In this document: positions 1 to 64,000 of the stretch, one piece after another | Layout of the letters: each line of letters begins with the position of its first letter | Position numbering within the stretch: the first letter of the stretch is position 1 | Origin: an uncultured Actinomycetes bacterium | GTDB taxonomy: Bacteria; Actinomycetota; Thermoleophilia; Gaiellales; JAICJC01 | Length of the DNA: 64,000 bases | Reading direction: 5' to 3' | Assembly (NCBI GenBank): GCA_963703275.1 | Contig: OY969804.1 | Location: 211,154-275,153 of the forward strand | Position numbers and translations under genes: made by a program | The notes under the pieces: generated by a model | Told to the model about the DNA's origin: nothing | Database searches by the model: none | The model's input: the letters and a program-made list of their open reading frames with translations, nothing else

Positions 1-494
1 TCGCCGATCAGCGCCATGTCGCCGAACACGCACGTGTCCCCGGCGAAATAGATCCGGTAGCCGTTCTCGAGCGTGATGATCAGCCCGGCCGGCTCGCCGG
101 TGTAGACGATCGACCCGTCCGGGCCCTCCACGCTGGAGGAGTGATGCGCGTCGACGAGCGTCACGGTGATCCCCTCGGCCTGGTGGGAGCCGCCCTTGTT
201 GAAGCCGACCACCTTCTCGACGCCCTGGCTGCCGAACCAGTCCGCGAGCTCGACCATCGCCAGCACGCCGGCCGGCTGCTTCTCCTTGGCCAGCCGGACG
301 ACGTCAGCGGTGTGGTCGGAGTGGCCGTGGCTCAGCAGGATCAGGTCGAGGTCGCCCGGGTCGCGCAGCGCCTCCGGACACTTCGGGTTGCCGGTGATCC
401 AGGGATCGATCAGCACGCGCTTTTTGCCAGGTGTCTCGAGCAGGAAGGTGGCGTGGCCGAGCCACGTGAGCTTGGCACCGTTTCCGAGGGACAT
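1..494 (-). CDS. Metal-dependent hydrolase, metallo-beta-lactamase fold (UPF0173-like); 3' end runs off the window
   Basis: Not in ORF track. Manual translation from ATG at 494: MSLGNGAKLTWLGHATFLLETPGKKRVLIDPWITGNPKCP...LSHGHSDH...YFAGDT; HxHxDH metal motif; GGAG SD upstream. Confidence 0.8.
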   Translation of the reverse strand, partial: MSLGNGAKLTWLGHATFLLETPGKKRVLIDPWITGNPKCPEALRDPGDLDLILLSHGHSDHTADVVRLAKEKQPAGVLAMVELADWFGSQGVEKVVGFNKGGSHQAEGITVTLVDAHHSSSVEGPDGSIVYTGEPAGLIITLENGYRIYFAGDTCVFGDMALIG

Positions 495-575
495 GGGGCA
501 CTCCTACGGGTCGCGGGACGGGATGGCAAACATAGCCGAGACACGCGCGGGGGAGTGGTCGATATTGTCCACTGA

Positions 576-1367
576 GTGAGTGGCAATGACCTCCTCGGGG
601 CACTGCTCGCCTTCGGGATCGCGACACTCACGACCCCCGCCGGTGTCTCCGGCGCCGTGCTGCTCCTGCCCGTCCAGGTGAGCATTCTCGGCACACCCAG
701 CCCGGCGATCACGCCGACGAATCTGCTCTACAACGTGATCGCCACTCCGGGTGGCCTCTACCGCTACTGGCGGACGGGCGCCTTGCGGGGCGGGCTTGCC
801 CGCACACTCGCGCTGGGGACCCTGCCCGGCGTGATCGTCGGCGCGGTGATCCGGGTCGAGTACCTCGCCGGCCCGAGGGCGTTTCTGATCGTGGTCGCGC
901 TGGTGCTGCTGCCGCTCGGGGCCTGGCTGGCGACGCGGGGGGCGCGCCGGCCGGAGCCGACCGGCGGCGAGCACGTGCGGCTCTCGCCGCCTGGGGTGTT
1001 CGTGCTGGCGCTGGCCGTGGGCGTCGTGGGCGGGATCTACGGGATCGGCGGCGGCTCGATCCTGGCGCCGATCCTGCTCGCGCTCGGCTTCACGGTCTAC
1101 GACGTCGCTGGAGCGGCCCTGGCCGCCACGTTCCTGACCTCGGTTGCGGGAGTCATCACCTACCAGCTGCTGCAGGTGCGCCACGGCGGCACCGTCGCGC
1201 CCGACTGGACGCTCGGCCTCGCGATGGGTCTCGGCGGCCTGGCCGGCGGCTACCTCGGAGCCCGGCTGCAACCGCGGCTCCCCGAGACCGTCATCCGCCG
1301 CGGGCTCGGCATCGTCGTCCTTCTGATCGCGGTTCGCTACCTCCTCGAGGGACTCGGCGTGGGCTGA
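576..1367 (+). CDS. Sulfite exporter TauE/SafE (TSUP) family membrane protein
   Basis: 263-aa hydrophobic ORF with duplicated GxxGG-type motifs (GVSGAVLLLP, GIYGIGGGSILAP); TATTGT 7 nt before GTG. Confidence 0.8.
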   Translation: MSGNDLLGALLAFGIATLTTPAGVSGAVLLLPVQVSILGTPSPAITPTNLLYNVIATPGGLYRYWRTGALRGGLARTLALGTLPGVIVGAVIRVEYLAGPRAFLIVVALVLLPLGAWLATRGARRPEPTGGEHVRLSPPGVFVLALAVGVVGGIYGIGGGSILAPILLALGFTVYDVAGAALAATFLTSVAGVITYQLLQVRHGGTVAPDWTLGLAMGLGGLAGGYLGARLQPRLPETVIRRGLGIVVLLIAVRYLLEGLGVG

Positions 1368-1410
1368 GCGCGGGAAGGAGTCGCGCCGCCGGCCGAGAAT
1401 CCCGGCTGCG

Positions 1411-1824
1411 ATGACCGTCGTACGCCATGTCACCCCCACCCGCGTCGCCGCACTCGCCGCGACCGCCGCCGTCGCCGCGGGCGCCGCGTCTGCGCTGATC
1501 GGCTTCTACATCGCCATGGTGGTCGTGGCGGTGATCCTGGGTGCGGCCTACGCCGCCTACCTGGCGGTCGTGGACGAGCCGGCCGAGTGGACGGTCTTCG
1601 AGTTCGCGACGTGCGCCGTGGCCGCGCTGCTCACGGTGGCGGGCACGAGCCTGCGCTTCCCCGCCGTGGTTGCCGGGTCGACGCCGGCGGTCGCGACCAG
1701 GCTGGCGTGGCTCGCACTCGCGGTCGCAGGCACGGCAGCGGTCGCCTCGATCGTGCGGGAGCACGGCGAGGAGCTCTGGAGCCTGCGCGGCGCCGGCATC
1801 GGCCGCGTCAGCCGCCGCACTTAG
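1411..1824 (+). CDS. Hypothetical membrane protein
   Basis: 137-aa ORF with about 4 hydrophobic segments filling the gap between genes. Confidence 0.55.
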   Translation: MTVVRHVTPTRVAALAATAAVAAGAASALIGFYIAMVVVAVILGAAYAAYLAVVDEPAEWTVFEFATCAVAALLTVAGTSLRFPAVVAGSTPAVATRLAWLALAVAGTAAVASIVREHGEELWSLRGAGIGRVSRRT

Positions 1825-1875
1825 AATCCTGCCGGATCACTGGCACCCGCCCCGCGGGGGCTCTATGCTCGAAGG

Positions 1876-2223
1876 GTGCAAGGTTGCGGTCGGTGTGGGA
1901 ATCGCATTGACGGGCGCTACCGGTTCTGTCCCTGGTGCGCGGCGCCGCTGCGCTCAAAGCTGGTGGAGTTCTTCCGTCCGCACGCCGACATCGAGGCCGA
2001 CCAGGGGCGGGCGCTGCGCGTCTCGCGCTACCTGGGCGCCCGGCCGGTCGAGCGGCACGTGCGCTTCAGCGTGTGGGACGAGGACGGCGTGGCCGAGTCG
2101 GCGATCTCGCTGGACGAGATCGAGGCCGACCGGCTGGCGCGGTTCCTGCTCGAGCCCGCCGGCCGCCGCCACCGCCCGCGGACGGTCTGGGATCGCCTCG
2201 GCACGCTGCGCCGCCACGCCTGA
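1876..2223 (+). CDS. Zinc-ribbon domain hypothetical protein
   Basis: 115 aa starting CGRCG-x8-FCPWCAA (two CxxC); TATGCT 6 nt before GTG. Confidence 0.65.
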   Translation: MQGCGRCGNRIDGRYRFCPWCAAPLRSKLVEFFRPHADIEADQGRALRVSRYLGARPVERHVRFSVWDEDGVAESAISLDEIEADRLARFLLEPAGRRHRPRTVWDRLGTLRRHA

Positions 2224-2251
2224 ATATTTGGTGCCTGGCACCGGGTATTCA
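2221..2251. repeat. 31-bp palindromic intergenic element, copy A
   Basis: TGAATA-TTT-GGTGCC-T-GGCACC-GGG-TATTCA; near-identical inverted copy at 54119-54149. Confidence 0.85.
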
Positions 2252-3187
2252 CGCGGCGTTGCGGCTGCGCGTGGCGGGGACGGCCGTGCCGCCCAGGCGG
2301 TCGACGATGTCGTCGACTCGCTGCGTCAGCCGCGCGCGGGCGCCCGGTGTGGCGTATGACGCGGCGTACAGCGTGCGGTAGCGCTCGACCAGATCGGGCC
2401 GGTAGCCCTCGAGCCAGGGCATGAAGAGCTCGCGCACGCCCGGGCGCAGGTGCAGCAGGATCGGGCTGATCGAGACGGCGCCGGCCTCGAGGCACGCCTC
2501 GACCACCTCGGCCAGTTGCTCGGGGGCGTCGGACATGCCCGGCAGGACGGGCGCGATCAGGACGCCACAGGGGACGCCGGCGGCGTTCAGGCGCGCGACC
2601 GCCTCGACCCGCCGGCGCGGAGGCGGCGTGCCCGGCTCGCTGGCGTGCCACACGTCGTCGTCGAGGGTGCCGATCGAGAGGTTACAGCGCACAAGCCCAG
2701 CCTGGGCGGCGGCGGCCAGCAGGTCGAGGTCGCGCAGGATCATGGGCGACTTGGTCAGGATCGAGAACGGGTTCCTGGCCGTTGTCAGCTCGGTGATCAG
2801 CCCGCGTGTGAGCCGGTAGCGCCCCTCGGCGGGCTGGTAGGGGTCGGTGTTCGTGCCCATCGCGATGTGCTCGCCGCGCCAGCGCGGGTCGCGCAGCTCG
2901 GCCCGCAGCCGCTCGACGGCGTTCACCTTGACGACGATGCGGCGCTCGAAGTCGGCGCCGGCGTCCATGCCCAGGTACACGTGGGTGGGCCGGGCGAAGC
3001 AGTAGGTGCAGGCGTGCGCGCAGCCGCGGTAGGCGTTGATCGTGTACCGGAAGGGCATGCGCGAGGCCTCGGGGACGCGGTTGACGATCCGCTTGGCCCG
3101 CATGTGCAGGTACTCCACCTCGCGCAGCTCGCGACCGTCGCCCATGCCGTCGAGCTCGGGGAACAATGGCAGCTGGCCCGTGTCCAC
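2249..3187 (-). CDS. Radical SAM protein, Rv2578c / spore-photoproduct-lyase-like family
   Basis: INAYRGCAHACTYCFARP (CxxxCxxC) and TNTDPYQPAE. Start placed at GTG 3187, not ORF-track 3340, because a -10 box and LexA box lie just upstream. Confidence 0.9.
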   Translation of the reverse strand: MDTGQLPLFPELDGMGDGRELREVEYLHMRAKRIVNRVPEASRMPFRYTINAYRGCAHACTYCFARPTHVYLGMDAGADFERRIVVKVNAVERLRAELRDPRWRGEHIAMGTNTDPYQPAEGRYRLTRGLITELTTARNPFSILTKSPMILRDLDLLAAAAQAGLVRCNLSIGTLDDDVWHASEPGTPPPRRRVEAVARLNAAGVPCGVLIAPVLPGMSDAPEQLAEVVEACLEAGAVSISPILLHLRPGVRELFMPWLEGYRPDLVERYRTLYAASYATPGARARLTQRVDDIVDRLGGTAVPATRSRNAA

Positions 3188-3193
3188 CCTAGG

Positions 3194-3214
3194 AGTATAG
3201 CGAACATATGTTCG
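3194..3214 (-). promoter_or_regulatory. -10 box (TATACT) plus LexA/SOS box CGAACATATGTTCG
   Basis: Perfect GAAC-N4-GTTC palindrome at 3201-3214, next to minus-strand TATACT (3194-3199), which lies 6 nt before the GTG start. Confidence 0.85.
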
Positions 3215-3282
3215 TGAGATGATTGATCGGTAACTCCGCGCGCGCCTGGACGCCCGCAGGTCGTCTGTGGGTGGTTTCTGGT

Positions 3283-3459
3283 GGCGCTGCGGCTGCGAAC
3301 CGTCGCATCGCGCGTGAGGTGTCTGCGTGATCGCAGACACCTCACGACCGCCTCAAGGCTCCGCCTTGAGGCTTCTCGGTCGCGCCCATACGCTTAACCG
3401 GTATGAACGCTCCCTGCGTCCTTGCGCTGCTCGGTTCTCGCCGCCCAGGACATCACGGG
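3283..3459. repeat. About 177-bp structured dispersed repeat, copy 1
   Basis: About 90% identical by manual alignment to 43071-43246; three internal hairpins plus pairing ends. Confidence 0.9.
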
Positions 3460-3481
3460 AGCTACCGATCAGTCATCTGGG

Positions 3482-4936
3482 CTAGCGGAACAGCGAACTG
3501 CTGGCCGTGCGGGCGAGGTCGATCAGGGGCGCCGGGACGATGCCGAGGACGAGCGCCGCGAGCGCAGCCGCCGTCGCGGCGCCGGCCGCGAGGCCGTGGC
3601 CGGGCATGGCCTTTGCCTTCGGCACGGCCACCTCGCGGTCATACAGCGCGAAGGGCACGCGCAGGTAGTAGACCAGGCCGACCATGGTTGCGATCACGCC
3701 CGCGACGGCGAGGTACGTCTGCCCGTTCTGGACAGCGGCGGAGAAGACGTAGAGCTTGCCCAGGAAGCCGCCGGTGGGCGGGAACCCTGCGAGCGAGAGC
3801 ATGCACACGAGCATCGCGCCCCCGAGCAGCGGGCGCGTGTAGCCCCACCCGCCGAAGTCGGATACCAGCACCGGCCGGCCGATCTCACGCTCGCGCACGG
3901 CGACGATGCCGAAGGCGCCCAGGTTCATGGCGCCGTACACCGTCAGGTAGTACAGGAGCGCCTGCGTGCCGAGGGCGCTGTGTGCCGCGACCGCGGTCAG
4001 AAGGAAGCCGGAGTGGCCGACGGTGGAGTACGCCAGCATGCGCTTCACGTTCGACTGGCGCAGCGCGCCCAGGTTCCCGATCACGAACGAGGCGATGATG
4101 ATCGCGGCCAGGCCGATCTGCCAGACGTCGGACTGGCGCGGGAACGCGGTCACCAGCACCCGCAGGGCGAAGACGAGCGCAACCACCTTGGTGGCCGCCG
4201 ACATGAAGGCGGTCACCGGAGTCGGCGCGCCCTGGTACGCGTCCGGCGTCCACATGTGGAAGGGCGCGGCGTTGGCCTTGAACCCGAGCCCGACGATCAC
4301 CATCGCGAGTCCCATCAGCACCAGCACGTCGTGCGAATCGCCCTGAGCGAGGCCCGCCCGGATGCGGTCGAACTCGAGCTGGCCGCTCGCGCCGTAGGTG
4401 AGCGCCGCGCCGTAGAGCAGGAACGCCGCGCCCACCGATCCGATGATGAGGTACTTGAGCCCGCCCTCGAGCGACAGCACGTCGTCGGTATCGATTGCGA
4501 CCAGCACGTACAGCGCCAGCGAGAACAGCTCCAGGGCGACGAACGCGGTCACGAAGCTGTTCGACACCGCGAGCAGCGACATCCCGGCGGTCGCCGTCAG
4601 AAGCAGGACGTGATACTCGACGCTGCGCTCGCGCAGGTCGCCCATCCCCCACGAGTACGCCACCGCCACGAGCGCCGACACGTAGATGAGCATGCGGGCG
4701 CCCTCGCCGAACGCGTCGATCCGCAGGGTGTGGTCAAACGGCGCCCGCGCGGCGTCGTGGAAGGCGGCCCCCGCATAGACGGTGGCGGCGGCGAGGGCGA
4801 TCGCCGTGGCCGCCGCCGCAAGCCACCGGGCCTGCTTGTCGGGCAGGAAGACCCCCACCACGAGCAGCACCGCCGCGGTGCCGAGCAGGATGATCTCGGG
4901 GCCGATCGCCGTGAACGAGATGGGGATCGTGTGCAT
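3482..4936 (-). CDS. nuoN: NADH-quinone oxidoreductase subunit N
   Basis: Intact 484 aa; ALELFSL, LKYLIIGS, FKANAAPFHMWTPDAYQGAP, KRMLAYS. Confidence 0.95.
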   Translation of the reverse strand: MHTIPISFTAIGPEIILLGTAAVLLVVGVFLPDKQARWLAAAATAIALAAATVYAGAAFHDAARAPFDHTLRIDAFGEGARMLIYVSALVAVAYSWGMGDLRERSVEYHVLLLTATAGMSLLAVSNSFVTAFVALELFSLALYVLVAIDTDDVLSLEGGLKYLIIGSVGAAFLLYGAALTYGASGQLEFDRIRAGLAQGDSHDVLVLMGLAMVIVGLGFKANAAPFHMWTPDAYQGAPTPVTAFMSAATKVVALVFALRVLVTAFPRQSDVWQIGLAAIIIASFVIGNLGALRQSNVKRMLAYSTVGHSGFLLTAVAAHSALGTQALLYYLTVYGAMNLGAFGIVAVREREIGRPVLVSDFGGWGYTRPLLGGAMLVCMLSLAGFPPTGGFLGKLYVFSAAVQNGQTYLAVAGVIATMVGLVYYLRVPFALYDREVAVPKAKAMPGHGLAAGAATAAALAALVLGIVPAPLIDLARTASSSLFR

Positions 4937-6393
4937 CAGATCTGCCGCACCTTGGCCGGAGGATGGTACGCCGCCTCGGAGTATCCGATCCGGTGCATCA
5001 CGCCGTACGGGTAGGCGGTCATCGCCAGCAGGATCAGGATCAGCGGCACCGCGATCGCAAGCTCGCCGCGGCGCAGGTCGGGCGTGTCATCCGAGACGCG
5101 CTCGCCGTTCGGGCCGTGCGCGATCGCCGAGTACCAGCGCAGGGCGTACATGGCCGCGAGCACGATCCCGCACGCGGCGGCGGCGCCGAGCACGGCCTGC
5201 TGCTCGAATGCGCCCAGAAGGATGTAGAGCTCGGACACGAAGATGCTCGACCCGGGCACCGCCAGCACCCACAGGGTCGCGATCAGCAGGATGGTTGACA
5301 TCAGCGGCCGCCTATTGGAGAGGCCGCCGAGGAACCGGAACCCGTCGGTGCCCGTGCGCAGCTCGACGAGGCCGATCAGCAGGAACGCCGCGAGCGAGAC
5401 GATGCCGTGGTTGACCATCTGCAGGATCGCGCCGGTCACCCCGTTCTCGTTGAAGACGAAGATCCCGATGATGATCAGGTTCATCTGGCTGAGGCTCGAA
5501 TAGGCCACCACCCCGCGGGCGTCGGGCTGGCGGAAGGCGACGATCGCCCCGTACAGGAGACCGGTCAGGCCGAGGCCGAGGAAGAGCCAGCGCCAGTCGT
5601 GGGCGACGGTCGGGAAGAGCGGTATCGCGAAGCGCAGGAGGCCGTATGCCCCGGCCTTCGAGATCACGCCGGAGAGGAGCGCGGTCACCTCGGGCGTCGA
5701 CTGGCGGTAGGCGCTGGGCAGCCAGCCGTGCAGCGGGAACAGCGGCGCCTTGATGCAGAACGCGACCGCGAATGCGAGGAACAGCCAGGTCGACTCGTGC
5801 GGCCGGGCGATCAGCGCCTCCAGGTTGAACGTGTGGGCGGAGATGCCGAGCACGGCGATCGCCACCAGCATCAGGAGCGACCCGACCAGGGTGTAGACGA
5901 CGAACTGGATGGTCGCCGCCCGCCGGCCCTCGCCGCCCCACACGCCCATCAGCAGGTAGAGCGGAACCATCATCAGCTCCCAGCCCACGTAGAAGAGCAC
6001 GAGATCCTGCGCGGTGAAGAGCAGCGCCAGCGCCGCCTCGAGCAGGAGCAGGAGCCCGAAGTACATCTGCGGCCGCTGCCGCTCCGTCCGCATGGCCGCG
6101 CCGATCGCGGCCGCGATGCCGACGGCGGTCAGGAGCACCATGAAGAGCGAGAGGCCGTCCATGCCGACCTGGTAGCGAACCGGTGGGACGGTCCCGAAGC
6201 TCGGGATCCAGCTCGTGTTCTGGATGTACTGCAGGCCGCCGGAAGCGTGGAAGCCGACCAGGGCCACCGCGCCCAGCACGGCCTCGGCCAGGGCCACGAC
6301 CAGCGCCAGCCCCTCGGTCGCACGCCGGCCGATCGGCAGGAGCCCCACGAGGACGGCACCGGCGAGGGGCAGGAAGATGAGCGCGGTCGTCAC
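4936..6393 (-). CDS. nuoM: NADH-quinone oxidoreductase subunit M
   Basis: Intact 485 aa; FYVGWELMMVP, IKAPLFPLHGWLP, MVNHG; TGATG coupling to nuoN. Confidence 0.95.
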   Translation of the reverse strand: MTTALIFLPLAGAVLVGLLPIGRRATEGLALVVALAEAVLGAVALVGFHASGGLQYIQNTSWIPSFGTVPPVRYQVGMDGLSLFMVLLTAVGIAAAIGAAMRTERQRPQMYFGLLLLLEAALALLFTAQDLVLFYVGWELMMVPLYLLMGVWGGEGRRAATIQFVVYTLVGSLLMLVAIAVLGISAHTFNLEALIARPHESTWLFLAFAVAFCIKAPLFPLHGWLPSAYRQSTPEVTALLSGVISKAGAYGLLRFAIPLFPTVAHDWRWLFLGLGLTGLLYGAIVAFRQPDARGVVAYSSLSQMNLIIIGIFVFNENGVTGAILQMVNHGIVSLAAFLLIGLVELRTGTDGFRFLGGLSNRRPLMSTILLIATLWVLAVPGSSIFVSELYILLGAFEQQAVLGAAAACGIVLAAMYALRWYSAIAHGPNGERVSDDTPDLRRGELAIAVPLILILLAMTAYPYGVMHRIGYSEAAYHPPAKVRQI

Positions 6394-8289
6394 AGCGTCG
6401 CCCTCGACAGGAAGTAGGCGCCCAGCACCACCGCGCCGGCCACGAGCGCCGTTGCGTACAGCCGCACGACGCCGGTCTGGGCGGCGACGGTGGCGCGGGC
6501 GAGCATCCGCACCAGATACGCGACCAGGCCGACCGTCCCCCAGATCACCCAGCGCTCGAAGAACCGGTACAGCGACGAGGCGACCACCGCGGCGGGCAGG
6601 TACGCGATCTTGTCGTACAGCTCATCCCAGTAGAACTTGTGCGCCGCCACCACGGCCAGCCCGGTGAAGGGGCGCTTGAGCCGCTCGAGCAGCTCCGGGT
6701 GCGTGTAGGCACGCCATGTCAGGAGCGCGCCGCCGCCGCCGAGCGTCCACGCGATCGCCGTCGTGACGAGGTCGCGGTCGGTGGACGCCACGATCGTCGG
6801 CGCCGTGTGGCCGAGCCACCTCGAGAAGATGTCGCTGATCCCGAAGCCGATGTCGAGCAGACCGGCGACGAGCGTCCCGGCCGCCAGGATCGCCACCGGC
6901 CAGAACATCTCCCACGGGGCCTCGCCGTGCTCGGTGTGCAGGTGCTCGGACGCATACTGGGAGCGCTCGCCGTAGAAGGTGAGCCGCATCAGCCGGGTGG
7001 CGTAGATGCCGGTGAAGAAGGTGCCCACCAGGCCTCCGACCCACACGATGATGGCGGTGGTGCTGTCCTTCTGCAGCGCCGCCGACAGCACCTCGTCCTT
7101 GCTGAGCGGCCAGAAGCCGACGAGCGCCACGGTGCCGATCCACATGAGCCACTTCGTCCGCGGCAGCGCCGAGCCGAGGCCGCCCATCCGGCGCACGTCC
7201 TGCTCGCCGCCGAGGGCATGGATGACGATGCCGGCGCCGAGGAAGAGCAGCGCCTTGAAGAAGGCGTGGGCGAGCAGGTGGAACATGCCGGCGCCCCACG
7301 CGCCCAGCCCAACGGCTGTGAACATGTAGCCGATCTGGGACATCGTCGAGTAGGCGATGACGCGCTTGATGTCGGTCTGCACAATGGCGATCACGCCCGC
7401 CATCAGCAGCGTGGCGGCGCCGATCAGCGCGATCAGAACCTCGATGTCGGGCGCGAGGATGAACAGCGCGTGGGCGCGGGCGATCAGGTAGACGCCGGCG
7501 GTCACCATCGTGGCGGCGTGGATCAGCGCGGAGACCGGGGTCGGGCCCTCCATGGCGTCGGGAAGCCAGGTGTGGAGCGGGATCTGCGCCGACTTCGCCA
7601 GCGCGCCCAGCAGCAGGAGCCCGGCCACCAGTTGGCATCGGCCGAGCCCTTCGGCCAGTGGGCGGACGCCGTGTGGAACACGGTGGCGTAGTTCGTCGTG
7701 CCCAGATCGCGGGCCATGAAGAAGACGGCCAGGATGATGCCGACGTCGCCGATCGCGTTCATCACGAACGCCTTCTTGGCGGCGGCGACCGGCTCGGGGC
7801 GCTCGTGGTAGAACCCGATCAGGAGGTAGCGACGAGAGCCCGACCATGCCCCAGCCGGCCAGCAGCAGCACGAAGTTCGCGGCCATGACGAGGAGCAGCA
7901 TCGAGAAGAGGAACAGCGACATGTAGGCGAAGTAGCGGCGCTCCTCGTCCTCGCCGTCCATGTAGCCGACCGAGTAGGCGACGATCAGCGAGCCGACCCC
8001 GGCGACGATCAGCATCATCGGTCACCGCTGAGCGGGTCGATCAGCACCGAATCGGCACCTTGAACGTCAGCGACGCCGCCCACGTGTAGGCGGTGTACGT
8101 GTGCGACCGGTGGCTCGCCCCCTCGCCGAGGACCGCGATGAACGCGCCGACCGCGGCGGCGAACGCGACAAATGCGAACGCCGTGCCCGCCCATGCCGCC
8201 GCCTGGCGCGAGATCCGCGACCCGGCCAGGGTCAGGACGACGACGCCGACGAGCGGCGCGAGCAGGCAGATCCAGGCCAGTGCTTCCAT
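6390..8289 (-). CDS. nuoL: NADH-quinone oxidoreductase subunit L (apparent frameshifts in 5' half)
   Basis: KSAQIPLHTWLPDAMEGPTPVSALIHAATMVTAGVYL, HAFFKALLFL; N-terminus MEALAWICLL at ATG 8289 is in a different frame. Confidence 0.9.
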
Positions 8290-8594
8290 CAGTGGCGAAG
8301 ACCCGTCATCTGGTCGACGTCGAGCTCGACCTTGCGCCGCCCCACCGCCACGACCAGACCGAGCCCGACGACGACCTCGGAGGCGGCGACCGCCATCACC
8401 GCGATCGCGAACACCTGGCCGGTCTGCTGTCCCAGATGGCGCGAGAACGCGATCAGCGCCAGGTTGCACGCGTTCAGCATGATCTCGACCGAGAGCAGGA
8501 TGATCAGCGGGCTGCGGCGGGCGAGGACGCCGAGAGCGCCGATCACGAACAGGATCGCCGACACCGAGATGAACCAGGCGACGCCGACGTGCAT
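8289..8594 (-). CDS. nuoK: NADH-quinone oxidoreductase subunit K
   Basis: MHVGVAWFISVSAILFVIGALGVLARR...EIMLNACNL...AASEVVVGL; 101 aa, coupled at both ends. Confidence 0.95.
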   Translation of the reverse strand: MHVGVAWFISVSAILFVIGALGVLARRSPLIILLSVEIMLNACNLALIAFSRHLGQQTGQVFAIAVMAVAASEVVVGLGLVVAVGRRKVELDVDQMTGLRH

Positions 8595-9256
8595 CAGTCC
8601 TCCGCCTCCCCGGCGGAGTCCTCGCCGTCGCGGCGGGCGGCCGCGGTGACGACGTCGAAGTGCGTTTCGGCCTCCATCACCGACGACTGCAGGCTCGGCA
8701 CCCGCTCGGGCCGGTCGACCTCGAACACGCCCGGCTCGCCGACCTCGCGCATCGCCGGTCGCTGGGTGGCCAGCACGACGCCGCCGATCGCCGCGACCAG
8801 GAGCAGGATGGACGTCACCTCGAAGGCCAGCAGGTAGCGGCCGAGGAACGTGGCGGCGATCGCCTCGGGCGCGCCGAACGCGTCGCTCACCGTCGCGCCG
8901 TGCAGGAAGTCCTGGCGGCCGACGCCGAAGACGATCTCGGCCAGGATCGCGGCCGCGGCGAGCACGGCCGCAAACGTCTGCCACGACCGGCCGGTCGCCG
9001 GTGGGCTCGTCGGTCTGGTCGCCGAGGTAGGCGGTCACGAACAGGAACATGACCATCACCGCCCCGCCGTAGACGAGCACCTGCGCGGCGGCGACGAACT
9101 CGGACTGCCGAGCAGCAGGTAGAGGGCCGCGAGCGCGGTCAGGTTGCCGATCAGCGACAGCGCCGAGAAGAACGGGTTCGGCGAGAGCGACGACCGTGAG
9201 CGCGCGGCGGCGATCGCAACCACCGACGCCACCACGAACACGATGACGTAGGTCAC
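8594..9256 (-). CDS. nuoJ: NADH-quinone oxidoreductase subunit J (apparent frameshifts)
   Basis: NPFFSALSL, QVLVYGGAVMVMFLFV, YLLAFEVTSILLLVAAIGGVVL spread over three frames. Confidence 0.85.
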
Positions 9257-9773
9257 GCGCCGGCTCCGTCGCCGCCGGCGAGTCGGCGTGTCGTAGGGGT
9301 CGCCGGTCGGCGACCGGCGTCGTGCGGCTCGGGTGCATCGGCTCGAGCAGCATGTCCTTCGTGTAGATGAGGTCGCTCGCGGTTGTACTCGGCGAGATCT
9401 CGTAGTCGTTGCCGAGCGTGATCGCGTCGAACGGGCAGGCGAGCTCGCAGTAGCCGCAGAAGATGCAGCGGCTCATGTTGATCTCGTAGATGCGGGCGTA
9501 GCGCTCGCCCGCCGAATAGCGCCGGTTCTCGGCGTGTTCTCGGCCGCGACGACGCGGATGCAGTCCGCCGGGCAGGCGGCGGCGCACAGCGAGCAGCCGA
9601 CGCACTTCTCGAGGCCGTTCTCGTGCCGGTGCAGGCGGTGGCGGCCGCGGAAGCGCGGGTAGACCGGCCGCTTGTACTCGGGGTACTGCTGCGTGATCGG
9701 CTTGCGGAAGACCTGGCGCAGCGTGACCCCGAAGCCCTTGAACGAATGTTCGGCAGCGAGCGATCGCTTCCAT
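9253..9773 (-). CDS. nuoI: NADH-quinone oxidoreductase subunit I (apparent frameshifts)
   Basis: [22 protein letters not shown] and [21 protein letters not shown] ferredoxin motifs in different frames. Confidence 0.9.
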
Positions 9774-10788
9774 CACGCTCCCACGCGACAATCAGCGGAC
9801 GTGACGAGCAGCGTTGAGGGTGGCGAGCGGCAGGAGCACCTTCCAGCCGAGGCGCATCAGCTGGTCGTAGCGCAGGCGCGGCTGCGAGGCCCGCAGCCAG
9901 ATCGCGGCCAGGATGAAGATGGACGAGCTTCAAGCAGGAACCAGATCGGGCCCAGCGGTCGAGCGAACGGCACCCAGGGAAGTGCCAGCCGCCGAAGAAC
10001 AGGGTCGACGGCGAGCGCCGAGAGCACGATCATGTTGATGTACTCGGCGGTCTGGAACAGCCCCAGCGCATGCCGCCGAGTACTCGGTGTGGTAGCCGGC
10101 GACCAGCTCGGTGTCGGCCTCGGGCAGGTCGAAGGGCGATCGGCGACGTCTCGGCGATCCCGGCGAGCGAGGAACACCGCGAGGCCGACGAACTGGGGGA
10201 AGAAGAACCACAGGCCGTCGCGGTGCTGGGCGTTGACGATCCCCGTCAGCGACAGCGAGCGGCCCATCATCACGACGCCGAGCACGCGCAGGGCGAGCGC
10301 AGACCTCGTAGGAGACGAGCTGCGCGCAGGTCCGCATCGAGCCGAGCATCGAGTACTTCGAGCTCGACGCCCAGCCGCCGACGATGAAGCCGTAGATGCC
10401 GATCGAGCCGAGCGCGAACAGACCAGGAGCAGCGAGATCGGGTCCGAGATCCACAGGTGGAAGTGATACGCCGTGCCCGGGATCTCGGCCCGGCCGCCGA
10501 ACGGGATCACGCCGAACACCGCCAGCGAGGCGAACAGCGACACCACCGGGGCGGCGATGTAGAGCACCGGATTCGACGCCGACCGGGAGAATGCCTCCTT
10601 GCGGACGAGCTTGACCAGGTCGGCGATCGGCTGCAGCAGGCCGAACGGGCCGGCCCGGTTCGGCCCGTAGCGCAGCTGCATCCGGCCGAGCAGCTTGCGC
10701 TCGAGCCAGGTGTGTAGGCGAACACGGCCATCACGAGGTTGGCCATGATCAGCGACTTGATCAGCGTGGCGATGAAGCCGTCAGGCAT
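9773..10788 (-). CDS. nuoH: NADH-quinone oxidoreductase subunit H (many apparent frameshifts)
   Basis: [55 protein letters not shown]; boundaries approximate. Confidence 0.88.
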
Positions 10789-13097
10789 CCGCCGCCGCCT
10801 CCGCCGGCGCGACCCGGACGCTGCCGGGGCCGACGTGGGGGATCCGCGTGGGCAGCCGCACGACGCCCGGCCGCAGCGCCCGCTGTACGAGCGCCGGCCC
10901 GGTGTGGGTGCGCCCGTCCACCATCACCTCGATCCGGTCGCCGGTGGCAACGGCCAGCCGCTCGGCGTCGGCGTGCGCGATCTCGATCTCCCTTCCGGCG
11001 CTGGAACTCGAGCTGCGGGGTGTGGTCGACCGACGCGCCCGACATGAGCTCGCGATAGCCGACCACGAGGGTCTCGGGCAGGTCGGCGAGCGGACCGAGC
11101 TGGGGCACCGCCGGCGCGGCGGCAACCGCCGGGCGCGCTCCCAGTGGCGCGCGCTCGCCGATCTCCGACCACGACATGCCGCCGAAGGCCGGTCGGCGAG
11201 CGGCCAGATCGGCGAAGGCGCTCGGCGGGTCGTGGGGCAGGCCGACGCCCAGCCGGTCGCCGAGCTCGGCAGTCCAGGCGAGCCGTCCGGACGCCCGGCG
11301 GGGTGGCGGCGGCGGCCCGGACGCGCTGCACGCGGCCCTCGAGGTTGGTCACGTGCCGTCCTTCTCGAGCGTGGCGGTGGCGGGCACGACGTGGTCACCC
11401 AGCCCGTGGAGTCGTTCTGGAAGTCCGTGACCTGCAGGGCGAAGAAGCAGCGGGCCAGCGCCGCGCGCCAGCGCTCGCCGGAGTGCCAGTCGCCGACCGG
11501 GTCGGCGCCGAGCAGCACCATCGCCCTGATCTTGCCCGCCTCGGCCTGTTCGAGCGCCTGGTCGGGGGTGACGGTGCCGAGGCCGGCGGCGGTGCAGCCG
11601 ATCTCGTTGGCGGTCCGCGGAGTGCGCAGCACCGTGCATCCGGCCGAATGGGCGACATGGGCGAGCACCGAGGCCACCTCGGCCCGCATCGCGCCCGCCC
11701 AGATGACGATCGTGTCGGGCTCGCCGAGGTGCCCGGCCAGCTCGCCCTCACCCGCGGCCGCCTCGAGCAGGACGGTGTGGGACGTGCCGGGTGCGGCCGA
11801 GATGTGCACGGCGCCGCGCAGCGTGCCGAGCCGGGTCGCGCCCGGGCCGACGGTGACGACGCGCGCGCCGTTGCGAACGCCCTTGCGGATCCAGAGCTCG
11901 AGCACGGGCGCCCGGTGGGCGAGATCCGCGTCGCCCGCGACGACGATGGTGGCGGCGCCGGCCAGATCCTCGATCGCGGCGGCGTGGGGCTCGAGCTGCG
12001 CCCACCAGGGGCCGCCCTCGGCGCCGGAAACACTGACGCCGCCCCCGAGCGCCTCGTCGAGCACCCGCGCCCACGCGTGGGCCTGCTCGATGGTCTGCTC
12101 GCCCGAGGCCAGCACGGCCACCGAGCCGGGGCCGAACCGCTCCACGGTCGCCCGCAGCCGGTCGGCGACTGGTCGAGCGCCTCGGTGGTGGACACCGACT
12201 CCAGGCCGCGGCCGCCGCGGATCAGGCTCTGCGTGACCCGGTCGGGCGCGGTGAGGTGGCCGAGGCGAAGCGGCCCTTGTCGCACAGCCAGCCCTCGTCG
12301 ACCTCCGGGTGGTTGCGCGAGAGGATCCGCTTGACCTGGCCCTCGCGGGTGGTCGCGTAGATGTTGCAGCCGACCGGGGCAGAGGCCGCAGACGGTGGGG
12401 ACGTTCTGGATCTCCCAGGGCCGGGCCTCGAAGCGGTACTGGGTCGAGGTGAGCGCGCCGACCGGGCAGAGCTCGATCACGTTGCCGGAGAACTGCGCCG
12501 CGGTAGGGCTCGTCGCGCGAAGGTCGCGATCATCGACTGCGCGCCGCGGTTGACCGCGACGAGCTGCCCGTCCTCGGCGACCGACTCGGAGAAGCGCGTG
12601 CAGCGGTAGCAGAGGATGCAGCGCTCGCGGTCGAGCGCGATCGTCGGCGAGATCGGGATCGGCTTCTCGAGCGTGCGCTTCGGCGAAGCGTCATGCGGGT
12701 GATCGCCGGGCCCGTAGCGGAAGGTCAGATCCTGCAGCGGGCACTCGCCGCCCTTGTCGCAGACCGGGCAGTCGAGCGGGTGGTTGACGAGGATGAACTC
12801 GAGCGTCGCGTTCTGGGCCTCGGCCGCCAGCTCGCGAGCTGAGCGCCGTCTTGACCACCATCCCCTCGGCCGCCGTGCAGCGTGCAGGCCGCCTGCGGCT
12901 TCGGCGGGCCCGGCGCGACCTCGCACAGGCACATCCGGCAGGCGCCGACCGGCGGCCCCGAGCCGCGGCTCGTAGCAGAACACCGGGATCTCGATCCCGG
13001 CCGCGAGCGCCGCCTCGACCAGGCCAGTGCCCTTGGGCACCGTCACCTCGCGCCCGTCGATCGTGAGCGTGACCGTCTCGGTCTCGACGGTTGCCAT
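10781..13097 (-). CDS. nuoG: NADH-quinone oxidoreductase subunit G (apparent frameshifts)
   Basis: TLTIDGREVTVPKG, FCYEPRLG, NHPLDCPVCDKGGECPLQD, RCILCYRCTRF, IELCPVGALT. Confidence 0.9.
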
Positions 13098-13267
13098 TAC
13101 GCGTCCTCCTCGCCCTCGGAGTCGTCGTCGGCGTAGAGGGCGGCGGCCATGTCGATCTCGTCCTGGGCGGCGGCGATGCGCAGGAGCGACGGCACCACGA
13201 GCTCCGGATCCTCGCCCGCCTCGATCCGGCGGCGCACGTCGAGGAAGGCGTCGTGGAAGGTGCTCAC
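13097..13267 (-). CDS. 56-aa acidic hypothetical protein inside the nuo operon
   Basis: MSTFHDAFLDVRRRIEAGEDPELVVPSLLRIAAAQDEIDMAAALYADDDSEGEEDA; GTGA overlap with nuoF stop and TAATG overlap with nuoG start. Confidence 0.7.
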   Translation of the reverse strand: MSTFHDAFLDVRRRIEAGEDPELVVPSLLRIAAAQDEIDMAAALYADDDSEGEEDA

Positions 13268-14602
13268 GGCGCCACCCCCGCGGCGGGCGTCACGATCGGC
13301 TCGTGATAGAGGCTCGCGATCGGGCTCTGCTCGTCGAAGGGGCAGCCGCCCTCGTCGATGTGGCGCTCGAACTCGGCCCGCCACTTGTCGACGTAGCTCG
13401 CGACCGGATCGACAGCGAGTCGCCGAGCGCGCACAGCGACTTGCCGAGGATGCGGTCGCACGACGAGCGGAGCAGGTCGAGGTCGCCCTGCTCGGCCGCG
13501 CCCGCCTCGATGCTTCTCGAGGAGCTGCACCATCCAGCGCGTGCCCTCGCGGCAGGGCGTGCACTTGCCGCAGCGACTCGTGCATGTAGAACTTCGGTCG
13601 AGCGCAGCGCGAGCTGCACCATGCAGCAGCGGTCGTCGACGACGATCAGCGAGGCGGCGCCGAAGAACGTGCCCGATCGCGCCGAGCGAGTCGTAGTCGA
13701 GCGGGACGTCGATCTGGTCGGGCGAGAGCGCCGGCACCGACGAGCCGCCCGGGATCACCGCCTTGAGCTCGCGCCCGTCGGCGACCCCGCCGCGCGTGGT
13801 CGTAGATCAGCTCGCGCATCGGCGTGCCGAGCTCGAGCTCGTAGTTGCCCGGGCGCGCGACGTTGCCCGAGATCGAGAAGATCGCCGTGCCCGGCGAGCG
13901 CTCGGCGCCGATCGCCGCGAACGCCTCGCCGCCCAGCTCGATGATCGTACGGCACCGACGCTGCGATCGTGCAGACGTTGTTGATCTGGGTCGGCGCGGT
14001 GAAGAGCCCCTGCGACCGGGCGGGAACGGCGGCCGCGGGCGCGGCTGGCCGCGCTCGCCCTCGAGCGAGTCGAGCAGCGCCGTCTCCTCGCCGCAGATGT
14101 AGGCGCCGGCGCCGCGGTAGACGCGTGAGCTCGACCTCGCCGAGCAGGCGGCCGCGCCGCGCGCGCGCCTCGCTCGACGCGCGCGCTCGAGGATCTCGTA
14201 CTCGGCGCAGGTACTCGCCGCGGATGTAGATGAAGACGTGCGGTCGACTCGATCGCGTGCGCGGCGATCAGGCAGCCCTCGATCAGCGCGGTGCGGGACC
14301 CGCGCCATCACCTCGCGGTCCTTGAACGCCCCCGGCTCGGACTCGTCGGCGTTGACGACGAGGTACTTGGGCTTCGGCGCTCGCCGGTCGATCAACGAGG
14401 CCTTGCGCCCCATCGGGAAGCCGGCGCCGCCGCGGCCGCGCAGGCTTCGAGCCGTCGACGCGTCGGCGATCAGCTCGTCCGGCGTCCATCCCGCGCGCCT
14501 GCGCGCAGCGACCTGTAGCCGCCGACGCCTGCGCGTAGGCGTGCGAGCGTCGTCAGGTCGTGCTCGTCGGTCGCCGGCGAGCAGGAGGCTACGCGCGCTC
14601 AT
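13264..14602 (-). CDS. nuoF: NADH-quinone oxidoreductase subunit F (many apparent frameshifts)
   Basis: LRGRGGAGFPMGRK, NADESEPGAFKDR, YRGAGAYICGEETALLDSLEG, CGKCTPCREG. Confidence 0.9.
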
Positions 14603-15085
14603 CCCGAGCTCCTCCCTCACGATCGCGGCCGCACGCGGTCGGGCCCGAACGTGCTGGTGGTAGCGGTGGTCGACGCGACCACCGTCGCGTAGCCGCAGCC
14701 GCCGAGGCACTCGACCGTGCGCAGTGTGACCACGCCGTCGGCGGTCGTCTCGCCCGCGTCGGATGCCGAGCTCGTGCTCGAAACGCCTCGACGACCTCGC
14801 TGGGCGCCGACGAGCGCGCAGGAGAGGTTGGTGCAGACCTCGACCAGGTGGCGCCCGACGGGCTCGAGGTGGAACATGTCGTAGAACGAGGCGACCGACT
14901 TGGCAGAGCGCGGGCGTGAAGCCCGAGCGCGTCGGCGACCTCGCGTATCGCCTCGGGCGGGAGCCAGCCGTACTCGCTCCTGGGCGAGCCGCAGCGCCGG
15001 GATCGTAGCGCGCGAGCGCGACGCCCTCCGGGAAGCGCGTCGCGCAGCGGCGCTGCGATCCGCGTCGAGCGAGCGTCTCGCTCAC
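14599..15085 (-). CDS. nuoE: NADH-quinone oxidoreductase subunit E (apparent frameshifts)
   Basis: FYDMFHLEPVGRHLVEVCTNLSC...TVECLGGCG 2Fe-2S motifs. Confidence 0.85.
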
Positions 15086-16376
15086 CGGTCGACCTCGCCC
15101 ATGACCGTGTCGAGCGAGCCGACGATCGCGATCATGTCGGCGACGAGCGCGTCGCCGCATGCAGGTCGCGGTCGCCTGCAGCGCGACGAAGCGACGGGGC
15201 GCGGAACTTGCACCCGCCACGGCCTCGGGCCGCCGTCGGAGACGACGTAGCAGCCGAGCTCGCCGCGCGGCGACTCGACCGTGACGTACACCTCGCCCTC
15301 GGGCACGCGGTAGCCCTCGGTGACGATCTTGAAGTGGTGGATCAGCGACTCCATCGAGGTGTGGAGCTCCTCGCGCGGCGGCAGCACGACCTTGCGGTCG
15401 TCGCGATCCACGGCTCGCCGTCCATCGCCTCGAGCCTGTCGAGGCACTGCTCGATGATCTTGCACCGACTCGCGCATCTCCTCCATGCGGCACCCGGTAG
15501 CGCGCGTAGACGTCGCCCTCGTCGTGGACGGGACACGTCGAAGTCGCACTCGGCGTAGGCGAGGTAGGGCGTCGACCCGGCGCAGGTCCCAGTCGACGCC
15601 CGAAGCCGCGCAGCACGGGCCCCGACTGGCCCGAGCGCGATCGCGTCGTCGGCCGAGAGCAGCCCGAGCCCGACCGTGCGCTCGAGCCAGATCTTGTTGC
15701 GGTCGACGCAGCGTCTCGTACTCGTCGACCGCCTGCGGCATCCAGTCGCGAAGCTGCGCGCGCCTCGGGGAAGAAGCCGCGCGGGATGTCCTCGGCGAGC
15801 CCGCCGGCCTGGAAGTAGCGCGTGTGCATGCGCGCCCCGCAGACCATCTCGAACAGGTCGAGGATCTGCTCGCGCTCGCGGAAGCAGTACCAGAACATCG
15901 AGATCGCGCCCAGCTCGAGCGCCGGCGGTGCCGAGCCAGACGAGGTGCGAGTGGATCCGGTTCAGCTCGCAGAGAGCACGTGCGCATCCACTGCGCCTTC
16001 GGCCGGCATCTCGAGCCCGAGCAGCTTCTCGATCGCGAGCACGAAGACGAGCTCGTTGTGCTGGAAGGAGAGGTAGTCGATCCGCTCGGGGTAGGTGATC
16101 GCCTTCCACCAGGTCTTCTGCTCCATGTTCTTCTCGAAGCCGGTGTGGAGGTAGCCGATGACGGCCTCGAGGCCGACCACGTCCTCGCCGTAGAGGTCGA
16201 CGATCAGGCGCAGCACGCCGTGGGTCGAGGGGTGGTTCGGCCCGAAGTTGATCGTGATCAGGACGTCCCCGGTCGCGGCAAGCTCGTCGGTCGACGCGCA
16301 GCACCGTCGGGATCGGCGCGGAATCCGCGTGCCCTCGTAGATCGGGGCGCGCTGGCCGCTCGGGTGCGATCGCCAC
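15082..16376 (-). CDS. nuoD: NADH-quinone oxidoreductase subunit D (apparent frameshifts)
   Basis: NFGPNHPSTHGVLRL, GYLHTGFEK, ELNRIHSHL, VESPRGELG, DTVMGEVDR. Confidence 0.92.
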
Positions 16377-16957
16377 TACTCGTCCTCCGAGAAGCGGACC
16401 GGCTCGCCGCCGATCGGGTAGTCCTTGCGCAGCGGATGCCCCTCCCAGTCGTCGTCGGTCAGGATAGCCGGCGCAGGTTCGGGTGGCCCGTCGAACGCGA
16501 TGCCCATCAGGTCGACGGCCTCGCGCTCGTGCCAGTCGGCGGTCGGCCAGACCGGAACGACGCTCGGCACCGGCTCGCCGTCGTCGAGCCAGACCTGCAG
16601 CCGCACCCGCGCGCCGGGCGCCTCACCGACGTGCGCGAGGTGGTAGCTGACCGCGAACCGCTTCGGCTTGGCTGCTGGGGGGTGGCTGGAGCGCCCTGGC
16701 TCGTCGGGGGCGTTGAGGTCGCGGCCGCGCGGCGGTGCCGATGTAGCCGGAGACGCCGGCTCCCCGTAGCCGAGGTAGTCGGTCGCGGCGATGTCCGAGA
16801 GGAAGTTGAAGCCCTGCTCGTCGCGCAGGTAGGTGCCCACGGCCACCAGGTGCTCGGGTTTGAGGGTCAGCGCGGGCATGTCGATCCCCGTCTCGTGCCC
16901 GACGACGGATTTGGGCACGGCCTTTCGCACCGCCGCCGCGAGCTGCGCAGCCGTCAC
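16376..16957 (-). CDS. nuoC: NADH-quinone oxidoreductase subunit C (local frameshifts)
   Basis: [30 protein letters not shown]; GTG start overlaps the nuoB TGA. Confidence 0.9.
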
Positions 16958-17482
16958 GCCTGCGACTTCTCCTGCTCGTAGGCCGGCGGGATGCCCGCGC
17001 GGATCTGCCTGGTGCAGCCGGATGATCCCCTCCATCAGCTGCTCGGGCCGGGGCGGGCAGCCGGGCACGTAGACGTCGACCGGGACGATCTTGTCGACCG
17101 ACTGCAGGATCGCGTAGTTGTTGAACATGCCGCCCGAGCTCGCGCAGGCGCCCATCGCGATCACCCACTTCGGCTCGAGCATCTGGTCGTAGATCTGGCG
17201 CAGCGGCGCCGCCATCTTGTGCGACACGCGGCCCGAGACGATCAGCAGGTCGGCCTGGCGCGGCGAGGAGCGGAACGCCTCCATCCCGAAGCGGGCGATG
17301 TCGTAGCGCGGCGAGGCGATCGACATCATCTCGATCGCGCAGCAGGCGAGGCCGAACGTGTCCGGCCACATCGACTTCGTCTGCGCCCACGCGACCGCCT
17401 TCTCGAGCGTGGTCAGCATCACGTACTGCTCGAGATCCTCGGCCCGGACGGCGCGGTCGATGTGGACGGGCGTTACCGCCAT
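16954..17482 (-). CDS. nuoB: NADH-quinone oxidoreductase subunit B (one apparent indel near 3' end)
   Basis: [39 protein letters not shown]. Confidence 0.93.
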
Positions 17483-17835
17483 TCGAGCGCCCCCCGTTTC
17501 CACACGTACACGTAGGCGACCACGAGCAGGATCACGAACGTGACCATCTCCGTGAGCCCGAACCACCGCAGCGCGTGCAGCGAGAGGGCCAGCGGATACA
17601 GGAACACGATCTCGATATCGAAGACGATGAACAGCATGGCGGTCATGTAGTAGCTGATCGTGAAGCGGCCGGGGACGAACGTGTGCGACGAGACGCCCGA
17701 TTCGAACGGGATGCTCTTGTCGCCGGCGTGCCGGGAGGTGCGCGTGGAGAGGGTGAAAGTGGCGATCAGCAGGCTGAACGGGATCACGAATGCGATCGCC
17801 GCGAACACCAGCAGAGCTGCCCAGTCGCCGAGCAC
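17473..17835 (-). CDS. nuoA: NADH-quinone oxidoreductase subunit A
   Basis: 120 aa; [32 protein letters not shown]; TATAGT 8 nt before GTG. Confidence 0.95.
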
Positions 17836-17975
17836 CGAGGGCGACTATAGCACCGCTCACAAACGCCACCGGACGGGGGCGCCGATCCGTTTGTTTTGGC
17901 CGAATCTCGCCGAGCACCCGCTGTCACAAGCGGTGTGTCCAGGGCGCCCGGATTACACTGCGGCGGGGAGCGACC

Positions 17976-18974
17976 GTGAGTTCTGATCAGATTCTCGACA
18001 TCACCATCATCGGCGGCGGCCCGACCGGGCTCGCGGCCGCCTACTACGGCGGCCACCGCGATGCGAGCGTGCGGATCGTCGAGAGCCTCGAGCAGCTGGG
18101 CGGCCAGGTCTCGGCCGTGTACCCCGAAAAACACATCTTCGACGTCGCCGGCTATCCCAAGATCAACGGCCAGGAGCTGATCGACCGGCTGACGGACCAG
18201 GCGATGCAGTACGAGCCCGATGTCCGCCTGGGCGAGGTGGTCGAGACGATCTCGCATCGCGACGACGGCGTGATCGAGCTTCACACCGCCCACGGCGAGA
18301 CACTGCTCACGCGCACGATGATCATCACCGCCGGCCACGGCGCCTTCAACCCGCGCAAGCTCGACCTGCCCGATCTGGAGCGGTGGGAGGGCAACGGCCT
18401 GCACTACTTCGTCAAGCGCAAGGAGGCGTTCGCCGGCCGCCGCGTCGTGCTGGTGGGCGGCGGCGACTCGGCGCTCGACTGGGCGCTCGGCCTGCAGGAC
18501 ACCGCCGAGCCGCCGATCACGCTCATCCACCGGCGCGACCGTTTCCGCGGCCTCGAGTCGTCGGTCAACGAGGTGCGCCGGCTGGCCGGCGAGGGGCGGG
18601 TCGAGATCCTGGTGCCGTGCGAGGTGCGCGCTGCCGCGGGCAACGGCCGGCTCGAGCAGATCACGGTCGAGAACACCGAGACCGGCGAGCTGCGCGAGGT
18701 CGCGTGCGACGAGCTCGTGACCCTCCTCGGCTTCGTCTCCCACCTGGGCCCGATCGCCGACTGGGGCCTCGAGTTCGCCAACAAGCGCCAGATCCGGATC
18801 AACCAGAGCTGCGAGACGAACCTGCCCGGCGTCTACGCCGCCGGCGACGTCGCCGGCTTCGACGGCAAGATCACGCTGATCACGGTCGGCTTCTCGGAGG
18901 CCGCGCTCGCGGCGAACCACGCCGTGGCGAGCATCCGCGGCGAGAAGGCCCAGCCCAAGTACTCGACGGAGTGA
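17976..18974 (+). CDS. TrxB-like FAD/NAD(P) oxidoreductase (ferredoxin-NADP reductase type 2 family)
   Basis: GGGPTG, GGQVSAVYPEKHIFDVAG, VGGGDSALDW, TNLPGVYAAGD; no CxxC. Start set at GTG 17976 after GGAG. Confidence 0.88.
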   Translation: MSSDQILDITIIGGGPTGLAAAYYGGHRDASVRIVESLEQLGGQVSAVYPEKHIFDVAGYPKINGQELIDRLTDQAMQYEPDVRLGEVVETISHRDDGVIELHTAHGETLLTRTMIITAGHGAFNPRKLDLPDLERWEGNGLHYFVKRKEAFAGRRVVLVGGGDSALDWALGLQDTAEPPITLIHRRDRFRGLESSVNEVRRLAGEGRVEILVPCEVRAAAGNGRLEQITVENTETGELREVACDELVTLLGFVSHLGPIADWGLEFANKRQIRINQSCETNLPGVYAAGDVAGFDGKITLITVGFSEAALAANHAVASIRGEKAQPKYSTE

Positions 18975-18976
18975 GC

Positions 18977-19007
18977 GCGCCAAACGGGGTCAGACCCCTT
19001 TTGGCGC
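18977..19007. repeat. 31-bp palindromic element, variant copy D
   Basis: GCGCCA-AAC-GGGGTC-A-GACCCC-TTT-TGGCGC; same 6-3-13-3-6 geometry as copies A-C, starting 3 nt after a stop codon. Confidence 0.7.
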
Positions 19008-19040
19008 ACACAACGCTCGCCCACGGATAGTCTGCGTCCC

Positions 19041-20371
<1,331 letters not shown>

Positions 20372-20375
<4 letters not shown>

Positions 20376-21097
20376 GCGTGGACGTCCTGGTGCTCCAGCA
20401 CATCGCGTGTGAGCCGCCGGGCGAGTACGAGACGGTGCTGCGCGAGCGCGGGGCGAACCTGCACCGGGTGGAGCTGGACGAGGGCGACCCCCTGCCGCCG
20501 TGGCGCGACTTCGACGCCATCGTCGCGATGGGCGGGCCGATGAGCGTGAACGACGACGCCGACCTGCCCTGGCTCACCGGCGAGAAGCGCGCGATCGGGG
20601 AGGCGGTGCGCGCCGGTGTCCCGTACTTCGGCGCCTGCCTGGGCGTGCAGCTGCTCGCTGCGAGCCTCGGTGCCCGGGTGTATGCGGGGCCGGAGCCCGA
20701 GGTGGGCGTGCTGCCGGTGACGCTGACGCCCGAGGGCGTCGCCGATCCCCTGTTTGCCGGGCTGCCGCCGGCGTTCCCGACGCTGCAGTGGCACGGCGAC
20801 ACGTTTGACCTACCCGACGGGGCCACCCGGCTCGCGTCGTCGCCGGCCTTCCCGAACCAGGCCTTCCGGTACGGCGAGACCGCGTACGGCATTCAGTTCC
20901 ACGTCGAGGTGCTACCGGCGATGGCGCGCGAGTGGGCCCGGGTGCCCGCCTATGCGGAATACGCCGATCGGGTGCTGGGTGCCGGCGGGATGGAGCGGCT
21001 GATGGACGACTTCGACGCCGCCCAGGCCGCGATGCGGGCCACCGGCAGGGATCTCTTCGCGCGCTGGGCCGACCTTGCCGTCCCCAGCGTCCGATAG
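20372..21097 (+). CDS. Type 1 glutamine amidotransferase (GMP-synthase-like)
   Basis: GACLGVQL nucleophile elbow, QWHGD, QFHVE; GTGA overlap with fumC. Confidence 0.88.
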
Positions 21098-21146
21098 CCG
21101 CTTCCTGGCGCTTCGCTTCGCCGCCCAGGAGGCGACCGACTTCGAC

Positions 21147-21434
21147 ATGAGCGACGACGCCGTGCGCCGCTTCATCGAGCTGCGCGACGGCGGGGCCGGT
21201 ACGGCCGAGATCGGCGAGCGGCTCGGCGTCGACAGGGAGGTGGCCGAGGCACTGGTCAAGGCCGACGATGCCCAGGCGCTCGCGCACCGGATCGCCGCGG
21301 GCGAGGAGCCGATGTACCCACCCCCGGCTCCGGCCGACCGGGTCGTCGATGCCCGCGCCGGCTCGGCCTGGGTCCCGATCGGCGTGCTGATCGTCGTGCT
21401 CGTGGGCGTGATCGTCTATGCGCTCGTGCGCTGA
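21147..21434 (+). CDS. Hypothetical protein with C-terminal transmembrane anchor
   Basis: 95 aa from ATG after AGGAGG; helical N-terminus and C-terminal hydrophobic helix; start uncertain. Confidence 0.55.
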   Translation: MSDDAVRRFIELRDGGAGTAEIGERLGVDREVAEALVKADDAQALAHRIAAGEEPMYPPPAPADRVVDARAGSAWVPIGVLIVVLVGVIVYALVR

Positions 21435-21443
21435 GCGCGGGCC

Positions 21444-22241
21444 TTACGAGGCCCGGCTTGGCGTCGAGACGAAGTCCTTGACGAGCGCTCCGGTCTCGGC
21501 CAGGGCGTCCCAGAGCGGCGTGTGCCCTCCCGGCACCACCTCGACGCGCGACCGGCGGAGCTCCGTCGCCGCCCGCTCCGCGTCGGCCGCGGTGAAGACC
21601 CGCGAGCGATCGCCGCGGACGAGCAGCACCGGGCACACGACCTCCTTCAGATCGGCGCCGACCGGCTCGGCCAGCGCCGCCAGCGCCGCCGCCGCCGCGT
21701 CGTGGCTGTAGCGAAAGCGCAGGCGGCCGTCGTGGTCGGCGACCAAGTGCTCGGCCAGATCCTCCTCGAGCAGCACCCGCGGCGTGTGCTCGAGGCCCGC
21801 GAACCCCGGCCATTCCGCGATCGCGGCATCGGCGCTCGTGAACACCTGGCCCTCCCGCTCCACCTCGGCCAGGGCCAGCATCCGCTCCGGCGGCGGGCGC
21901 AGGGGCGGGTCGAGCAGCGCAAGCATGGTGACCCTGCCGCCGTGGCGGGCCGCGTACTCGAGCGCGATCCGGCATCCGAACCCGTCGCCGATCAGCGCCG
22001 TCTGCTCGACGTTCACCGCCTCGAGCACCTCGTCGAGGTCGGCGGTGTGCTGGGCGACGGTGTGCGGCCCCGACCACGGCGACCGGCCGTGGCCGCGCAG
22101 GTCGTATGCAATCACCCGCCGCTGTCCGATGAGCATCCGCCCGAGCCGCTCGAAACGGCGTGCGTGAGCGCGGGCACGGTGCAGGCAGACGACCGGCGGC
22201 AGGTCTCCCTGGCCCCACACAAAGATGTGAAACCTGCTCAC
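21444..22241 (-). CDS. Alpha/beta hydrolase fold protein
   Basis: YDLRGHGRS; nucleophile elbow reads GDGFG (Gly where Ser/Asp is expected); C-terminal GGH. Confidence 0.85.
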   Translation of the reverse strand: MSRFHIFVWGQGDLPPVVCLHRARAHARRFERLGRMLIGQRRVIAYDLRGHGRSPWSGPHTVAQHTADLDEVLEAVNVEQTALIGDGFGCRIALEYAARHGGRVTMLALLDPPLRPPPERMLALAEVEREGQVFTSADAAIAEWPGFAGLEHTPRVLLEEDLAEHLVADHDGRLRFRYSHDAAAAALAALAEPVGADLKEVVCPVLLVRGDRSRVFTAADAERAATELRRSRVEVVPGGHTPLWDALAETGALVKDFVSTPSRAS

Positions 22242-22358
22242 TGGACTAGTCTACGACCGCGTTGCCGGACAGGCTGAGAGGGGGCATACGCCCGCCCCAG
22301 CGTCTAAGCTCCGCCTTCATGCCGGTGCCCCTGCGTTCAGACATGCGCTGAAGCCCAT

Positions 22359-23579
22359 ATGCGGGTACTGATCCTGTCCGCTCCTGTCGGTGCGGGTCAC
22401 GACGCTGCTGCTCGCGGTGTCGCGGCCGAGTTGCGCGCGCGCGGCGCCGAGGTTGAGATTGACGACGGATTGGCGTTGATCGGGCGCGGCGTGCACGCGC
22501 TCGTGGTCGACGGCTACCACTGCCAGATCGAACATGCAGCCTGGTCATGGCGGCTGCTGTACCGCGCCACCCGCTCGCGCCGGCTGATCAGGCTCTTCGG
22601 GGCGGCCCTGGCGATCAGGGGCGGGCGGAGGCTGCTCGAGCGGATCGACGAGAACGACTACGACCACGTCGTGTCCGCGTATCCGGTGGTCTCGATGGTG
22701 CTGGCGCGCCTGCGCCGCACCGGCCGCCTGCGGGTGCCGTGCTGCGCGCTCGTCACCGACTTCGACCCCCACCCGGCCTGGGTGCACCCCGAGCTCGACG
22801 ACAACCTCGGCGTGGGCCGTGCCTGCGTCGCGGGCATGCGTGCGGTGCGGCCACCCGTGCCGATGCTGCCCATCGACTCCACCGTGCGGCCGTGGATGCG
22901 GCGGCGCATGGGAGTCGCCCCCGGCGAGCGGGCGGTGCTGATCGTCGGCGGCGCATGGGGTGTCGGGAACCTGCAGGGCGCCGCCCGTGCGGTGGCGGCC
23001 GTCCCCGGTCTGCGACCCGTTGTCGTCGCCGGTCACAACAGCGGCCTGGAGCGGCGGCTCGGCCAGGACGAGCAGCTCCGCGACGCGGTGGTGTTCGGGT
23101 TCACCGACCTCATGCCCGCGCTCATGTCCGCGTGCGACGTCCTGGTTGCGAACGCCGGCGGGCTGACGTGCCTGGAGGCGTTTGCGGCCAGGCTGCCCGT
23201 GGTGATGTTCGAGCCGTTGCCCGGCCACGGAGAGGACAACAGCCGGCACATGGAGCGCGCGGGCATCGTCACCCGGGCGAACAGCGCCCGCGACCTCGGC
23301 GACCTCCTCACCGGTCCGGCGTTCTGGGAGCAGACGGGCCCGGTGACGGCGTCGGCCGCCCACTCACTGTTTGACCGCCCGTGCACCGCGGACTGCCTGT
23401 ACGACCTGGAACCGGTCACATGTCCCAACCGCGCCCTCGTCCGTGCGCGGCGTGTCTTTGCCGTGGCCGCCGCGGTGGCGGCGCTCGGCATGACCGACCG
23501 CATCGCCGATGCGGTCGCGGCGGGCCCCGTGCAGGCGCACCAGCAGGCGCCAATCATGCGTACATGGGACGGCCACTAG
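22359..23579 (+). CDS. MGDG-synthase / UgtP-like GT28 glycosyltransferase
   Basis: SAPVGAGHD, LVTDFDPHPAWVHP, GFTDLMPALM, AGGLTCLEA, PGHGEDNS. Confidence 0.85.
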   Translation: MRVLILSAPVGAGHDAAARGVAAELRARGAEVEIDDGLALIGRGVHALVVDGYHCQIEHAAWSWRLLYRATRSRRLIRLFGAALAIRGGRRLLERIDENDYDHVVSAYPVVSMVLARLRRTGRLRVPCCALVTDFDPHPAWVHPELDDNLGVGRACVAGMRAVRPPVPMLPIDSTVRPWMRRRMGVAPGERAVLIVGGAWGVGNLQGAARAVAAVPGLRPVVVAGHNSGLERRLGQDEQLRDAVVFGFTDLMPALMSACDVLVANAGGLTCLEAFAARLPVVMFEPLPGHGEDNSRHMERAGIVTRANSARDLGDLLTGPAFWEQTGPVTASAAHSLFDRPCTADCLYDLEPVTCPNRALVRARRVFAVAAAVAALGMTDRIADAVAAGPVQAHQQAPIMRTWDGH

Positions 23580-24271
23580 TCAAGCTCGCGGCGGCCGCGG
23601 CGATCGCGTATGCGTCGCCCGGCCTCGCGGCGGTGGGTCGGCTGCGCTACCCGGGCGTTGTCCGGCGCGTTCCGGGGGTCACGCGAGCGGTCGCGCTCAC
23701 GTTCGACGACGGTCCGCATGCCGAGGGCACGCCCGCGGTGCTGGCCGCACTCGAGCGGCTTGGGATGTCGGCGACGTTCTATGTGGTGAGCGCGCAGGCG
23801 CGGCGGCATCCCCAGCTGCTGCGGGACGTGGCCGCCGCCGGGCACGAGCTCGCCCTGCACGGCGGCCGCCACCTGCCACACGGGCTGGTGCCGCCGTTTG
23901 TGCTCGAACGCGAACTGGCCGCTGCGCGGGCCGAGATCGAGGAGCTCGCAGCGTGCGAGCTGCGGACGCTGCGCTCGCCATTCGGCGCCGTCAGCCTGTC
24001 GACGCTTCGGTTCGCGTCGCGCGGCGGGTTGCGCGTGGTGGGCTGGTCGCGGTGGGGGCGCGACTGGGAGCCGCGGGCGGCGCCCGCGGCCATCGCCCGG
24101 CGGGTGGCCGGCGGCGCCGTGGCCGGCGACATCCTGCTGCTGCACGACTCCGACGCCTACTCGGCGGCCGGGTCGTGGCGGCGAACGGCCGAGGCCCTTC
24201 CGGCTGTTGCCGAGCTGCTCGCCGCACGGGGGCTGCGGGCCGTGACGGTCGGGGAGCTGCTCAGCACCTGA
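23564..24271 (+). CDS. NodB/CE4 polysaccharide deacetylase
   Basis: LTFDDGP, HELALHGGRH, RSPFG, LLLHD; overlaps the GT 3' end. Confidence 0.88.
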   Translation: MGRPLVKLAAAAAIAYASPGLAAVGRLRYPGVVRRVPGVTRAVALTFDDGPHAEGTPAVLAALERLGMSATFYVVSAQARRHPQLLRDVAAAGHELALHGGRHLPHGLVPPFVLERELAAARAEIEELAACELRTLRSPFGAVSLSTLRFASRGGLRVVGWSRWGRDWEPRAAPAAIARRVAGGAVAGDILLLHDSDAYSAAGSWRRTAEALPAVAELLAARGLRAVTVGELLST

Positions 24272-24272
24272 C

Positions 24273-24719
24273 TCAGTCCAGGTCGACCGCCATCACGGTG
24301 AGCTCCCGGCCCCACTCTGAGGTGGCGGTGCGCACCGGCCGGCCGCCCATCCGCGTGTAGAAGCCGTGCGCATTCGGCTCGGCCTCCCACTCCATGACGG
24401 CTGCGCCGAGCGCCACCGCCCGACCACTCGCGTACCGGAAGAGCCGGGAGCCCACACCGGCGCGCATCGATCCCGGCTCGACCCAGAGATGCTCGAGAAT
24501 GCTGACGCCGCCGGTGGGGGGCAGCACCTCGGTCCAGCCGATCACCCGGCCGCCGGCCTCCACGACCGCCGTCTCGCTGTTTCGGATCCGCGCGGGTGAC
24601 AGGTCGAGTCCCGCAGCCCAGGCCTCAACCTGTGCGGTTGGGTAGCCCCAGTGAGCCTTGGCGGCGATCGTGATCGCGCGCAGCCGCTCGCCCTCGTCGG
24701 GCCGGGCCGCTCGGATCAG
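24273..24719 (-). CDS. GNAT family N-acetyltransferase (start uncertain, possibly CTG)
   Basis: IRAARPDE...HLWVEPGSMRAGVGSRL...NAHGFYTRMGG. Confidence 0.8.
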   Translation of the reverse strand: MIRAARPDEGERLRAITIAAKAHWGYPTAQVEAWAAGLDLSPARIRNSETAVVEAGGRVIGWTEVLPPTGGVSILEHLWVEPGSMRAGVGSRLFRYASGRAVALGAAVMEWEAEPNAHGFYTRMGGRPVRTATSEWGRELTVMAVDLD

Positions 24720-25642
24720 TGCGCGACCGCCCGCGATCCGCCCTCGGCAGCCAGCCGCTGCTCCTCGGCGCGGTAGCTCGAGCGCACCAGCGGCCCGGCG
24801 AAGACCGAGCCGAAGCCCATCTCCTCGCCCTGCTCGCGGTACCGGCGGAACTGCTGCGGCGTGACCCAGCGGTGCAGCGGCAGGTGGCGCTCGGTCGGCT
24901 GCAGGTACTGCCCGATCGTGACCACGTCGACCCGGTGCGCGCGCAGGTCGCGCATGACCTCCTCGACGTCCGCGTCGCTCTCGCCCATGCCCACGATGAT
25001 GCCCGACTTGGTCAGGAGCGGCGGCCGGGCCGGGTGGAGGGCGGCCCACACGTCCTTGGCCCGGTCGAGCAGGTCGAGCGCCTTGCGGTAGTCGCCCTTC
25101 GGCCGCACGCGCCGGTACAGGTGCTCGGCCGTCTCGATGTTGTGGTTGAACACGTCGGGCGCCGCCTCGAGCACCGTTCGCAGCGACTGCTCGCGGAAGC
25201 CGAGGAAGTCGGGCACCAGCACCTCGATGCCGCAGTCGGGGTTGGCGCGGCGGACGGCCCGGATCGTGGCGGCAAAGTGCCCGGCGCCGCGATCGGGCAG
25301 GTCGTCGCGGTCGACCGAGGTGACGACGACGTGGCGCAGCCCCATCCGCTGCACGGTGCGGGCGACCCGCAGGGGCTCGAGCGGCTCCGGCGCCGTCTCG
25401 GGCCGGCCCGACGTCACGGCGCAGTAGCGGCAGGCGCGGGTGCAGACGTCGCCCATGATCTGGAACGTCGCCGTGCCGCGCCCCCAGCACTCGCCGATGT
25501 TGGGGCAGCGCGCCTCCTCGCAGACCGTGTGCAGGCCGCCCTCGCGCATCAGCCCGCGCAGCTCGTTGAACCGGCCGTTGCCCGAGGGCGCGCGGACGGT
25601 CATCCACTCCGGTCGCGTGCGCGAGAGCTCAGACCAGGGCAT
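24716..25642 (-). CDS. lipA: Lipoyl synthase
   Basis: TVCEEARCPNIGEC, CTRACRYC, FNHNIET, VRSSYRA. Confidence 0.95.
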   Translation of the reverse strand: MPWSELSRTRPEWMTVRAPSGNGRFNELRGLMREGGLHTVCEEARCPNIGECWGRGTATFQIMGDVCTRACRYCAVTSGRPETAPEPLEPLRVARTVQRMGLRHVVVTSVDRDDLPDRGAGHFAATIRAVRRANPDCGIEVLVPDFLGFREQSLRTVLEAAPDVFNHNIETAEHLYRRVRPKGDYRKALDLLDRAKDVWAALHPARPPLLTKSGIIVGMGESDADVEEVMRDLRAHRVDVVTIGQYLQPTERHLPLHRWVTPQQFRRYREQGEEMGFGSVFAGPLVRSSYRAEEQRLAAEGGSRAVAH

Positions 25643-26315
25643 GGCCGTCCACGGGCAGTCGCTCGAGCTCCAGGTCGAACTCCTCGCAGAGTGCCCGCAG
25701 GAGCGGCTCGCGCACCTCGTCCGTCGTGACCGCCCGGCCGGTCTCGGCGGCGATCGACGTGAACCGCGCCCCCAGGCCGCAGGCGTCAAACAGGTCGTAG
25801 ACGCCGAGGTCGAGGTCGACGTTGATCGCAAGCCCGTGGCTCGTGACCCAGCGGGCGCAGCGCACTCCGATCGAGGCGATCTTGCGATCGTCCACCCACA
25901 CGCCGCTTCGGTGTGGCTGGTCCACCACCCGCCCCTCGATCCCGAACTCGGCGAGAGTGGCCAGGATCGTCCGCTCCAGGCCGCGCACGTACCGGCGCAG
26001 GTCGCGCCCGCGCGGCGTGAGGTCGAGCACGGGATAGCACACGAGCTGGCCTGGGCCGTGATAGGTCGAGCGCCCGCCGCGGGGCACCTCGACGATCTCG
26101 ATGCCGCGGTCGCCGTAGTCGGCGTCGGGCAGCGGGAGCTCATCGGCCCGTACGGCAAGCGACCCGAGCGTGATCACCGGCTCGTGGACGAGCAGCATCA
26201 CCGTATCGGGGATCGCCTGTTGCGAGCGGGCGGCCGCCAGCTCCTGCTGGACGCGCAGCGCCGCGTCGTAGGGCGTGAGCCCCGGCAGGTCGTACAGGTA
26301 CGCGCCGTCTGCCAT
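25629..26315 (-). CDS. lipB: Lipoyl(octanoyl) transferase
   Basis: RGGRSTYHGPGQLVCYP, KIASIG, HGLAIN. Confidence 0.93.
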   Translation of the reverse strand: MADGAYLYDLPGLTPYDAALRVQQELAAARSQQAIPDTVMLLVHEPVITLGSLAVRADELPLPDADYGDRGIEIVEVPRGGRSTYHGPGQLVCYPVLDLTPRGRDLRRYVRGLERTILATLAEFGIEGRVVDQPHRSGVWVDDRKIASIGVRCARWVTSHGLAINVDLDLGVYDLFDACGLGARFTSIAAETGRAVTTDEVREPLLRALCEEFDLELERLPVDGHALV

Positions 26316-26322
26316 CTACCCG

Positions 26323-27748
26323 CTACAGGCCAAACGCCTGCTCGTCCCAGGTCTCCAGGTTCTGCTTCACCTGGGCCATGAACTGGGCCGCGTACGCCCC
26401 GTCCACCAGCCGGTGGTCGTAGGAGAGGCACAGGAACATCATGTGGCGGATGGCGATGGCGTCGTTGCCGTGCGCATCGGTGACGACGACCGGCCGCTTG
26501 ACGATCGCCTCCACGTCGAGGATCGCCACCTGGCCCTCGGGAATGATGGGCGTGCCGATCAGGGCGCCGAAGACGCCGGGGTTCGTGATCGTGAACGTGC
26601 CGCCGCTCATCTCGTCGGGCGAGAGCGTCTTCGTGCGCGCCTTGTCGGCGAGTTCGAGCACGGCACGGGACAGGCCGACCAGGTTCTTCTCCTCGGCCGC
26701 GTGGATCACGGGCACCATCAGGCCCTTGGCGTCGTCAACCGCCACGGCCATGCCCAGGTTCACGTACTTCTTGATCAGCGCGGTCTCGCCGTTCACCTCG
26801 GCGTTCACCCACGGCCAGCGGCCGATGGCGTCGATCGTCGCGCGAGCCACGAAGGGGACGTAGGTGAGGTTGACGCCGTAGCGCTGCTGGTACTCGGGCT
26901 TCCACTTCTTGCGCAGGTTGACGATGCCGGTCATGTCGACCTCGATCACCGTCGTCACCTGCGCCGCGGTCTCGAGCGAGTGGCGCATGTGGCGCGCGAT
27001 CACCTTGCGAATGGTGTTGAAGCGGTAGAGCTCCTCGCCCGGCCCGGCCTCGCCGGGGACATCGACGGTCGCGGGGGCGGAGGCGGCGGCGACCACGGGT
27101 GCCGGAGCGGATGCGGGCGCGGCCGGCTCCCCCGGAGCCTCGGGTGCGGGCGGCGCGAAGTGGGGTACGTCGTGCACCTCGGCGGGCGCCGCGGCCGGCT
27201 CGGCCGGGGCACCGTGCTCGATGTACTGCTGCACGTCCTTCTTGGTGACGCGCCCGCCACGGCCCGTGCCGGGGATCGCGCTCGACGTCGAGGCCATGCT
27301 CGGCCACCATGCGCGCCACGACCGGGCTCACAAACGTCCGCCCATCGCCGTTGTGTCCGTTCCCAGCGGCAGGCGGAGCCGCGGGCGCGACCTCGGCGGG
27401 CGCCGGCGGCGCATCCGCAGGAGCGGGTGGGGCGGCGGGGGCGGCGGCCTCCGGCTCCGGGGACGCAACCTCGCCACCGTTCCCGCCACCATCGCCGCCG
27501 ACCTCGATGACCGCGATCCGCGTGTTGACCGGCACGGTCTCGCCCTCGGCCGCGAACAGCTCCTTCACCACGCCGCTGGCCGGAGAGGGCACCTCGGTGT
27601 CGACCTTGTCGGTCGAGATCTCGAGCAGGGTCTCGTCGGCCTCGATGGTGTCGCCCGACGGCTTTCGCAGCCAGCGGGTGACCGTGCCCTCGGACACGCT
27701 GACGCCCATCTGGGGCATGACGACATCGACGAGTGTTCCGGTTGCCAT
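26323..27748 (-). CDS. 2-oxoacid dehydrogenase E2 dihydrolipoamide acyltransferase (one apparent indel near 27280)
   Basis: Lipoyl domain EISTDKVDTEVPSP, E3-binding SPVVARM...GTGRGGRVTKKD, catalytic LSYDHRLVDG. Confidence 0.92.
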
Positions 27749-27770
27749 GTGGGTCAGCTCCTCGTGGTCA

Positions 27771-28751
27771 TCAGTAGGCGGACAGCTTCTCGAGCGCGGC
27801 GACGACGTCGGCGACCTGGGGCAGGAACGCCTTCTCGAGCGCTGGGGCGAACGGTACCGGGGTATCCGGTGCAGTGACGCGGACGACGGGGCCGTCGAGC
27901 TCCTCGAACGCCTCCTCGGCGATCGTGGCGGCGATCTCGGCGCCGAAGCCGGACGTGTGGGTGTCCTCGTGCAGCACGATCACCTTGGAGGTCTTCGCGC
28001 ACCGACTCCAGCACCGCCTGCTTGTCCCACGGCATGACCGTCCGCAGGTCGACGATCTCGACCGACGTGCCGTCCTTCTCGGCGATGGCCTCGGCGGCCT
28101 CCTCGGCCGTGTAGACCATCGCGCCCTAGGTGACGATGGTGAGGTCGGTGCCCTCGCGGTGGATGCGGGCCTGGCCGAACTCGACGGTGTGCTCGCTCGT
28201 CGGGCACCTCGCCCTTGATCCGCCGGTACAGGTGCTTGTGCTCGAAGTAGAGCACCGGATTGGGATCGTGGATCGCCTGGATCAGCAGGCCCTTGGCGTC
28301 GGCCGGGGTGGCCGGGCACACGCATCTTGAGCCCCGGGCAGTGGGCGAAGAAGCCCTCCGGGTTCTGCGAGTGGAACGGGCCGCCGGAGAAGCCGCCGCC
28401 CGACGGCAGGCGCACGACGATCGGCACCGGGGTGCCGACCCGGTAGTGCTGCTTGGCGGCGACGGTCACGAGTTGGTCGAACGCGCACGAGACGAAGTCG
28501 GCGAACTGCATCTCGCACACGGGCCGCATGCCCATGAGCGCGGCCCCGGTGCACGATCCGACGATCGCGGTCTCCGAGAGCGGCGAGTCGATCACGCGAT
28601 CCTCGCCGAACTCCTCCAGGAAGCCCTGCGTGACCTTGAACGCGCCGCCGTAGACGCCGATGTCCTCGCCGATCAGGAAGACGCGCGAGTCGCGCCGCAT
28701 CTCCTCGCGGAGGCCGTCGGAGATCGCCTGCAGGTATGTCTTTGTGGCCAC
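27771..28751 (-). CDS. 2-oxoacid dehydrogenase E1 beta subunit (apparent frameshifts)
   Basis: [41 protein letters not shown]. Confidence 0.9.
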
Positions 28752-28760
28752 GTGACCTCG

Positions 28761-29807
28761 CTAGCGGTGATGGGGGTGTCGAGCTCGTCGGGCTCGGCGT
28801 AGACGCCGTTCCCAAGCTCGGACGGCTCGGGCAGAGGGCTGTCGTCGGCCCGCTTCATGGCCTCGTTCAGAAGCCGCTTCACGTCGACGTTGATCTCGTC
28901 GTCGCGCACCTCGTCCAGCACCGCCTGCTCTTTCAGCCAGCGCCGGTAGCGCTCGATCGGGTCCTTCTTGGCGTAGGCCTCGAGCAGCTCGCGGGGGACG
29001 TAGAACGCGTCGTCGTGGACGGCGTGGCCCTCCATCCGCAGCGTCACCAGCTCGAGCAGGGTGGGGCCGCCGCCGGAGCGCGCGCGCTCGATCGCGGCGT
29101 GGGCCTCGCGGTACACGGTGAGCACGTCGGTGCCGTCGACCACGACGCCCTCGAACCCGTAGGCGGCGGCGCGATCGGCCAGGTGGTCGATGCCGAACTC
29201 GGACCGGTTGGGCGTCGAGTAGGCGTACTGGTTGTTGTCGAAGATGAAGACCACGGGCAGCCGGTGCACCGCGGCGAGGTTCATCGCCTCGTGGGCGTCG
29301 CCGCGGGCCATGGCGCCCGTCGCCGCTCCAGGCCACCGCCACCCGCGGTTCGCGCCGGATCTTGAAGGCCAGGGCGCAGCCCACCGCGACGGGCATCAGC
29401 GCGGGCAGATGGCTGACCATGGCGATCAACCCGAGGCGGATGTCGGCCATGTGGACGTTGCCGTCCTTGCCGGCCGCGAGGCCGTCGCGCCGGCCCATGT
29501 ACTGGGCCAGGATCCGCCACGGCTCGATGCCGCGGGTGATGTGGACGCCCATGTCGCGCTGGATGGGGGTGCCGACGTCGTCGGCGCGCATGGCGGTCGC
29601 CACGCCCACCGCCGCGCCCTCGTTGCCGCGGCCGGTGTAGAAGCTGCCCGGGATCTTGCCCTGGCGATACAGAATGTGGCCGCGCTCCTCGATCCCGCGC
29701 GTCATCAACATGTTGCGGTAGATGGTGAGGAGGTCCTCACGGTCGAGATCCGCCTCTTTGATGTCCGCCGCCGAGGAGACCGGCGTCGCTTCACGGGCTA
29801 CCGCCAT
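28761..29807 (-). CDS. 2-oxoacid dehydrogenase E1 alpha subunit (apparent frameshifts)
   Basis: SFYTGRGNEG, TPP motif WSGDG...NNQYAYST, RMEGHAVHDD. Confidence 0.9.
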   Translation of the reverse strand: MAVAREATPVSSAADIKEADLDREDLLTIYRNMLMTRGIEERGHILYRQGKIPGSFYTGRGNEGAAVGVATAMRADDVGTPIQRDMGVHITRGIEPWRILAQYMGRRDGLAAGKDGNVHMADIRLGLIAMVSHLPALMPVAVGCALAFKIRREPRVAVAWSGDGRHGPRRRPRGDEPRRGAPAARGLHLRQQPVRLLDAQPVRVRHRPPGRSRRRLRVRGRRGRRHRRAHRVPRGPRRDRARALRRRPHPARAGDAADGGPRRPRRRVLRPPRAARGLRQEGPDRALPALAERAGGAGRGARRRDQRRREAASERGHEAGRRQPSARAVRAWERRLRRARRARHPHHR

Positions 29808-29894
29808 GCTTCGACGCAGTCTATCGGGTGCCGGCGACGGGTCACATCACCCGAACGTGGCACGGCCCGGCGGGGCCTGTGCAAGAATCGACCC

Positions 29895-30209
29895 GTGGGG
29901 TACGACCGCAGTCGCGCGCTCGGAGACCGGTGCGGCTTTTGCCTGCGATGCGGGTGGGGGCGCCGGTTCATGGCACCGCACGCCGACACGCTGCCGGCCA
30001 CCTGCCCCGACTGCGGCGGCGAGGTGATCACCGCCTGCCCCGGCTGCGGGGCCGGGATCTTCTCGCTGATGGCCCTCACCTGTGCCGAGTGCGGCGCCGA
30101 GCTGAGGCCGGCACGGCTCTTCGGCGAGGACATCCGCCGCAAGCCGGAGCGCCACCGCCGGCTTGACGCGCGCGTGCCGGCCCGCGATAACGAGAGAGAA
30201 GCTTCGTGA
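29895..30209 (+). CDS. Small double zinc-ribbon protein
   Basis: 104 aa with four CxxC motifs (CLRC, CPDC, CPGC, CAEC); GTGA overlap with the next gene. Confidence 0.7.
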   Translation: MGYDRSRALGDRCGFCLRCGWGRRFMAPHADTLPATCPDCGGEVITACPGCGAGIFSLMALTCAECGAELRPARLFGEDIRRKPERHRRLDARVPARDNEREAS

Positions 30210-30850
30210 GCCTGGCGATCACCCTCCCCATTCTGGTTCTCGCGGTGGGAGCCCTGGTCGCCGCCACCCTCGTGGCGCTCCGAGAGCACCGCCGCGCCGC
30301 CGGCCTTGCCGACGAGCTTTCGGCCGCCCGCACCGAGGCCACCCTGCTCGAACGGCGCGACGATCACACCGGCCTCTTCAACAGCCGCTTCTTCGTCGAG
30401 TCGCTGACCCGCGAGATCGAGCGGGCCCGCACCTACGACCGTCCGGTTGCGCTGGCGCTTGCGAGCGTGGATGACGTCGCCCCCGACGAGGTGGAGGCGT
30501 CCATGCGCACGCTGGGAGCGGCGATCGGCGGCAGCGTGCGCGCGCTCGACGTGGCCTGCCGCGTGGGCACCACCGAGTTCGGCGTGATCATGCCCGAGAC
30601 CGACAGCCGGTCGGCGTCGGTCGCCTCCGAGCGCGTGTTGCGGGCCATCGCCCGCGCCCGCACCGAGGGCGGCTCGACACCCCAGGCCGCCGTCGGCATC
30701 GCGGCATGTCCGGCCCACGCGGAGTCCTTCGACGAGCTGGTCGAGCGGGCCGGCTCGGCGCTTCGCAGCGCCCGCCGTGCCGTCCGCGCCGAGCCCGTGA
30801 AGCCGGGCACTGTCCCGGTCGCGATGGCCGTCTGGGACGACGAGGACTAG
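30206..30850 (+). CDS. Membrane-anchored degenerate GGDEF-domain protein
   Basis: N-terminal TM helix, DDHTGLFNSR, RALDVACRVGTTEF (RxxD I-site, GTTEF instead of GG[D/E]EF). Confidence 0.85.
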   Translation: MSLAITLPILVLAVGALVAATLVALREHRRAAGLADELSAARTEATLLERRDDHTGLFNSRFFVESLTREIERARTYDRPVALALASVDDVAPDEVEASMRTLGAAIGGSVRALDVACRVGTTEFGVIMPETDSRSASVASERVLRAIARARTEGGSTPQAAVGIAACPAHAESFDELVERAGSALRSARRAVRAEPVKPGTVPVAMAVWDDED

Positions 30851-30856
30851 CCCGGC

Positions 30857-31510
30857 GTGCAGGAGCTTGCCGGTGGTCTGTGGTGGTGGACTGCGCGGCA
30901 CCCCGAGTGGCACCCGGGCACCTTCGGGGCCAGGGTCGGCTGCTACGCGTTCGCCGCACCGGGCCGCACCGTGGTGGTCGACCCGCTCGCGCCGGCCGGC
31001 GACGACGAGTTCTGGCCACGGCTGGACGGGATCGTCTCGGGTGACGTCGTCGTGGTGATCACGATCCCCTACCACGTCCGCAGCGCCGAGGCCGTGTGCG
31101 CCCGCTATCCGGGCGCGACCGTCTGGGGCCATCGCAACGCCGCCAAGCGCCTGGAGAATCGGGCGATCTTCCGCGAGCTCGCGCCCGGGGCGGAGCCCGC
31201 CGGGGTGCGCGCGTTTGCGATCGGCAGGCCGCGCCGCTCGGAGATGCCGCTTCTGGTCGAGTCGCACGGAGCGCTCGTGTTCGGCGACGCGGTGGTCGCC
31301 ACCGAGACGGGCCTGCGGGTCTGGTCGACCGACCCGGTCGACGCGCGCCGCCGGCGCTGGTACGCGGACAGGTTCATGCCGACCCTCCAGCCGCTGCTTG
31401 CCGAGAACTTCGACCGCGTCGCGGTGACCCACGGCCAGCCGGTCGTGAGCGGCGGCCACCGGGCGCTCGCAGACGCGCTCGACCAGCCGCCCTGGTACCA
31501 CCGGGGCTAA
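30857..31510 (+). CDS. Hypothetical MBL-fold-like protein
   Basis: VVVDP, TIPYH, VFGDAV, VTHG; lacks HxHxDH. Confidence 0.65.
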   Translation: MQELAGGLWWWTARHPEWHPGTFGARVGCYAFAAPGRTVVVDPLAPAGDDEFWPRLDGIVSGDVVVVITIPYHVRSAEAVCARYPGATVWGHRNAAKRLENRAIFRELAPGAEPAGVRAFAIGRPRRSEMPLLVESHGALVFGDAVVATETGLRVWSTDPVDARRRRWYADRFMPTLQPLLAENFDRVAVTHGQPVVSGGHRALADALDQPPWYHRG

Positions 31511-31869
31511 GCGCGAATCTCGGAGAAGTGGATCACGGTGACCGTGGCGTCCTCGGTCACCTCGCGGTTGTAGAGCTGCCCCAGGAAGTGCGTGAACTCG
31601 TCGATGTGGCGGATCTCCGGGTTGTCGTGCTGGATCTCGCGCGGCGAGACCTCGTGCAGCGGCTTCACCTCGACCTTGTCGATCACGGCGTCGAAGACCT
31701 TTTCGCGCACGCCGAAGCGCTGCCCGACCAGCACGGACACCACCTGGCCCTTCTTGTACTTGCCGGTCTTGTCCCCCAGGCGGATCGTCGCGGTCTTCCT
31801 GCGGTGGCGGAGTTGATCGACGACCACCGGGGAGTAGAAGTTGAGCGCGTTCACAGCCGTGCGCATCAT
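31507..31869 (-). CDS. ASCH/PUA-like domain protein
   Basis: KTATIRLGD...YKKGQVV; 120 aa. Confidence 0.75.
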   Translation of the reverse strand: MMRTAVNALNFYSPVVVDQLRHRRKTATIRLGDKTGKYKKGQVVSVLVGQRFGVREKVFDAVIDKVEVKPLHEVSPREIQHDNPEIRHIDEFTHFLGQLYNREVTEDATVTVIHFSEIRA

Positions 31870-31915
31870 ATCGACCGGTCCACCCGGGCGAGATCCCCGC
31901 GCTAGGGTCGCACCG

Positions 31916-33088
31916 ATGACACGGCAGCCGCGAGTGGTCTACTGGGTGGTCTTCCTCGACGCCCTGCTCATGTTCGCGATCGTCCCGCTGCTCCCGGGCT
32001 ACGTGCGCGACCTGCACCTGACCAAGACCGAGGCCGGCCTGATCGTCGGCATCTACAGCGGTGCGGTGCTGGTGGGATCGGTCCCCGTCGGGTACCTGGC
32101 CGCCCGGGTCGGCGCCCGCCGCCTGACGATCTTCGGCGTCGCACTGCTCGCGGTGGCGACGTTCGGATGCGGCTTCGCGGGCGGGTTCTGGCCGCTGATG
32201 GCCGCGCGCATCGGCCAGGGGCTGTCGTCGGCCGTGTCGTGGACGGCCGGCATGGCCTGGCTGTCGGAGGGCACACCGCCCCAGAGCCGCGGCCGGGTGC
32301 TGGGGACGGCGATGTCGTTTGCGACGGTGGGGACGCTGATCGGGCCGGTCGCCGGCGGCGTGCTCGGCGGCGCGTACGGTCCGCGCACGCCGTTCACACT
32401 CCTCGGCTGCGTCGCGGTCGGGCTGACCGTGGCCGTCGCGCGCGCCCCCGCCGGAGCGCCGGACGTGCGACCGCTGGCCTTCGGGAGTCTGCTGCGTGCG
32501 GTCGGTGCGAGTCGCGGCGTGGTGACGGCGCTCGTGATGATGCTGCTGGTGGCGACCGTGTCGGGCACCCTCGAGACGCTGGTGCCGCTGCGGCTGGGCA
32601 CCGACGGGTACTCGGCCGTCGCCATCACCGTCGTGCTGACGGCGGCGGGCGTGGTCGCCAGCGTGGCCACCTACGCCACCGGCCGCGTCTTCGACCGGCT
32701 GGGCGGAGTCCCGATCGCGATCATGTCGATCGTGGCGATGGCCGCGTTCGTGGCCGCGCTGGCCGTCGCCCAGACGGCGCTGCAGTTGTCGGTGGTGTTC
32801 GTCGCCTCCACCCTGCCGATCACCGGCCAGTACGCGGTCGCCTTCCCGCTCTGCGCCGAGGGCGCCGATCAGGCCGGGCTCGCGCATGCCAACGTGTTCG
32901 GGTTGCTCAACCTGGCGTGGGGGGCCGGCTTTCTGGTCGGCCCCGCCGCGGGTGCGGCGCTCGCCCAATCGACCTCCGACCGGCTCACATACCTCACCCT
33001 GGTGGTCCTGTCCCTGGCGGTGGCAGGCGTCCTGCGGCTATTGGCACTCTCGCACAAGGAGTGCCAACCATCCCGGTTGAACGCCTGA
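31916..33088 (+). CDS. MFS transporter
   Basis: Twelve-TM pattern, GYLAARVGARR motif A, ARIGQG; TAGGGT 7 nt before ATG. Confidence 0.88.
   Translation: MTRQPRVVYWVVFLDALLMFAIVPLLPGYVRDLHLTKTEAGLIVGIYSGAVLVGSVPVGYLAARVGARRLTIFGVALLAVATFGCGFAGGFWPLMAARIGQGLSSAVSWTAGMAWLSEGTPPQSRGRVLGTAMSFATVGTLIGPVAGGVLGGAYGPRTPFTLLGCVAVGLTVAVARAPAGAPDVRPLAFGSLLRAVGASRGVVTALVMMLLVATVSGTLETLVPLRLGTDGYSAVAITVVLTAAGVVASVATYATGRVFDRLGGVPIAIMSIVAMAAFVAALAVAQTALQLSVVFVASTLPITGQYAVAFPLCAEGADQAGLAHANVFGLLNLAWGAGFLVGPAAGAALAQSTSDRLTYLTLVVLSLAVAGVLRLLALSHKECQPSRLNA
33041..33067 (+). promoter_or_regulatory. CIRCE element 1 (HrcA operator)
   Basis: TTGGCACTC-N9-GAGTGCCAA. Confidence 0.92.
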
Positions 33089-33105
33089 CAGACGGCTGCT
33101 ATGCT
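33077..33105 (+). promoter_or_regulatory. Sigma-70-type groES promoter
   Basis: TTGAAC-N17-TATGCT between the two CIRCE boxes. Confidence 0.75.
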
Positions 33106-33110
33106 GCCCA

Positions 33111-33137
33111 CTGGCACTCCGAGAGGGAGAGTGCCAG
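33111..33137 (+). promoter_or_regulatory. CIRCE element 2 (HrcA operator)
   Basis: CTGGCACTC-N9-GAGTGCCAG. Confidence 0.9.
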
Positions 33138-33172
33138 ATCCAAGGAAACCGGTCCGTTCTCAGGAGGAATGC

Positions 33173-35118
<1,946 letters not shown>

Positions 35119-35122
35119 GCAT

Positions 35123-35209
35123 CACGGGGGGAACCCGGTTCCCCCCGTGGGCCCCCCCGTGGGGCGGAAGAAACGGTTGTGAGAGGCGGGGAGCCAGGCT
35201 CCCCGCCTC
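35123..35209. terminator. Two GC-rich inverted repeats between convergent groEL and M42 genes
   Basis: CACGGGGGGAAC-CCG-GTTCCCCCCGTG (35123-35149) and GAGGCGGGGAGCC-A-GGCTCCCCGCCTC (35183-35209). Confidence 0.6.
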
Positions 35210-35233
35210 AGCCGTTTAAGAGCAAAAGAACCG

Positions 35234-36313
35234 TCAGGGGATGCCGTTTGTGGCGACGTTCTCGATGAAGGCCACGATCAGCTGGATCGCGCCCTCCACG
35301 TCGTCGACGTCGACGCAGCCGACGGCGGAGTGGATGTAGCGGGACGGAACCGAGATGCAGCCGGTGAGCACTCCGGTGCCGCTGAGCGAGATGGCCCATG
35401 CGTCCGTGGCGCCCCCCAACAGCACCTCGCGCTGGTAGGAGATGCCCGCCGCCTCGGCGACCTGCTCCAACCGGTCGGTGAGCCGCCGCGGCACCGCGCT
35501 GCCGTATCCGATTCCCGGCGCCCAGTCGAAGTACTTGATCGCCGGGCCCTTGCCCAGGCGGATCGGCAGGCGTGAGTAGTCGACCCCGGGCGTGTCTCCG
35601 CACAGGGTGACGTCGATTGCGAGCGCAACGTCGGGAACGATCCGGGTTGCAGCCGGCCCGGCGCCGCGGATGCCGAGCTCCTCCTGCACGGCCGCGGTCG
35701 CCCACACGGTCGCGGCGGTGTCCTTGGACAGCCGGCGCATCACCTCGATCATCACCGCGCAGCCCGAGCGGTCGTCCACGGCCTTGCCGGTGAAGACGCG
35801 GGTGCCGTTCAGCATCCCGGCCTCCCGCGCGAACGTGACCCGGTCGCCGACGAACACGCCGAGCTCCTCGGTCTGGTCGCGGCTGGAGGTGCCGAGGTCG
35901 ACGAACATCTCGTCGAGCCGGATGGCCTGCTTCGCCTCTTCGGGCGTGACCACGTGGGCCGGCTTTGCCCCGGTGACGCCGTCCACGGGCCCCTTGCGGC
36001 CGTGGATGCGCAGATCCTGGTCGATCACCATGCGGTCGTCGTGGAAGCCGATGGGCGCAATGCGGACGAAGCCCTCGTCCTCGATGTGCTGGACGACGAA
36101 GCCCAGCTCGTCCATGTGCGCGCACAGCATCACCGTCGGAGCGCCCTCCGGTCCGGTGTGGACGAAGAAGTGGTTTCCGAGCGGGTCGGATTCGTGCCGG
36201 TCGTGATGTCCGGCGAGCTCGGCGGCGATGAGATCGGCGACCGCCGACTCGTCGCCGGAGACGCCGGAGACCGCATCGAGGCGGCCGAGGAGTTCGGGAA
36301 GGTGTTCAGGCAT
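35234..36313 (-). CDS. M42 family metallopeptidase
   Basis: AHMDELG, GKAVDDRSG, VQEELGIRGA, GGATD, PSRYIHS. Confidence 0.92.
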   Translation of the reverse strand: MPEHLPELLGRLDAVSGVSGDESAVADLIAAELAGHHDRHESDPLGNHFFVHTGPEGAPTVMLCAHMDELGFVVQHIEDEGFVRIAPIGFHDDRMVIDQDLRIHGRKGPVDGVTGAKPAHVVTPEEAKQAIRLDEMFVDLGTSSRDQTEELGVFVGDRVTFAREAGMLNGTRVFTGKAVDDRSGCAVMIEVMRRLSKDTAATVWATAAVQEELGIRGAGPAATRIVPDVALAIDVTLCGDTPGVDYSRLPIRLGKGPAIKYFDWAPGIGYGSAVPRRLTDRLEQVAEAAGISYQREVLLGGATDAWAISLSGTGVLTGCISVPSRYIHSAVGCVDVDDVEGAIQLIVAFIENVATNGIP

Positions 36314-36331
36314 GCCGCCTACCCTACCCGG
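36314..36331. promoter_or_regulatory. Overlapping divergent -10 boxes for M42 and AlkA genes
   Basis: Plus TACCCT (36320-36325) 6 nt before GTG 36332; minus TAGGGT (36321-36326) 7 nt before ATG 36313. Confidence 0.6.
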
Positions 36332-37132
36332 GTGCAGATCGACCTGCCCCAGCCATACGACTTCCACCGCTCGACGTTCCGGTTTCGCACGTTCGGGGAG
36401 GACGCCGCGAGCGTCTGGCACGACGGCGGGCTCTACCGGGTGCTGCGCTCGGGCCGGGCGGTGCGGATCTCCTCGGACGGCGTGCACGGCGACGCCCCGA
36501 TCAGCGCCGCCGACAGAGACGAGGTGCTGCACCTGCTGGGGGCCGGGTTCGACCTGGCGGCGTTCGCGCGCGCACAGCCCCTGATCGCGGCCCGCGCACC
36601 GGGACTCCGGCCGCCGCTTCTGGCCGACCCGTTCGAAGCGCTGGTGACGTTCGTGACCGCGCAGCAGGTATCGCTTCTGGCGGCGTGCGCGATCCGGGGC
36701 CGGTTCGTGCGCCGCTTCGGCCGGCGGGTGGAGCTGGACGGTGTCGAGGTGTGGGCCTTCCCGCGGCAGGGGGCCGTCGCCGGAGCGGACCTCGAGGGCG
36801 TCGGGCTGTCACGGGCCAAGATCCGGGCGATCTCGGCACTGGCCGGGGCCGACCTCGACGTGGCCGGGCTGGATGACGACGCGGTGCGCCTGCGACTGCT
36901 GGCGCTTCCGGGCATCGGCGGCTGGACGGTCGACTGGTTCATGGCCCGCTGCCTGGGCCGGCCGGACGCCTTCGCCCCCGGCGACCTGGGCGTGCGCAAG
37001 GCGGTGGCGAGATGGTTCTCGGACGACCCGATCTGGCCGGAGCAGCGCGTCCGCGAGGCATGCTCAAACTTCGGCGGGCACGCGAACCTGGCGGTCCACT
37101 ACCTGCTCGCCCCAGCCCCACCCGCTGAATAA
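36332..37132 (+). CDS. alkA: DNA-3-methyladenine glycosylase II (AlkA family)
   Basis: DPFEALVTFVTAQQVS, HhH LLALPGIGGWT, GDLGVRKA. Confidence 0.85.
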   Translation: MQIDLPQPYDFHRSTFRFRTFGEDAASVWHDGGLYRVLRSGRAVRISSDGVHGDAPISAADRDEVLHLLGAGFDLAAFARAQPLIAARAPGLRPPLLADPFEALVTFVTAQQVSLLAACAIRGRFVRRFGRRVELDGVEVWAFPRQGAVAGADLEGVGLSRAKIRAISALAGADLDVAGLDDDAVRLRLLALPGIGGWTVDWFMARCLGRPDAFAPGDLGVRKAVARWFSDDPIWPEQRVREACSNFGGHANLAVHYLLAPAPPAE

Positions 37133-37156
37133 ATGGGGCCAGGCCCCAATTATTCA
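37126..37156. repeat. 31-bp palindromic element, copy B
   Basis: TGAATA-AAT-GGGGCC-A-GGCCCC-AAT-TATTCA; supplies the alkA TAA stop. Confidence 0.85.
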
Positions 37157-37159
37157 CGG

Positions 37160-38317
37160 TCAGGGGGTGAACGTGCGGGCCGTGTAGGTGATCATCACCA
37201 GCGCCCCCATGAGGAGCGGGAACGCCGTCTTTACCAGCGTGTCCACCCGCTCGTCCTCGCCCAGGTCGGCCAGCGCCCAGAAGAACGGGAAGCCGACCAT
37301 GCCGAACCGGCCCATCGAGACCAGCAGGCCGCCGCTCGTCGGCAGGATCACCATCAGCCCCGCGAAGATCAGGTACTCGCCCGGCATCCGCATCCGCCAG
37401 GCGCGATAGAAGAGCCCGCACCAGAAGAGCGTGAAGGCGACGTGCACCAGGAAGCGGAGATGGCCGCCCTCGAGCACGTCGTGCCACAGCGTGTAGACCA
37501 CCACCCACGGCAGCACCGAGACGCCGCGGCCCCAGCCGCGCGCCTGTGCGTCGGGGCTCGCCATGAAGTTGCCTGTGCGCCAGCCCAGGTAGAGGAAGAA
37601 CGCGAGCTCGGCCGCGGGCAGCAGGAGCAGCGGCAGGTATGCCTGCCAGCGCCAGCCCTCGCTGCGATAGCGGCGCCAGGCCAGAGCCGGGAGGAGCGCG
37701 ATCCCGACCGGCCGGGCGAGCACCGAGAGCGCGGCGACCGCGCAGCCCGACCACCAGCGGCCGTGCCAGGTGAGCACGAAGGCCAGGAGGGCCAGCAGCA
37801 GGAACAGGCTCTCGGCGTAGGGCAGCGAGAACACGAAGCTCAGCGGGAAGATCGCGAGGTAGAGCACGGTGCGGCGGGCGATGCGCTCGTCGTAGCGGCG
37901 CACCGTGATCGTGTACAGGATGCACAGCGCGGCGCCGAACTCGAGCGACGAGAGCACGCTGCCCCAGAGCGTCATCGGCCCGGGCAGGACGGAGACGACC
38001 CTCCATGTGAGCGGATACAGGGGGTAGAACGCGGCCGTGTTCCCGTGTCCAATGGCCGGGTCGTATCCGTGCTCGGCGATCCAGCGGTACCAGACGGCGT
38101 CCCACTGTCCGAGCGGCCCGAAGAGCGCGTGGTAAGAGATGCCCGACTCGCGCGGGATCCGCGCCGTCCACCCGGCAGCGGCGATCAGGCCGTACACCGC
38201 GAGCCGGCTCAGGGCGAACACCGTCAGCGGATAGCGCAGCGACCCGGCCAGCGCCCGCGCATCGATCCGTTCCGGAGGATCGGGCGTGGCCGACGCGGCG
38301 ACGAGGGTGTCGCTCAT
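37160..38317 (-). CDS. GT-C mannosyltransferase, PIG-V-like family
   Basis: WDAVWYRWIAEHGY, AFYPLYP, YAESLFL, ARPVG, MGRF. Confidence 0.82.
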   Translation of the reverse strand: MSDTLVAASATPDPPERIDARALAGSLRYPLTVFALSRLAVYGLIAAAGWTARIPRESGISYHALFGPLGQWDAVWYRWIAEHGYDPAIGHGNTAAFYPLYPLTWRVVSVLPGPMTLWGSVLSSLEFGAALCILYTITVRRYDERIARRTVLYLAIFPLSFVFSLPYAESLFLLLALLAFVLTWHGRWWSGCAVAALSVLARPVGIALLPALAWRRYRSEGWRWQAYLPLLLLPAAELAFFLYLGWRTGNFMASPDAQARGWGRGVSVLPWVVVYTLWHDVLEGGHLRFLVHVAFTLFWCGLFYRAWRMRMPGEYLIFAGLMVILPTSGGLLVSMGRFGMVGFPFFWALADLGEDERVDTLVKTAFPLLMGALVMITYTARTFTP

Positions 38318-39171
38318 TCGGGCAGCCCCAGCCGCCGCCACAAGTAGCGGACGCCGAAGACGCAGACCACGGCGTAGATGCCGCCGATGATCAGGTCGGT
38401 GACGTAGTGGTTTGCGGTGTACACGACCGCGATCGACTGCACGATCGGGTAGAGCAGCGCCGGTGCTGTCACCCACCAGCGCCAGCGGGTGTTCCACGCC
38501 AGCATGGCCACGAACAGAAATACCAGCATCGCGTAGCCCTCGTGAAGCGACGGGATCGCGGCGTACGGGTTGCCGGCCACGAGCTGGTACAGGGGGCCTG
38601 AACTGGTCGGGAGCGGGGAGCTCGCCGCCTGCACCCCGGCCGGGTTGGCCAGCGGCGGGATCAGGCCCTTGGCCGCCGCCGCCCACGGCGGCGCCGCCGG
38701 GTACAGCCAGAACGTGAACGCCCCGGCGTAGGACAGCACGAGCAGCGTTGCGGCGAAGCGGTAGTAGAGCGCCCGCCGCTTCAGCCACAGCCCGAACGCC
38801 AGCGTCGGCGGCACGATGAAGTGCACCCGCGTCATCAGCGAGAGAAACTGGTCGTACCACTGCAGCGTTCCCTTCCACATCCAGTGCTGCAGCACCACCG
38901 TCGGGACATGCCCGAAGAAGAGGAACTTCTCGATGTCGAGCTGGGGCCGGTAGTAGGGACTGGGGTGCAGGGTGTGGGCGATTCCGCGAGACTCCTCGTA
39001 CAGGACGATCAGAAGCACGAAGGGGACCCAATCGAGCATGAACCGGCGGCCCCGGCCCAGGACGAGGGCGGGAGCCAGCAGCACCAGGACGTAGCGGTCG
39101 GGGGTGAGCGACACCCCGAACGTCAGGATCTGCGCGAGCAGAGCGACCGCGAAGGCGACTCCGGCGAGCAC
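38314..39171 (-). CDS. PAP2-superfamily, AUR1/IPC-synthase-like membrane phosphotransferase
   Basis: YPAAPPW, AAIPSLH, NHYVTD; start approximate. Confidence 0.82.
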   Translation of the reverse strand: MLAGVAFAVALLAQILTFGVSLTPDRYVLVLLAPALVLGRGRRFMLDWVPFVLLIVLYEESRGIAHTLHPSPYYRPQLDIEKFLFFGHVPTVVLQHWMWKGTLQWYDQFLSLMTRVHFIVPPTLAFGLWLKRRALYYRFAATLLVLSYAGAFTFWLYPAAPPWAAAAKGLIPPLANPAGVQAASSPLPTSSGPLYQLVAGNPYAAIPSLHEGYAMLVFLFVAMLAWNTRWRWWVTAPALLYPIVQSIAVVYTANHYVTDLIIGGIYAVVCVFGVRYLWRRLGLPE

Positions 39172-39189
39172 CGCCGTTGGACGATCGAT

Positions 39190-40605
39190 GTGGCGGCGCG
39201 GTGGCCCCCAGCGCTCGCCGTCGTCGCCGCCATGGCGCTTGCGGTGCTCGTCCGGCTGCCCTTCTTCCGCACTCCGCTCACCGCCGACGAGGGTGGGTAC
39301 GCCGAGGTTGCCCGGCTCTGGAGCCGTGGCGCCGTCCTGTACGGGAATGCCTGGGTCGACCGCCCGCAGGGCTTGCTGCTCGTCTTTCGGGCGATGCTCC
39401 ATATCGATGGCGGCTCCGCGGAGGCGTTGCGCGCGCTTGCTGCCGTGGCGGCGGCGCTGCTGGCCGCCGTGACCATGGTGGTCACCGCCAGGCTGGCGGG
39501 GAGGATACCCGCAACCATCGCAGGCCTGACGATGGCAACCGTCGGCGGGTCGCCGTTCATCGAGTCGTTCACGCTCTCGGGCGAGCTGCTCGCTGCCCTG
39601 GTTGCCGTTGCCTCGATGCTGGCGTTCGTGCTCTATCTGCAGGGCGGGGCGATGCGGTGGCTGGTGGTGGCGGGGCTCCTGACCGGCTGTGCCGTGCTCG
39701 TGAAGCAGTCGGCCTTCGACGCCGGGGCCGCCGCCGCCGTGTACCTCGTGTGGACGCGGCGGCGGGCGGGGCTCGCCCCGGCGGCGGTGCTGGTGGCGGC
39801 CGCGTTCACACCCGTCGCGATCGCGGCATTGAGCGCGCCGAACTTCCAAGACTGGTGGTACGCGATGGTCACCTACCGCGACCAGGCCGACTCGATCCTG
39901 ACCGGATCGTTCAGCGCCCGGCTGCACCAGGCGCGCGATTCGCTCGGGCCGGCGGCGCGCGGCCTCGGCGTCCTCGCCATCGTGGCCGTGATGGGCTGGC
40001 GGCGCTGGCCGCTGCTCGGCGTTCTGTGGCTCGGGTTCGCGACGCTCGCCGTGATCGGCGGCGGCAACTTCCACAACCATTACTACCAGCAGATGGTGCC
40101 GCCGCTGGCGCTCCTGGCGGGGATCGGCGGAGCCGAGCTGTGGCGCCGGCGCAGCCCCGCGGGGATCGCCGTCGTCGCGGCCGCGGTGGCCGTGACGGCG
40201 ATCGTGACCGTGCCGCTGTGGTTCGACTCGCCCAACGCCCAGGCGCGCGTTGTCTTCCCGGCCGACCCGCACCTGACGACGGACGCCGCAGTTGTCCGCT
40301 ACATCCGTGCGCACACGAACCCGCACCAGCGCATCTTCGTGATGTGGGCCGCGGCCGACATCTACTACCTGGCCGACCGCGATCCCGCCCTGCGCTACAT
40401 GTGGTTCCGCAACATCCAGGCCATCCCGGGGGCGCTCGGCCAGGCGCGCCGGATGCTGGCAGGCCGGCGGCCGCCGGCGCTCGTCGTCCAGATCAACTCG
40501 CCGGGATCAATGGACCCGTCGGGCCGGGTCGCCGCCATCCTCGCCCGCCGGTACCGGCTGGCGGCGACGGTCGCCGGCGTGCCGATCTACGCCCCTCGCT
40601 CGTAG
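39190..40605 (+). CDS. GT-C glycosyltransferase (ArnT/GT39/GT83-like)
   Basis: ADEGGY, VDRPQG, LVKQ, HYYQQ in a multi-TM protein; start approximate. Confidence 0.78.
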   Translation: MAARWPPALAVVAAMALAVLVRLPFFRTPLTADEGGYAEVARLWSRGAVLYGNAWVDRPQGLLLVFRAMLHIDGGSAEALRALAAVAAALLAAVTMVVTARLAGRIPATIAGLTMATVGGSPFIESFTLSGELLAALVAVASMLAFVLYLQGGAMRWLVVAGLLTGCAVLVKQSAFDAGAAAAVYLVWTRRRAGLAPAAVLVAAAFTPVAIAALSAPNFQDWWYAMVTYRDQADSILTGSFSARLHQARDSLGPAARGLGVLAIVAVMGWRRWPLLGVLWLGFATLAVIGGGNFHNHYYQQMVPPLALLAGIGGAELWRRRSPAGIAVVAAAVAVTAIVTVPLWFDSPNAQARVVFPADPHLTTDAAVVRYIRAHTNPHQRIFVMWAAADIYYLADRDPALRYMWFRNIQAIPGALGQARRMLAGRRPPALVVQINSPGSMDPSGRVAAILARRYRLAATVAGVPIYAPRS

Positions 40606-40608
40606 CGG

Positions 40609-41712
40609 CTACTCCGAGCAGATGCTCTGGATCAGCCGGACGCTGAGCTCGAGCCGTTGCTCGAGGGTCGCGACCTCGATCCACTCGGCCTCGGTGTGAT
40701 CGTCGCCTCCGACGGGCCCGAGGCCGTCCAGCGTCGGGATCCCCCACTCGCCCGTCCAGCAGCCGTCCGAGACCCCGCCCGAGCGCTCGGTGCCGATCGC
40801 GAGGCCGACGTCGCGGGCGTGGCGAAGGGCCAGCTCGACCAGTCCGGCGGCGACGGGCATCGGCGGCCACGTGCCGCGGTCGTCGAGCTCCGCCGTGACG
40901 CCCGGGTGGGTGCTCGGCCGCTCGAGCTCCGCCTCCGCGAACTCGAGGTCGGCGGCCACTCCCGAGCGGATGTCGATGGTGGCGCGGGCCTGGCCCGGGA
41001 CGGTGTTCGCCGCGTCCCCGCCTGTGACGGTGGTGATCACCGACGTCATATCGGGCCGGCCGTCCGCCAGGCCCTCGATGCGCAGCACCTCGCGGGCGAG
41101 CGCCGAGACCGCGCTGCGGCCGAGGGCGGTGTCGGCACCCGCGTGCGCCGGGCGCCCATGCAGGTAGAGGGTGCGCCAGAGCGCACCCTTGCGCGCCGAG
41201 ACGACGTCGCCGTTTCGGCGCCCGCACTCGAAGACGAGCGCGGCGGCGGCGCCGCGGGCGTGGTCGCTCGCGGCCGGCGCGCGCAGACGCACCTCCTCGT
41301 CGGCGCACACCAGCAGGCGCAGCTCCGAGAACGGTCGCGTCGGCAGCGCGGCCAGCCGTTCCATCGCCATGGCCGCGAGCACCAGGCCGCCCTTCATGTC
41401 GGCCACACCGGGGCCGGTGCAGCGATCGCCGTCGCGCCGGAACCGCCAGCCCCTGGTCGTCCCGGGCGGGAAGACGGTGTCGGGGTGGCCGAGCAGCGCC
41501 ACCATCGGGCCGCCGCCGCCGGGCAGGGTGACGACCAGGCTGCGGGCAGGGTTGTCGGGCTCATCCACCCACATCTGCGAGCACCCGGCCGGGGCGAGCC
41601 ACGCCGCCACCTGCTCGGCCACGTCCTCCTGCTCGGTGCCCTCCGACGGCGAGTCGGTGTCGACCAGCGCCTGCAGCCGGTCGCAGAACAGATCGGTGGG
41701 CGAGGCGGGCAA
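40609..41712 (-). CDS. M20 metallopeptidase (glutamate carboxypeptidase G2-like)
   Basis: GHPDTVFP, GVADMKGG, DEEV, GGVSDG, DHTEAE. Confidence 0.88.
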   Translation of the reverse strand: MPASPTDLFCDRLQALVDTDSPSEGTEQEDVAEQVAAWLAPAGCSQMWVDEPDNPARSLVVTLPGGGGPMVALLGHPDTVFPPGTTRGWRFRRDGDRCTGPGVADMKGGLVLAAMAMERLAALPTRPFSELRLLVCADEEVRLRAPAASDHARGAAAALVFECGRRNGDVVSARKGALWRTLYLHGRPAHAGADTALGRSAVSALAREVLRIEGLADGRPDMTSVITTVTGGDAANTVPGQARATIDIRSGVAADLEFAEAELERPSTHPGVTAELDDRGTWPPMPVAAGLVELALRHARDVGLAIGTERSGGVSDGCWTGEWGIPTLDGLGPVGGDDHTEAEWIEVATLEQRLELSVRLIQSICSE

Positions 41713-41760
41713 GGTGCGTCACTCTACCGGTGCGGACGGGGGCGGTAGTACCCTGCGGAC

Positions 41761-42552
41761 ATGGCAGCCGTGCTCGAGCGAGGGTTCCTGCGTGCGAGTG
41801 GCCGCGACGCGGTCGCCTACCTGCAGAGCATGCTGACCAACGACGTCGAGGCGCTCGCGCCGGGGGCGGGCACGTACGCACTGCTGCTCACTCCCAAGGC
41901 GCGCGTGATCTCCGATCTCGAGGTATTCCGCATCGGCGACGACCTGGTGCTCGCATGCCCGCCGGAGACGGTGGACGACGTCCTCGGCGCGCTCCTGCGG
42001 GCGCGCTTCCGAAAGCAGGTGGCGATCGAGCCGGCGGGGCATGCGCTCGTGTGGGGCGAGGCCGACGGCGCGCTCGCGCAGCTCGAGACTCCGATCGGGA
42101 CGGAGCGGCTGCTGGCGTCTGCCCCGAACGGCGGCGGCGCGGCGTCCGGCGAGGCCTTCGAGGTCGCCCGCATCGAGGCTGGCATCCCCCGCTACGGGCG
42201 CGAGTTCGACGGTGACTCGATGCCGGCCGAGGCCGGTCTCGTGGAGCGCGCGATCAGCTTCACCAAGGGCTGCTACCCCGGCCAGGAACCGGTGGCCCGG
42301 CTGCATTACCGCGGCCGCGCCAACCGCGGCCTGCGCGGCCTGCGCTTCACCGCGCCGGCGCCCGCGCCCGGAACCCGCGTGACCGTCGCCGGAGCGGACG
42401 TCGGCCGGGTGACGTCGGTCGCCGACTCCGAGCGGTTCGGGCCGATCGGCCTTGCCATCCTGCGGCGCGAGGTCGCAGACGGCGCGGATGGCGACGCCGG
42501 CGGAAGCACGCTTCAGGTCGTCTCGCTGCCCTTCGGCTCGTCCACCCAGTAG
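41761..42552 (+). CDS. ygfZ: YgfZ/GcvT-family folate-binding protein
   Basis: KGCYPGQE signature; TACCCT 6 nt before ATG. Confidence 0.85.
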   Translation: MAAVLERGFLRASGRDAVAYLQSMLTNDVEALAPGAGTYALLLTPKARVISDLEVFRIGDDLVLACPPETVDDVLGALLRARFRKQVAIEPAGHALVWGEADGALAQLETPIGTERLLASAPNGGGAASGEAFEVARIEAGIPRYGREFDGDSMPAEAGLVERAISFTKGCYPGQEPVARLHYRGRANRGLRGLRFTAPAPAPGTRVTVAGADVGRVTSVADSERFGPIGLAILRREVADGADGDAGGSTLQVVSLPFGSSTQ

Positions 42553-43013
42553 CCCACAGCGTCGCTCCGCCGCACCATCACGTCGTCGGCTTTGTTGCCG
42601 GTCCAGATCCCGATCTTGTTGCTATCGGGGTAGACGCTGGCCGCTGTCTTGCTCTTGGTCGAGGCCATCAGCACCCTGACCGTGTCGGGGGTGCGGTTGC
42701 GCACCGCGTGTGCGCCTTCGGGGCCCTCGGGGAAGCAGATCACGTCACACGGCTCGAGCTCGTCCTCGCCCTCGGGATGGCGCAGCGTCGGCCGGCCCTG
42801 AAGCACGATCAGCCACTCCTCGTCGCCATATTCGTAGTGATACGGGCAGATCGCCTGGCCGGGCGGGAGCTCGTACACGCTGATGCCGAACAGGGCGCCG
42901 CCGATCAGCGGGCCGATGCGCAGCATCCCGGCCCGGAATCCCTCGGGATCGTCGCCGTCGTAGGCGAAGGCGGGGTCGGCGATGTTGAGCCTCCGCCTGG
43001 AGAGATGGGTCAT
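42513..43013 (-). CDS. Cupin domain protein
   Basis: PYHYEYGDEEWLIVLQG...GAHAVRN...YPDSNKI. Confidence 0.85.
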   Translation of the reverse strand: MTHLSRRRLNIADPAFAYDGDDPEGFRAGMLRIGPLIGGALFGISVYELPPGQAICPYHYEYGDEEWLIVLQGRPTLRHPEGEDELEPCDVICFPEGPEGAHAVRNRTPDTVRVLMASTKSKTAASVYPDSNKIGIWTGNKADDVMVRRSDAVGYWVDEPKGSETT

Positions 43014-43070
43014 CCCCAGCCCCCGCGCGCCCGGCCGCCGCCCACGGCGGTGGAGAGGCAGCAGACTGGC

Positions 43071-43246
43071 GGCGCTGCGGCTGCGAACTGTCGCCTCGCG
43101 CGTGGTGCGTCTGCGTAATCGCAGACGCACCACGACCGCCTCAAGGCTCCGCCTTGACGCTTCTCGGTCGCGCCCATACTTGAACCAGTATGAACGCTCC
43201 CTGCGTCCTTGCGATGCTCGGTTCTCGCCGCCCGGGCCATCACGGG
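43071..43246. repeat. About 176-bp structured dispersed repeat, copy 2
   Basis: Direct copy of 3283-3459 with compensatory stem changes. Confidence 0.9.
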
Positions 43247-43263
43247 GATTGGGGATAACCCAT

Positions 43264-43656
43264 CTAGGCCTCCCATGCTCCGACCTCGTAGGCCGCCCCC
43301 ACGGGCGCGCCGATAACGATCAGCGTGGTCGGCGTGGCGGTCGACTCGAACGTGCGCCTGACCGCGGGCTCGCAGGCGACCATCCCGCCCGCGGGCACGG
43401 TGGTGCGCTCGCCGTCGAGCGTTGCCGCCACCTCGCCGGCGTGGACGAAGTAGAGCTCCTGCTGGCCGGACTCCGTCTCGTCGTGCTCGGGGATGAGCAC
43501 CTTCCCGGCGTCCTTGGTGACCGCGTTCACGCCGAATGCGGTGATGCCGAAGTGGTGGCGGACTGACTTCCACGTAGCCGGCCAATCGGGCTTGACGGGC
43601 GGAATCTCGTTCACCTCGTCGATCTGCCAGCCGGCGCCCTTCGCTGCGACGCTCAT
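43264..43656 (-). CDS. Cupin-like protein
   Basis: HFGITAFGVNA, EHDE...QELYFV; AGGAG SD. Confidence 0.75.
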   Translation of the reverse strand: MSVAAKGAGWQIDEVNEIPPVKPDWPATWKSVRHHFGITAFGVNAVTKDAGKVLIPEHDETESGQQELYFVHAGEVAATLDGERTTVPAGGMVACEPAVRRTFESTATPTTLIVIGAPVGAAYEVGAWEA

Positions 43657-43686
43657 CGGGACTCCTCTCGGCTCGATCGGCCCATC

Positions 43687-44121
43687 CTACTCGCCGGTGA
43701 ACTCCATGATCTGGAGGCCGCGGTGGCGAAAGCCCTGCTTGGTGTAGAAGTCGGGGATCCCGACCTCGCGGTCGTCTGGCGTGACCCGCAGCTCGATCGA
43801 CTCGATGCCGCGCCGGCGGCACTCATCGACGGCGCTTCGCAGCAGGCTCGCGCCCAGTCCGCGGCCGCGCGCCGACGGCTGCACCCAGATCTCCTCGATC
43901 TCGGCGCTGGCGCCACCGCTGGCCGAGATGCGCACCGTGGTGGTCGCGACCGCGGCGTCGCCGGCCAATGTGAAGAACCCGCGGCCGGGGTCGTACAGGA
44001 TCGCCTCGACGTTCTGGCGCAGATGCCGCACCTCGCGCCCCTCGTGGCTGAAGAACGCCTTCAGGAGCCGGGTGACCACGGCGGCGTCGTCGGGGTTCGC
44101 GATCCTCGGCGGGACGGTCAC
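43687..44121 (-). CDS. GNAT family N-acetyltransferase
   Basis: EIWVQPSARGRGLGASLL, FYTKQGF; GTGA overlap with the upstream gene. Confidence 0.85.
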   Translation of the reverse strand: MTVPPRIANPDDAAVVTRLLKAFFSHEGREVRHLRQNVEAILYDPGRGFFTLAGDAAVATTTVRISASGGASAEIEEIWVQPSARGRGLGASLLRSAVDECRRRGIESIELRVTPDDREVGIPDFYTKQGFRHRGLQIMEFTGE

Positions 44122-45422
44122 CCCGCGACCCCGCAGTGCTCCACCGCGGCGAGCGCGATGGCCTGCGTGCAGGCGACCAGATCCTCGACGGGCACGTACT
44201 CGTCGACCGTGTGCCCCCAGGCGATGCTGCGCGGGCCGTACCCGATCGAGGGCGTGCCGCCGAAGCGGGTGAAGGTGGCCGCGTCGAACCACGAGTCGAG
44301 CCCGCCCAGGACACCGGGCCTGCCGGCCGCGGCGGTCGCGCGCAGCATCGTCTTGACGATCGGAAGCGCCGGGTCGACCTCGGCCGGCGGGATGTCGAGA
44401 TCCCATTCGACGACCGGCGGATGCTCGCGCAGCCACGGGTCGGCCTCGGCCGCGCGCGCCACGAAGGCCGCGATCTCGGCCTCGACGTCGCGGCCCCAGC
44501 CCTCGGCGTCGGCACGGCCCGGCAGGTACGTGACCTCGCACGTCATGCGGCATGTGGCCGGGTAGGTCACCGTCCACTCCCCGCCGCTGATCTTGACCGG
44601 GACGATGTCGCCCGGCGGCAGGTGCGCGTGGCGCTGCTCGGGGCTGCCGCGCCATTCCTCGCGCAGGCGCGCGACCGCGTCCATCACCACGCCCATCTTC
44701 TCGATCGCGTTGACCGCGCCCCCATCGCGCCAGTGTGGCTGGGCCATCTCGGCATGGCCGGGCCGGCCGGTGACCGTGAAGGTCGGCGTCAGCGATCCGC
44801 GGCACGCAACCCACACCTCGAACGCGGTCGGCTCGGGCACGATGCCGGCGTCGGCGCGCACGCCGTGGCGCACGGCGGCCAGGCCACCCGCCCCCGACGA
44901 CTCCTCGTCGGTGACGGTGTTCACGATCAGATCCCCGCGCAGCCGCACGCCCAGTCGCGCCAGCACCTCGGCCGCGAACACCATGCAGGCGACGCCGCCC
45001 TTCATGTCGCACGAGCCTCGGCCGTACAGGTTGCCGTCGCGCACCTCGGCCCGGTTGGGATCGCTCGTCCAGCGATCGCGCGGCTCGGACGGGACGACGT
45101 CGATGTGGCCGTTCAGGAGCAGGCTGTGCCCGCCGCCGGTGCCGGCGAACCGCGCGGCCAGCTGCGGGCGCCCGTCGAACCGCAGGCCGGGTGGCATCTG
45201 GCGCGACCCGGCGATGTCTGCGGGATCGGGCTCCCAGATGTCCACGGCGGCTCCGGCCGCGTTCAGGCGGTCGCCCAGGTATGCCTGGAGGTCGGCCTCC
45301 TGACGGGGCGGGTCGTCCGGCGTCCGGGCGGTTGTGTCGAACCCGATCAACCGCGTCGTCAGTTCGACCAACTCATCCCTGCCGGCGGCGACCGCATCCA
45401 GGATGCGTGCCTCCACTGTCAC
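44118..45422 (-). CDS. ArgE/DapE-family M20 deacylase
   Basis: NGHIDVVP, GRGSCDMKGG, DEESSGAG, GHTVDEYV. Confidence 0.9.
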   Translation of the reverse strand: MTVEARILDAVAAGRDELVELTTRLIGFDTTARTPDDPPRQEADLQAYLGDRLNAAGAAVDIWEPDPADIAGSRQMPPGLRFDGRPQLAARFAGTGGGHSLLLNGHIDVVPSEPRDRWTSDPNRAEVRDGNLYGRGSCDMKGGVACMVFAAEVLARLGVRLRGDLIVNTVTDEESSGAGGLAAVRHGVRADAGIVPEPTAFEVWVACRGSLTPTFTVTGRPGHAEMAQPHWRDGGAVNAIEKMGVVMDAVARLREEWRGSPEQRHAHLPPGDIVPVKISGGEWTVTYPATCRMTCEVTYLPGRADAEGWGRDVEAEIAAFVARAAEADPWLREHPPVVEWDLDIPPAEVDPALPIVKTMLRATAAAGRPGVLGGLDSWFDAATFTRFGGTPSIGYGPRSIAWGHTVDEYVPVEDLVACTQAIALAAVEHCGVAG

Positions 45423-45655
45423 AACCGCCGATGATAGTGAAGGCCAGGAACGGACAGGCGCACACGCCGCATCCACTGGAAGGGTCTGGGCACCAATCCC
45501 TCCGGCGGGGGATTCGACCGCCCGGGCTGTCACCCATAACGAGAGGGACGCCTCCGGGCCCCCCGAAGCTCGGACCAGCGGCCGGTTTCATCCCATCCGA
45601 CGGCCGTGGACGTCGCCTGCCCTGACCCCACCGCTCCGAGAGGGAGGTGCGCCTG

Positions 45656-45754
45656 ATGATCAAGTGGAATTCCGCCACCATCCGCGTTGCGCTTGCTCTG
45701 GGTGCCATCGCTTCCTTTGCGATCGCATCCGGCGCCGGCATTCGCTGGCAGTAA
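45656..45754 (+). CDS. 32-aa putative secreted or precursor peptide
   Basis: Not in ORF track. AGGGAGGT SD 7 nt before ATG; MIKWNSATIRVALALGAIASFAIASGAGIRWQ then TAA. Confidence 0.75.
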   Translation: MIKWNSATIRVALALGAIASFAIASGAGIRWQ

Positions 45755-45820
45755 GCGACTTTCGAGGATCGGGGGCAGGCTAACGAGGGCGCCGGTCCCG
45801 GCCGATAAAGGACCGAACCC

Positions 45821-47677
45821 GTGACCACCGCCGCCACCACGCCTGCTCCCGCCGCTCTCCCGCCCCGGCTGCTCCGATACGTCGTCACCGTTATCGCGTT
45901 GACCGTCCCGGTTGCGGTCGGGGCGATCCTCAAGGTGGCCGCGTCCACCCCGACCCTGGGCACCGTGGCCGGGGTGATGGTGTTTGCGGTGGCCGCCCTG
46001 GCGGCAGAGTTCAAGCCGGTGCCCCTGGACGAGCACGGCGCCCGCAAGGTGTCGCTCGCCTTTGTGTTCCTCCTGGCGTCCCAGATCCTGTTCGGCTGGC
46101 AGTACGCGGTCATCGCCGCACTGCTGGCCACCGCGGTTGTGGAGGGGGTCGAGCGCGGCTTCTCGCTGCGCGGCCTGTTCAATACCTGCGCGTACGCGCT
46201 CTCGGTCTTCGCCTCGGCCCTGCCCGGGTTCCTGCTGGGCTGGAACGGCGGCACCATCCGGCCTGGAGACGCCGCCAAGCTGACCGTCCTGGCCTTCGCG
46301 GGCGGCGCGGCATACGTGCTGACCAACGTCTCGCTGGTCGCCGTTGCCGTCGCGTTGGCGCAGCAGATACCGCTTCGCAACGCGCCTCGCGGCTACATCC
46401 GCCATCCGGGCCCGGCGTTCCTGATCATGGCATTCATCTCGGCGCTCGCCGTGTCGCTGTGGAAGGTCGACCCTCCGCTGGAGCTGCTGCTCGCGGGGCC
46501 CGTGTTCGCGCTGGCCCTGTACCTGCGCTCCTCCTACCGTACCGTCCTCGCGGTGCGTGACGCCGAGACCGACGCGCTCACCGGTCTCGGCAACCACCGC
46601 TCCTTCCAGATCGATCTGCGGCGGACGCTCGAGACGGCCGAGGAAGACGTCGGCATCATGTCGCTCGCACTGATCGACCTCGATGCCTTCAAGGACATCA
46701 ACGACCGCTTCGGCCACCCGGTCGGCGACGCCGTCCTGCGGGTGGTTGCCGACGTCCTGCGCGAGGAGTGCGGTGCCGGCGCCGCCTACCGGATCGGCGG
46801 TGAGGAGTTCGCGGTGCTCCTGCCCGGCCACACCGCGCAGGCCGCCGGCGTCAGCCTCGACCGCGTGCACCGCCGCCTGGCCGAGACGGAGTTCCCCCAC
46901 CGCGAGCGTGTCACCGTCAGCGCGGGCCTGGCCGTGTATCCCGAGCACGCCGCCGATCGCGAGAAGCTCTACGACGTCGCGGATGCGGCCCTCTACTGGG
47001 CCAAGAATCACGGCAAGAACCGATCCTGCGAGTACAGCCCGTCGGTGGTGCGGTCGTACACGCCCGCCGAGCTGGCCGAGGCGGCCGAGCGGCACGCACG
47101 GCTGCGCGCGGCCGAGGGGCTGATCCGGGTGGTGGACGCCAAGGACACCTATGCGGGCGCCCACTCCCAGTCGGTGTCCCGCCTGGCCGAGGCGATCGCG
47201 CGATCCATGGGGCTCGACGTCGAGGTCGTCGAACAGGTGCGCCTGGCCGGGCTGCTGCACGACCTCGGCAAGATCGCGATTCCCGACCGGATTCTGCAGA
47301 AGCCCGGCAAGCTCGACCCCGACGAGCTGCGCGTGATGCGCGAGCATCCCGTGCTCGGCGCGCGGCTCCTGGAGGGACTCGGCGTCTCGCCCGTCGACCG
47401 CTGGATCCTGCACCATCACGAGCGGTGGGACGGCTCCGGGTATCCCCTCGGGCTGACCGGCGAGGAGATCCCGCTCGGCTCGCGCATCATCCTCGTCGCC
47501 GACGCGTTCGACGCCATGACATCGGATCGCTGCTACCGCGCGGCGGGCACGCCGACGGCGGCCATCGCCGAGCTCCGCAAGCGCTGCTGGACCCAGTTCG
47601 ACGCCCGCGTGGTGGCGGCGCTCGAGCGGCTCGAGTCCACCGAACCGGTCGAGACGAGCATCCGGGCCGCCGGCTGA
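45821..47677 (+). CDS. Membrane sensor + diguanylate cyclase (GGEEF) + HD-GYP phosphodiesterase
   Basis: Multi-TM N-terminal region of about 240 aa; DALTGLGN, DLDAFKDINDRFGH, RIGGEEF; LLHDLGK, HHERWDGSGYP. Confidence 0.93.
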   Translation: MTTAATTPAPAALPPRLLRYVVTVIALTVPVAVGAILKVAASTPTLGTVAGVMVFAVAALAAEFKPVPLDEHGARKVSLAFVFLLASQILFGWQYAVIAALLATAVVEGVERGFSLRGLFNTCAYALSVFASALPGFLLGWNGGTIRPGDAAKLTVLAFAGGAAYVLTNVSLVAVAVALAQQIPLRNAPRGYIRHPGPAFLIMAFISALAVSLWKVDPPLELLLAGPVFALALYLRSSYRTVLAVRDAETDALTGLGNHRSFQIDLRRTLETAEEDVGIMSLALIDLDAFKDINDRFGHPVGDAVLRVVADVLREECGAGAAYRIGGEEFAVLLPGHTAQAAGVSLDRVHRRLAETEFPHRERVTVSAGLAVYPEHAADREKLYDVADAALYWAKNHGKNRSCEYSPSVVRSYTPAELAEAAERHARLRAAEGLIRVVDAKDTYAGAHSQSVSRLAEAIARSMGLDVEVVEQVRLAGLLHDLGKIAIPDRILQKPGKLDPDELRVMREHPVLGARLLEGLGVSPVDRWILHHHERWDGSGYPLGLTGEEIPLGSRIILVADAFDAMTSDRCYRAAGTPTAAIAELRKRCWTQFDARVVAALERLESTEPVETSIRAAG

Positions 47678-48246
47678 TGGTGCTCGCGCTCGCGGTCGCG
47701 CTCGGCGTGATCCTGGGGTGTGTGCTGGGCGGCCGTGTGTCGGCGCTCGCGACGATGCCGATCCGGGCGCCGTGGCTCTTCTACGTGGCCATCGCGCTGC
47801 AGGTCGCCGGGTATCCCTCGGGCGTGCTGCCGTGGAGCATCGGCAACTCGCTCGCGACCGGGCTCTGGCTCGTCTCCTATGCGGTGCTGATCGCGGCGGC
47901 CGCGGTCAACCTGCGCCTGCCGGGGGCCGCCGTGGTCGGCCTGGGCATGTTCTGCAACCTCGCCGCCGTGCTCGCAAACGGCGGCCACATGCCCGCCCTG
48001 CGATCGGCGCTGCGCGCCGCCGGCGTTCGCGAGCACGGCGTGCACAACAACAGCGCGGTCGCGGTGCACCCCCATCTGGCCTGGCTGATCGACCGCTGGC
48101 CCGTGCCGGCGTGGATCCCGATGGGCAACGTCTACTCGGTCGGAGACGTCCTGATCGCCGCCGGTGCGGTCGTGCTCGTGTGTGCCGGAATGGGCGTGCG
48201 CCTGCGCCGCCGGCCGCTCGAGGCGGGCGTCCCGGAGAGCGTCTAG
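47677..48246 (+). CDS. DUF5317-like integral membrane protein
   Basis: 189 aa, about 5 TM, NGGHMP, WLID, YSVGD; TGATG coupling to the HD-GYP gene. Family name from motif recall, not a search. Confidence 0.75.
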   Translation: MVLALAVALGVILGCVLGGRVSALATMPIRAPWLFYVAIALQVAGYPSGVLPWSIGNSLATGLWLVSYAVLIAAAAVNLRLPGAAVVGLGMFCNLAAVLANGGHMPALRSALRAAGVREHGVHNNSAVAVHPHLAWLIDRWPVPAWIPMGNVYSVGDVLIAAGAVVLVCAGMGVRLRRRPLEAGVPESV

Positions 48247-48848
48247 AAGTCGATCTCGAGCGGGCCGGTGGTCGCCTCGGCGTCCTGCGTCGGGTACCAG
48301 ACCCGGCCGCGGCGGACGACGATCAGCGATCCGCGCTTGTCCCCGGCCGCGGCGAACGTCACGCCGTCGCCGCTCCAGCGGCGCGCACCCGCGCGGCGCT
48401 CGAGCGAGCTCAGGTACTCGCCGACGTCGTCGACCGGGACGCCCACCTCGCAGACCGCGAGCATCGCGCCGGGACGAAACGGCGGCCGGTACGGCTCGGG
48501 CAGGTCGTGGTGGGCGATCAGCTCGACGACGTTCCCGTCGGGGTCGCGGAAATACATCGCGTCGGCGTTCCAGTCGGGGAACGCGAACGCGTGGCCGCCC
48601 TCGCCGTCCCGAAGCAGCTCTACCCGCGAGCCCAGCCAGGCGAGCGCGTCGGCGTAGGCCGCGGAGGGGATGCGGATGGCGAAGTGCTGCGGTGAGGCCG
48701 GCCCGGCCTCGAACACGAGCCGGGTCGTGCTGATCTTGATGGCGAGTGCCTCCGCGGCTCCCGAAACCTCGAGCCCGAGCGCGCTGCCGTAGAGCGCCCG
48801 CTGCGCGTCCAGGTGCGCCGATGCCAGCCTGATCTCGACCAGCTCCAC
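48243..48848 (-). CDS. VOC/glyoxalase-family protein
   Basis: HFAIRI, MYFRDPDGNVVELIA, CEVG. Confidence 0.8.
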   Translation of the reverse strand: MELVEIRLASAHLDAQRALYGSALGLEVSGAAEALAIKISTTRLVFEAGPASPQHFAIRIPSAAYADALAWLGSRVELLRDGEGGHAFAFPDWNADAMYFRDPDGNVVELIAHHDLPEPYRPPFRPGAMLAVCEVGVPVDDVGEYLSSLERRAGARRWSGDGVTFAAAGDKRGSLIVVRRGRVWYPTQDAEATTGPLEIDF

Positions 48849-48864
48849 CCCGTCATCGTACGAC

Positions 48865-49371
48865 TCAGGCGATCCGGACCGCGCCCTCGCAGTGGTCGGC
48901 GTACCAGCCGCTCGTGAGGCTCGAGACACGGACGTCGCCGCCCGCGTGCGGTGCGTGGATGAACCGGCCGCCGCCGGCGTAGATGCCGACATGATCGAGC
49001 CCGTCGAAGAAGACGAGGTCGCCGCGATGGAGGTCGTCGATGCCGATGCGGCGCCCCTCGCGGTACTGGGCGGCGGCGAAGTGTGGCAGCCGGACGCCGA
49101 GCTCGGCGTACGCATGCACCACGAGGCCGGAGCAGTCGAAGCCGGCCGGATCGCAGCCGCCGAAGCGGTAGGGCGTGCCCAGGTGGCGCTCGGCGATCGC
49201 AGCCGCCCGCGCGCCGAGGGTCTCGTCGCCGTCTGCGGTCACGGCCGGGGGGACGCTGACGCCCAGGGCGGTGCGCAGATGCCGGGCCGCCGCCCGCCGT
49301 CGCAGCGCCCGCTCCTGCGAGGAGCGCCACAGGTCCTCGGAGGCGAGGTCGCGTGTTGGAGCGCTCGTCAT
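48865..49371 (-). CDS. NlpC/P60 (C40) peptidase
   Basis: GTPYRFGG, FDCSGLV, HVGIY, FIHA. Confidence 0.9.
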   Translation of the reverse strand: MTSAPTRDLASEDLWRSSQERALRRRAAARHLRTALGVSVPPAVTADGDETLGARAAAIAERHLGTPYRFGGCDPAGFDCSGLVVHAYAELGVRLPHFAAAQYREGRRIGIDDLHRGDLVFFDGLDHVGIYAGGGRFIHAPHAGGDVRVSSLTSGWYADHCEGAVRIA

Positions 49372-49487
49372 CGTCCCCCCAGCGTGACTCACGCTGCGCA
49401 CGCTACCGATCGACTCGTGAAGGGGGTGTGGGCAAGGCGTTAGCGAAGTGTTCGGGAGCCGTCCACCGGCCCGGGTAGGCTGGCCGG

Positions 49488-49658
49488 ATGGCCGCCCCCG
49501 AACCGAAGCTCCGAACGATAGTCGCAGACCGGTCGGACTGCGCGGCCACCGCCCCCGGCGCGGGCGGCGAGCCGTGCCCGCGCTGCGCGGCCACCATGAT
49601 CTGGACGAAGGCGTCCTGGCACTGCCTCGCGTGTCGCTACAAGGAAGGGTGCTGCTAG
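49488..49658 (+). CDS. 56-aa Cys-rich zinc-finger-like microprotein
   Basis: Not in ORF track. ...CPRCAATMIWTKASWHCLACRYKEGCC; TAGGCT 6 nt before ATG. Confidence 0.65.
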   Translation: MAAPEPKLRTIVADRSDCAATAPGAGGEPCPRCAATMIWTKASWHCLACRYKEGCC

Positions 49659-49669
49659 AGACGGGTTTG

Positions 49670-51061
49670 TCAGGGCGACTGGAAGCCGGTGCGGCGCATG
49701 GCGCCCCAGCCTCGCTTGCGCCGGGCGATGTCGTACATCCCGGCGAGGCGGTAGAGGTCGATCAGCTGGCGGAACCACATGTTCTCGAACACCGCGAGGC
49801 ACATCATCCGGCCCAGGTCGCGCCCGCGCCGGTAGTTGCGGTAGCCGTGCTCCTCGAACCCGCACGCCACCAGCGTCACCAGCGATCCCAGCACCCACGA
49901 GCAGAAGATGAAGGCCGCCACCAGGTGATAATCGACGATCCCCAGAGCCAGGCCGATCGGGAACGCGATCCAGGCGGCGGCCTCCATCACCGGGCCCAGG
50001 AACTCGAACGTCAGGAAGTACGGCAGCGCGATCATGCCGGGCGTGCCGTAGCGGCGCCGCAGCATCATCGACCGGTGCCGCCACAGGCACTCCCACAGGC
50101 CGCGGTGCCAGCGGCGGCGCTGGCGGCCGAGTGAGCCCATGTCGGACGGAACCTCGGTCCAGCAGACCGGGTCGGGGCAGAACGTGATCCGGTAGGGCCG
50201 GCGGCTGTCACGCATGTGCCTGTGCAGCCGCACGGTGAGCTCGAAGTCCTCGCCCACGGTGTCCGTCCAGTACCCGCCGACCTCGTCGAGGACGTCGCGG
50301 CGGAACAGCCCGAACGCTCCCGAGACGATCACGAGCGCGCCGATCGTGTCCCAGGCGACGCGGCCGAACAGGAACGCGCGCAGGTACTCGATCACCTGAT
50401 AGGCGGCGAGCCTGCCGCTGGGCATCCGCGCCTCGACCACGCGGCCCGACTCGATCCGGCACGAGTTGCCGACCCGGATCGTGCCGCCCACCGCGATCAC
50501 ACGATCGGGATCCTCGAGCACCGGCCGCACCATCACCGTCAGCCCATCGGGATCGAGGATCGAGTCGGCGTCGGTGATGCACACGTACGGGTGGCGGGCG
50601 ACATCCAGGCCGGCGTTCAGCGCGTCGGCCCGGCCGCCGTTCGCCTTGCGGACGAGGGTGATGTCGTGCGGCGTCGTGCCCCGGTACATCTCGGTGATCG
50701 GCTCGTACTGGAGCCGGCCGCGCGGCGCCGGCGACACCTGGCGCAGGTCGTACGCGTCGATCAGCGTCTGCGCCGTTCGGTCGGTTGAGCCGTCGTCGAC
50801 GAGCACGAGCTCGAACAACGAGTAGCGCTGGGCCAGGAGCGACGAGACCGACTCCAGGATCACCGTCTCCTCGTTGTAGGCCGGCACGACGATGGAGATC
50901 CCGGGCGTCAGCGGTGACGCGAACGCCTCCTCGTGCCAGGCCCAGCTGCGGCGCCGCACCGTGCGGGTCATCCCCCGCCGCGCGAGCGGCCACAGGAGCA
51001 GGTAGGACAGGTTGAGCGTCAGTGCGTAGATCGTCGAGGCGAGGCCGACCACCTCAACCAT
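49670..51061 (-). CDS. GT2 processive glycosyltransferase (PgaC/IcaA-like)
   Basis: PAYNE, DADS, GED, QRRRW, flanking TM helices. Confidence 0.9.
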   Translation of the reverse strand: MVEVVGLASTIYALTLNLSYLLLWPLARRGMTRTVRRRSWAWHEEAFASPLTPGISIVVPAYNEETVILESVSSLLAQRYSLFELVLVDDGSTDRTAQTLIDAYDLRQVSPAPRGRLQYEPITEMYRGTTPHDITLVRKANGGRADALNAGLDVARHPYVCITDADSILDPDGLTVMVRPVLEDPDRVIAVGGTIRVGNSCRIESGRVVEARMPSGRLAAYQVIEYLRAFLFGRVAWDTIGALVIVSGAFGLFRRDVLDEVGGYWTDTVGEDFELTVRLHRHMRDSRRPYRITFCPDPVCWTEVPSDMGSLGRQRRRWHRGLWECLWRHRSMMLRRRYGTPGMIALPYFLTFEFLGPVMEAAAWIAFPIGLALGIVDYHLVAAFIFCSWVLGSLVTLVACGFEEHGYRNYRRGRDLGRMMCLAVFENMWFRQLIDLYRLAGMYDIARRKRGWGAMRRTGFQSP

Positions 51062-51066
51062 TGTCC

Positions 51067-52074
51067 TCACGCGACACCTGCCTCGAGCAGGCTGGCGGCG
51101 TGGCGCAGCTGGGGATGCGCGTCCGGCTCGCGGCCCAGGTTCACCACGAGCGCGGGGGCGACCGCCGCCAGCGCCCGCGCAGCCACCTCGGCCACCTCGA
51201 CACAGTCGTGCTGCACGAGGCGCAGCAGCGTCGGCGCGCTGCGTTCGTCGCCGACCGTGGCGAGCGCGGTCGCCGCCGAGATGCGCACGTCGGCAACGTG
51301 GTCGCTCAGGAGCTCCTCGAGTGCATCGCCGACGTCGTCGGCGCCCAGGCGGGCCAGCGCTTCGCACGCACGCCGGCGCACGAGCGGCGCGTCGTCACCG
51401 AGCCGCTCGCGCAGCGAGAGGCTGTCGCGCGGGTTGCCCAGCCTGCCCAGGAGCTCCACAGCGCTCGCGCGGGCCGCGGGCTCCTCGTCGCGCAGGAGGT
51501 TGCGGATGCCCGGCAGGGCGGCGGTGCCGATCGAGATCAGGGCGCTGGCGGCAACGGCCCGCGGGACGAGTCCCTGGACGAGTGCGTAGAGCAGCGGGCC
51601 GGCGGCGGTGCGCGGCCGCAGCCGGCCGAGGCTGCGCGCGGCGGCCAGGCGGACGTCCGGGTCACGGTCGTTGAGCGCCTGGAGCAGCGGCACCTCCGCA
51701 AGCTGGCTGCACATGTCGCCGAGCATCGCCGCGTGCTCGGCCCTGCGGTGGGCGCGAGGGTCGGCGAGGCGGCGGCTGACCCGGGCAACGGCCCCGCTCG
51801 ATTCGAAGTGCCCGGCGATGGCCGCACGCGACTCGCCCGTGAGCGCGGGTGCGAGGTCGGCCAGGATCTCGGTCAGCGCCCGTTCGTCGCGGCGAGCCGC
51901 GGTACCCGCCGGCTCCCCGTCGAGCAGGGCGTGGGCGACGGGTTCGAGCCGCTCGCGGGCCTCGGCCCGGACGCCATCGCGGCGCACCGCGTGGGTACGG
52001 CGCGCCCAGAGCAGGAGCGAGTACATCACGCCCACGGCGATCAGTGCGAGGGCGGCTTCGAGGGGCGCTGCCAT
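51067..52074 (-). CDS. HEAT-repeat protein with N-terminal TM helix
   Basis: Repeated L.D.xx.VR..AA.ALG units. Confidence 0.85.
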   Translation of the reverse strand: MAAPLEAALALIAVGVMYSLLLWARRTHAVRRDGVRAEARERLEPVAHALLDGEPAGTAARRDERALTEILADLAPALTGESRAAIAGHFESSGAVARVSRRLADPRAHRRAEHAAMLGDMCSQLAEVPLLQALNDRDPDVRLAAARSLGRLRPRTAAGPLLYALVQGLVPRAVAASALISIGTAALPGIRNLLRDEEPAARASAVELLGRLGNPRDSLSLRERLGDDAPLVRRRACEALARLGADDVGDALEELLSDHVADVRISAATALATVGDERSAPTLLRLVQHDCVEVAEVAARALAAVAPALVVNLGREPDAHPQLRHAASLLEAGVA

Positions 52075-52166
52075 GACTTGGGCCTCTATCGGCCGGATTT
52101 TCAGGAATCCGTCGCCACTTCGACGTATCTTGCATCCCCCAAAGCGGGGAGGGTTTGCGCCGGTCG

Positions 52167-52192
52167 ACTACGAGTGTTAGTTTTTAGACTAA
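52167..52192. promoter_or_regulatory. Candidate TetR(WHG) operator / promoter
   Basis: AT-rich ACTACGAGTGTTAGTTTTTAGACTAA with inverted ACTA/TAGT half-sites, upstream of the MBL-TetR operon. Confidence 0.45.
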
Positions 52193-52221
52193 TGATGAAA
52201 GTCAACCAGGGAGAGACACTC

Positions 52222-52929
52222 ATGCGAGACCGACATGAACGCCCCAATCTGACCCGGCTCACGCGGCTCGGGTTCGTCAATGCCTATCTCGTCTCCGAGG
52301 ACGATGGGCTGACGCTCGTGGACACGATGGTCTCGGGGAGCGCCGGCGGCATCGTGGCGGCCGCGGCCGGGCTCGAGCGCCCGATCACGCGGATCGTCCT
52401 GACCCACGCGCACTCCGACCACGCGGGCTCGCTCGATGCCGTGGCGGCCCGGCTGCCCGACGCGGAGATCGCGGTGTCGACGCGCGAGGCGCGGCTGCTC
52501 CGCGGCGACCGCGGCTTCGAACCCGGCGAGCCGCAGTCGAAGCTGCGGGGAGGATGGCCCAAGGTGGTCACCGTGCCGACCCGCCTGCTCGAGCCCGGCG
52601 ACCACGTGGGATCGCTGCTCGTGGTGGCGGCGCCCGGGCACACGCCGGGGCACATCGCCCTGCTCGACGAGCGTGACGGCACCCTGGTCGCCGGTGACGC
52701 CTTCTCGACGCTGGGAGGCGTCTCGACCACGGGCCGGATCAATCCGCGCTTCCCGCTCGTCGGCATGTCGACGTGGGACCGGCCGACCGCGAACCGCACG
52801 GCGGCGATGCTGCGAGCGCTCGAGCCGGCCGCGCTCGCGGTCGGACATGGCCCGGTGGTCGTCGGTCCCCTGGCCGACATCGATCGCGCCCTTGCGGCGG
52901 TGGCCGCCGACCTGCCCGTGGCGGCCTAG
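52222..52929 (+). CDS. MBL-fold metallo-hydrolase
   Basis: THAHSDHAG, GHTPGH, LVAGD, VGHG. Confidence 0.9.
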   Translation: MRDRHERPNLTRLTRLGFVNAYLVSEDDGLTLVDTMVSGSAGGIVAAAAGLERPITRIVLTHAHSDHAGSLDAVAARLPDAEIAVSTREARLLRGDRGFEPGEPQSKLRGGWPKVVTVPTRLLEPGDHVGSLLVVAAPGHTPGHIALLDERDGTLVAGDAFSTLGGVSTTGRINPRFPLVGMSTWDRPTANRTAAMLRALEPAALAVGHGPVVVGPLADIDRALAAVAADLPVAA

Positions 52930-53505
52930 GTGGCCGAGCGCCGGGGCCTCTCGCGCGCCGTCGTGGTCGACACGGCCGCCGGCCTGGCCGACCGGGACGG
53001 GTTCGACGCGCTCACCCTCGGCGCTGTCGCCGCGGAACTAGGGGTGCGCCCGCCGTCGCTCTACAACCACGTCTCGGGCCTGGACGGGCTCCGCCGCGAC
53101 CTGGCGCTGCGCGGGGTCCTCGAGCTCGGGGAGCGCATCCGCGACGCCGCGGTCGGGCGCGCCGGCGCCGATGCCCTCACCGCGCTTGCCGCTGCCTATC
53201 GCGCCTACGCGCGCGAGCGGCCCGGGCTCTACCGGGCACTCCAGCGGGCGCCGGATGCCGGCGACGGCGAGCTCGCGGCCGCCGCCGCGCGCCTGCTGCA
53301 ACCGGTGATGGCGGTGCTCGGCGGGTTCGGGCTCGAGGGTGATGCCGCCATCCATGCCGCTCGCAGCCTGCGCAGCGCGATGCACGGGTTCGTCGAGCTC
53401 GAGCGGCTTGGCGGCTTCGGCATCGACGTCGACCTCGACCGCAGCTACGACTGGATGATCGCCGTGCTGTCGGCCGGGATGCGAGGGTACGATCCCGGAC
53501 GATGA
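52930..53505 (+). CDS. TetR/AcrR regulator with WHG C-terminal domain
   Basis: HTH VAAELGVRPPSLYNH, SAMHGFVELE. Confidence 0.9.
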   Translation: MAERRGLSRAVVVDTAAGLADRDGFDALTLGAVAAELGVRPPSLYNHVSGLDGLRRDLALRGVLELGERIRDAAVGRAGADALTALAAAYRAYARERPGLYRALQRAPDAGDGELAAAAARLLQPVMAVLGGFGLEGDAAIHAARSLRSAMHGFVELERLGGFGIDVDLDRSYDWMIAVLSAGMRGYDPGR

Positions 53506-54125
53506 CCGAGCCCGAAGAGGTCGCGGAAACCAGCGAGCAGGTCATCGACGGCGTGTGGCACTGGCGGATCCACAACCACCGCATCGGCGGTGCGATCTCG
53601 AGCTCACAGGCCGTCGTGGGCGAGGGCGAGATGGTGCTGATCGACCCCGTGCGGCTCGCCCCGCAGGCGCTGGCGGCGCTGCCCGTTCCGACCGCGATCT
53701 GCCTCACCGCCAAGTGCCACCAGCGTGCAGCCTGGCGCTACCGGGGCGACTTCGCCGCGGCGGTGTGGGCGCCCGAGGGCACCGTGCCGATGGACGGCGA
53801 GCCCGATCGCCGCTACCGCGAGGGCGACCTGCTTCCGGGCGGGTTGCGGGCGGTGCACACACCGGGGCCCGAGCCCGTGCACTACTCCTTCCTGCTCGAG
53901 CGCGAACCGGGCGTCCTCTTCTGCTCCGACCTGCTCGGCAACGACCCTGCCAGCGGGCTCGGCTTCGTCCCGCCGGAGTTCCACGACGACCCGGCGCAGA
54001 CGCGCCGCAGCGTCGAGCGGCTGCTCGACCTTCCGTTCACCGTGCTCTGCCTCGACCACGGCCCGCCGGTGACCGTCGACGCCAAGGGCGCGATCCGCGC
54101 CCTGCTGCGCCGCACCGGTGAATAA
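53502..54125 (+). CDS. Hypothetical MBL-fold-like protein
   Basis: VLIDP, TAKCH, HTPG, FCSDL, LDHG; lacks HxHxDH. Confidence 0.7.
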   Translation: MTEPEEVAETSEQVIDGVWHWRIHNHRIGGAISSSQAVVGEGEMVLIDPVRLAPQALAALPVPTAICLTAKCHQRAAWRYRGDFAAAVWAPEGTVPMDGEPDRRYREGDLLPGGLRAVHTPGPEPVHYSFLLEREPGVLFCSDLLGNDPASGLGFVPPEFHDDPAQTRRSVERLLDLPFTVLCLDHGPPVTVDAKGAIRALLRRTGE

Positions 54126-54149
54126 CCGGTGCCAGGCACCAAATATTCA
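54119..54149. repeat. 31-bp palindromic element, copy C
   Basis: TGAATA-ACC-GGTGCC-A-GGCACC-AAA-TATTCA; reverse complement of copy A with 1 mismatch. Confidence 0.85.
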
Positions 54150-55190
54150 TCACGCCATGAAGGCGGTCAGGCGCTCGGCCTCCGCTGCGACCTCGCGTTC
54201 CACGGCCTGTCGGAGCGGCTCGAAGGGCGCCGGTAGCACACGGCCGCCCATGTGCTTCCACGTTCCGGCGACCTGGCCGTTGACGAGGAAGGTCGGCATC
54301 GACTGGGGCGTCTTGGTGTTGAATACGAGCGGCCGGAACCGCTCGGGCATGATCTGGCCGCGGCGCGCGTGCACGAGCAGGGTGGCGTCCCACGTCGGCA
54401 GGAAGCGCACCGGTGCCGGCGTGCTCGGGTCGGGTAGCGGCGCCCGCCGCAGGTCGATCAGCTCCGTGCCGCGCTCGTCGCGGAAGCGGCGCGGCTCGAG
54501 CCGCTCGACCGCGGGCGCGAGCGTCTGCACGGTCACCCCCGCCCAGTCGGCGACGTCTCTGACCGCGGCCGGCCCGAAGCCGGCCAGATAGCGGCGCAGC
54601 AGGAGGTCGAGCCCCTGCTCGGGAGTGGCCTCGACCCGCGGCAGCCACTCCTCTGCGGTCACGTACAGGTCGGCCCGGCGCTGCTCCCATGTCCCCGACG
54701 GCGGCACCCGCACCAGGTCGAGCCAGAGACCGATGCCGTTCCAGATCACGTTGTCGATCCCAAGCTCCTGCATCAGGTCCTTGCTGCGGCGCGGCCCGCC
54801 GGCCAGGAGGGTGCGCGTGCGCGCGGCGGCTTCGGCCACCACCTCGGGCGGGATCTGGCGGCGGTGGGCGCGCAGCCAGGACTCACGCCGCGCCGCGCGC
54901 ACGCCGGCCACGAAGACCGGGTAGTCCGCCGCCGCCACGGTGTGGATCGTGGACCGCATCACGGTCGCCTGCACCACCTTCCGGGCCTCGAGCGCGGCGG
55001 TCAGGTCGGCGCGGGCAAACCCGTCGAGGCGCGACCACAGCCCGATGTAGCCGGACGGGGCGTACTGCGTTTGCAGCCCGCCGAGGCGCTCGATCGCGGC
55101 CGCCGGCCCCAGCCTGCGCCGCTCGAGCAGGAGCTGCCGGCCGAGCACCGCCCGGTTGAGCTCCGCCTCGGTGAGCACCCGCTCGGCCAT
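54150..55190 (-). CDS. AlkZ/YcaQ (HTH_42) family winged-helix DNA glycosylase
   Basis: LGGLQTQYAPSGYIGLWSR, MRSTIH, RRYLAGFGPA, VRFLPTWD, GQVAGTW. Confidence 0.88.
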   Translation of the reverse strand: MAERVLTEAELNRAVLGRQLLLERRRLGPAAAIERLGGLQTQYAPSGYIGLWSRLDGFARADLTAALEARKVVQATVMRSTIHTVAAADYPVFVAGVRAARRESWLRAHRRQIPPEVVAEAAARTRTLLAGGPRRSKDLMQELGIDNVIWNGIGLWLDLVRVPPSGTWEQRRADLYVTAEEWLPRVEATPEQGLDLLLRRYLAGFGPAAVRDVADWAGVTVQTLAPAVERLEPRRFRDERGTELIDLRRAPLPDPSTPAPVRFLPTWDATLLVHARRGQIMPERFRPLVFNTKTPQSMPTFLVNGQVAGTWKHMGGRVLPAPFEPLRQAVEREVAAEAERLTAFMA

Positions 55191-55200
55191 CGCCGGAGCG

Positions 55201-55845
55201 TCAGCCCGTGCTCGCGCGCATCAGGATCTTCGTGTCGAGCCAGACCGACCCGTCGTCGCCCAACCGGCCGGCCAGCAACTGCCGCACCCGGTCGGCGGTC
55301 GCGCCGGTGCACCCGGTGCGCTCGAGCCAGGGCCCGAGCGGATGGCGCTTGGGGAAGCACTCGACCCGCTCCACGGCCAGCCCCGCCGCGGCGAGGTACG
55401 CCAGCCATTCCGCCTCGGTGTAGGAGCGCACATGGGTCGGGTCGCGCAGGCGCTCGGCCTCCTCGACCTGCTCGTCGGCGTAGAGCGTGTCCTCGATCAC
55501 GACCAGCCGGCGGGTGACGCGCGCCATCTCGCGCACCGCGGCGGCGACGTCGTCGAAGTGGTGGGCCGCGATCCGGCAGGCGACCACGTCGAAGCTGCTG
55601 TCCGCGAACGCGAGCGCCTCGGCCGGGCAGACGACGTCCGGCTGCATCCCGGGCGAGGCATCGCACGTCGTCACGCGGCAGCCGGCCTCGGCCAGCCGGC
55701 GGCCAACGTGGCCGCCCCCGGTGGCGACGTCCAGCGCCTCGATGCCCGGTCCCGGGTCACACCACGCGACGAGCGCGTCCAGATCGTCGCCCGCCCGATG
55801 GGTGGGGCTTGTGCGGTACGCCTCGGCCCGCGCGTCCCAGCTCAT
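55201..55845 (-). CDS. Class I SAM-dependent methyltransferase
   Basis: ALDVATGGGH, FADSSFDVV, RIAAHHF. Confidence 0.88.
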   Translation of the reverse strand: MSWDARAEAYRTSPTHRAGDDLDALVAWCDPGPGIEALDVATGGGHVGRRLAEAGCRVTTCDASPGMQPDVVCPAEALAFADSSFDVVACRIAAHHFDDVAAAVREMARVTRRLVVIEDTLYADEQVEEAERLRDPTHVRSYTEAEWLAYLAAAGLAVERVECFPKRHPLGPWLERTGCTGATADRVRQLLAGRLGDDGSVWLDTKILMRASTG

Positions 55846-55851
55846 CGCCGG

Positions 55852-56112
55852 CTATGAACGAGCGACCTCCGGAACGAACCTGTCGACTGCGACGATCTCG
55901 TCGACCGGCACGTTTGCGCGCCTGGCCGCGACCATGATCTCCTCGGCCGAAGGGGCCTCGTACAGGCAGTACGAGCGACGCCGGTCGGCACTCAGGAATG
56001 AGAACAGCCATCGCACGCCCTCATCGGCGTTGATGTCCTCGATCAGGCGGACGTCGTCGTCGGTCAGCTCGAGCTGCTCGGCGAATGTGCGTTCGATCAG
56101 AAAGAGTGGCAT
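55852..56112 (-). CDS. DUF4242-like small protein
   Basis: FLIER...CLYEAPSAE...VDEI; TAGCAT 6 nt before ATG. Confidence 0.75.
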   Translation of the reverse strand: MPLFLIERTFAEQLELTDDDVRLIEDINADEGVRWLFSFLSADRRRSYCLYEAPSAEEIMVAARRANVPVDEIVAVDRFVPEVARS

Positions 56113-56121
56113 GGGGGGATG

Positions 56122-59121
56122 CTACTCCGACCGGGGAGCATCCGTCAGCCCGCGCCGGTACGCGTAGGCGGTGGCCTCGGTGCGGTTGGCGCAGCCGGTC
56201 TTGCGCAGGATGCTGCGAACGTGGTTCGCCGCGGTGTGCTCGCTGACCACCAGAGCGGCTCCGATCTCGCGGTTGGACATGCCGCGTGCGACCAACTGCA
56301 GGATCTGGAGCTCCCGGGGCGAGAGCCCGTCGGGCGGTTGGCGCCGGATGGGACCTCCGCCCGCGGCCCGGATCTGGTGAAGCAGCGCCGGCATCCCGAT
56401 TCGCTCGGCCAGCGCGCCCGCCTCCTGCAGCAGCTCGCCGCCGCGCGCGCGGTCGCCGGGCTGGCCCGCGAGCAGGAGCCGGCCGAGCTCGTACTGGGTG
56501 TGGGCGAGCCATGTCCAGGCGCCCATGCCGCGGTCGGTCGCAAGCGCGACCTCCAGGTGGGAGCGGGCGAGGTCGTGCTCTCCCGCGACCGCTGCGACGA
56601 TGCCGAGGTACCGGTCGGCCGATCCGTAGCAGGCCACCCCGTGGCCGATGGTGACGATGGCGCCGGCATAGCGCGCGAGCTCGGCATAGAGGTCGCTGGC
56701 GATGCGGTCGTCGCGCACGAGCGCACACGCGTCGGCGAGGTAGGTGAGCGATGCCAGCCACAGGCCGGCGCGCAGCTCGGAAAGACCCCTCCTGTGCACG
56801 CGGCGCAGCTCCCGGCGGGCCTCGTCGTGCATTCCGAGCTCGGCCAGGAGGGCGACGAGGCCCGGTCCCCACGCTCCGCCGCCCTGTTCGCCGCTCGCCG
56901 CCAGGATCCGCACCACCGGGGCGAGCTCGGCCAGCCGGCCCTGCTCGCGGCGGATGCCGAACATCTGGATGCCGTAGGAGCCCGAGGGATCCCGGCCGGT
57001 GAGCAGTCGCCCCCACTCGAACGACCGCTCGGCGGTGGCCTCGGCCTCCGCCAGGCGGCCGGAGCACAGCGCGATCGCCGAGCGGTAGTGCTCGGCGACG
57101 TGGATGATGAACGGCTGGCCGACGCGGCTCGCCATCTCGAACACCACGGCCAGCTCCTCGCGGGCGGCCTCGAGGTCGCCGAGCGCGATCAGTGCCGAGA
57201 TGCGCCATTCCATCGCCTCGGCCTGGAGCTCGATCAGGCCGAGCTCGTCCGCCAGGTCGCGCGACTCGGTCAGCATCGCCAGGATCTCATCCAGCGAGGT
57301 CGTCCCCCGCGCCCAGTAGGCGCGCATGAGGACGGTGGCCAGGGCCGGACGGTCGTCCATTCGCCGCGCCATGGCGATCGCGTCGTGCCGGAGCGTGGCG
57401 CTGCGGTCGTGGTCGCCGACGAACGCGCAGGCCCGGGCGAGGCCGCTCAGCACCATCACCCGTAGCGAGGAGTCGGTCTCGGGGAGGATCGCCGCCGCCT
57501 CGGTGAGCAGGTCGAGCGCGCCCTCGTTGATCGCGGCCATCCGCCAGCACGCGTTCTCGAATCCGACCGCCGCCTGCGCGAACAGCTCTCCGTTGCCGCG
57601 GTCGCGGGCGATGTCGGCCGCCGCCCGGTATGCGACCAGCGCCTCGAATCCGCGGCCGCCCCGGTAGCAGGCGTCTCCGAGCGCCAGCTCGATCTCGGCC
57701 CGGCGGAGCTCGCCGGCAACGCCGAGTCCGAGCGCCGTGCGCAGGGCCGCGACGGCTTCGTCGAACGCGAGCGCGGCCGTCGCCGCGGCGGCCGCGCGGA
57801 CGTTGTATGTCACCGCCCGCTCGGTGGCGCCGAGCGGCGCCGCGGCGGTGAAGTGCCGCGCGAGGTCGGCCAGTGTACGCGCGGAGGGCTGCGGGGAGGC
57901 CGCCTCGAGCGCCTCGCCCGCGCGCAGGTGGAGCTCGGCCCGGCGCGGCGCCGCGAGCCGGTCATACAGCGCCCGGCGCACGAGCTCGTGGGCGAAGCAG
58001 TAGCCCAGCGGGCGCTCCGGGACAGCCGCGACCATGCCGCTTCGAAGCGCCAGGTCGACCGCCCCGAGCAGTGCCGATTCGTCGATCCCGGTTCCCCCTG
58101 CGAGCACGGTCAGGTCGAACTCCGGGCCGACGACCGCCGCCAGCTCGAGCACGCCGGTGGTGGTGGCGTCGAGCCGGGCCAGCCGCTGGCTGACCACCTC
58201 GCGGACCGCGTCGGGGCTGCCCAGCTCCTCCGGCGTTCGCATCAGGTGCGCACGGCCGTCCTCGACCACCAGGGCGCCCGTCTCGACGAGCGCCCGCCAC
58301 AGCTCGATCACGAGGAAGGCGTTGCCCTGGGTGAGGTCGTGGATGGCCTCGGCCAGCGCCGGGAGCTCCGGGCCGAGATCCCCGCCGGCCGCCCGCTCGA
58401 CCAGCTCCCCGATCTCCGCGGTCGAGAGCCCGGTCAGGCGCAGCGGCACGACTCCCTCGGTGCGGCGCAGGTCGACCAGCGCCGCCGAGAGCTCCGCGGG
58501 CATGTCCGCCTCGAGGTCGCGGAACGTCGCCACGAGCAGCATCCGGGCGTCGGCGGCGGCCCGGGAGAGGTGACGCAGCAGGAGCAGGGTGGGGGTGTCC
58601 GACCAGTGGGCGTCCTCGAGCACGAGCAGCAGCGGCCGGCGCCGGGACGTATTCACGAGGAGCTCGGCGACGGCGTGGTGCAGGCGGTGGCGCTCGGTGT
58701 CCTGGTCGGCGATCACCGGTTCGGGCAGGTTGCCGACGAGGGCGGGGAGGTCGGGAATCAGGCGCCGGAGCTCGCCGCCGCCGAGGCCCAGGTCAGCCCG
58801 CAGGTGCTCGGGATCCGAGACCCGGGCCAGATGGTGGAGCGCCTCCGAGATGGGCTGGTAGGGGAGGCGCACGACCGCGTCGCACGCGCCGTACAACACC
58901 AGCACCCCGTCCGAGGCGGCGTGCTGGGCAAACTCCCGCACGAGCCGGCTCTTGCCCGACCCGGCCTCTCCGCCGACGAGGGCGATGCGCCGGCCCTCAC
59001 CGCCTGCGCGCGGCAGGAGCGAGCGCAGGAGCGCCAGCTCCCGGGGACGGCCGACGAACGGAAACGACGGCGTGAGCCGGAGGGATCCGGGGAGCTCGGC
59101 TGCGGGGTCGAGGACCGGCAT
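56122..59121 (-). CDS. LAL-type regulator (AAA ATPase + TPR-like + LuxR HTH)
   Basis: FVGRPREL, GEAGSGKS, LEDAHWSD, GNAFL, C-terminal LSPRELQIL...SNREIG. Confidence 0.92.
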   Translation of the reverse strand: MPVLDPAAELPGSLRLTPSFPFVGRPRELALLRSLLPRAGGEGRRIALVGGEAGSGKSRLVREFAQHAASDGVLVLYGACDAVVRLPYQPISEALHHLARVSDPEHLRADLGLGGGELRRLIPDLPALVGNLPEPVIADQDTERHRLHHAVAELLVNTSRRRPLLLVLEDAHWSDTPTLLLLRHLSRAAADARMLLVATFRDLEADMPAELSAALVDLRRTEGVVPLRLTGLSTAEIGELVERAAGGDLGPELPALAEAIHDLTQGNAFLVIELWRALVETGALVVEDGRAHLMRTPEELGSPDAVREVVSQRLARLDATTTGVLELAAVVGPEFDLTVLAGGTGIDESALLGAVDLALRSGMVAAVPERPLGYCFAHELVRRALYDRLAAPRRAELHLRAGEALEAASPQPSARTLADLARHFTAAAPLGATERAVTYNVRAAAAATAALAFDEAVAALRTALGLGVAGELRRAEIELALGDACYRGGRGFEALVAYRAAADIARDRGNGELFAQAAVGFENACWRMAAINEGALDLLTEAAAILPETDSSLRVMVLSGLARACAFVGDHDRSATLRHDAIAMARRMDDRPALATVLMRAYWARGTTSLDEILAMLTESRDLADELGLIELQAEAMEWRISALIALGDLEAAREELAVVFEMASRVGQPFIIHVAEHYRSAIALCSGRLAEAEATAERSFEWGRLLTGRDPSGSYGIQMFGIRREQGRLAELAPVVRILAASGEQGGGAWGPGLVALLAELGMHDEARRELRRVHRRGLSELRAGLWLASLTYLADACALVRDDRIASDLYAELARYAGAIVTIGHGVACYGSADRYLGIVAAVAGEHDLARSHLEVALATDRGMGAWTWLAHTQYELGRLLLAGQPGDRARGGELLQEAGALAERIGMPALLHQIRAAGGGPIRRQPPDGLSPRELQILQLVARGMSNREIGAALVVSEHTAANHVRSILRKTGCANRTEATAYAYRRGLTDAPRSE

Positions 59122-59248
59122 AGTCAGATCTGATCATCGCACGTGCCGGCCGCCGCGTCGAGTGTGGGTCAATCCCGGTCATGCGCCCGCGCGGGAGGAG
59201 CCCTACCTTCCGTGTTCGCAGGTGGAACGCATCGAGGAGGAGACGGAC

Positions 59249-60640
59249 ATGGCAACCACGGCATCACTTTCGGACACCGCCCAGCGCGAGCTGTCCGGCT
59301 TTACCGGCGAGCTCATCGGCCCGGCCGATCCGGGCTACGACGACGCTCGTCAGTTGTACAACGCGATGATCGACAAGCGCCCGGCGGTGATCGCCCGGTG
59401 TGTGTCGGCCGACGACGTCGCGGCCGCGATCGGATTCGCCCGCCGGCACGGCGCGCTGCTCGCCGTGCGCGGCGGCGGCCACAACGGCGGCGGCCTCGGC
59501 AGCTGCGACGACGGGGTCGTGATCGACCTCGGGCCGATGCGCGGCATCAAGGTCGACGCCGACAGGCGCACCGTCCGGGTCGAGGGCGGCTGCACGTGGC
59601 GGGAGGTCGACGCCGCGACGCACGCGGTCGGCATGGCGACCCCGAGCGGCATCATCGGCTCGACCGGCGTCGGCGGGCTCTCGCTCGGCGGCGGCATCGG
59701 CTATCTCAGCCGCCGCCACGGGCTGACGGTCGACAACATGCTCGCGGCCGACGTGGTGCTGGCGGACGGGTCGCGGGCGCGCGCGAGCGCCGACGAGAAC
59801 CCCGACCTCTTCTGGGCGATTCGCGGCGGCGGCGGCAACTTCGGCGTCGTGACGGCGTTCGAGTTCCGGCTGCACCCGGTGAGCAACGTGATCGCGGGGC
59901 CGACGTTCTGGCCGCTCGAGCAGTCCGACGAGGTGCTGCGTGCGTACCGCGAGTTCCTGCCGGCGGCCGACCGCGACCTGAACGGCTTCTTCGCGTTCGC
60001 GTCGGTGCCTCCGGCGCCGCCGTTCCCGGAGGAGCTGCACGGACGGCCGGTGTGCGGCATCGTGTGGTGCCACCTCGGGTCGGAGGAGCAGGCGGCGGCG
60101 GCGATGGCGCCGATGCTGGCGGTGGGCGAGCCGCTCATGCACGGGGCCGGCCCGCTCCCGTTCCCGGCGATCCAGGGCGCGTTCGACGGCCTCTACCCGC
60201 CCGGCCTGCAGTGGTACTGGCGGGCGGACTTCTTCCGCGGCCTGTCCGACGCGGCGGTGGACGCGCATGTCGAGTGGGGCAGCCGTATGCCCACGGGCCA
60301 CTCGACGATGCACCTGTATCCGATCGACGGGGCGGTGCACGACGTCGGCGAGGCGGAGACGCCGTTCTCCTACCGCGACGTCACGCTGGCCGAGGTGATC
60401 GTCGGCGTCGACCCCGATCCCGCCAACGCAGAGACGATCAAGCGCTGGACGATCGACTACTGGGATGCGACCCACGCCCACTCCGCCGGCGGCGCCTACG
60501 TCAACTTCATGATGGACGAGGGCCAGGATCGGGTGCGGGCGACGTATCGGGACAACTACGAGCGGCTCGCCCGGATCAAGGCCGCGTATGACCCCGAGAA
60601 CCTGTTCCGCGTGAACCAGAACATCCACCCGGCCGGCTGA
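59249..60640 (+). CDS. FAD-binding oxidoreductase (berberine-bridge-enzyme / VAO family)
   Basis: RGGGHNGGG, WAIRGGGGNFGVVT, YVNFM...YDPENLFRVNQNI; GAGGAGG SD. Confidence 0.92.
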   Translation: MATTASLSDTAQRELSGFTGELIGPADPGYDDARQLYNAMIDKRPAVIARCVSADDVAAAIGFARRHGALLAVRGGGHNGGGLGSCDDGVVIDLGPMRGIKVDADRRTVRVEGGCTWREVDAATHAVGMATPSGIIGSTGVGGLSLGGGIGYLSRRHGLTVDNMLAADVVLADGSRARASADENPDLFWAIRGGGGNFGVVTAFEFRLHPVSNVIAGPTFWPLEQSDEVLRAYREFLPAADRDLNGFFAFASVPPAPPFPEELHGRPVCGIVWCHLGSEEQAAAAMAPMLAVGEPLMHGAGPLPFPAIQGAFDGLYPPGLQWYWRADFFRGLSDAAVDAHVEWGSRMPTGHSTMHLYPIDGAVHDVGEAETPFSYRDVTLAEVIVGVDPDPANAETIKRWTIDYWDATHAHSAGGAYVNFMMDEGQDRVRATYRDNYERLARIKAAYDPENLFRVNQNIHPAG

Positions 60641-60655
60641 CGCGGGTCCGCGCAC

Positions 60656-60689
60656 GGACGTGGCCGGGAGACGAGCCCCGGCCACGTCC
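60656..60689. terminator. Hairpin between convergent genes
   Basis: GGACGTGGCCGGG-N8-CCCGGCCACGTCC, 13-bp stem. Confidence 0.6.
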
Positions 60690-60696
60690 AGCGCGG

Positions 60697-61188
60697 TTAC
60701 GGCGGTTGGGCCAGCCAGCGGTGTTGGGTGTGCCAGCGTTGGATGGTGCGGCGGCTGGGTGGGTTGGCGGGGCAGTTGGCGTAGCGGGTGTGGACGGCGC
60801 GTGTGAGTTGGGCGGGTGTGGCTCCGGTGGCGTAGCGGTGTTCGAGTTGGTGGCGGAGGTCGGGCCAGGCGTAGCTGCCCGGCCTGCGCCGCTTTGGGGT
60901 TTGGCTTTTGAGGTGGTCGAGGTGGCTGGTGAGGGCGCGGTCGCGGGCTTGGGTGAGGCAGTCGTTCGCTTTCCAGACGCCCATGAGGGTGCGGACGAAG
61001 TCGCGTCCGCCGCGACGGGTTTGGAAGGCGGGGCTGGCGTGGTCTGCGCACAGCCACACCGAGACGCGATGGCTGAGTTGGAGGCGGCGGGTTTTGCCGC
61101 GGGTGCGATCAACGCAGATCGCGCACACCGGCTGTTTGACCGGCACGTTTCGGGCTTTGTACAAGGTCGGCGGGGCTTGCCAGGGCAT
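60697..61188 (-). CDS. Orphan protein with CxxC...CxxH motif and C-terminal HTH-like segment
   Basis: VCAIC...LCADH; PSRRTIQRW; C/A-rich coding strand; alternative start TTG at 61164. Confidence 0.6.
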   Translation of the reverse strand: MPWQAPPTLYKARNVPVKQPVCAICVDRTRGKTRRLQLSHRVSVWLCADHASPAFQTRRGGRDFVRTLMGVWKANDCLTQARDRALTSHLDHLKSQTPKRRRPGSYAWPDLRHQLEHRYATGATPAQLTRAVHTRYANCPANPPSRRTIQRWHTQHRWLAQPP

Positions 61189-61250
61189 CGGGGGAGTGTG
61201 GCGTGGTGGGTGTTGCGTGTGGGTGGCGGGGTGTGGCGAGAGTGTGGGGG

Positions 61251-61385
61251 AACTTCAAATGACACCTGCTCCACACGCCAAATGGCGTGTCCCAGGGTGG
61301 CCTCCGGAGGGCGGGCCAGAACTCGGGCGGAGGGGACATCCAAACCTCAAATGACACCTGCTGCACACGCCAAGTGGCGCGTCCC
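61251..61385. repeat. Two 43-bp direct repeats with internal palindrome, period 92 bp
   Basis: 61251-61293 and 61343-61385, 4 mismatches; ACACGCCA-NN-TGGCG(T/C)GT core. Confidence 0.85.
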
Positions 61386-61416
61386 GGGCCAGGGCTGCCG
61401 GCGTCGACGGCCACCC

Positions 61417-62232
61417 TTACCCCCCGGCCACGTCCCGCCGCAGAAAGATGAGGTACGCCCCGACGCCGAGCGGCACGGCATACACGGCGCACACCCAGGC
61501 GGCGCGGCCGATGGGCACCCAGTCGGTGGGCACCTGGAAGAACCCCTGCCAGGCCTGGAACTGGGTCGTGAGCAGATACGGCTCGAGGCCGCCGAGGCCG
61601 GGCAGGATCCCGACGAGCTGCATCAAGAGCGCCGCCATCAGCGTGCCGACGACGGCCGCCGCGCTGTTTCGGGTGACCGCCGAGAGGAAGAGCCCGATGC
61701 ACACCACCGCGAGCGTCGGCATCAGGTAGACGGCGAAGCTGCCGGCGACCAGCACCAGGCCGCGCTGGGCCGAAACCTGCGTCCCCGAGAGGCTGGTGAA
61801 GCCGTTGAAGCCCGACTTGGCCGTCCCGGCGATCAGCGCGACTCCGCCCATCAGCACCAGCGCCAGCAGCGCGTAGGTGGCGGCCGCGAGCAGCTTCCCG
61901 ACGAAGATCTGGCCGCGGTCGAGCGACCGGGTGAAGATCGTCTTGAGGGTGCCGTTGTGGTGCTCGGAGGCGATGATGTCGCCGGCCACGAGCGCGGTCA
62001 CGAGCGGGAACAGCCAGATCGAGGCGAACAGGAGCAGCACGAGCGGGATGGCCAGCCCGGACTCGCGCACGTACTTGCCGAAGGCGACGTCGTTGGGCGA
62101 GCCGTTCTGCAGCGAGAGCGCGGTGACGAAGATCAACGGGACGGCTGCGGCAGCGCCCAGGCCGAGGTAGGTGCGCTTCTGCGACGCGAGCTTGCGCAGC
62201 TCCCATCGGTATGCGGTGAAGAAGGTCGGCAT
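61417..62232 (-). CDS. ABC transporter permease
   Basis: GDIIASEHHNGTLKTIFTRS...GKL; multi-TM; TGATG coupling. Confidence 0.88.
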   Translation of the reverse strand: MPTFFTAYRWELRKLASQKRTYLGLGAAAAVPLIFVTALSLQNGSPNDVAFGKYVRESGLAIPLVLLLFASIWLFPLVTALVAGDIIASEHHNGTLKTIFTRSLDRGQIFVGKLLAAATYALLALVLMGGVALIAGTAKSGFNGFTSLSGTQVSAQRGLVLVAGSFAVYLMPTLAVVCIGLFLSAVTRNSAAAVVGTLMAALLMQLVGILPGLGGLEPYLLTTQFQAWQGFFQVPTDWVPIGRAAWVCAVYAVPLGVGAYLIFLRRDVAGG

Positions 62233-63209
62233 CAGCCCACCGGCTCCAGTCGCAACGCCGTGCTGGGCTCGGCCTGGCCGTCGGACTCGGTCAGCTCGAA
62301 GAACAGCTGCTCGAGCGTCGCCTGCTGGGGGACGAGCGCCCGCACGCCGATCTCGGATCGCCCCAGGGCGATCATGAACCGCTCGACCACGGCCTCCTCG
62401 GCGCTGAAGCGCAGCTCCTCGCCCTCGACCGCCAGGTCGCCCAGCTCGAACTGCTCGGCCAGCCGCCGCGCCGCCCACACATCGGCCGATCGCAGCCGGT
62501 ACCACGTGCCCAGCGAGCGCTTCAGCTCGGCCACCGAGCCCTCGTACAGGATCCGGCCGCGGTTGATGATCGCCACGCGGTTGCAGAGCTCCTCCACGTC
62601 CGTCATCTGATGGCTCGAGAGCATCACCGTGATGCCCTCCCCCGAGAGCCGCCGCACGAGCAGCTTCATGTCGCGCATCCCGGCCGGGTCGAGACCGGTG
62701 TTGGGCTCGTCGAGCAGGAGCAGCTTGGGCCGGCGCAGGAGCGCGGCGGCGATGCCCAGCCGCTGCTTCATGCCGTGCGAGTAGTTGCCGACCTTGTCGC
62801 CGCCGCGGTCGGCCAGGTCGACCGTCGCGAGCATCTCGTCCACGAGCTCAGGCGCATCGCCGCCGTCATAGGCGGCACACATGCGCAGGTTCGTGCGCCC
62901 GGTCAGGTATGGGTAGAACTGGGGTGCCTCGACGAACCCGGCCACGCCCTGCAGCGCGCGCCGACCCTCGCGCACCGGGTCGCGCCCGAACAGGTGGGCC
63001 GTGCCCTCGGTCGGGCGGATCAGGCCGAGCAGCATCCGCAGCGACGTTGTCTTGCCGGCGCCGTTCGGCCCCAGGTAGCCGTACACGTCCCCCTGCTCGA
63101 CCGTCAGGTCGACGTGATCGACCGCGACCAGGTGGCCGTAGCGCTTGATCAGCCCGCGCGCCTCGACCGGGCGGTCGGAGCGCGCGGGCGGCGAGGGCTC
63201 CGCCGTCAC
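62232..63209 (-). CDS. ABC transporter ATP-binding protein
   Basis: GPNGAGKTT, YSHGMKQRLG, LLLLDEP, SSH. Confidence 0.95.
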   Translation of the reverse strand: MTAEPSPPARSDRPVEARGLIKRYGHLVAVDHVDLTVEQGDVYGYLGPNGAGKTTSLRMLLGLIRPTEGTAHLFGRDPVREGRRALQGVAGFVEAPQFYPYLTGRTNLRMCAAYDGGDAPELVDEMLATVDLADRGGDKVGNYSHGMKQRLGIAAALLRRPKLLLLDEPNTGLDPAGMRDMKLLVRRLSGEGITVMLSSHQMTDVEELCNRVAIINRGRILYEGSVAELKRSLGTWYRLRSADVWAARRLAEQFELGDLAVEGEELRFSAEEAVVERFMIALGRSEIGVRALVPQQATLEQLFFELTESDGQAEPSTALRLEPVG

Positions 63210-63210
63210 G

Positions 63211-64000
63211 TCAGCCGATGGCCCGGGCCGCGGCCTCGGCCGCCGCGGGCGGCAGCGATCCGATCACGGTGTAGCGCACCCCGGCGCGGTCGAACTGGAT
63301 CAGCGTGCCGAGCGCGGTGTCGAGCTCGTGACCCGTCCCGCCATCGATCGAGACGCCGGGCAGTGCGGCCAGAGGCGAGCGCGCGGCGCCCGTCGGTGCC
63401 GGCTGCTCGAGCACCACCACGGCGCCCAGGCCGCGGCCGTACACGGCCATGGCCGCCCGGGTGCCCGACCACTCGACCAGGCGCACCGACTTGCGCGGAA
63501 GACCGACGACGCTGGCCGGCGCGCGGAGCTGGAACGGGAGCGCCCGCGCAACCGCGGCGGCGCCGGTGATGGCGGGGCGGTGGGCGTTTGCCCCGCTGGC
63601 GGTCGCCTGCTTCGGCGGGGCGGGGAGGTGCACCTTGACGACCTTCGTCCCCGGGGCGAGCGGGACGCGCAGGTCGGACGCGGGCACCGCGCCGTAGCTG
63701 ATGTCGGTCACGGTGAGCGCGAGCACGGGTGACGAATCGGTGCGGCTGTAGACGGCGATCCGAAGCGGCACACCGTGGGTGGCGTCCCACGCCAGCTCGA
63801 CGGATCCCAGCAGGCCACCGCTGTGCCGCGGCGAGACGCGCACCGTGTAGCTCGGCCGCCCGGCGATGTCGCCGGGGATGGCGCCGCTCAGATCGACGTG
63901 CTCGGCAAGCTTGGCCAGTTCCTTCTGGATGGTCGCGAAGCCCGGCACCGCATGGTGCCTGTGCGCAACCGCTCCGTGGTGGTGGCCGGGCACGCGGAGG
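63211..64000 (-). CDS. LolA/DUF2092-like carrier-fold protein; 5' end runs off the window
   Basis: GSVELAWDATHGVPLRIAVY...LALTVTDISYG; frame open to the window edge. Confidence 0.55.
   Translation of the reverse strand, partial: LRVPGHHHGAVAHRHHAVPGFATIQKELAKLAEHVDLSGAIPGDIAGRPSYTVRVSPRHSGGLLGSVELAWDATHGVPLRIAVYSRTDSSPVLALTVTDISYGAVPASDLRVPLAPGTKVVKVHLPAPPKQATASGANAHRPAITGAAAVARALPFQLRAPASVVGLPRKSVRLVEWSGTRAAMAVYGRGLGAVVVLEQPAPTGAARSPLAALPGVSIDGGTGHELDTALGTLIQFDRAGVRYTVIGSLPPAAAEAAARAIG

Follow-up and report, generated by a model that had tools for sequence, protein, structure and literature searches.

Two palindromic elements in the window

The window, which is the whole 64-kb stretch of DNA that was analysed, contains two copies of a palindromic repeat, called copies A and B here. 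Copy A is located between the stop codon of nuoN (3482-3484) and the SOS box and start of an SPL-like radical SAM gene; two cupin genes enclose copy B. The earlier note had described both as a 177-bp element (3283-3459 and 43071-43246) with about 17 differences, and global alignment of these segments gave this very number (16 mismatches and one gap). Homology and the terminal inverted repeat reach further, to 3218-3477 for copy A (260 bp, minus strand) and 43004-43264 for copy B (261 bp, minus strand), and the 177 bp are the inner part only. These limits come from inverted-repeat extension and from nhmmer (with the family profile for copy A), and the orthologous junction of copy A is empty in relatives.

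The terminal arms of copy A, GATGATTGATCGGTAACTCCG (3218-3238) and GGGAGCTACCGATCAGTCATC (3457-3477), pair with each other, and the corresponding family columns (1-19 and 201-218) covary. Between them, in plus coordinates of the minus-strand element, are a variable region (3247-3282), which is little conserved in the family alignments, C/A-rich on the minus strand and mostly unpaired in the minus-strand fold; the first part of a conserved core (3283-3312), which carries arms of the helices P1 (GCGAACCG/CGGUUCGC) and P2; an optional two-hairpin module of ~63 bp (3313-3374), which is absent from the basic form of ~200 bp; and the second part of the core (3375-3447) with hairpin 3 (3382-3410) and the near-invariant CTCCCTGCGTCCTTGCG. 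The module consists of a 14-bp stem (3314-3345) and the CCTCAAGGC hairpin (3351-3371), and stands in place of one of two AGGACGC loop motifs. A covariance model of the core (R1) matches copy A at 3349-3440 with 57.6 bits. Copy B has the arms GATGGGTCATCCCCAGCCCCC (43004-43024) and GGGGATTGGGGATAACCCATC (43244-43264), both found by inverted-repeat extension, the module at 43101-43162 (minus strand; stem 43102-43133, hairpin 43139-43159), and the second part of the core with hairpin 3 at 43163-43234 (minus strand; R1 match 43137-43227, 60 bits). Thus both belong to the one-module form of the family described below.

The local structures that had been read from the two copies were all found again. 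The 14-bp stem is GTGAGGTGTCTGCG-TGAT-CGCAGACACCTCAC in copy A and GTGGTGCGTCTGCG-TAAT-CGCAGACGCACCAC in copy B, with three changes that are compensated on the opposite arm, and the CCTCAAGGC hairpin, the CATAC hairpin and the GAAC/GTTC pairing are present as claimed. Over their full length, A and B are only 80% identical because the outer stems differ between the copies; the two arms of each copy stay complementary. Their flanks are unrelated, and no other long repeat joins the two regions. Searching the 64-kb window with the core covariance model, filters off, detected no further diverged copies besides A and B.

Both copies are closely engaged with the signals of their neighbours. The TAG stop codon of the gene upstream of copy B (130-aa cupin; 43264-43266) is made of the last base of the element (43264) and two flank bases, and the ATG of the downstream gene (166-aa cupin; 43013-43011) is inside the left terminal arm (ATGACCCATC, minus strand); therefore, the element supplies or preserves both translation signals. 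Copy B is the same in five independent long-read assemblies of one species, and is thus fixed in that species. Copy A ends 3 nt from the SOS box, indicating that its insertion replaced the sequence at the former -35 position. Both copies, the one next to the SOS box and the other carrying a cupin start codon, may affect the expression of their neighbours. The SOS box itself is a LexA/SOS-box-type palindrome, CGAACATATGTTCG (3201-3214), with a TATACT-like -10 after it; both precede the SPL-like radical SAM gene, which starts with GTG at 3187 (minus strand). The box is kept in all relatives (including L122-L131) down to 63% protein identity.

A repeat family of soil Thermoleophilia

A family scan with the exact 22-base pattern CTGCGTCCTTGCGNNGCTCGGTTC, one genome per species, gave at least 115 places in about 29 MAGs among the matches listed, several MAGs having 10 or more. 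All of the listed matches are in Gaiellales, Gaiellaceae, Thermoleophilaceae or unclassified 'Actinomycetes' soil MAGs. This pattern was used to choose all family members other than the core-only extras, and it partly fixes the 3' half of the core, so that conservation is subject to ascertainment bias there; the 5' half, GCGTCCTCGGTCG, is free of this bias and is >90% conserved.

At its ends, the element has a conserved terminus of 11 bp, GATGRTTGAT. Next, going inward, come an inner stem whose sequence varies but whose arms match each other in every copy, subterminal boxes that are conserved, a spacer of ~35 nt that evolves fast, and the near-invariant core of ~95 nt. The terminal stem, measured by outward inverted-repeat extension of each copy, is 20-30 bp (21-30 in the window copies), starting with GATGRTTGAT and ending with ATCAAYCATC; an arm pair of 20-30 bp was found in 107 of 117 copies, and most of the others are cut by the end of the locus. 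The basic form has 196-207 bp; with one 63-bp module the length is about 260 bp, with two about 320 bp and with three 377 bp. This module was seen solely within the element (24 of 24 cases), in a constant relative orientation and at three preferred positions. No conserved ORF was found in the element, the ORFs from the terminal ATG differing in length and frame. Neither sigma-70-type promoter nor T-tract terminator consensus was found within the elements, and no terminator-like site is located at the minus-strand 3' end of copies A and B. An intrinsic terminator was rejected on this point, each of the two copies being a GC-rich hairpin without a U/T tract.

The 8-kb loci around the copies contain about 6-8 extra copies per 0.8-0.95 Mb besides the anchoring ones, and the window contains 2 in 64 kb; therefore, a genome is expected to carry tens of copies. 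The core covariance model, run over 776 kb of loci, found nothing beyond the nhmmer matches. When contigs of soil metagenomes and metatranscriptomes were placed on 3100-3640, depth was 150-370 over 3271-3312 and 3404-3460 and 0-12 over the flanks, and in soil metagenomes the element ends were 30-100 times deeper than the flanks. Most foreign contigs skip 3312-3375. This profile indicates a widespread family with a variable middle. Words of the element were present in at least 18 metatranscriptome runs, in unstranded contigs and with DNA contamination of the RNA libraries possible. The Logan short-read contig of the cupin gene (L006) stops inside copy B, at hairpin 3, consistent with a repeat that breaks short-read assemblies. 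Because it breaks assemblies and dominates depth in soil metagenomes and metatranscriptomes, the repeat should be masked or modelled in binning, annotation and quantification.

We found no match to a described family. Rfam 15, with its ncRNA, riboswitch, ribozyme, HEARO/omega RNA and other models, gave no match at the gathering score in the window (best sub-threshold hit 20 bits, cutoff 44), and in four other loci nothing reached E<=0.5. Plasmids contained no match to a typical copy by BLAST, and viral contigs gave none to the core pattern. Thermoleophilia (Gaiellales) are among the most abundant soil actinobacteria and are almost uncultured. To our knowledge, their non-coding DNA is unstudied, and our search for publications on repeats in Gaiellales/Thermoleophilia found none.

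Covariation and the folding strand

In folding stability, both strands of copies A and B far exceed dinucleotide shuffles, z being about -7 for A and about -4.5 for B. Among 76 unique short copies, the terminal stem showed 20-41 double changes per column, and hairpin 3 covaried as well. A set of 73 copies was realigned in the complementary orientation and compared with a named structure of 61 pairs. In this structure, 96.6% of the cells pair and 35 of the 61 pairs have changed on both sides; the covariation score was 0.291, vs 0.117 for column shuffles (0 of 500 reached the observed score) and 0.04-0.07 for slid partners. The selected structure claimed in the earlier note, for which covariation in a larger alignment had been named as the check, is thus well borne out, but on the minus strand of the window and not on the plus strand as it had been described.

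Several observations point to this strand. The non-Watson-Crick cells are A.C and C.A on the strand of the earlier note and G.U on its complement. On the minus-orientation strand, there were 331 G.U vs 33 A.C cells (34 columns vs 4 in the same direction), the minimum free energy was lower in 83 of 100 copies (mean 7.8 kcal/mol), and the composition-controlled z-score was lower in 27 of 30 (-6.9 vs -4.9); as the copies are related by descent, these counts are not independent of each other, though their direction agrees from helix to helix and between subfamilies. At four positions, most copies have G.U. For nuoN, the radical SAM gene and the two cupin genes of the window, this is the sense strand.

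The transcript is predicted to fold into a long stem-loop. The outer part of the predicted rod consists of the terminal stem, the paired subterminal boxes and the C/A-rich unpaired spacer, and the inner part of helix P1, P2, a 13x13 internal loop that has AGGACGC on either side, and hairpin 3, which has two conserved G.U pairs. It is the 3' AGGACGC motif whose place the module has taken in the window copies.

Insertion sites and signs of mobility

The junction of nuoN and the radical SAM gene has no element in seven metagenome contigs (L122-L127 and L193), in which the radical SAM protein is 82-88% identical and nuoN is directly upstream. Between the nuoN stop codon and the conserved SOS box, these contigs have 27-130 nt of unrelated spacer. 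In the comparison with empty sites that the earlier note had called for, the junction does occur without the element, but the spacers of empty and filled sites cannot be aligned base by base and an exact target duplication cannot be read from them. The nuoN/SOS-box spacer is a hot spot for several repeat families: where our element is missing, it has one or two copies of CCGCCAAAAGGGGTCAGACCCCTCTTGGCGG in L124-L127 and L193, and another short palindromic repeat, the pair GGTGCCTGACACC/GGTGCCAGGCACC, in L122.

Orientation relative to the two neighbour genes is random in the family, namely 27 (+,+), 25 (+,-), 23 (-,+) and 19 (-,-). The same orientation relative to transcription, which the earlier note had stated, is correct for the two window copies but does not extend to the family. 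Relative to local GC skew, a weak proxy, the ratio was 50:49, with no sign of a replication-linked bias. No recurrent class of neighbour gene was found, the neighbours being unrelated. The earlier note had offered an ncRNA or a cis-element as possibilities. With random orientation, no constant neighbour and no promoter or terminator consensus, neither a single dedicated ncRNA gene nor an orientation-fixed cis-regulator is supported. Orientation and the unrelated neighbours also speak against a cis-regulatory RNA specific to one gene, which was rejected. Some copies have suffered internal deletions and kept both termini (L064, 86 bp; L078, 139 bp; L023, 158 bp).

The flanks are biased toward (C)TA on the left (A at -1 in 93%, T at -2 in 68% and C at -3 in 57%) and TA(G) on the right (T at +1 in 77%, A at +2 in 59% and G at +3 in 63%). 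Of 100 copies, 32 have TA on both sides and 22 have CTA/TAG. Several placements of the boundary (TA, CT, CTAG or no duplication) fit these data because CTAG is a palindrome. CTAG is rare in the window, 13 observed vs 166 expected (about 13-fold rarer), and TA is about 2-fold rarer than expected (628 vs 1301). Most CTAG sites in the window resemble stop-codon contexts. In about one third of the copies, the stop codon of the neighbour is exactly at the boundary, TAG being composed of the TA flank and the first G of the element.

Three sites are common to different species. Their cores are 97-100% identical, their flanks 76-89% and their spacers 45-60%, and the arms have paired changes. Selection in place is suggested by these values but not conclusively, gene conversion and independent insertions into the same rare CTAG being the alternatives.

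We searched the loci for a source of movement. Looking for extra occurrences of the terminus in 958 kb of loci around copies revealed no autonomous IS with these ends, and neither a transposase nor any other protein recurs near the copies in these loci. The genes between paired copies encode an aminotransferase or ABC permeases, and no transposase. Of the three options listed in the earlier note, a non-autonomous mobile element is best supported, by multiple copies, terminal inverted repeats, TA flanks, an empty orthologous site, random orientation and internal deletions.

The core in other shells

The core also occurs without the GATGRTTGAT shell, within other closing stems. It is located between atpA and atpG in L095 and between two ABC permease genes in L101. 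In L104, a Thermoleophilaceae MAG, it comes immediately behind ftsZ (about 7090-7200, minus strand). The closing stem in L104, ATTCCGCGCTGA/TCAGCGCGGAAT, is formed by the end of ftsZ and its inverted copy, and includes the last three ftsZ codons and the stop codon. L098 has three core copies in the S10/spc ribosomal-protein operon (1063-1151, 2033-2126 and 4515-4610), at the junctions rpsN|rpsH, rplX|rplE and rpsC|rplP, each with a different outer stem. These junctions are empty, with 0-10 nt, in relatives with 92-98% identical S8 (L202-L212). Each copy in L098 has its own Shine-Dalgarno sequence, GGAGGTGA, just before the downstream ATG, and is bordered on either side by T[GA]ATG, corresponding to the stop/start overlap at the empty site. 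In the same operon, S17 (rpsQ) of L098 (2931-3863), like the 301-335-aa genes in L202-L210, is apparently fused to an N-terminal extension of ~200 residues; the S17 extension in Gaiellaceae-like genomes is of low complexity and Ala/Glu/Pro-rich.

The secY/adk junction was found in three states: a short spacer (L205 and L209), a 45-nt hairpin (L202:8455-8520), and the hairpin of L202 whose apex carries a core unit of 120 nt, bordered by TCG on either side (L208:8480-8640). Together with the other shells, these states indicate that the core acts as an insertion unit of its own and that the TA-flanked element may be a composite that was amplified later. A shell-only form of the main element, searched by the subterminal box, gave only chance matches in coding sequence.

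The sense strand of the operon copies has z of -1.2 to -2.4 and the antisense strand -5.3 to -7.4, i.e., the well-folding strand is antisense to the genes. The likeliest explanation is that in these essential operons selection tolerates only the weakly folding orientation. We considered that the 3' arm might sequester the downstream Shine-Dalgarno sequence on the sense strand, and dropped this idea since that strand is barely structured in the operon copies.

Origin and movement of the family

Judging from the above, we consider it probable (roughly 0.6) that the element represents a previously undescribed family of non-autonomous, palindromic MITE/ERIC-like repeats of soil Gaiellales/Thermoleophilia and that the window copies are old insertions. 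The transposase that moved the copies would have acted in trans and inserted them at the TA of the rare CTAG, as IS630/Tc1-mariner or IS5/IS427-type enzymes do; such an insertion preference would account for the many copies that abut stop codons. Once inserted, a copy would be read through with its neighbours. Both window copies have their structured strand in sense, so that the 3' end of nuoN and the spacer of the cupin genes should carry a double-stranded rod of ~260 nt. By analogy, such a rod could be a 3'-end protector, a processing site for RNase III/E or a U-less terminator; there is precedent in the orientation-dependent effects of ERIC and Correia RNA (PMC2229807). Both the mobilising enzyme and the role of the element at the RNA level are what we infer from the sequences.

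A DDE transposase does not explain the covarying inner arms, the strand-specific fold with conserved G.U pairs, or the core that is common to different shells. These three features keep alive two other explanations, single-strand or RNA-directed mobility that nests hairpins in one another and a host RNA function of the core, which jointly take about one third of the likelihood. According to the first, the core of ~95-120 nt is the real unit; it folds on one strand, was moved as single-stranded DNA or with an RNA guide into the apices of hairpins, and the TA-flanked unit of 200-260 bp is a composite amplified later. Candidate systems are REPIN/RAYT-like, IS200/IS605-PATE-like and IS110/bridge-RNA-like. 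The conserved G.U pairs on one strand fit this idea, as do the same core inside the unrelated outer stems of L095, L098, L101 and L104, the core near-invariant across orders next to a diverging spacer, and the three core copies of the ribosomal-protein operon that are missing in relatives with nearly identical S8. The L202 hairpin alone and the L208 hairpin with the core at its tip also suggest such an insertion, but can equally be read as a deletion.

We nevertheless regard this explanation as unlikely. The orientation bias expected of IS200/IS605-type transposons is not seen relative to local GC skew, a weak proxy, and neither a Y1/RAYT nor an IS110 gene was seen beside any of the copies. 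In the 8-kb loci, we saw neither a Y1/RAYT gene flanked by repeats nor a REP-like doublet, and paired copies flank no transposase; a REPIN/RAYT system was therefore rejected as far as these loci go. An IS110-type bridge-RNA element was rejected as well: no recombinase gene, which would be of the DEDD type, was seen near copies in the loci, and, as read from the alignments, no complement of the AGGACGC loop motif is present at the termini or in the CTAG flanks, unlike the guides of bridge RNAs, which are complementary to the element ends and the target.

Slightly less likely is a structured RNA of the host, either an sRNA family or a cis-acting module that, e.g., binds a protein or the ribosome via the two AGGACGC/GGGAG loops, its spread being secondary. 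The very strong covariation and the internal-loop sequence, near-invariant across Gaiellales and Thermoleophilaceae, would be expected of such an RNA. The conserved core at the common sites could be expected of it too, although these sites may be independent insertions into rare CTAG targets, and so could the element words in metatranscriptomes, although DNA may contaminate those libraries. The closing stem made from the host's own last ftsZ codons is another point for it. On the other hand, orientation relative to genes is random, promoter and terminator consensus are missing, tens of copies per genome share no neighbour, and the insertion is polymorphic at the nuoN/radical-SAM and ribosomal-protein junctions. 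Moreover, one of the two loop motifs has given way to the module in the window copies, and the operon copies are sense on the poorly folding strand.

That chance or segmentally duplicated GC-rich palindromes, or intrinsic terminators, occur here without any family (GC-rich genomes hold many stable hairpins, and both copies are just downstream of stop codons) has practically no chance of being right and is refuted by the at least 115 related copies elsewhere and by covariation far above the controls, as well as disfavoured by the lack of a T-tract and the unrelated flanks of A and B.

Finally, we think it rather unlikely that the core is a new class of strand-specific functional nucleic-acid module, conserved across Thermoleophilia, with the MITE only its vehicle. 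If so, it would serve for recognition or as a guide in an as yet unrecognised mobility system, single-strand or RNA-directed, that places hairpins inside hairpins, or else be a host RNA that binds a conserved factor, and it would colonise ribosomal-protein operons by means of its own Shine-Dalgarno sequence and a duplicated stop/start overlap.

Comparison with known repeat families

Returning to the MITE/ERIC-like family that we favour, bacterial MITEs are defined as small, non-coding and dispersed, with terminal inverted repeats, TA termini and a target-site duplication, filled and empty sites at one locus and transcripts that form a long stem-loop, A+T-rich and usually <200 bp (PMC2229807). 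The Gaiellales element is likewise dispersed and non-coding, has terminal inverted repeats and a long stem-loop as its predicted transcript fold, and occurs in filled and empty sites. Unlike classical bacterial MITEs, it is larger (200-380 bp) and GC-rich, with 66% G+C in a genome of 71% G+C.

The ERIC (IRU/RU-1; 127 bp) sequences resemble it: each is an imperfect palindrome of intergenic, non-coding DNA, is bounded by terminal inverted repeats and TA, and occurs in either orientation, with a long co-transcribed stem-loop (predicted here), no known transposase, and a sequence conserved across genera. ERIC affects neighbouring mRNA in an orientation-dependent way (PMC2229807). The two are unrelated in sequence, and the Gaiellales element belongs to another phylum. 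It differs from ERIC in its length (about 200-380 bp) and 66% G+C, in its terminal stem of 20-30 bp with an inner half that is variable yet covaries, in its ~95-nt core that also occurs in other shells, and in its preference for CTAG at stop codons. Larger ERIC variants with internal insertions have reportedly been described.

Correia/NEMIS of Neisseria is similar in having TA-flanked long terminal inverted repeats (about 24 bp) and size classes that differ by an internal block. Its sizes are 107 bp and, with a 50-bp insert, 155 bp, and its transcript hairpins are cleaved by RNase III (PMC2229807). However, the terminal repeats of Correia are constant, with promoter and IHF motifs, while the inner arms of the Gaiellales element vary and no promoter consensus was found in it. 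RUP of S. pneumoniae and other IS630-derived MITEs share the TA target and flanks, a size of about 100-200 bp and the proposed mobilisation in trans, and RUP is listed with roughly a hundred copies per genome (PMC2229807). The parent IS of RUP, with matching ends, is IS630-Spn1, whereas no parent of the Gaiellales element was found in 958 kb of loci.

REPINs are said to be long hairpins with tens to hundreds of intergenic copies and compensatory changes in the arms, whose single-strand fold is thought to be important. The Gaiellales element is likewise a multi-copy intergenic long hairpin with compensatory arm changes, but a REPIN measures about 100 nt, is a doublet of short REP palindromes and is associated with a RAYT gene that has REPs on either side, and the TA flanks belong to the Gaiellales element and not to REPINs. 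MIRUs of mycobacteria are reportedly intergenic repeats inside operons whose ends give overlapping stop and start codons. Corresponding signals of the Gaiellales element are TAGATG (main ends) and T[GA]ATG (next to the operon copies); in contrast, MIRUs are 40-100-bp tandem minisatellites of fixed orientation and are not palindromic.

A new GC-rich palindromic repeat that targets stop codons, has strong strand-specific covariation and is built of modules (shell, core and insert module) is a good system for studying the movement of such elements and their possible use by hosts as RNA insulators. Apart from this family, the window contains two 46-nt direct repeats (61251-61296 and 61343-61388; AACTTCAAATGACACCTGC...CCAAATGGCGTGTCCCAGG), which are 89% identical and 92 nt apart.

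Follow-up and report, generated by a model that had tools for sequence, protein, structure and literature searches.

A multi-copy family of small HTH proteins with a predicted zinc module in Gaiellales, with paired-palindrome modules upstream of the gene and repeated synonymous loss of G

The window analysed here, a stretch of 64,000 nucleotides from an uncultured actinobacterium of the Gaiellales, contains a small gene that lies between genes for an FAD oxidase and an ABC permease. The features of this locus are as follows.

60656..60689, no strand: hairpin with a perfect 13-bp stem, flanked by the stop codons of the gene and of the convergent FAD oxidase gene
60697..61188, minus strand: coding sequence of 163 aa, with a predicted zinc module, two long helices and a C-terminal three-helix helix-turn-helix (HTH) domain at about residues 104-155
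61189..61250, minus strand: C-rich, G-poor promoter-proximal region with an ACCCAC core and a degenerate GTCAC-N6-GTGAC palindrome, as seen in a 61-locus alignment
61195..61200, minus strand: -10-like hexamer CACACT, 6 nt upstream of the ATG, with no Shine-Dalgarno sequence in between
61251..61296, minus strand: proximal paired-site module, with half-palindromic sites at 61278-61285 and 61255-61262, 23 bp apart
61343..61388, minus strand: distal paired-site module, 92 nt upstream of the proximal module and 89% identical to it

The reading frame and the motifs named in a preliminary description of this DNA were recovered as claimed, namely C22-x2-C25, C47-x2-H50 and PSRRTIQRW at residues 144-152. 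Fifteen residues are invariant among 44 diverse homologues (C22, C25, L46, C47, H50, G61, W72, S105, W108, G122, P144, T148, R151, W152 and R157). The four ligands of the CxxC ... CxxH motif (C22, C25, C47 and H50) are kept in 44/44 aligned sequences, a conservation that indicates a zinc site, as the label of zinc finger had implied, and the N-terminal Cys3-His module of the 163-aa protein is a predicted zinc binder. In the AF2 model of the protein (mean pLDDT 86; 80 for the N-domain modelled alone), a beta-hairpin (residues 33-47) precedes two long helices (53-74 and 80-96), which lead to a C-terminal three-helix domain, whose HTH helices (109-120, 125-135 and 146-155) have a pLDDT of about 88-95. 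Structural relatives were obtained only for this C-terminal domain, and all of them are HTH DNA-binding domains: residues 100-163 matched the DNA-binding domain of SETMAR (Z 5.8, rmsd 2.7 over 53 aa), followed by Mos1 (Z 5.7), TnsB (5.3), a small terminase (5.2), IstA (5.1) and Tc3 (4.9). The earlier comparison with transposase and terminase HTH motifs is borne out by the SETMAR, Mos1, TnsB and small terminase folds (Z 5.2-5.8), and the C-terminal domain appears homeodomain-like at the level of the fold, the matches being modest (Z < 6) and limited to a three-helix domain that is common. Foldseek gave no match in the PDB at E<=0.001 for either model of the protein, the structure searches returned no confident relative of the N-terminal module, and the best hits in the ESM Atlas were unnamed clusters (best cosine 0.79).

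Modelled as a homodimer, the protein scored 0.85, against 0.09 for the best control; this score is the model's own confidence and no measurement, and in calibration the mark was reached by 20 of 30 solved homo-pairs and by 1 of 23 solved single chains. The three homodimer runs had at least 94% of their contacts in common, with a partner pLDDT of at least 80. In the predicted dimer, the zinc module and the first long helix form the interface (residues 2-10, 20-28, 42-50 and 55-77) and the HTH domains are left free, so that dimerisation is predicted to occur through the N-terminal zinc module.

The N-terminal module could instead be read as a His-Me finger (HNH-type) nuclease, which would make the gene a free-standing homing-endonuclease-like element with a C-terminal HTH. 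The combination of a nuclease with a C-terminal HTH is the architecture of I-HmuI-type enzymes. Free-standing homing endonucleases are treated in two earlier articles (PMC2988022, PMC2790892). As in HNH/His-Me nucleases (Endonuclease VII, McrA, Cas9), the CxxC ... CxxH site frames a beta-hairpin and a helix; the best structure matches of the N-domain are HNH domains (VcaM4I Z 4.1, McrA 3.6, AceCas9 3.3, TagI 3.3, GeoCas9 3.0); the Nme1Cas9 HNH domain and the P1 Ref protein, which we take to be an HNH enzyme, came up again in a second structure search; residues 15-41 give a weak match to Pfam Endonuclease_7 (E 1.4, 9.3 bits); and the cassette of gene and upstream modules described below sits in intergenic slots between housekeeping genes. 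However, the HNH domains, at ranks 1, 3, 4 and 8 of the wide structure search, reached only Z 3.3-4.1, and all values are below 5, a common range for structure search. The scores are also far below family thresholds (9.3 bits against a cut-off of 23.6 for PF02945, Endonuclease_7), with 0 of 44 members matching any HNH family at E 0.1. Unlike HNH enzymes, the family has no conserved catalytic His or metal-binding Asn/His: position 40, the candidate general base, holds His in 31 of 44 sequences and Y, F, N or L in the rest; once H50 is taken as a zinc ligand there is no conserved Asn, Asp or His for the catalytic metal, and around C47-H50 no further polar residue is conserved. Moreover, the surface of the would-be nuclease is the predicted dimer interface. 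We therefore consider a nuclease extremely improbable.

The gene had been called an orphan, a claim that did not survive the database searches. A word-indexed protein search returned 381 homologues at E<=1e-3, nearly all of 158-166 aa and all unnamed or 'hypothetical', and an exhaustive search yielded 303 representative clusters at 50% identity. A count of copies in the genome gave three, the present one, L002 (at 768.7 kb, 500 kb away, with 90% aa identity to the present copy) and L003 (at 1582 kb, 55%); their neighbours encode FAD oxidase, ABC permease, OsmC, CoaBC and RpoZ, and the three loci have no neighbour in common. The protein has no family match in Pfam, NCBIfam, PHROGs or PADLOC, the last two giving 0 families for 5 family members, and 17 longer relatives tested were devoid of any extra Pfam domain. 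The preliminary description had seen no DDE, HUH or HNH motif, and Pfam and NCBIfam agree in giving no such family match; a catalytic domain (DDE, HUH/Y1, serine/tyrosine recombinase) was likewise absent from the protein and the adjacent ORFs in Pfam, NCBIfam and PHROGs.

Related loci are mostly from Gaiellales/Thermoleophilia soil metagenome-assembled genomes, apart from two short contigs labelled otherwise. The gene is present in 30 of 41 related genomes; counted by taxonomic family and with the present genome left out, it occurs in 24/24, 4/4, 1/4, 0/4 and 0/4, and each of the 24 other genomes searched in the genus carries 1-15 matches, truncated and frameshifted copies included. Values of dN/dS were 0.06-0.26 in 19 of 20 pairs and 0.54 in the twentieth. 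An unpublished genome, G015, supplied two of the 61 loci (L020 and L063) in the alignment, dN/dS, tree, hexamer and site-by-clade analyses and was counted among the genomes in the surveys of gene presence, synteny, the L002 locus and the pair pattern; no conclusion rests on it. We conclude that this is an undescribed, multi-copy family of small proteins with a predicted zinc module and an HTH, largely confined to the Gaiellales; the general kind of family is already known, the family itself is not described. Gaiellales are abundant soil actinobacteria, hardly any of which have been cultured, and next to nothing is known of the regulatory and mobile DNA in them; a protein family outside Pfam, NCBIfam, PHROGs and PADLOC is here defined with parts that can be tested, a putative zinc dimer and an HTH.

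When 61 copies of the genus were aligned over their 170 upstream nt, a conserved region of about 110 nt emerged. The sequence NANNNT was found 4-10 nt before the start codon in 57 of the 61 family loci, compared with 17 of 61 in a control window 12 nt further upstream; among those 57, the -10-like hexamer lies at 6-7 nt in 37 and reads CACACT in 27. An SD-like 4-mer upstream of the start was found in 0 of 61 loci. Since the hexamer stands 6-7 nt from the start codon and no Shine-Dalgarno sequence precedes the gene, the mRNA is probably leaderless, and leaderless expression would probably hold for the family gene in general. The same arrangement of hexamer without Shine-Dalgarno sequence is described for actinobacterial leaderless genes in two articles (PMC3898074, PMC4633059), and a literature search on Gaiellales leaderless promoters found nothing specific. 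The G/T-rich string that the preliminary description had quoted lies within 61204-61238 of the plus strand, just upstream of the start codon, and in most loci the 80 nt upstream of the gene have a GC skew of -0.2 to -0.6.

Further upstream, each family gene has one to three modules at a distance of 65-330 nt, every module consisting of two palindromes 23 bp apart. The 43-bp repeats noted in the preliminary description are two copies of this module, and a third, together with a UUCG-type hairpin, is present in the G004 orthologue and in the paralogue L002 and deleted at the present locus. A hidden Markov model of the upstream module was run on 77 further loci that have at least 130 nt of upstream DNA and placed the module directly before the gene in 75 of them (74 hits full length), a test that is not independent, the model having been built from 61 loci of the same genus. 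The proposed link between the gene and the adjacent repeats is thus upheld, the repeats being copies of a module that homologues carry as well. The site sequence shifts between protein clades together with the residues of the recognition helix.

On the other side of the gene, the hairpin with the 13-bp stem is likely a bidirectional terminator; it does not occur in the G004 orthologue. Scans for sigma-70 promoters and intrinsic terminators gave 0 sites each, and an Rfam search of the locus yielded no more than a chance SorX fragment at E<=1, while in the window as a whole no Rfam family reached its gathering score. A GC-rich hairpin element upstream of the repeats was considered as a genome-wide REP and rejected, as only one truly alike copy exists within 5 mismatches.

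The decamer GCCAATTGGC occurs 28 times in the genome against 3.4 expected, neighbouring sites are spaced by exactly 23 nt in 23 of 28 cases, and the sites of this class form 18 clusters; a relaxed pair pattern gave 22 genome hits and its reversed control 0. Pairs of the present gene's own type are restricted to the upstream regions of copies 1 and 2, to an array at 1.29 Mb and to a single occurrence ahead of recO, and single sites of that type are not enriched in the genome. The cluster upstream of recO comes with a TACACT hexamer 6 nt before the recO ATG; the extra ~890 bp at the recO locus of G017 contain no family gene. Further clusters lie upstream of secA, between L003 and coaBC, between L002 and the OsmC gene, and between convergent 3' ends at 805.7, 931.3 and 1292.5 kb. 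Since at least 3 of the 18 clusters are located between convergent 3' ends, without a promoter, regulation cannot explain every site.

Among the related genomes, the pair pattern was detected in 21 of 41, all 21 of them gene-bearing, and in 0 of the 11 genomes without the gene, with 0 hits of the reversed control in all 41; these genomes are related and not independent, so that the support looks stronger in these counts than it is. In a divergent subclade, six gene-bearing genomes are without GCCAATTGGC-type sites, and their genes carry another upstream palindrome. The number of modules at one orthologous locus was 2 in G000, 1 in G004, 3 in G005, 1 in G019, and 0 in both G009 and G017. A literature search with the site decamer returned only unrelated primer matches. 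A class of paired-palindrome sites that is found only where the gene occurs offers a ready pair of protein and site for biochemistry.

Clusters are unevenly placed, 13 of 18 falling within 0.77-1.58 Mb, and the GC-skew terminus is at about 1.5-1.6 Mb. MatP acts with matS sites in chromosome organisation, and family proteins might, in a similar way, be chromosome organisers that mark a region through about 20 palindromic sites rather than promoters. A predicted dimer, some 18 clusters of which 13 adjoin the terminus, and sites away from promoters would suit such a role. Yet the sites lie on only one side of the terminus, their number ranges from 0 to 30 among members of one genus, with six gene-bearing genomes lacking this site type, and many paralogues per genome, together with pseudogenes, would be unexpected for a core organiser. 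We regard this role as very unlikely.

Overall, the explanation that we prefer, and to which we give an even chance, is that the family encodes a small, site-specific, autoregulated HTH protein, dimerised through zinc, that binds the paired palindromes upstream of its own gene. Two subunits would associate by way of the N-terminal zinc (Cys3-His) module and the next helix, and would thereby offer two C-terminal homeodomain-like HTH domains to a palindrome of ~10 bp; the two palindromes of one module, 23 bp apart, would be taken by two dimers. As the modules sit 65-330 nt upstream of family genes, it is most likely the gene's own leaderless promoter that the protein controls, acting through one to three of them, and the solitary paired sites elsewhere in the genome are probably also occupied by family proteins. 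Both the binding to paired-palindrome sites and the autoregulation are read from sequence. Gene, promoter and modules form a compact cassette of about 0.75-0.85 kb. Its inheritance is usually vertical, as in the case of the present copy, and now and then a cassette is copied into a new intergenic site, homogenised with another copy through gene conversion, or left to decay.

The history of the copies was followed by synteny. The preliminary description had supposed a recently acquired gene, a supposition contradicted by the finding of the same FAD oxidase and ABC permease flanks in at least 11 related genomes, with copies that diverge along with these genomes. The relatives keep the arrangement FAD oxidase, gene, ABC permease: oxidase and gene are part of one contiguous alignment in G004, G009, G044, G043, G003, G041, G042 and G024, and lie less than 400 bp apart on one contig in G019, G017 and G010; in some genomes, an ORF that resembles an aldo/keto reductase (named from its translation alone) is found between gene and permease. 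Because this flanking gene order is shared with relatives, the present copy is an old resident. For the second copy an empty site was found: the L002 locus is filled in G000 and G004 and empty in G005, where 68 nt separate the flanks that stand 896 nt apart in G000. The segment common to L002 and the present locus measures 820 bp, with the distal module at one end and the stop codon at the other, and L002 is a lineage-specific insertion of an 820-bp cassette. The two copies of G004 are closer to each other than to their G000 orthologues, a sign of gene conversion; the G004 copy at the present locus has a 1-bp insertion. The third copy, L003, sits between rpoZ and coaBC. In other genomes, a family gene is located directly upstream of secA, where G000 has only a site pair and a promoter-like relic.

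Several of these observations would also be expected if the gene encoded the trans-acting protein of a system of mobile repeats, with the cassette as autonomous element and the solitary pairs as REP- or MITE-like derivatives, the protein recruiting or performing the DNA transactions that spread the repeats. In its favour are (i) the 1-15 matches per genome within one genus, with truncated and frameshifted copies, (ii) the duplicate of 820 bp that extends exactly from distal module to stop codon in G000 and G004 and is missing from the empty site of G005, (iii) the copy between rpoZ and coaBC, (iv) the secA locus, with a family gene in other genomes and a site and promoter relic left in G000, (v) the variable number of modules at one orthologous locus (2, 1, 3, 1, 0 and 0 in six genomes), (vi) arrays between convergent genes, (vii) the confinement of 13 of 18 clusters to 0.77-1.58 Mb, and (viii) the resemblance of the HTH to transposase DNA-binding domains. 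Against it, no DDE, HUH, serine or tyrosine recombinase family match was obtained; there are no terminal inverted repeats, the homology of the copies running from distal module to stop codon without inverted ends, and sites are present on one side of the gene only; and no target-site duplication was found. A direct repeat of 14-17 nt (60676-60692/61422-61438) was considered as such a duplication and dismissed, being explained by the conserved 3' end of the permease and by the hairpin that is absent in G004. In addition, most copies belong to old syntenic groups of paralogues under purifying selection. A mobile-repeat system is, in our judgement, rather unlikely, and a role of the family protein in mobility is possible.

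Among known systems, the HTH (residues ~104-163) is like the N-terminal DNA-binding domains of transposases (mariner/Tc1 SETMAR and Mos1, TnsB, IstA) and Paired-type homeodomain-like HTH domains (Z 5.1-5.8, rmsd 2.7-3.9 over 52-60 residues), and 1 of 44 family members touches Pfam HTH_38 (E 0.0014), presumably the model of the IS30-type helix-turn-helix. Unlike transposases, however, the family protein and the adjacent ORFs have no catalytic domain and the locus no terminal inverted repeats, and unlike the N-terminal domains of transposases the HTH is C-terminal, single and joined to what would be a zinc dimerisation module. IS1 InsA-type regulators are small proteins with a zinc finger followed by an HTH. 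By this description, the family protein is similar in having an N-terminal Cys-rich zinc motif before its HTH, and it would likewise bind repeats near its own promoter; it differs in that it has no Pfam IS1 match, has roughly double the length and a helical hairpin that separates the two parts, is not followed by a transposase frame, and has direct paired palindromes upstream only. With REP/BIME sequences and their RAYT proteins, the modules share a short palindromic structure, variable arrays in intergenic spacers, convergent genes included, and a phylogenetic tie to one small gene that bears the same modules alongside; in contrast to RAYT, an HUH-Tyr protein with inverted REPs on either side, the family protein has no HUH/Y1 transposase match and its modules are upstream only and in direct orientation, and in contrast to REP the module copies number in the tens, not hundreds. 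Likeness to the HTH of lambda Xis and other excisionases is limited to sequence-level matches of the recognition-helix motif, none of them significant (PDB profile E 0.69; Pfam Exc in 3 of 44 members, best E 0.0049). Xis binds head-to-tail repeats. Unlike Xis, the family protein has no beta-hairpin wing, as its chain ends about 8 residues after the helix.

The remaining feature of the gene is its composition. The preliminary description had reported a plus strand strikingly rich in G and T, unlike its neighbours, and this was confirmed by GC skew, AT skew and a genome-wide ranking. Plus-strand positions 60700-60999 have a GC skew of +0.41 and an AT skew of -0.45, against a GC skew within about +/-0.1 in the flanking genes, and the G/T-rich strand spans the gene and 60 nt upstream of it. 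Expressed as (G+T-A-C)/500 over 500-bp windows, the locus reaches 0.364, the sixth place in the 3.79-Mb genome (sd 0.064; 99.9th percentile 0.32); the top of the ranking is a run of A's of 1108 nt. On the coding strand, the bias is concentrated at codon position 3 (GC3 skew -0.59, AT3 skew +0.71; GC skew -0.27 at position 1 and -0.01 at position 2), and the minimum GC3 skew among the 1162 long ORFs of the genome is -0.32. At four-fold third positions, the skewed copies (L001, L004 and L021) have C, G, A and T at 66, 18, 14 and 1.4%, compared with 47, 44, 4.5 and 4.3% in the genome, and two-fold purine codons end in A in 74% of cases in these copies, compared with 6% in the genome. The skew thus consists in an avoidance of synonymous G and, to a lesser degree, of T, and not in amino-acid content; amino-acid composition as its cause was discarded, codon position 2 being without GC skew.

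We compared third positions with six unskewed relatives wherever the first two bases of the codon were identical. Changes from G to C outnumbered the reverse by 128 to 19, those from G to A by 55 to 5, and those from T to C by 30 to 5; some 45 of about 70 third-position G's were replaced over a time in which divergence of the neighbouring gene came to about 10%. The skew arose at the locus itself: its syntenic counterparts in G009 and G019 are unskewed. Horizontal transfer as the source was rejected, since orthologues at the locus are unskewed and the gene tree places the copy among them, as was an effect of the replication strand, since copies 1 and 2 lie on opposite strands of one replichore and are both skewed on the coding strand. 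In the family tree, skews of -0.3 to -0.6 are found in at least 5 separate clades, often in recent intra-genome duplicates; L003 has a skew of +0.38. Purging of synonymous G, repeated within one gene family, is an unusual feature at the codon level, one that stands apart from the cassette as such and marks some of its copies.

With regard to its cause, the predicted folding of the skewed, C/A-rich mRNAs is ~40% weaker (-0.30 against about -0.50 kcal/mol per nt), and Rho prefers C-rich, G-poor, unstructured RNA, according to two articles (PMC9160355, PMC6144790). Our leading guess, in preference to a mutational bias, is selection on the transcript, for instance for an unstructured or Rho-sensitive RNA; selection is favoured because changes from G to C exceed those from G to A at four-fold sites. 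A local or strand-specific mutational process fits as well, because the change was fast. A selected loss of G would point to mRNA-level control of leaderless genes by way of structure or Rho, a mutational one to a strand-specific copying intermediate. A further view is that of a new kind of selfish system of binder and site in Gaiellales, in which an autonomous cassette of ~0.8 kb, coding for nothing but a zinc-dimerised HTH protein, would help solitary modules to spread, multiply and shrink again in intergenic spacers, and the recurrent, strand-specific loss of G in recent duplicates would be a scar of copying, for example through a single-stranded or RNA intermediate, and not of selection; we find this view, route of copying included, decidedly doubtful. 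The same bias was also seen in a handful of other genes of the genome.

The hairpin 3' of the studied gene (window 60656-60689), which encodes a predicted zinc-dimer HTH protein, includes a 14-17-nt copy of the 3'-terminal sequence of the permease gene, which lies upstream of the cassette.

Window 61422-61438: permease 3'-end sequence copied in the downstream hairpin.

This hairpin is absent from the orthologous locus of the closest relative, G004, while the studied locus in the source genome, G000, is devoid of the third module (a pair of palindromes) and of the UUCG-type hairpin; the locus has therefore been rearranged at both ends.

G004:C3:1147339-1148158 (locus L024): orthologue of the studied gene in the closest relative.

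This orthologue carries a 1-bp insertion and is otherwise nearly identical, in its coding sequence, to the second copy of G004 (L004), which points to gene conversion and subsequent decay.

Palindromic sites of the family were also located directly 5' of recO and, together with a remnant of the family's promoter region, 5' of secA.

G000:C1:1339987-1340080 (locus L165, 488-581): four palindromic sites with 23-nt spacing, directly 5' of recO.
G000:C1:1058626-1058712 (locus L169): one site pair, then a family promoter-region relic, 5' of secA.

The number of site pairs upstream of recO varies between relatives, and in G000 a TACACT hexamer lies 6 nt ahead of the recO ATG. For secA, an intact family gene was found directly 5' in other genomes (loci L070, L072 and L074). 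Overall, 13 of the 18 paired-site clusters of G000 fall within 0.77-1.58 Mb of contig C1, to one side of the point where cumulative GC skew peaks (~1.5-1.6 Mb); the corresponding minimum is at ~9 kb.

The window itself holds a two-copy repeat of ~200 bp, probably the "177-bp element" of the preliminary description.

Window 3278-3482 and 43066-43269: the two copies of the repeat.

These copies, 39.8 kb apart, share 90% identity across 114 nt and 84% across 87 nt, and gave no match in Rfam at the gathering score.

A few other G000 genes have the C/A-rich, G-poor coding strand of the studied gene.

G000:C1 ~2548351, 2304151, 2026501, 370401 and 397351, among others: similarly skewed windows in the genome-wide ranking.

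As assigned by reading translations, the similarly skewed ORFs include one regulator-like and one repeat-rich; the same skew marks two large proteins rich in Thr/Ser and, in a channel-like ORF, the C-terminal portion, and some of these genes are grouped (2.29-2.34 Mb and 0.37-0.40 Mb). The G000 assembly also contains 1108 consecutive A's (G000:C1:514835-515942), presumably an artefact or placeholder.
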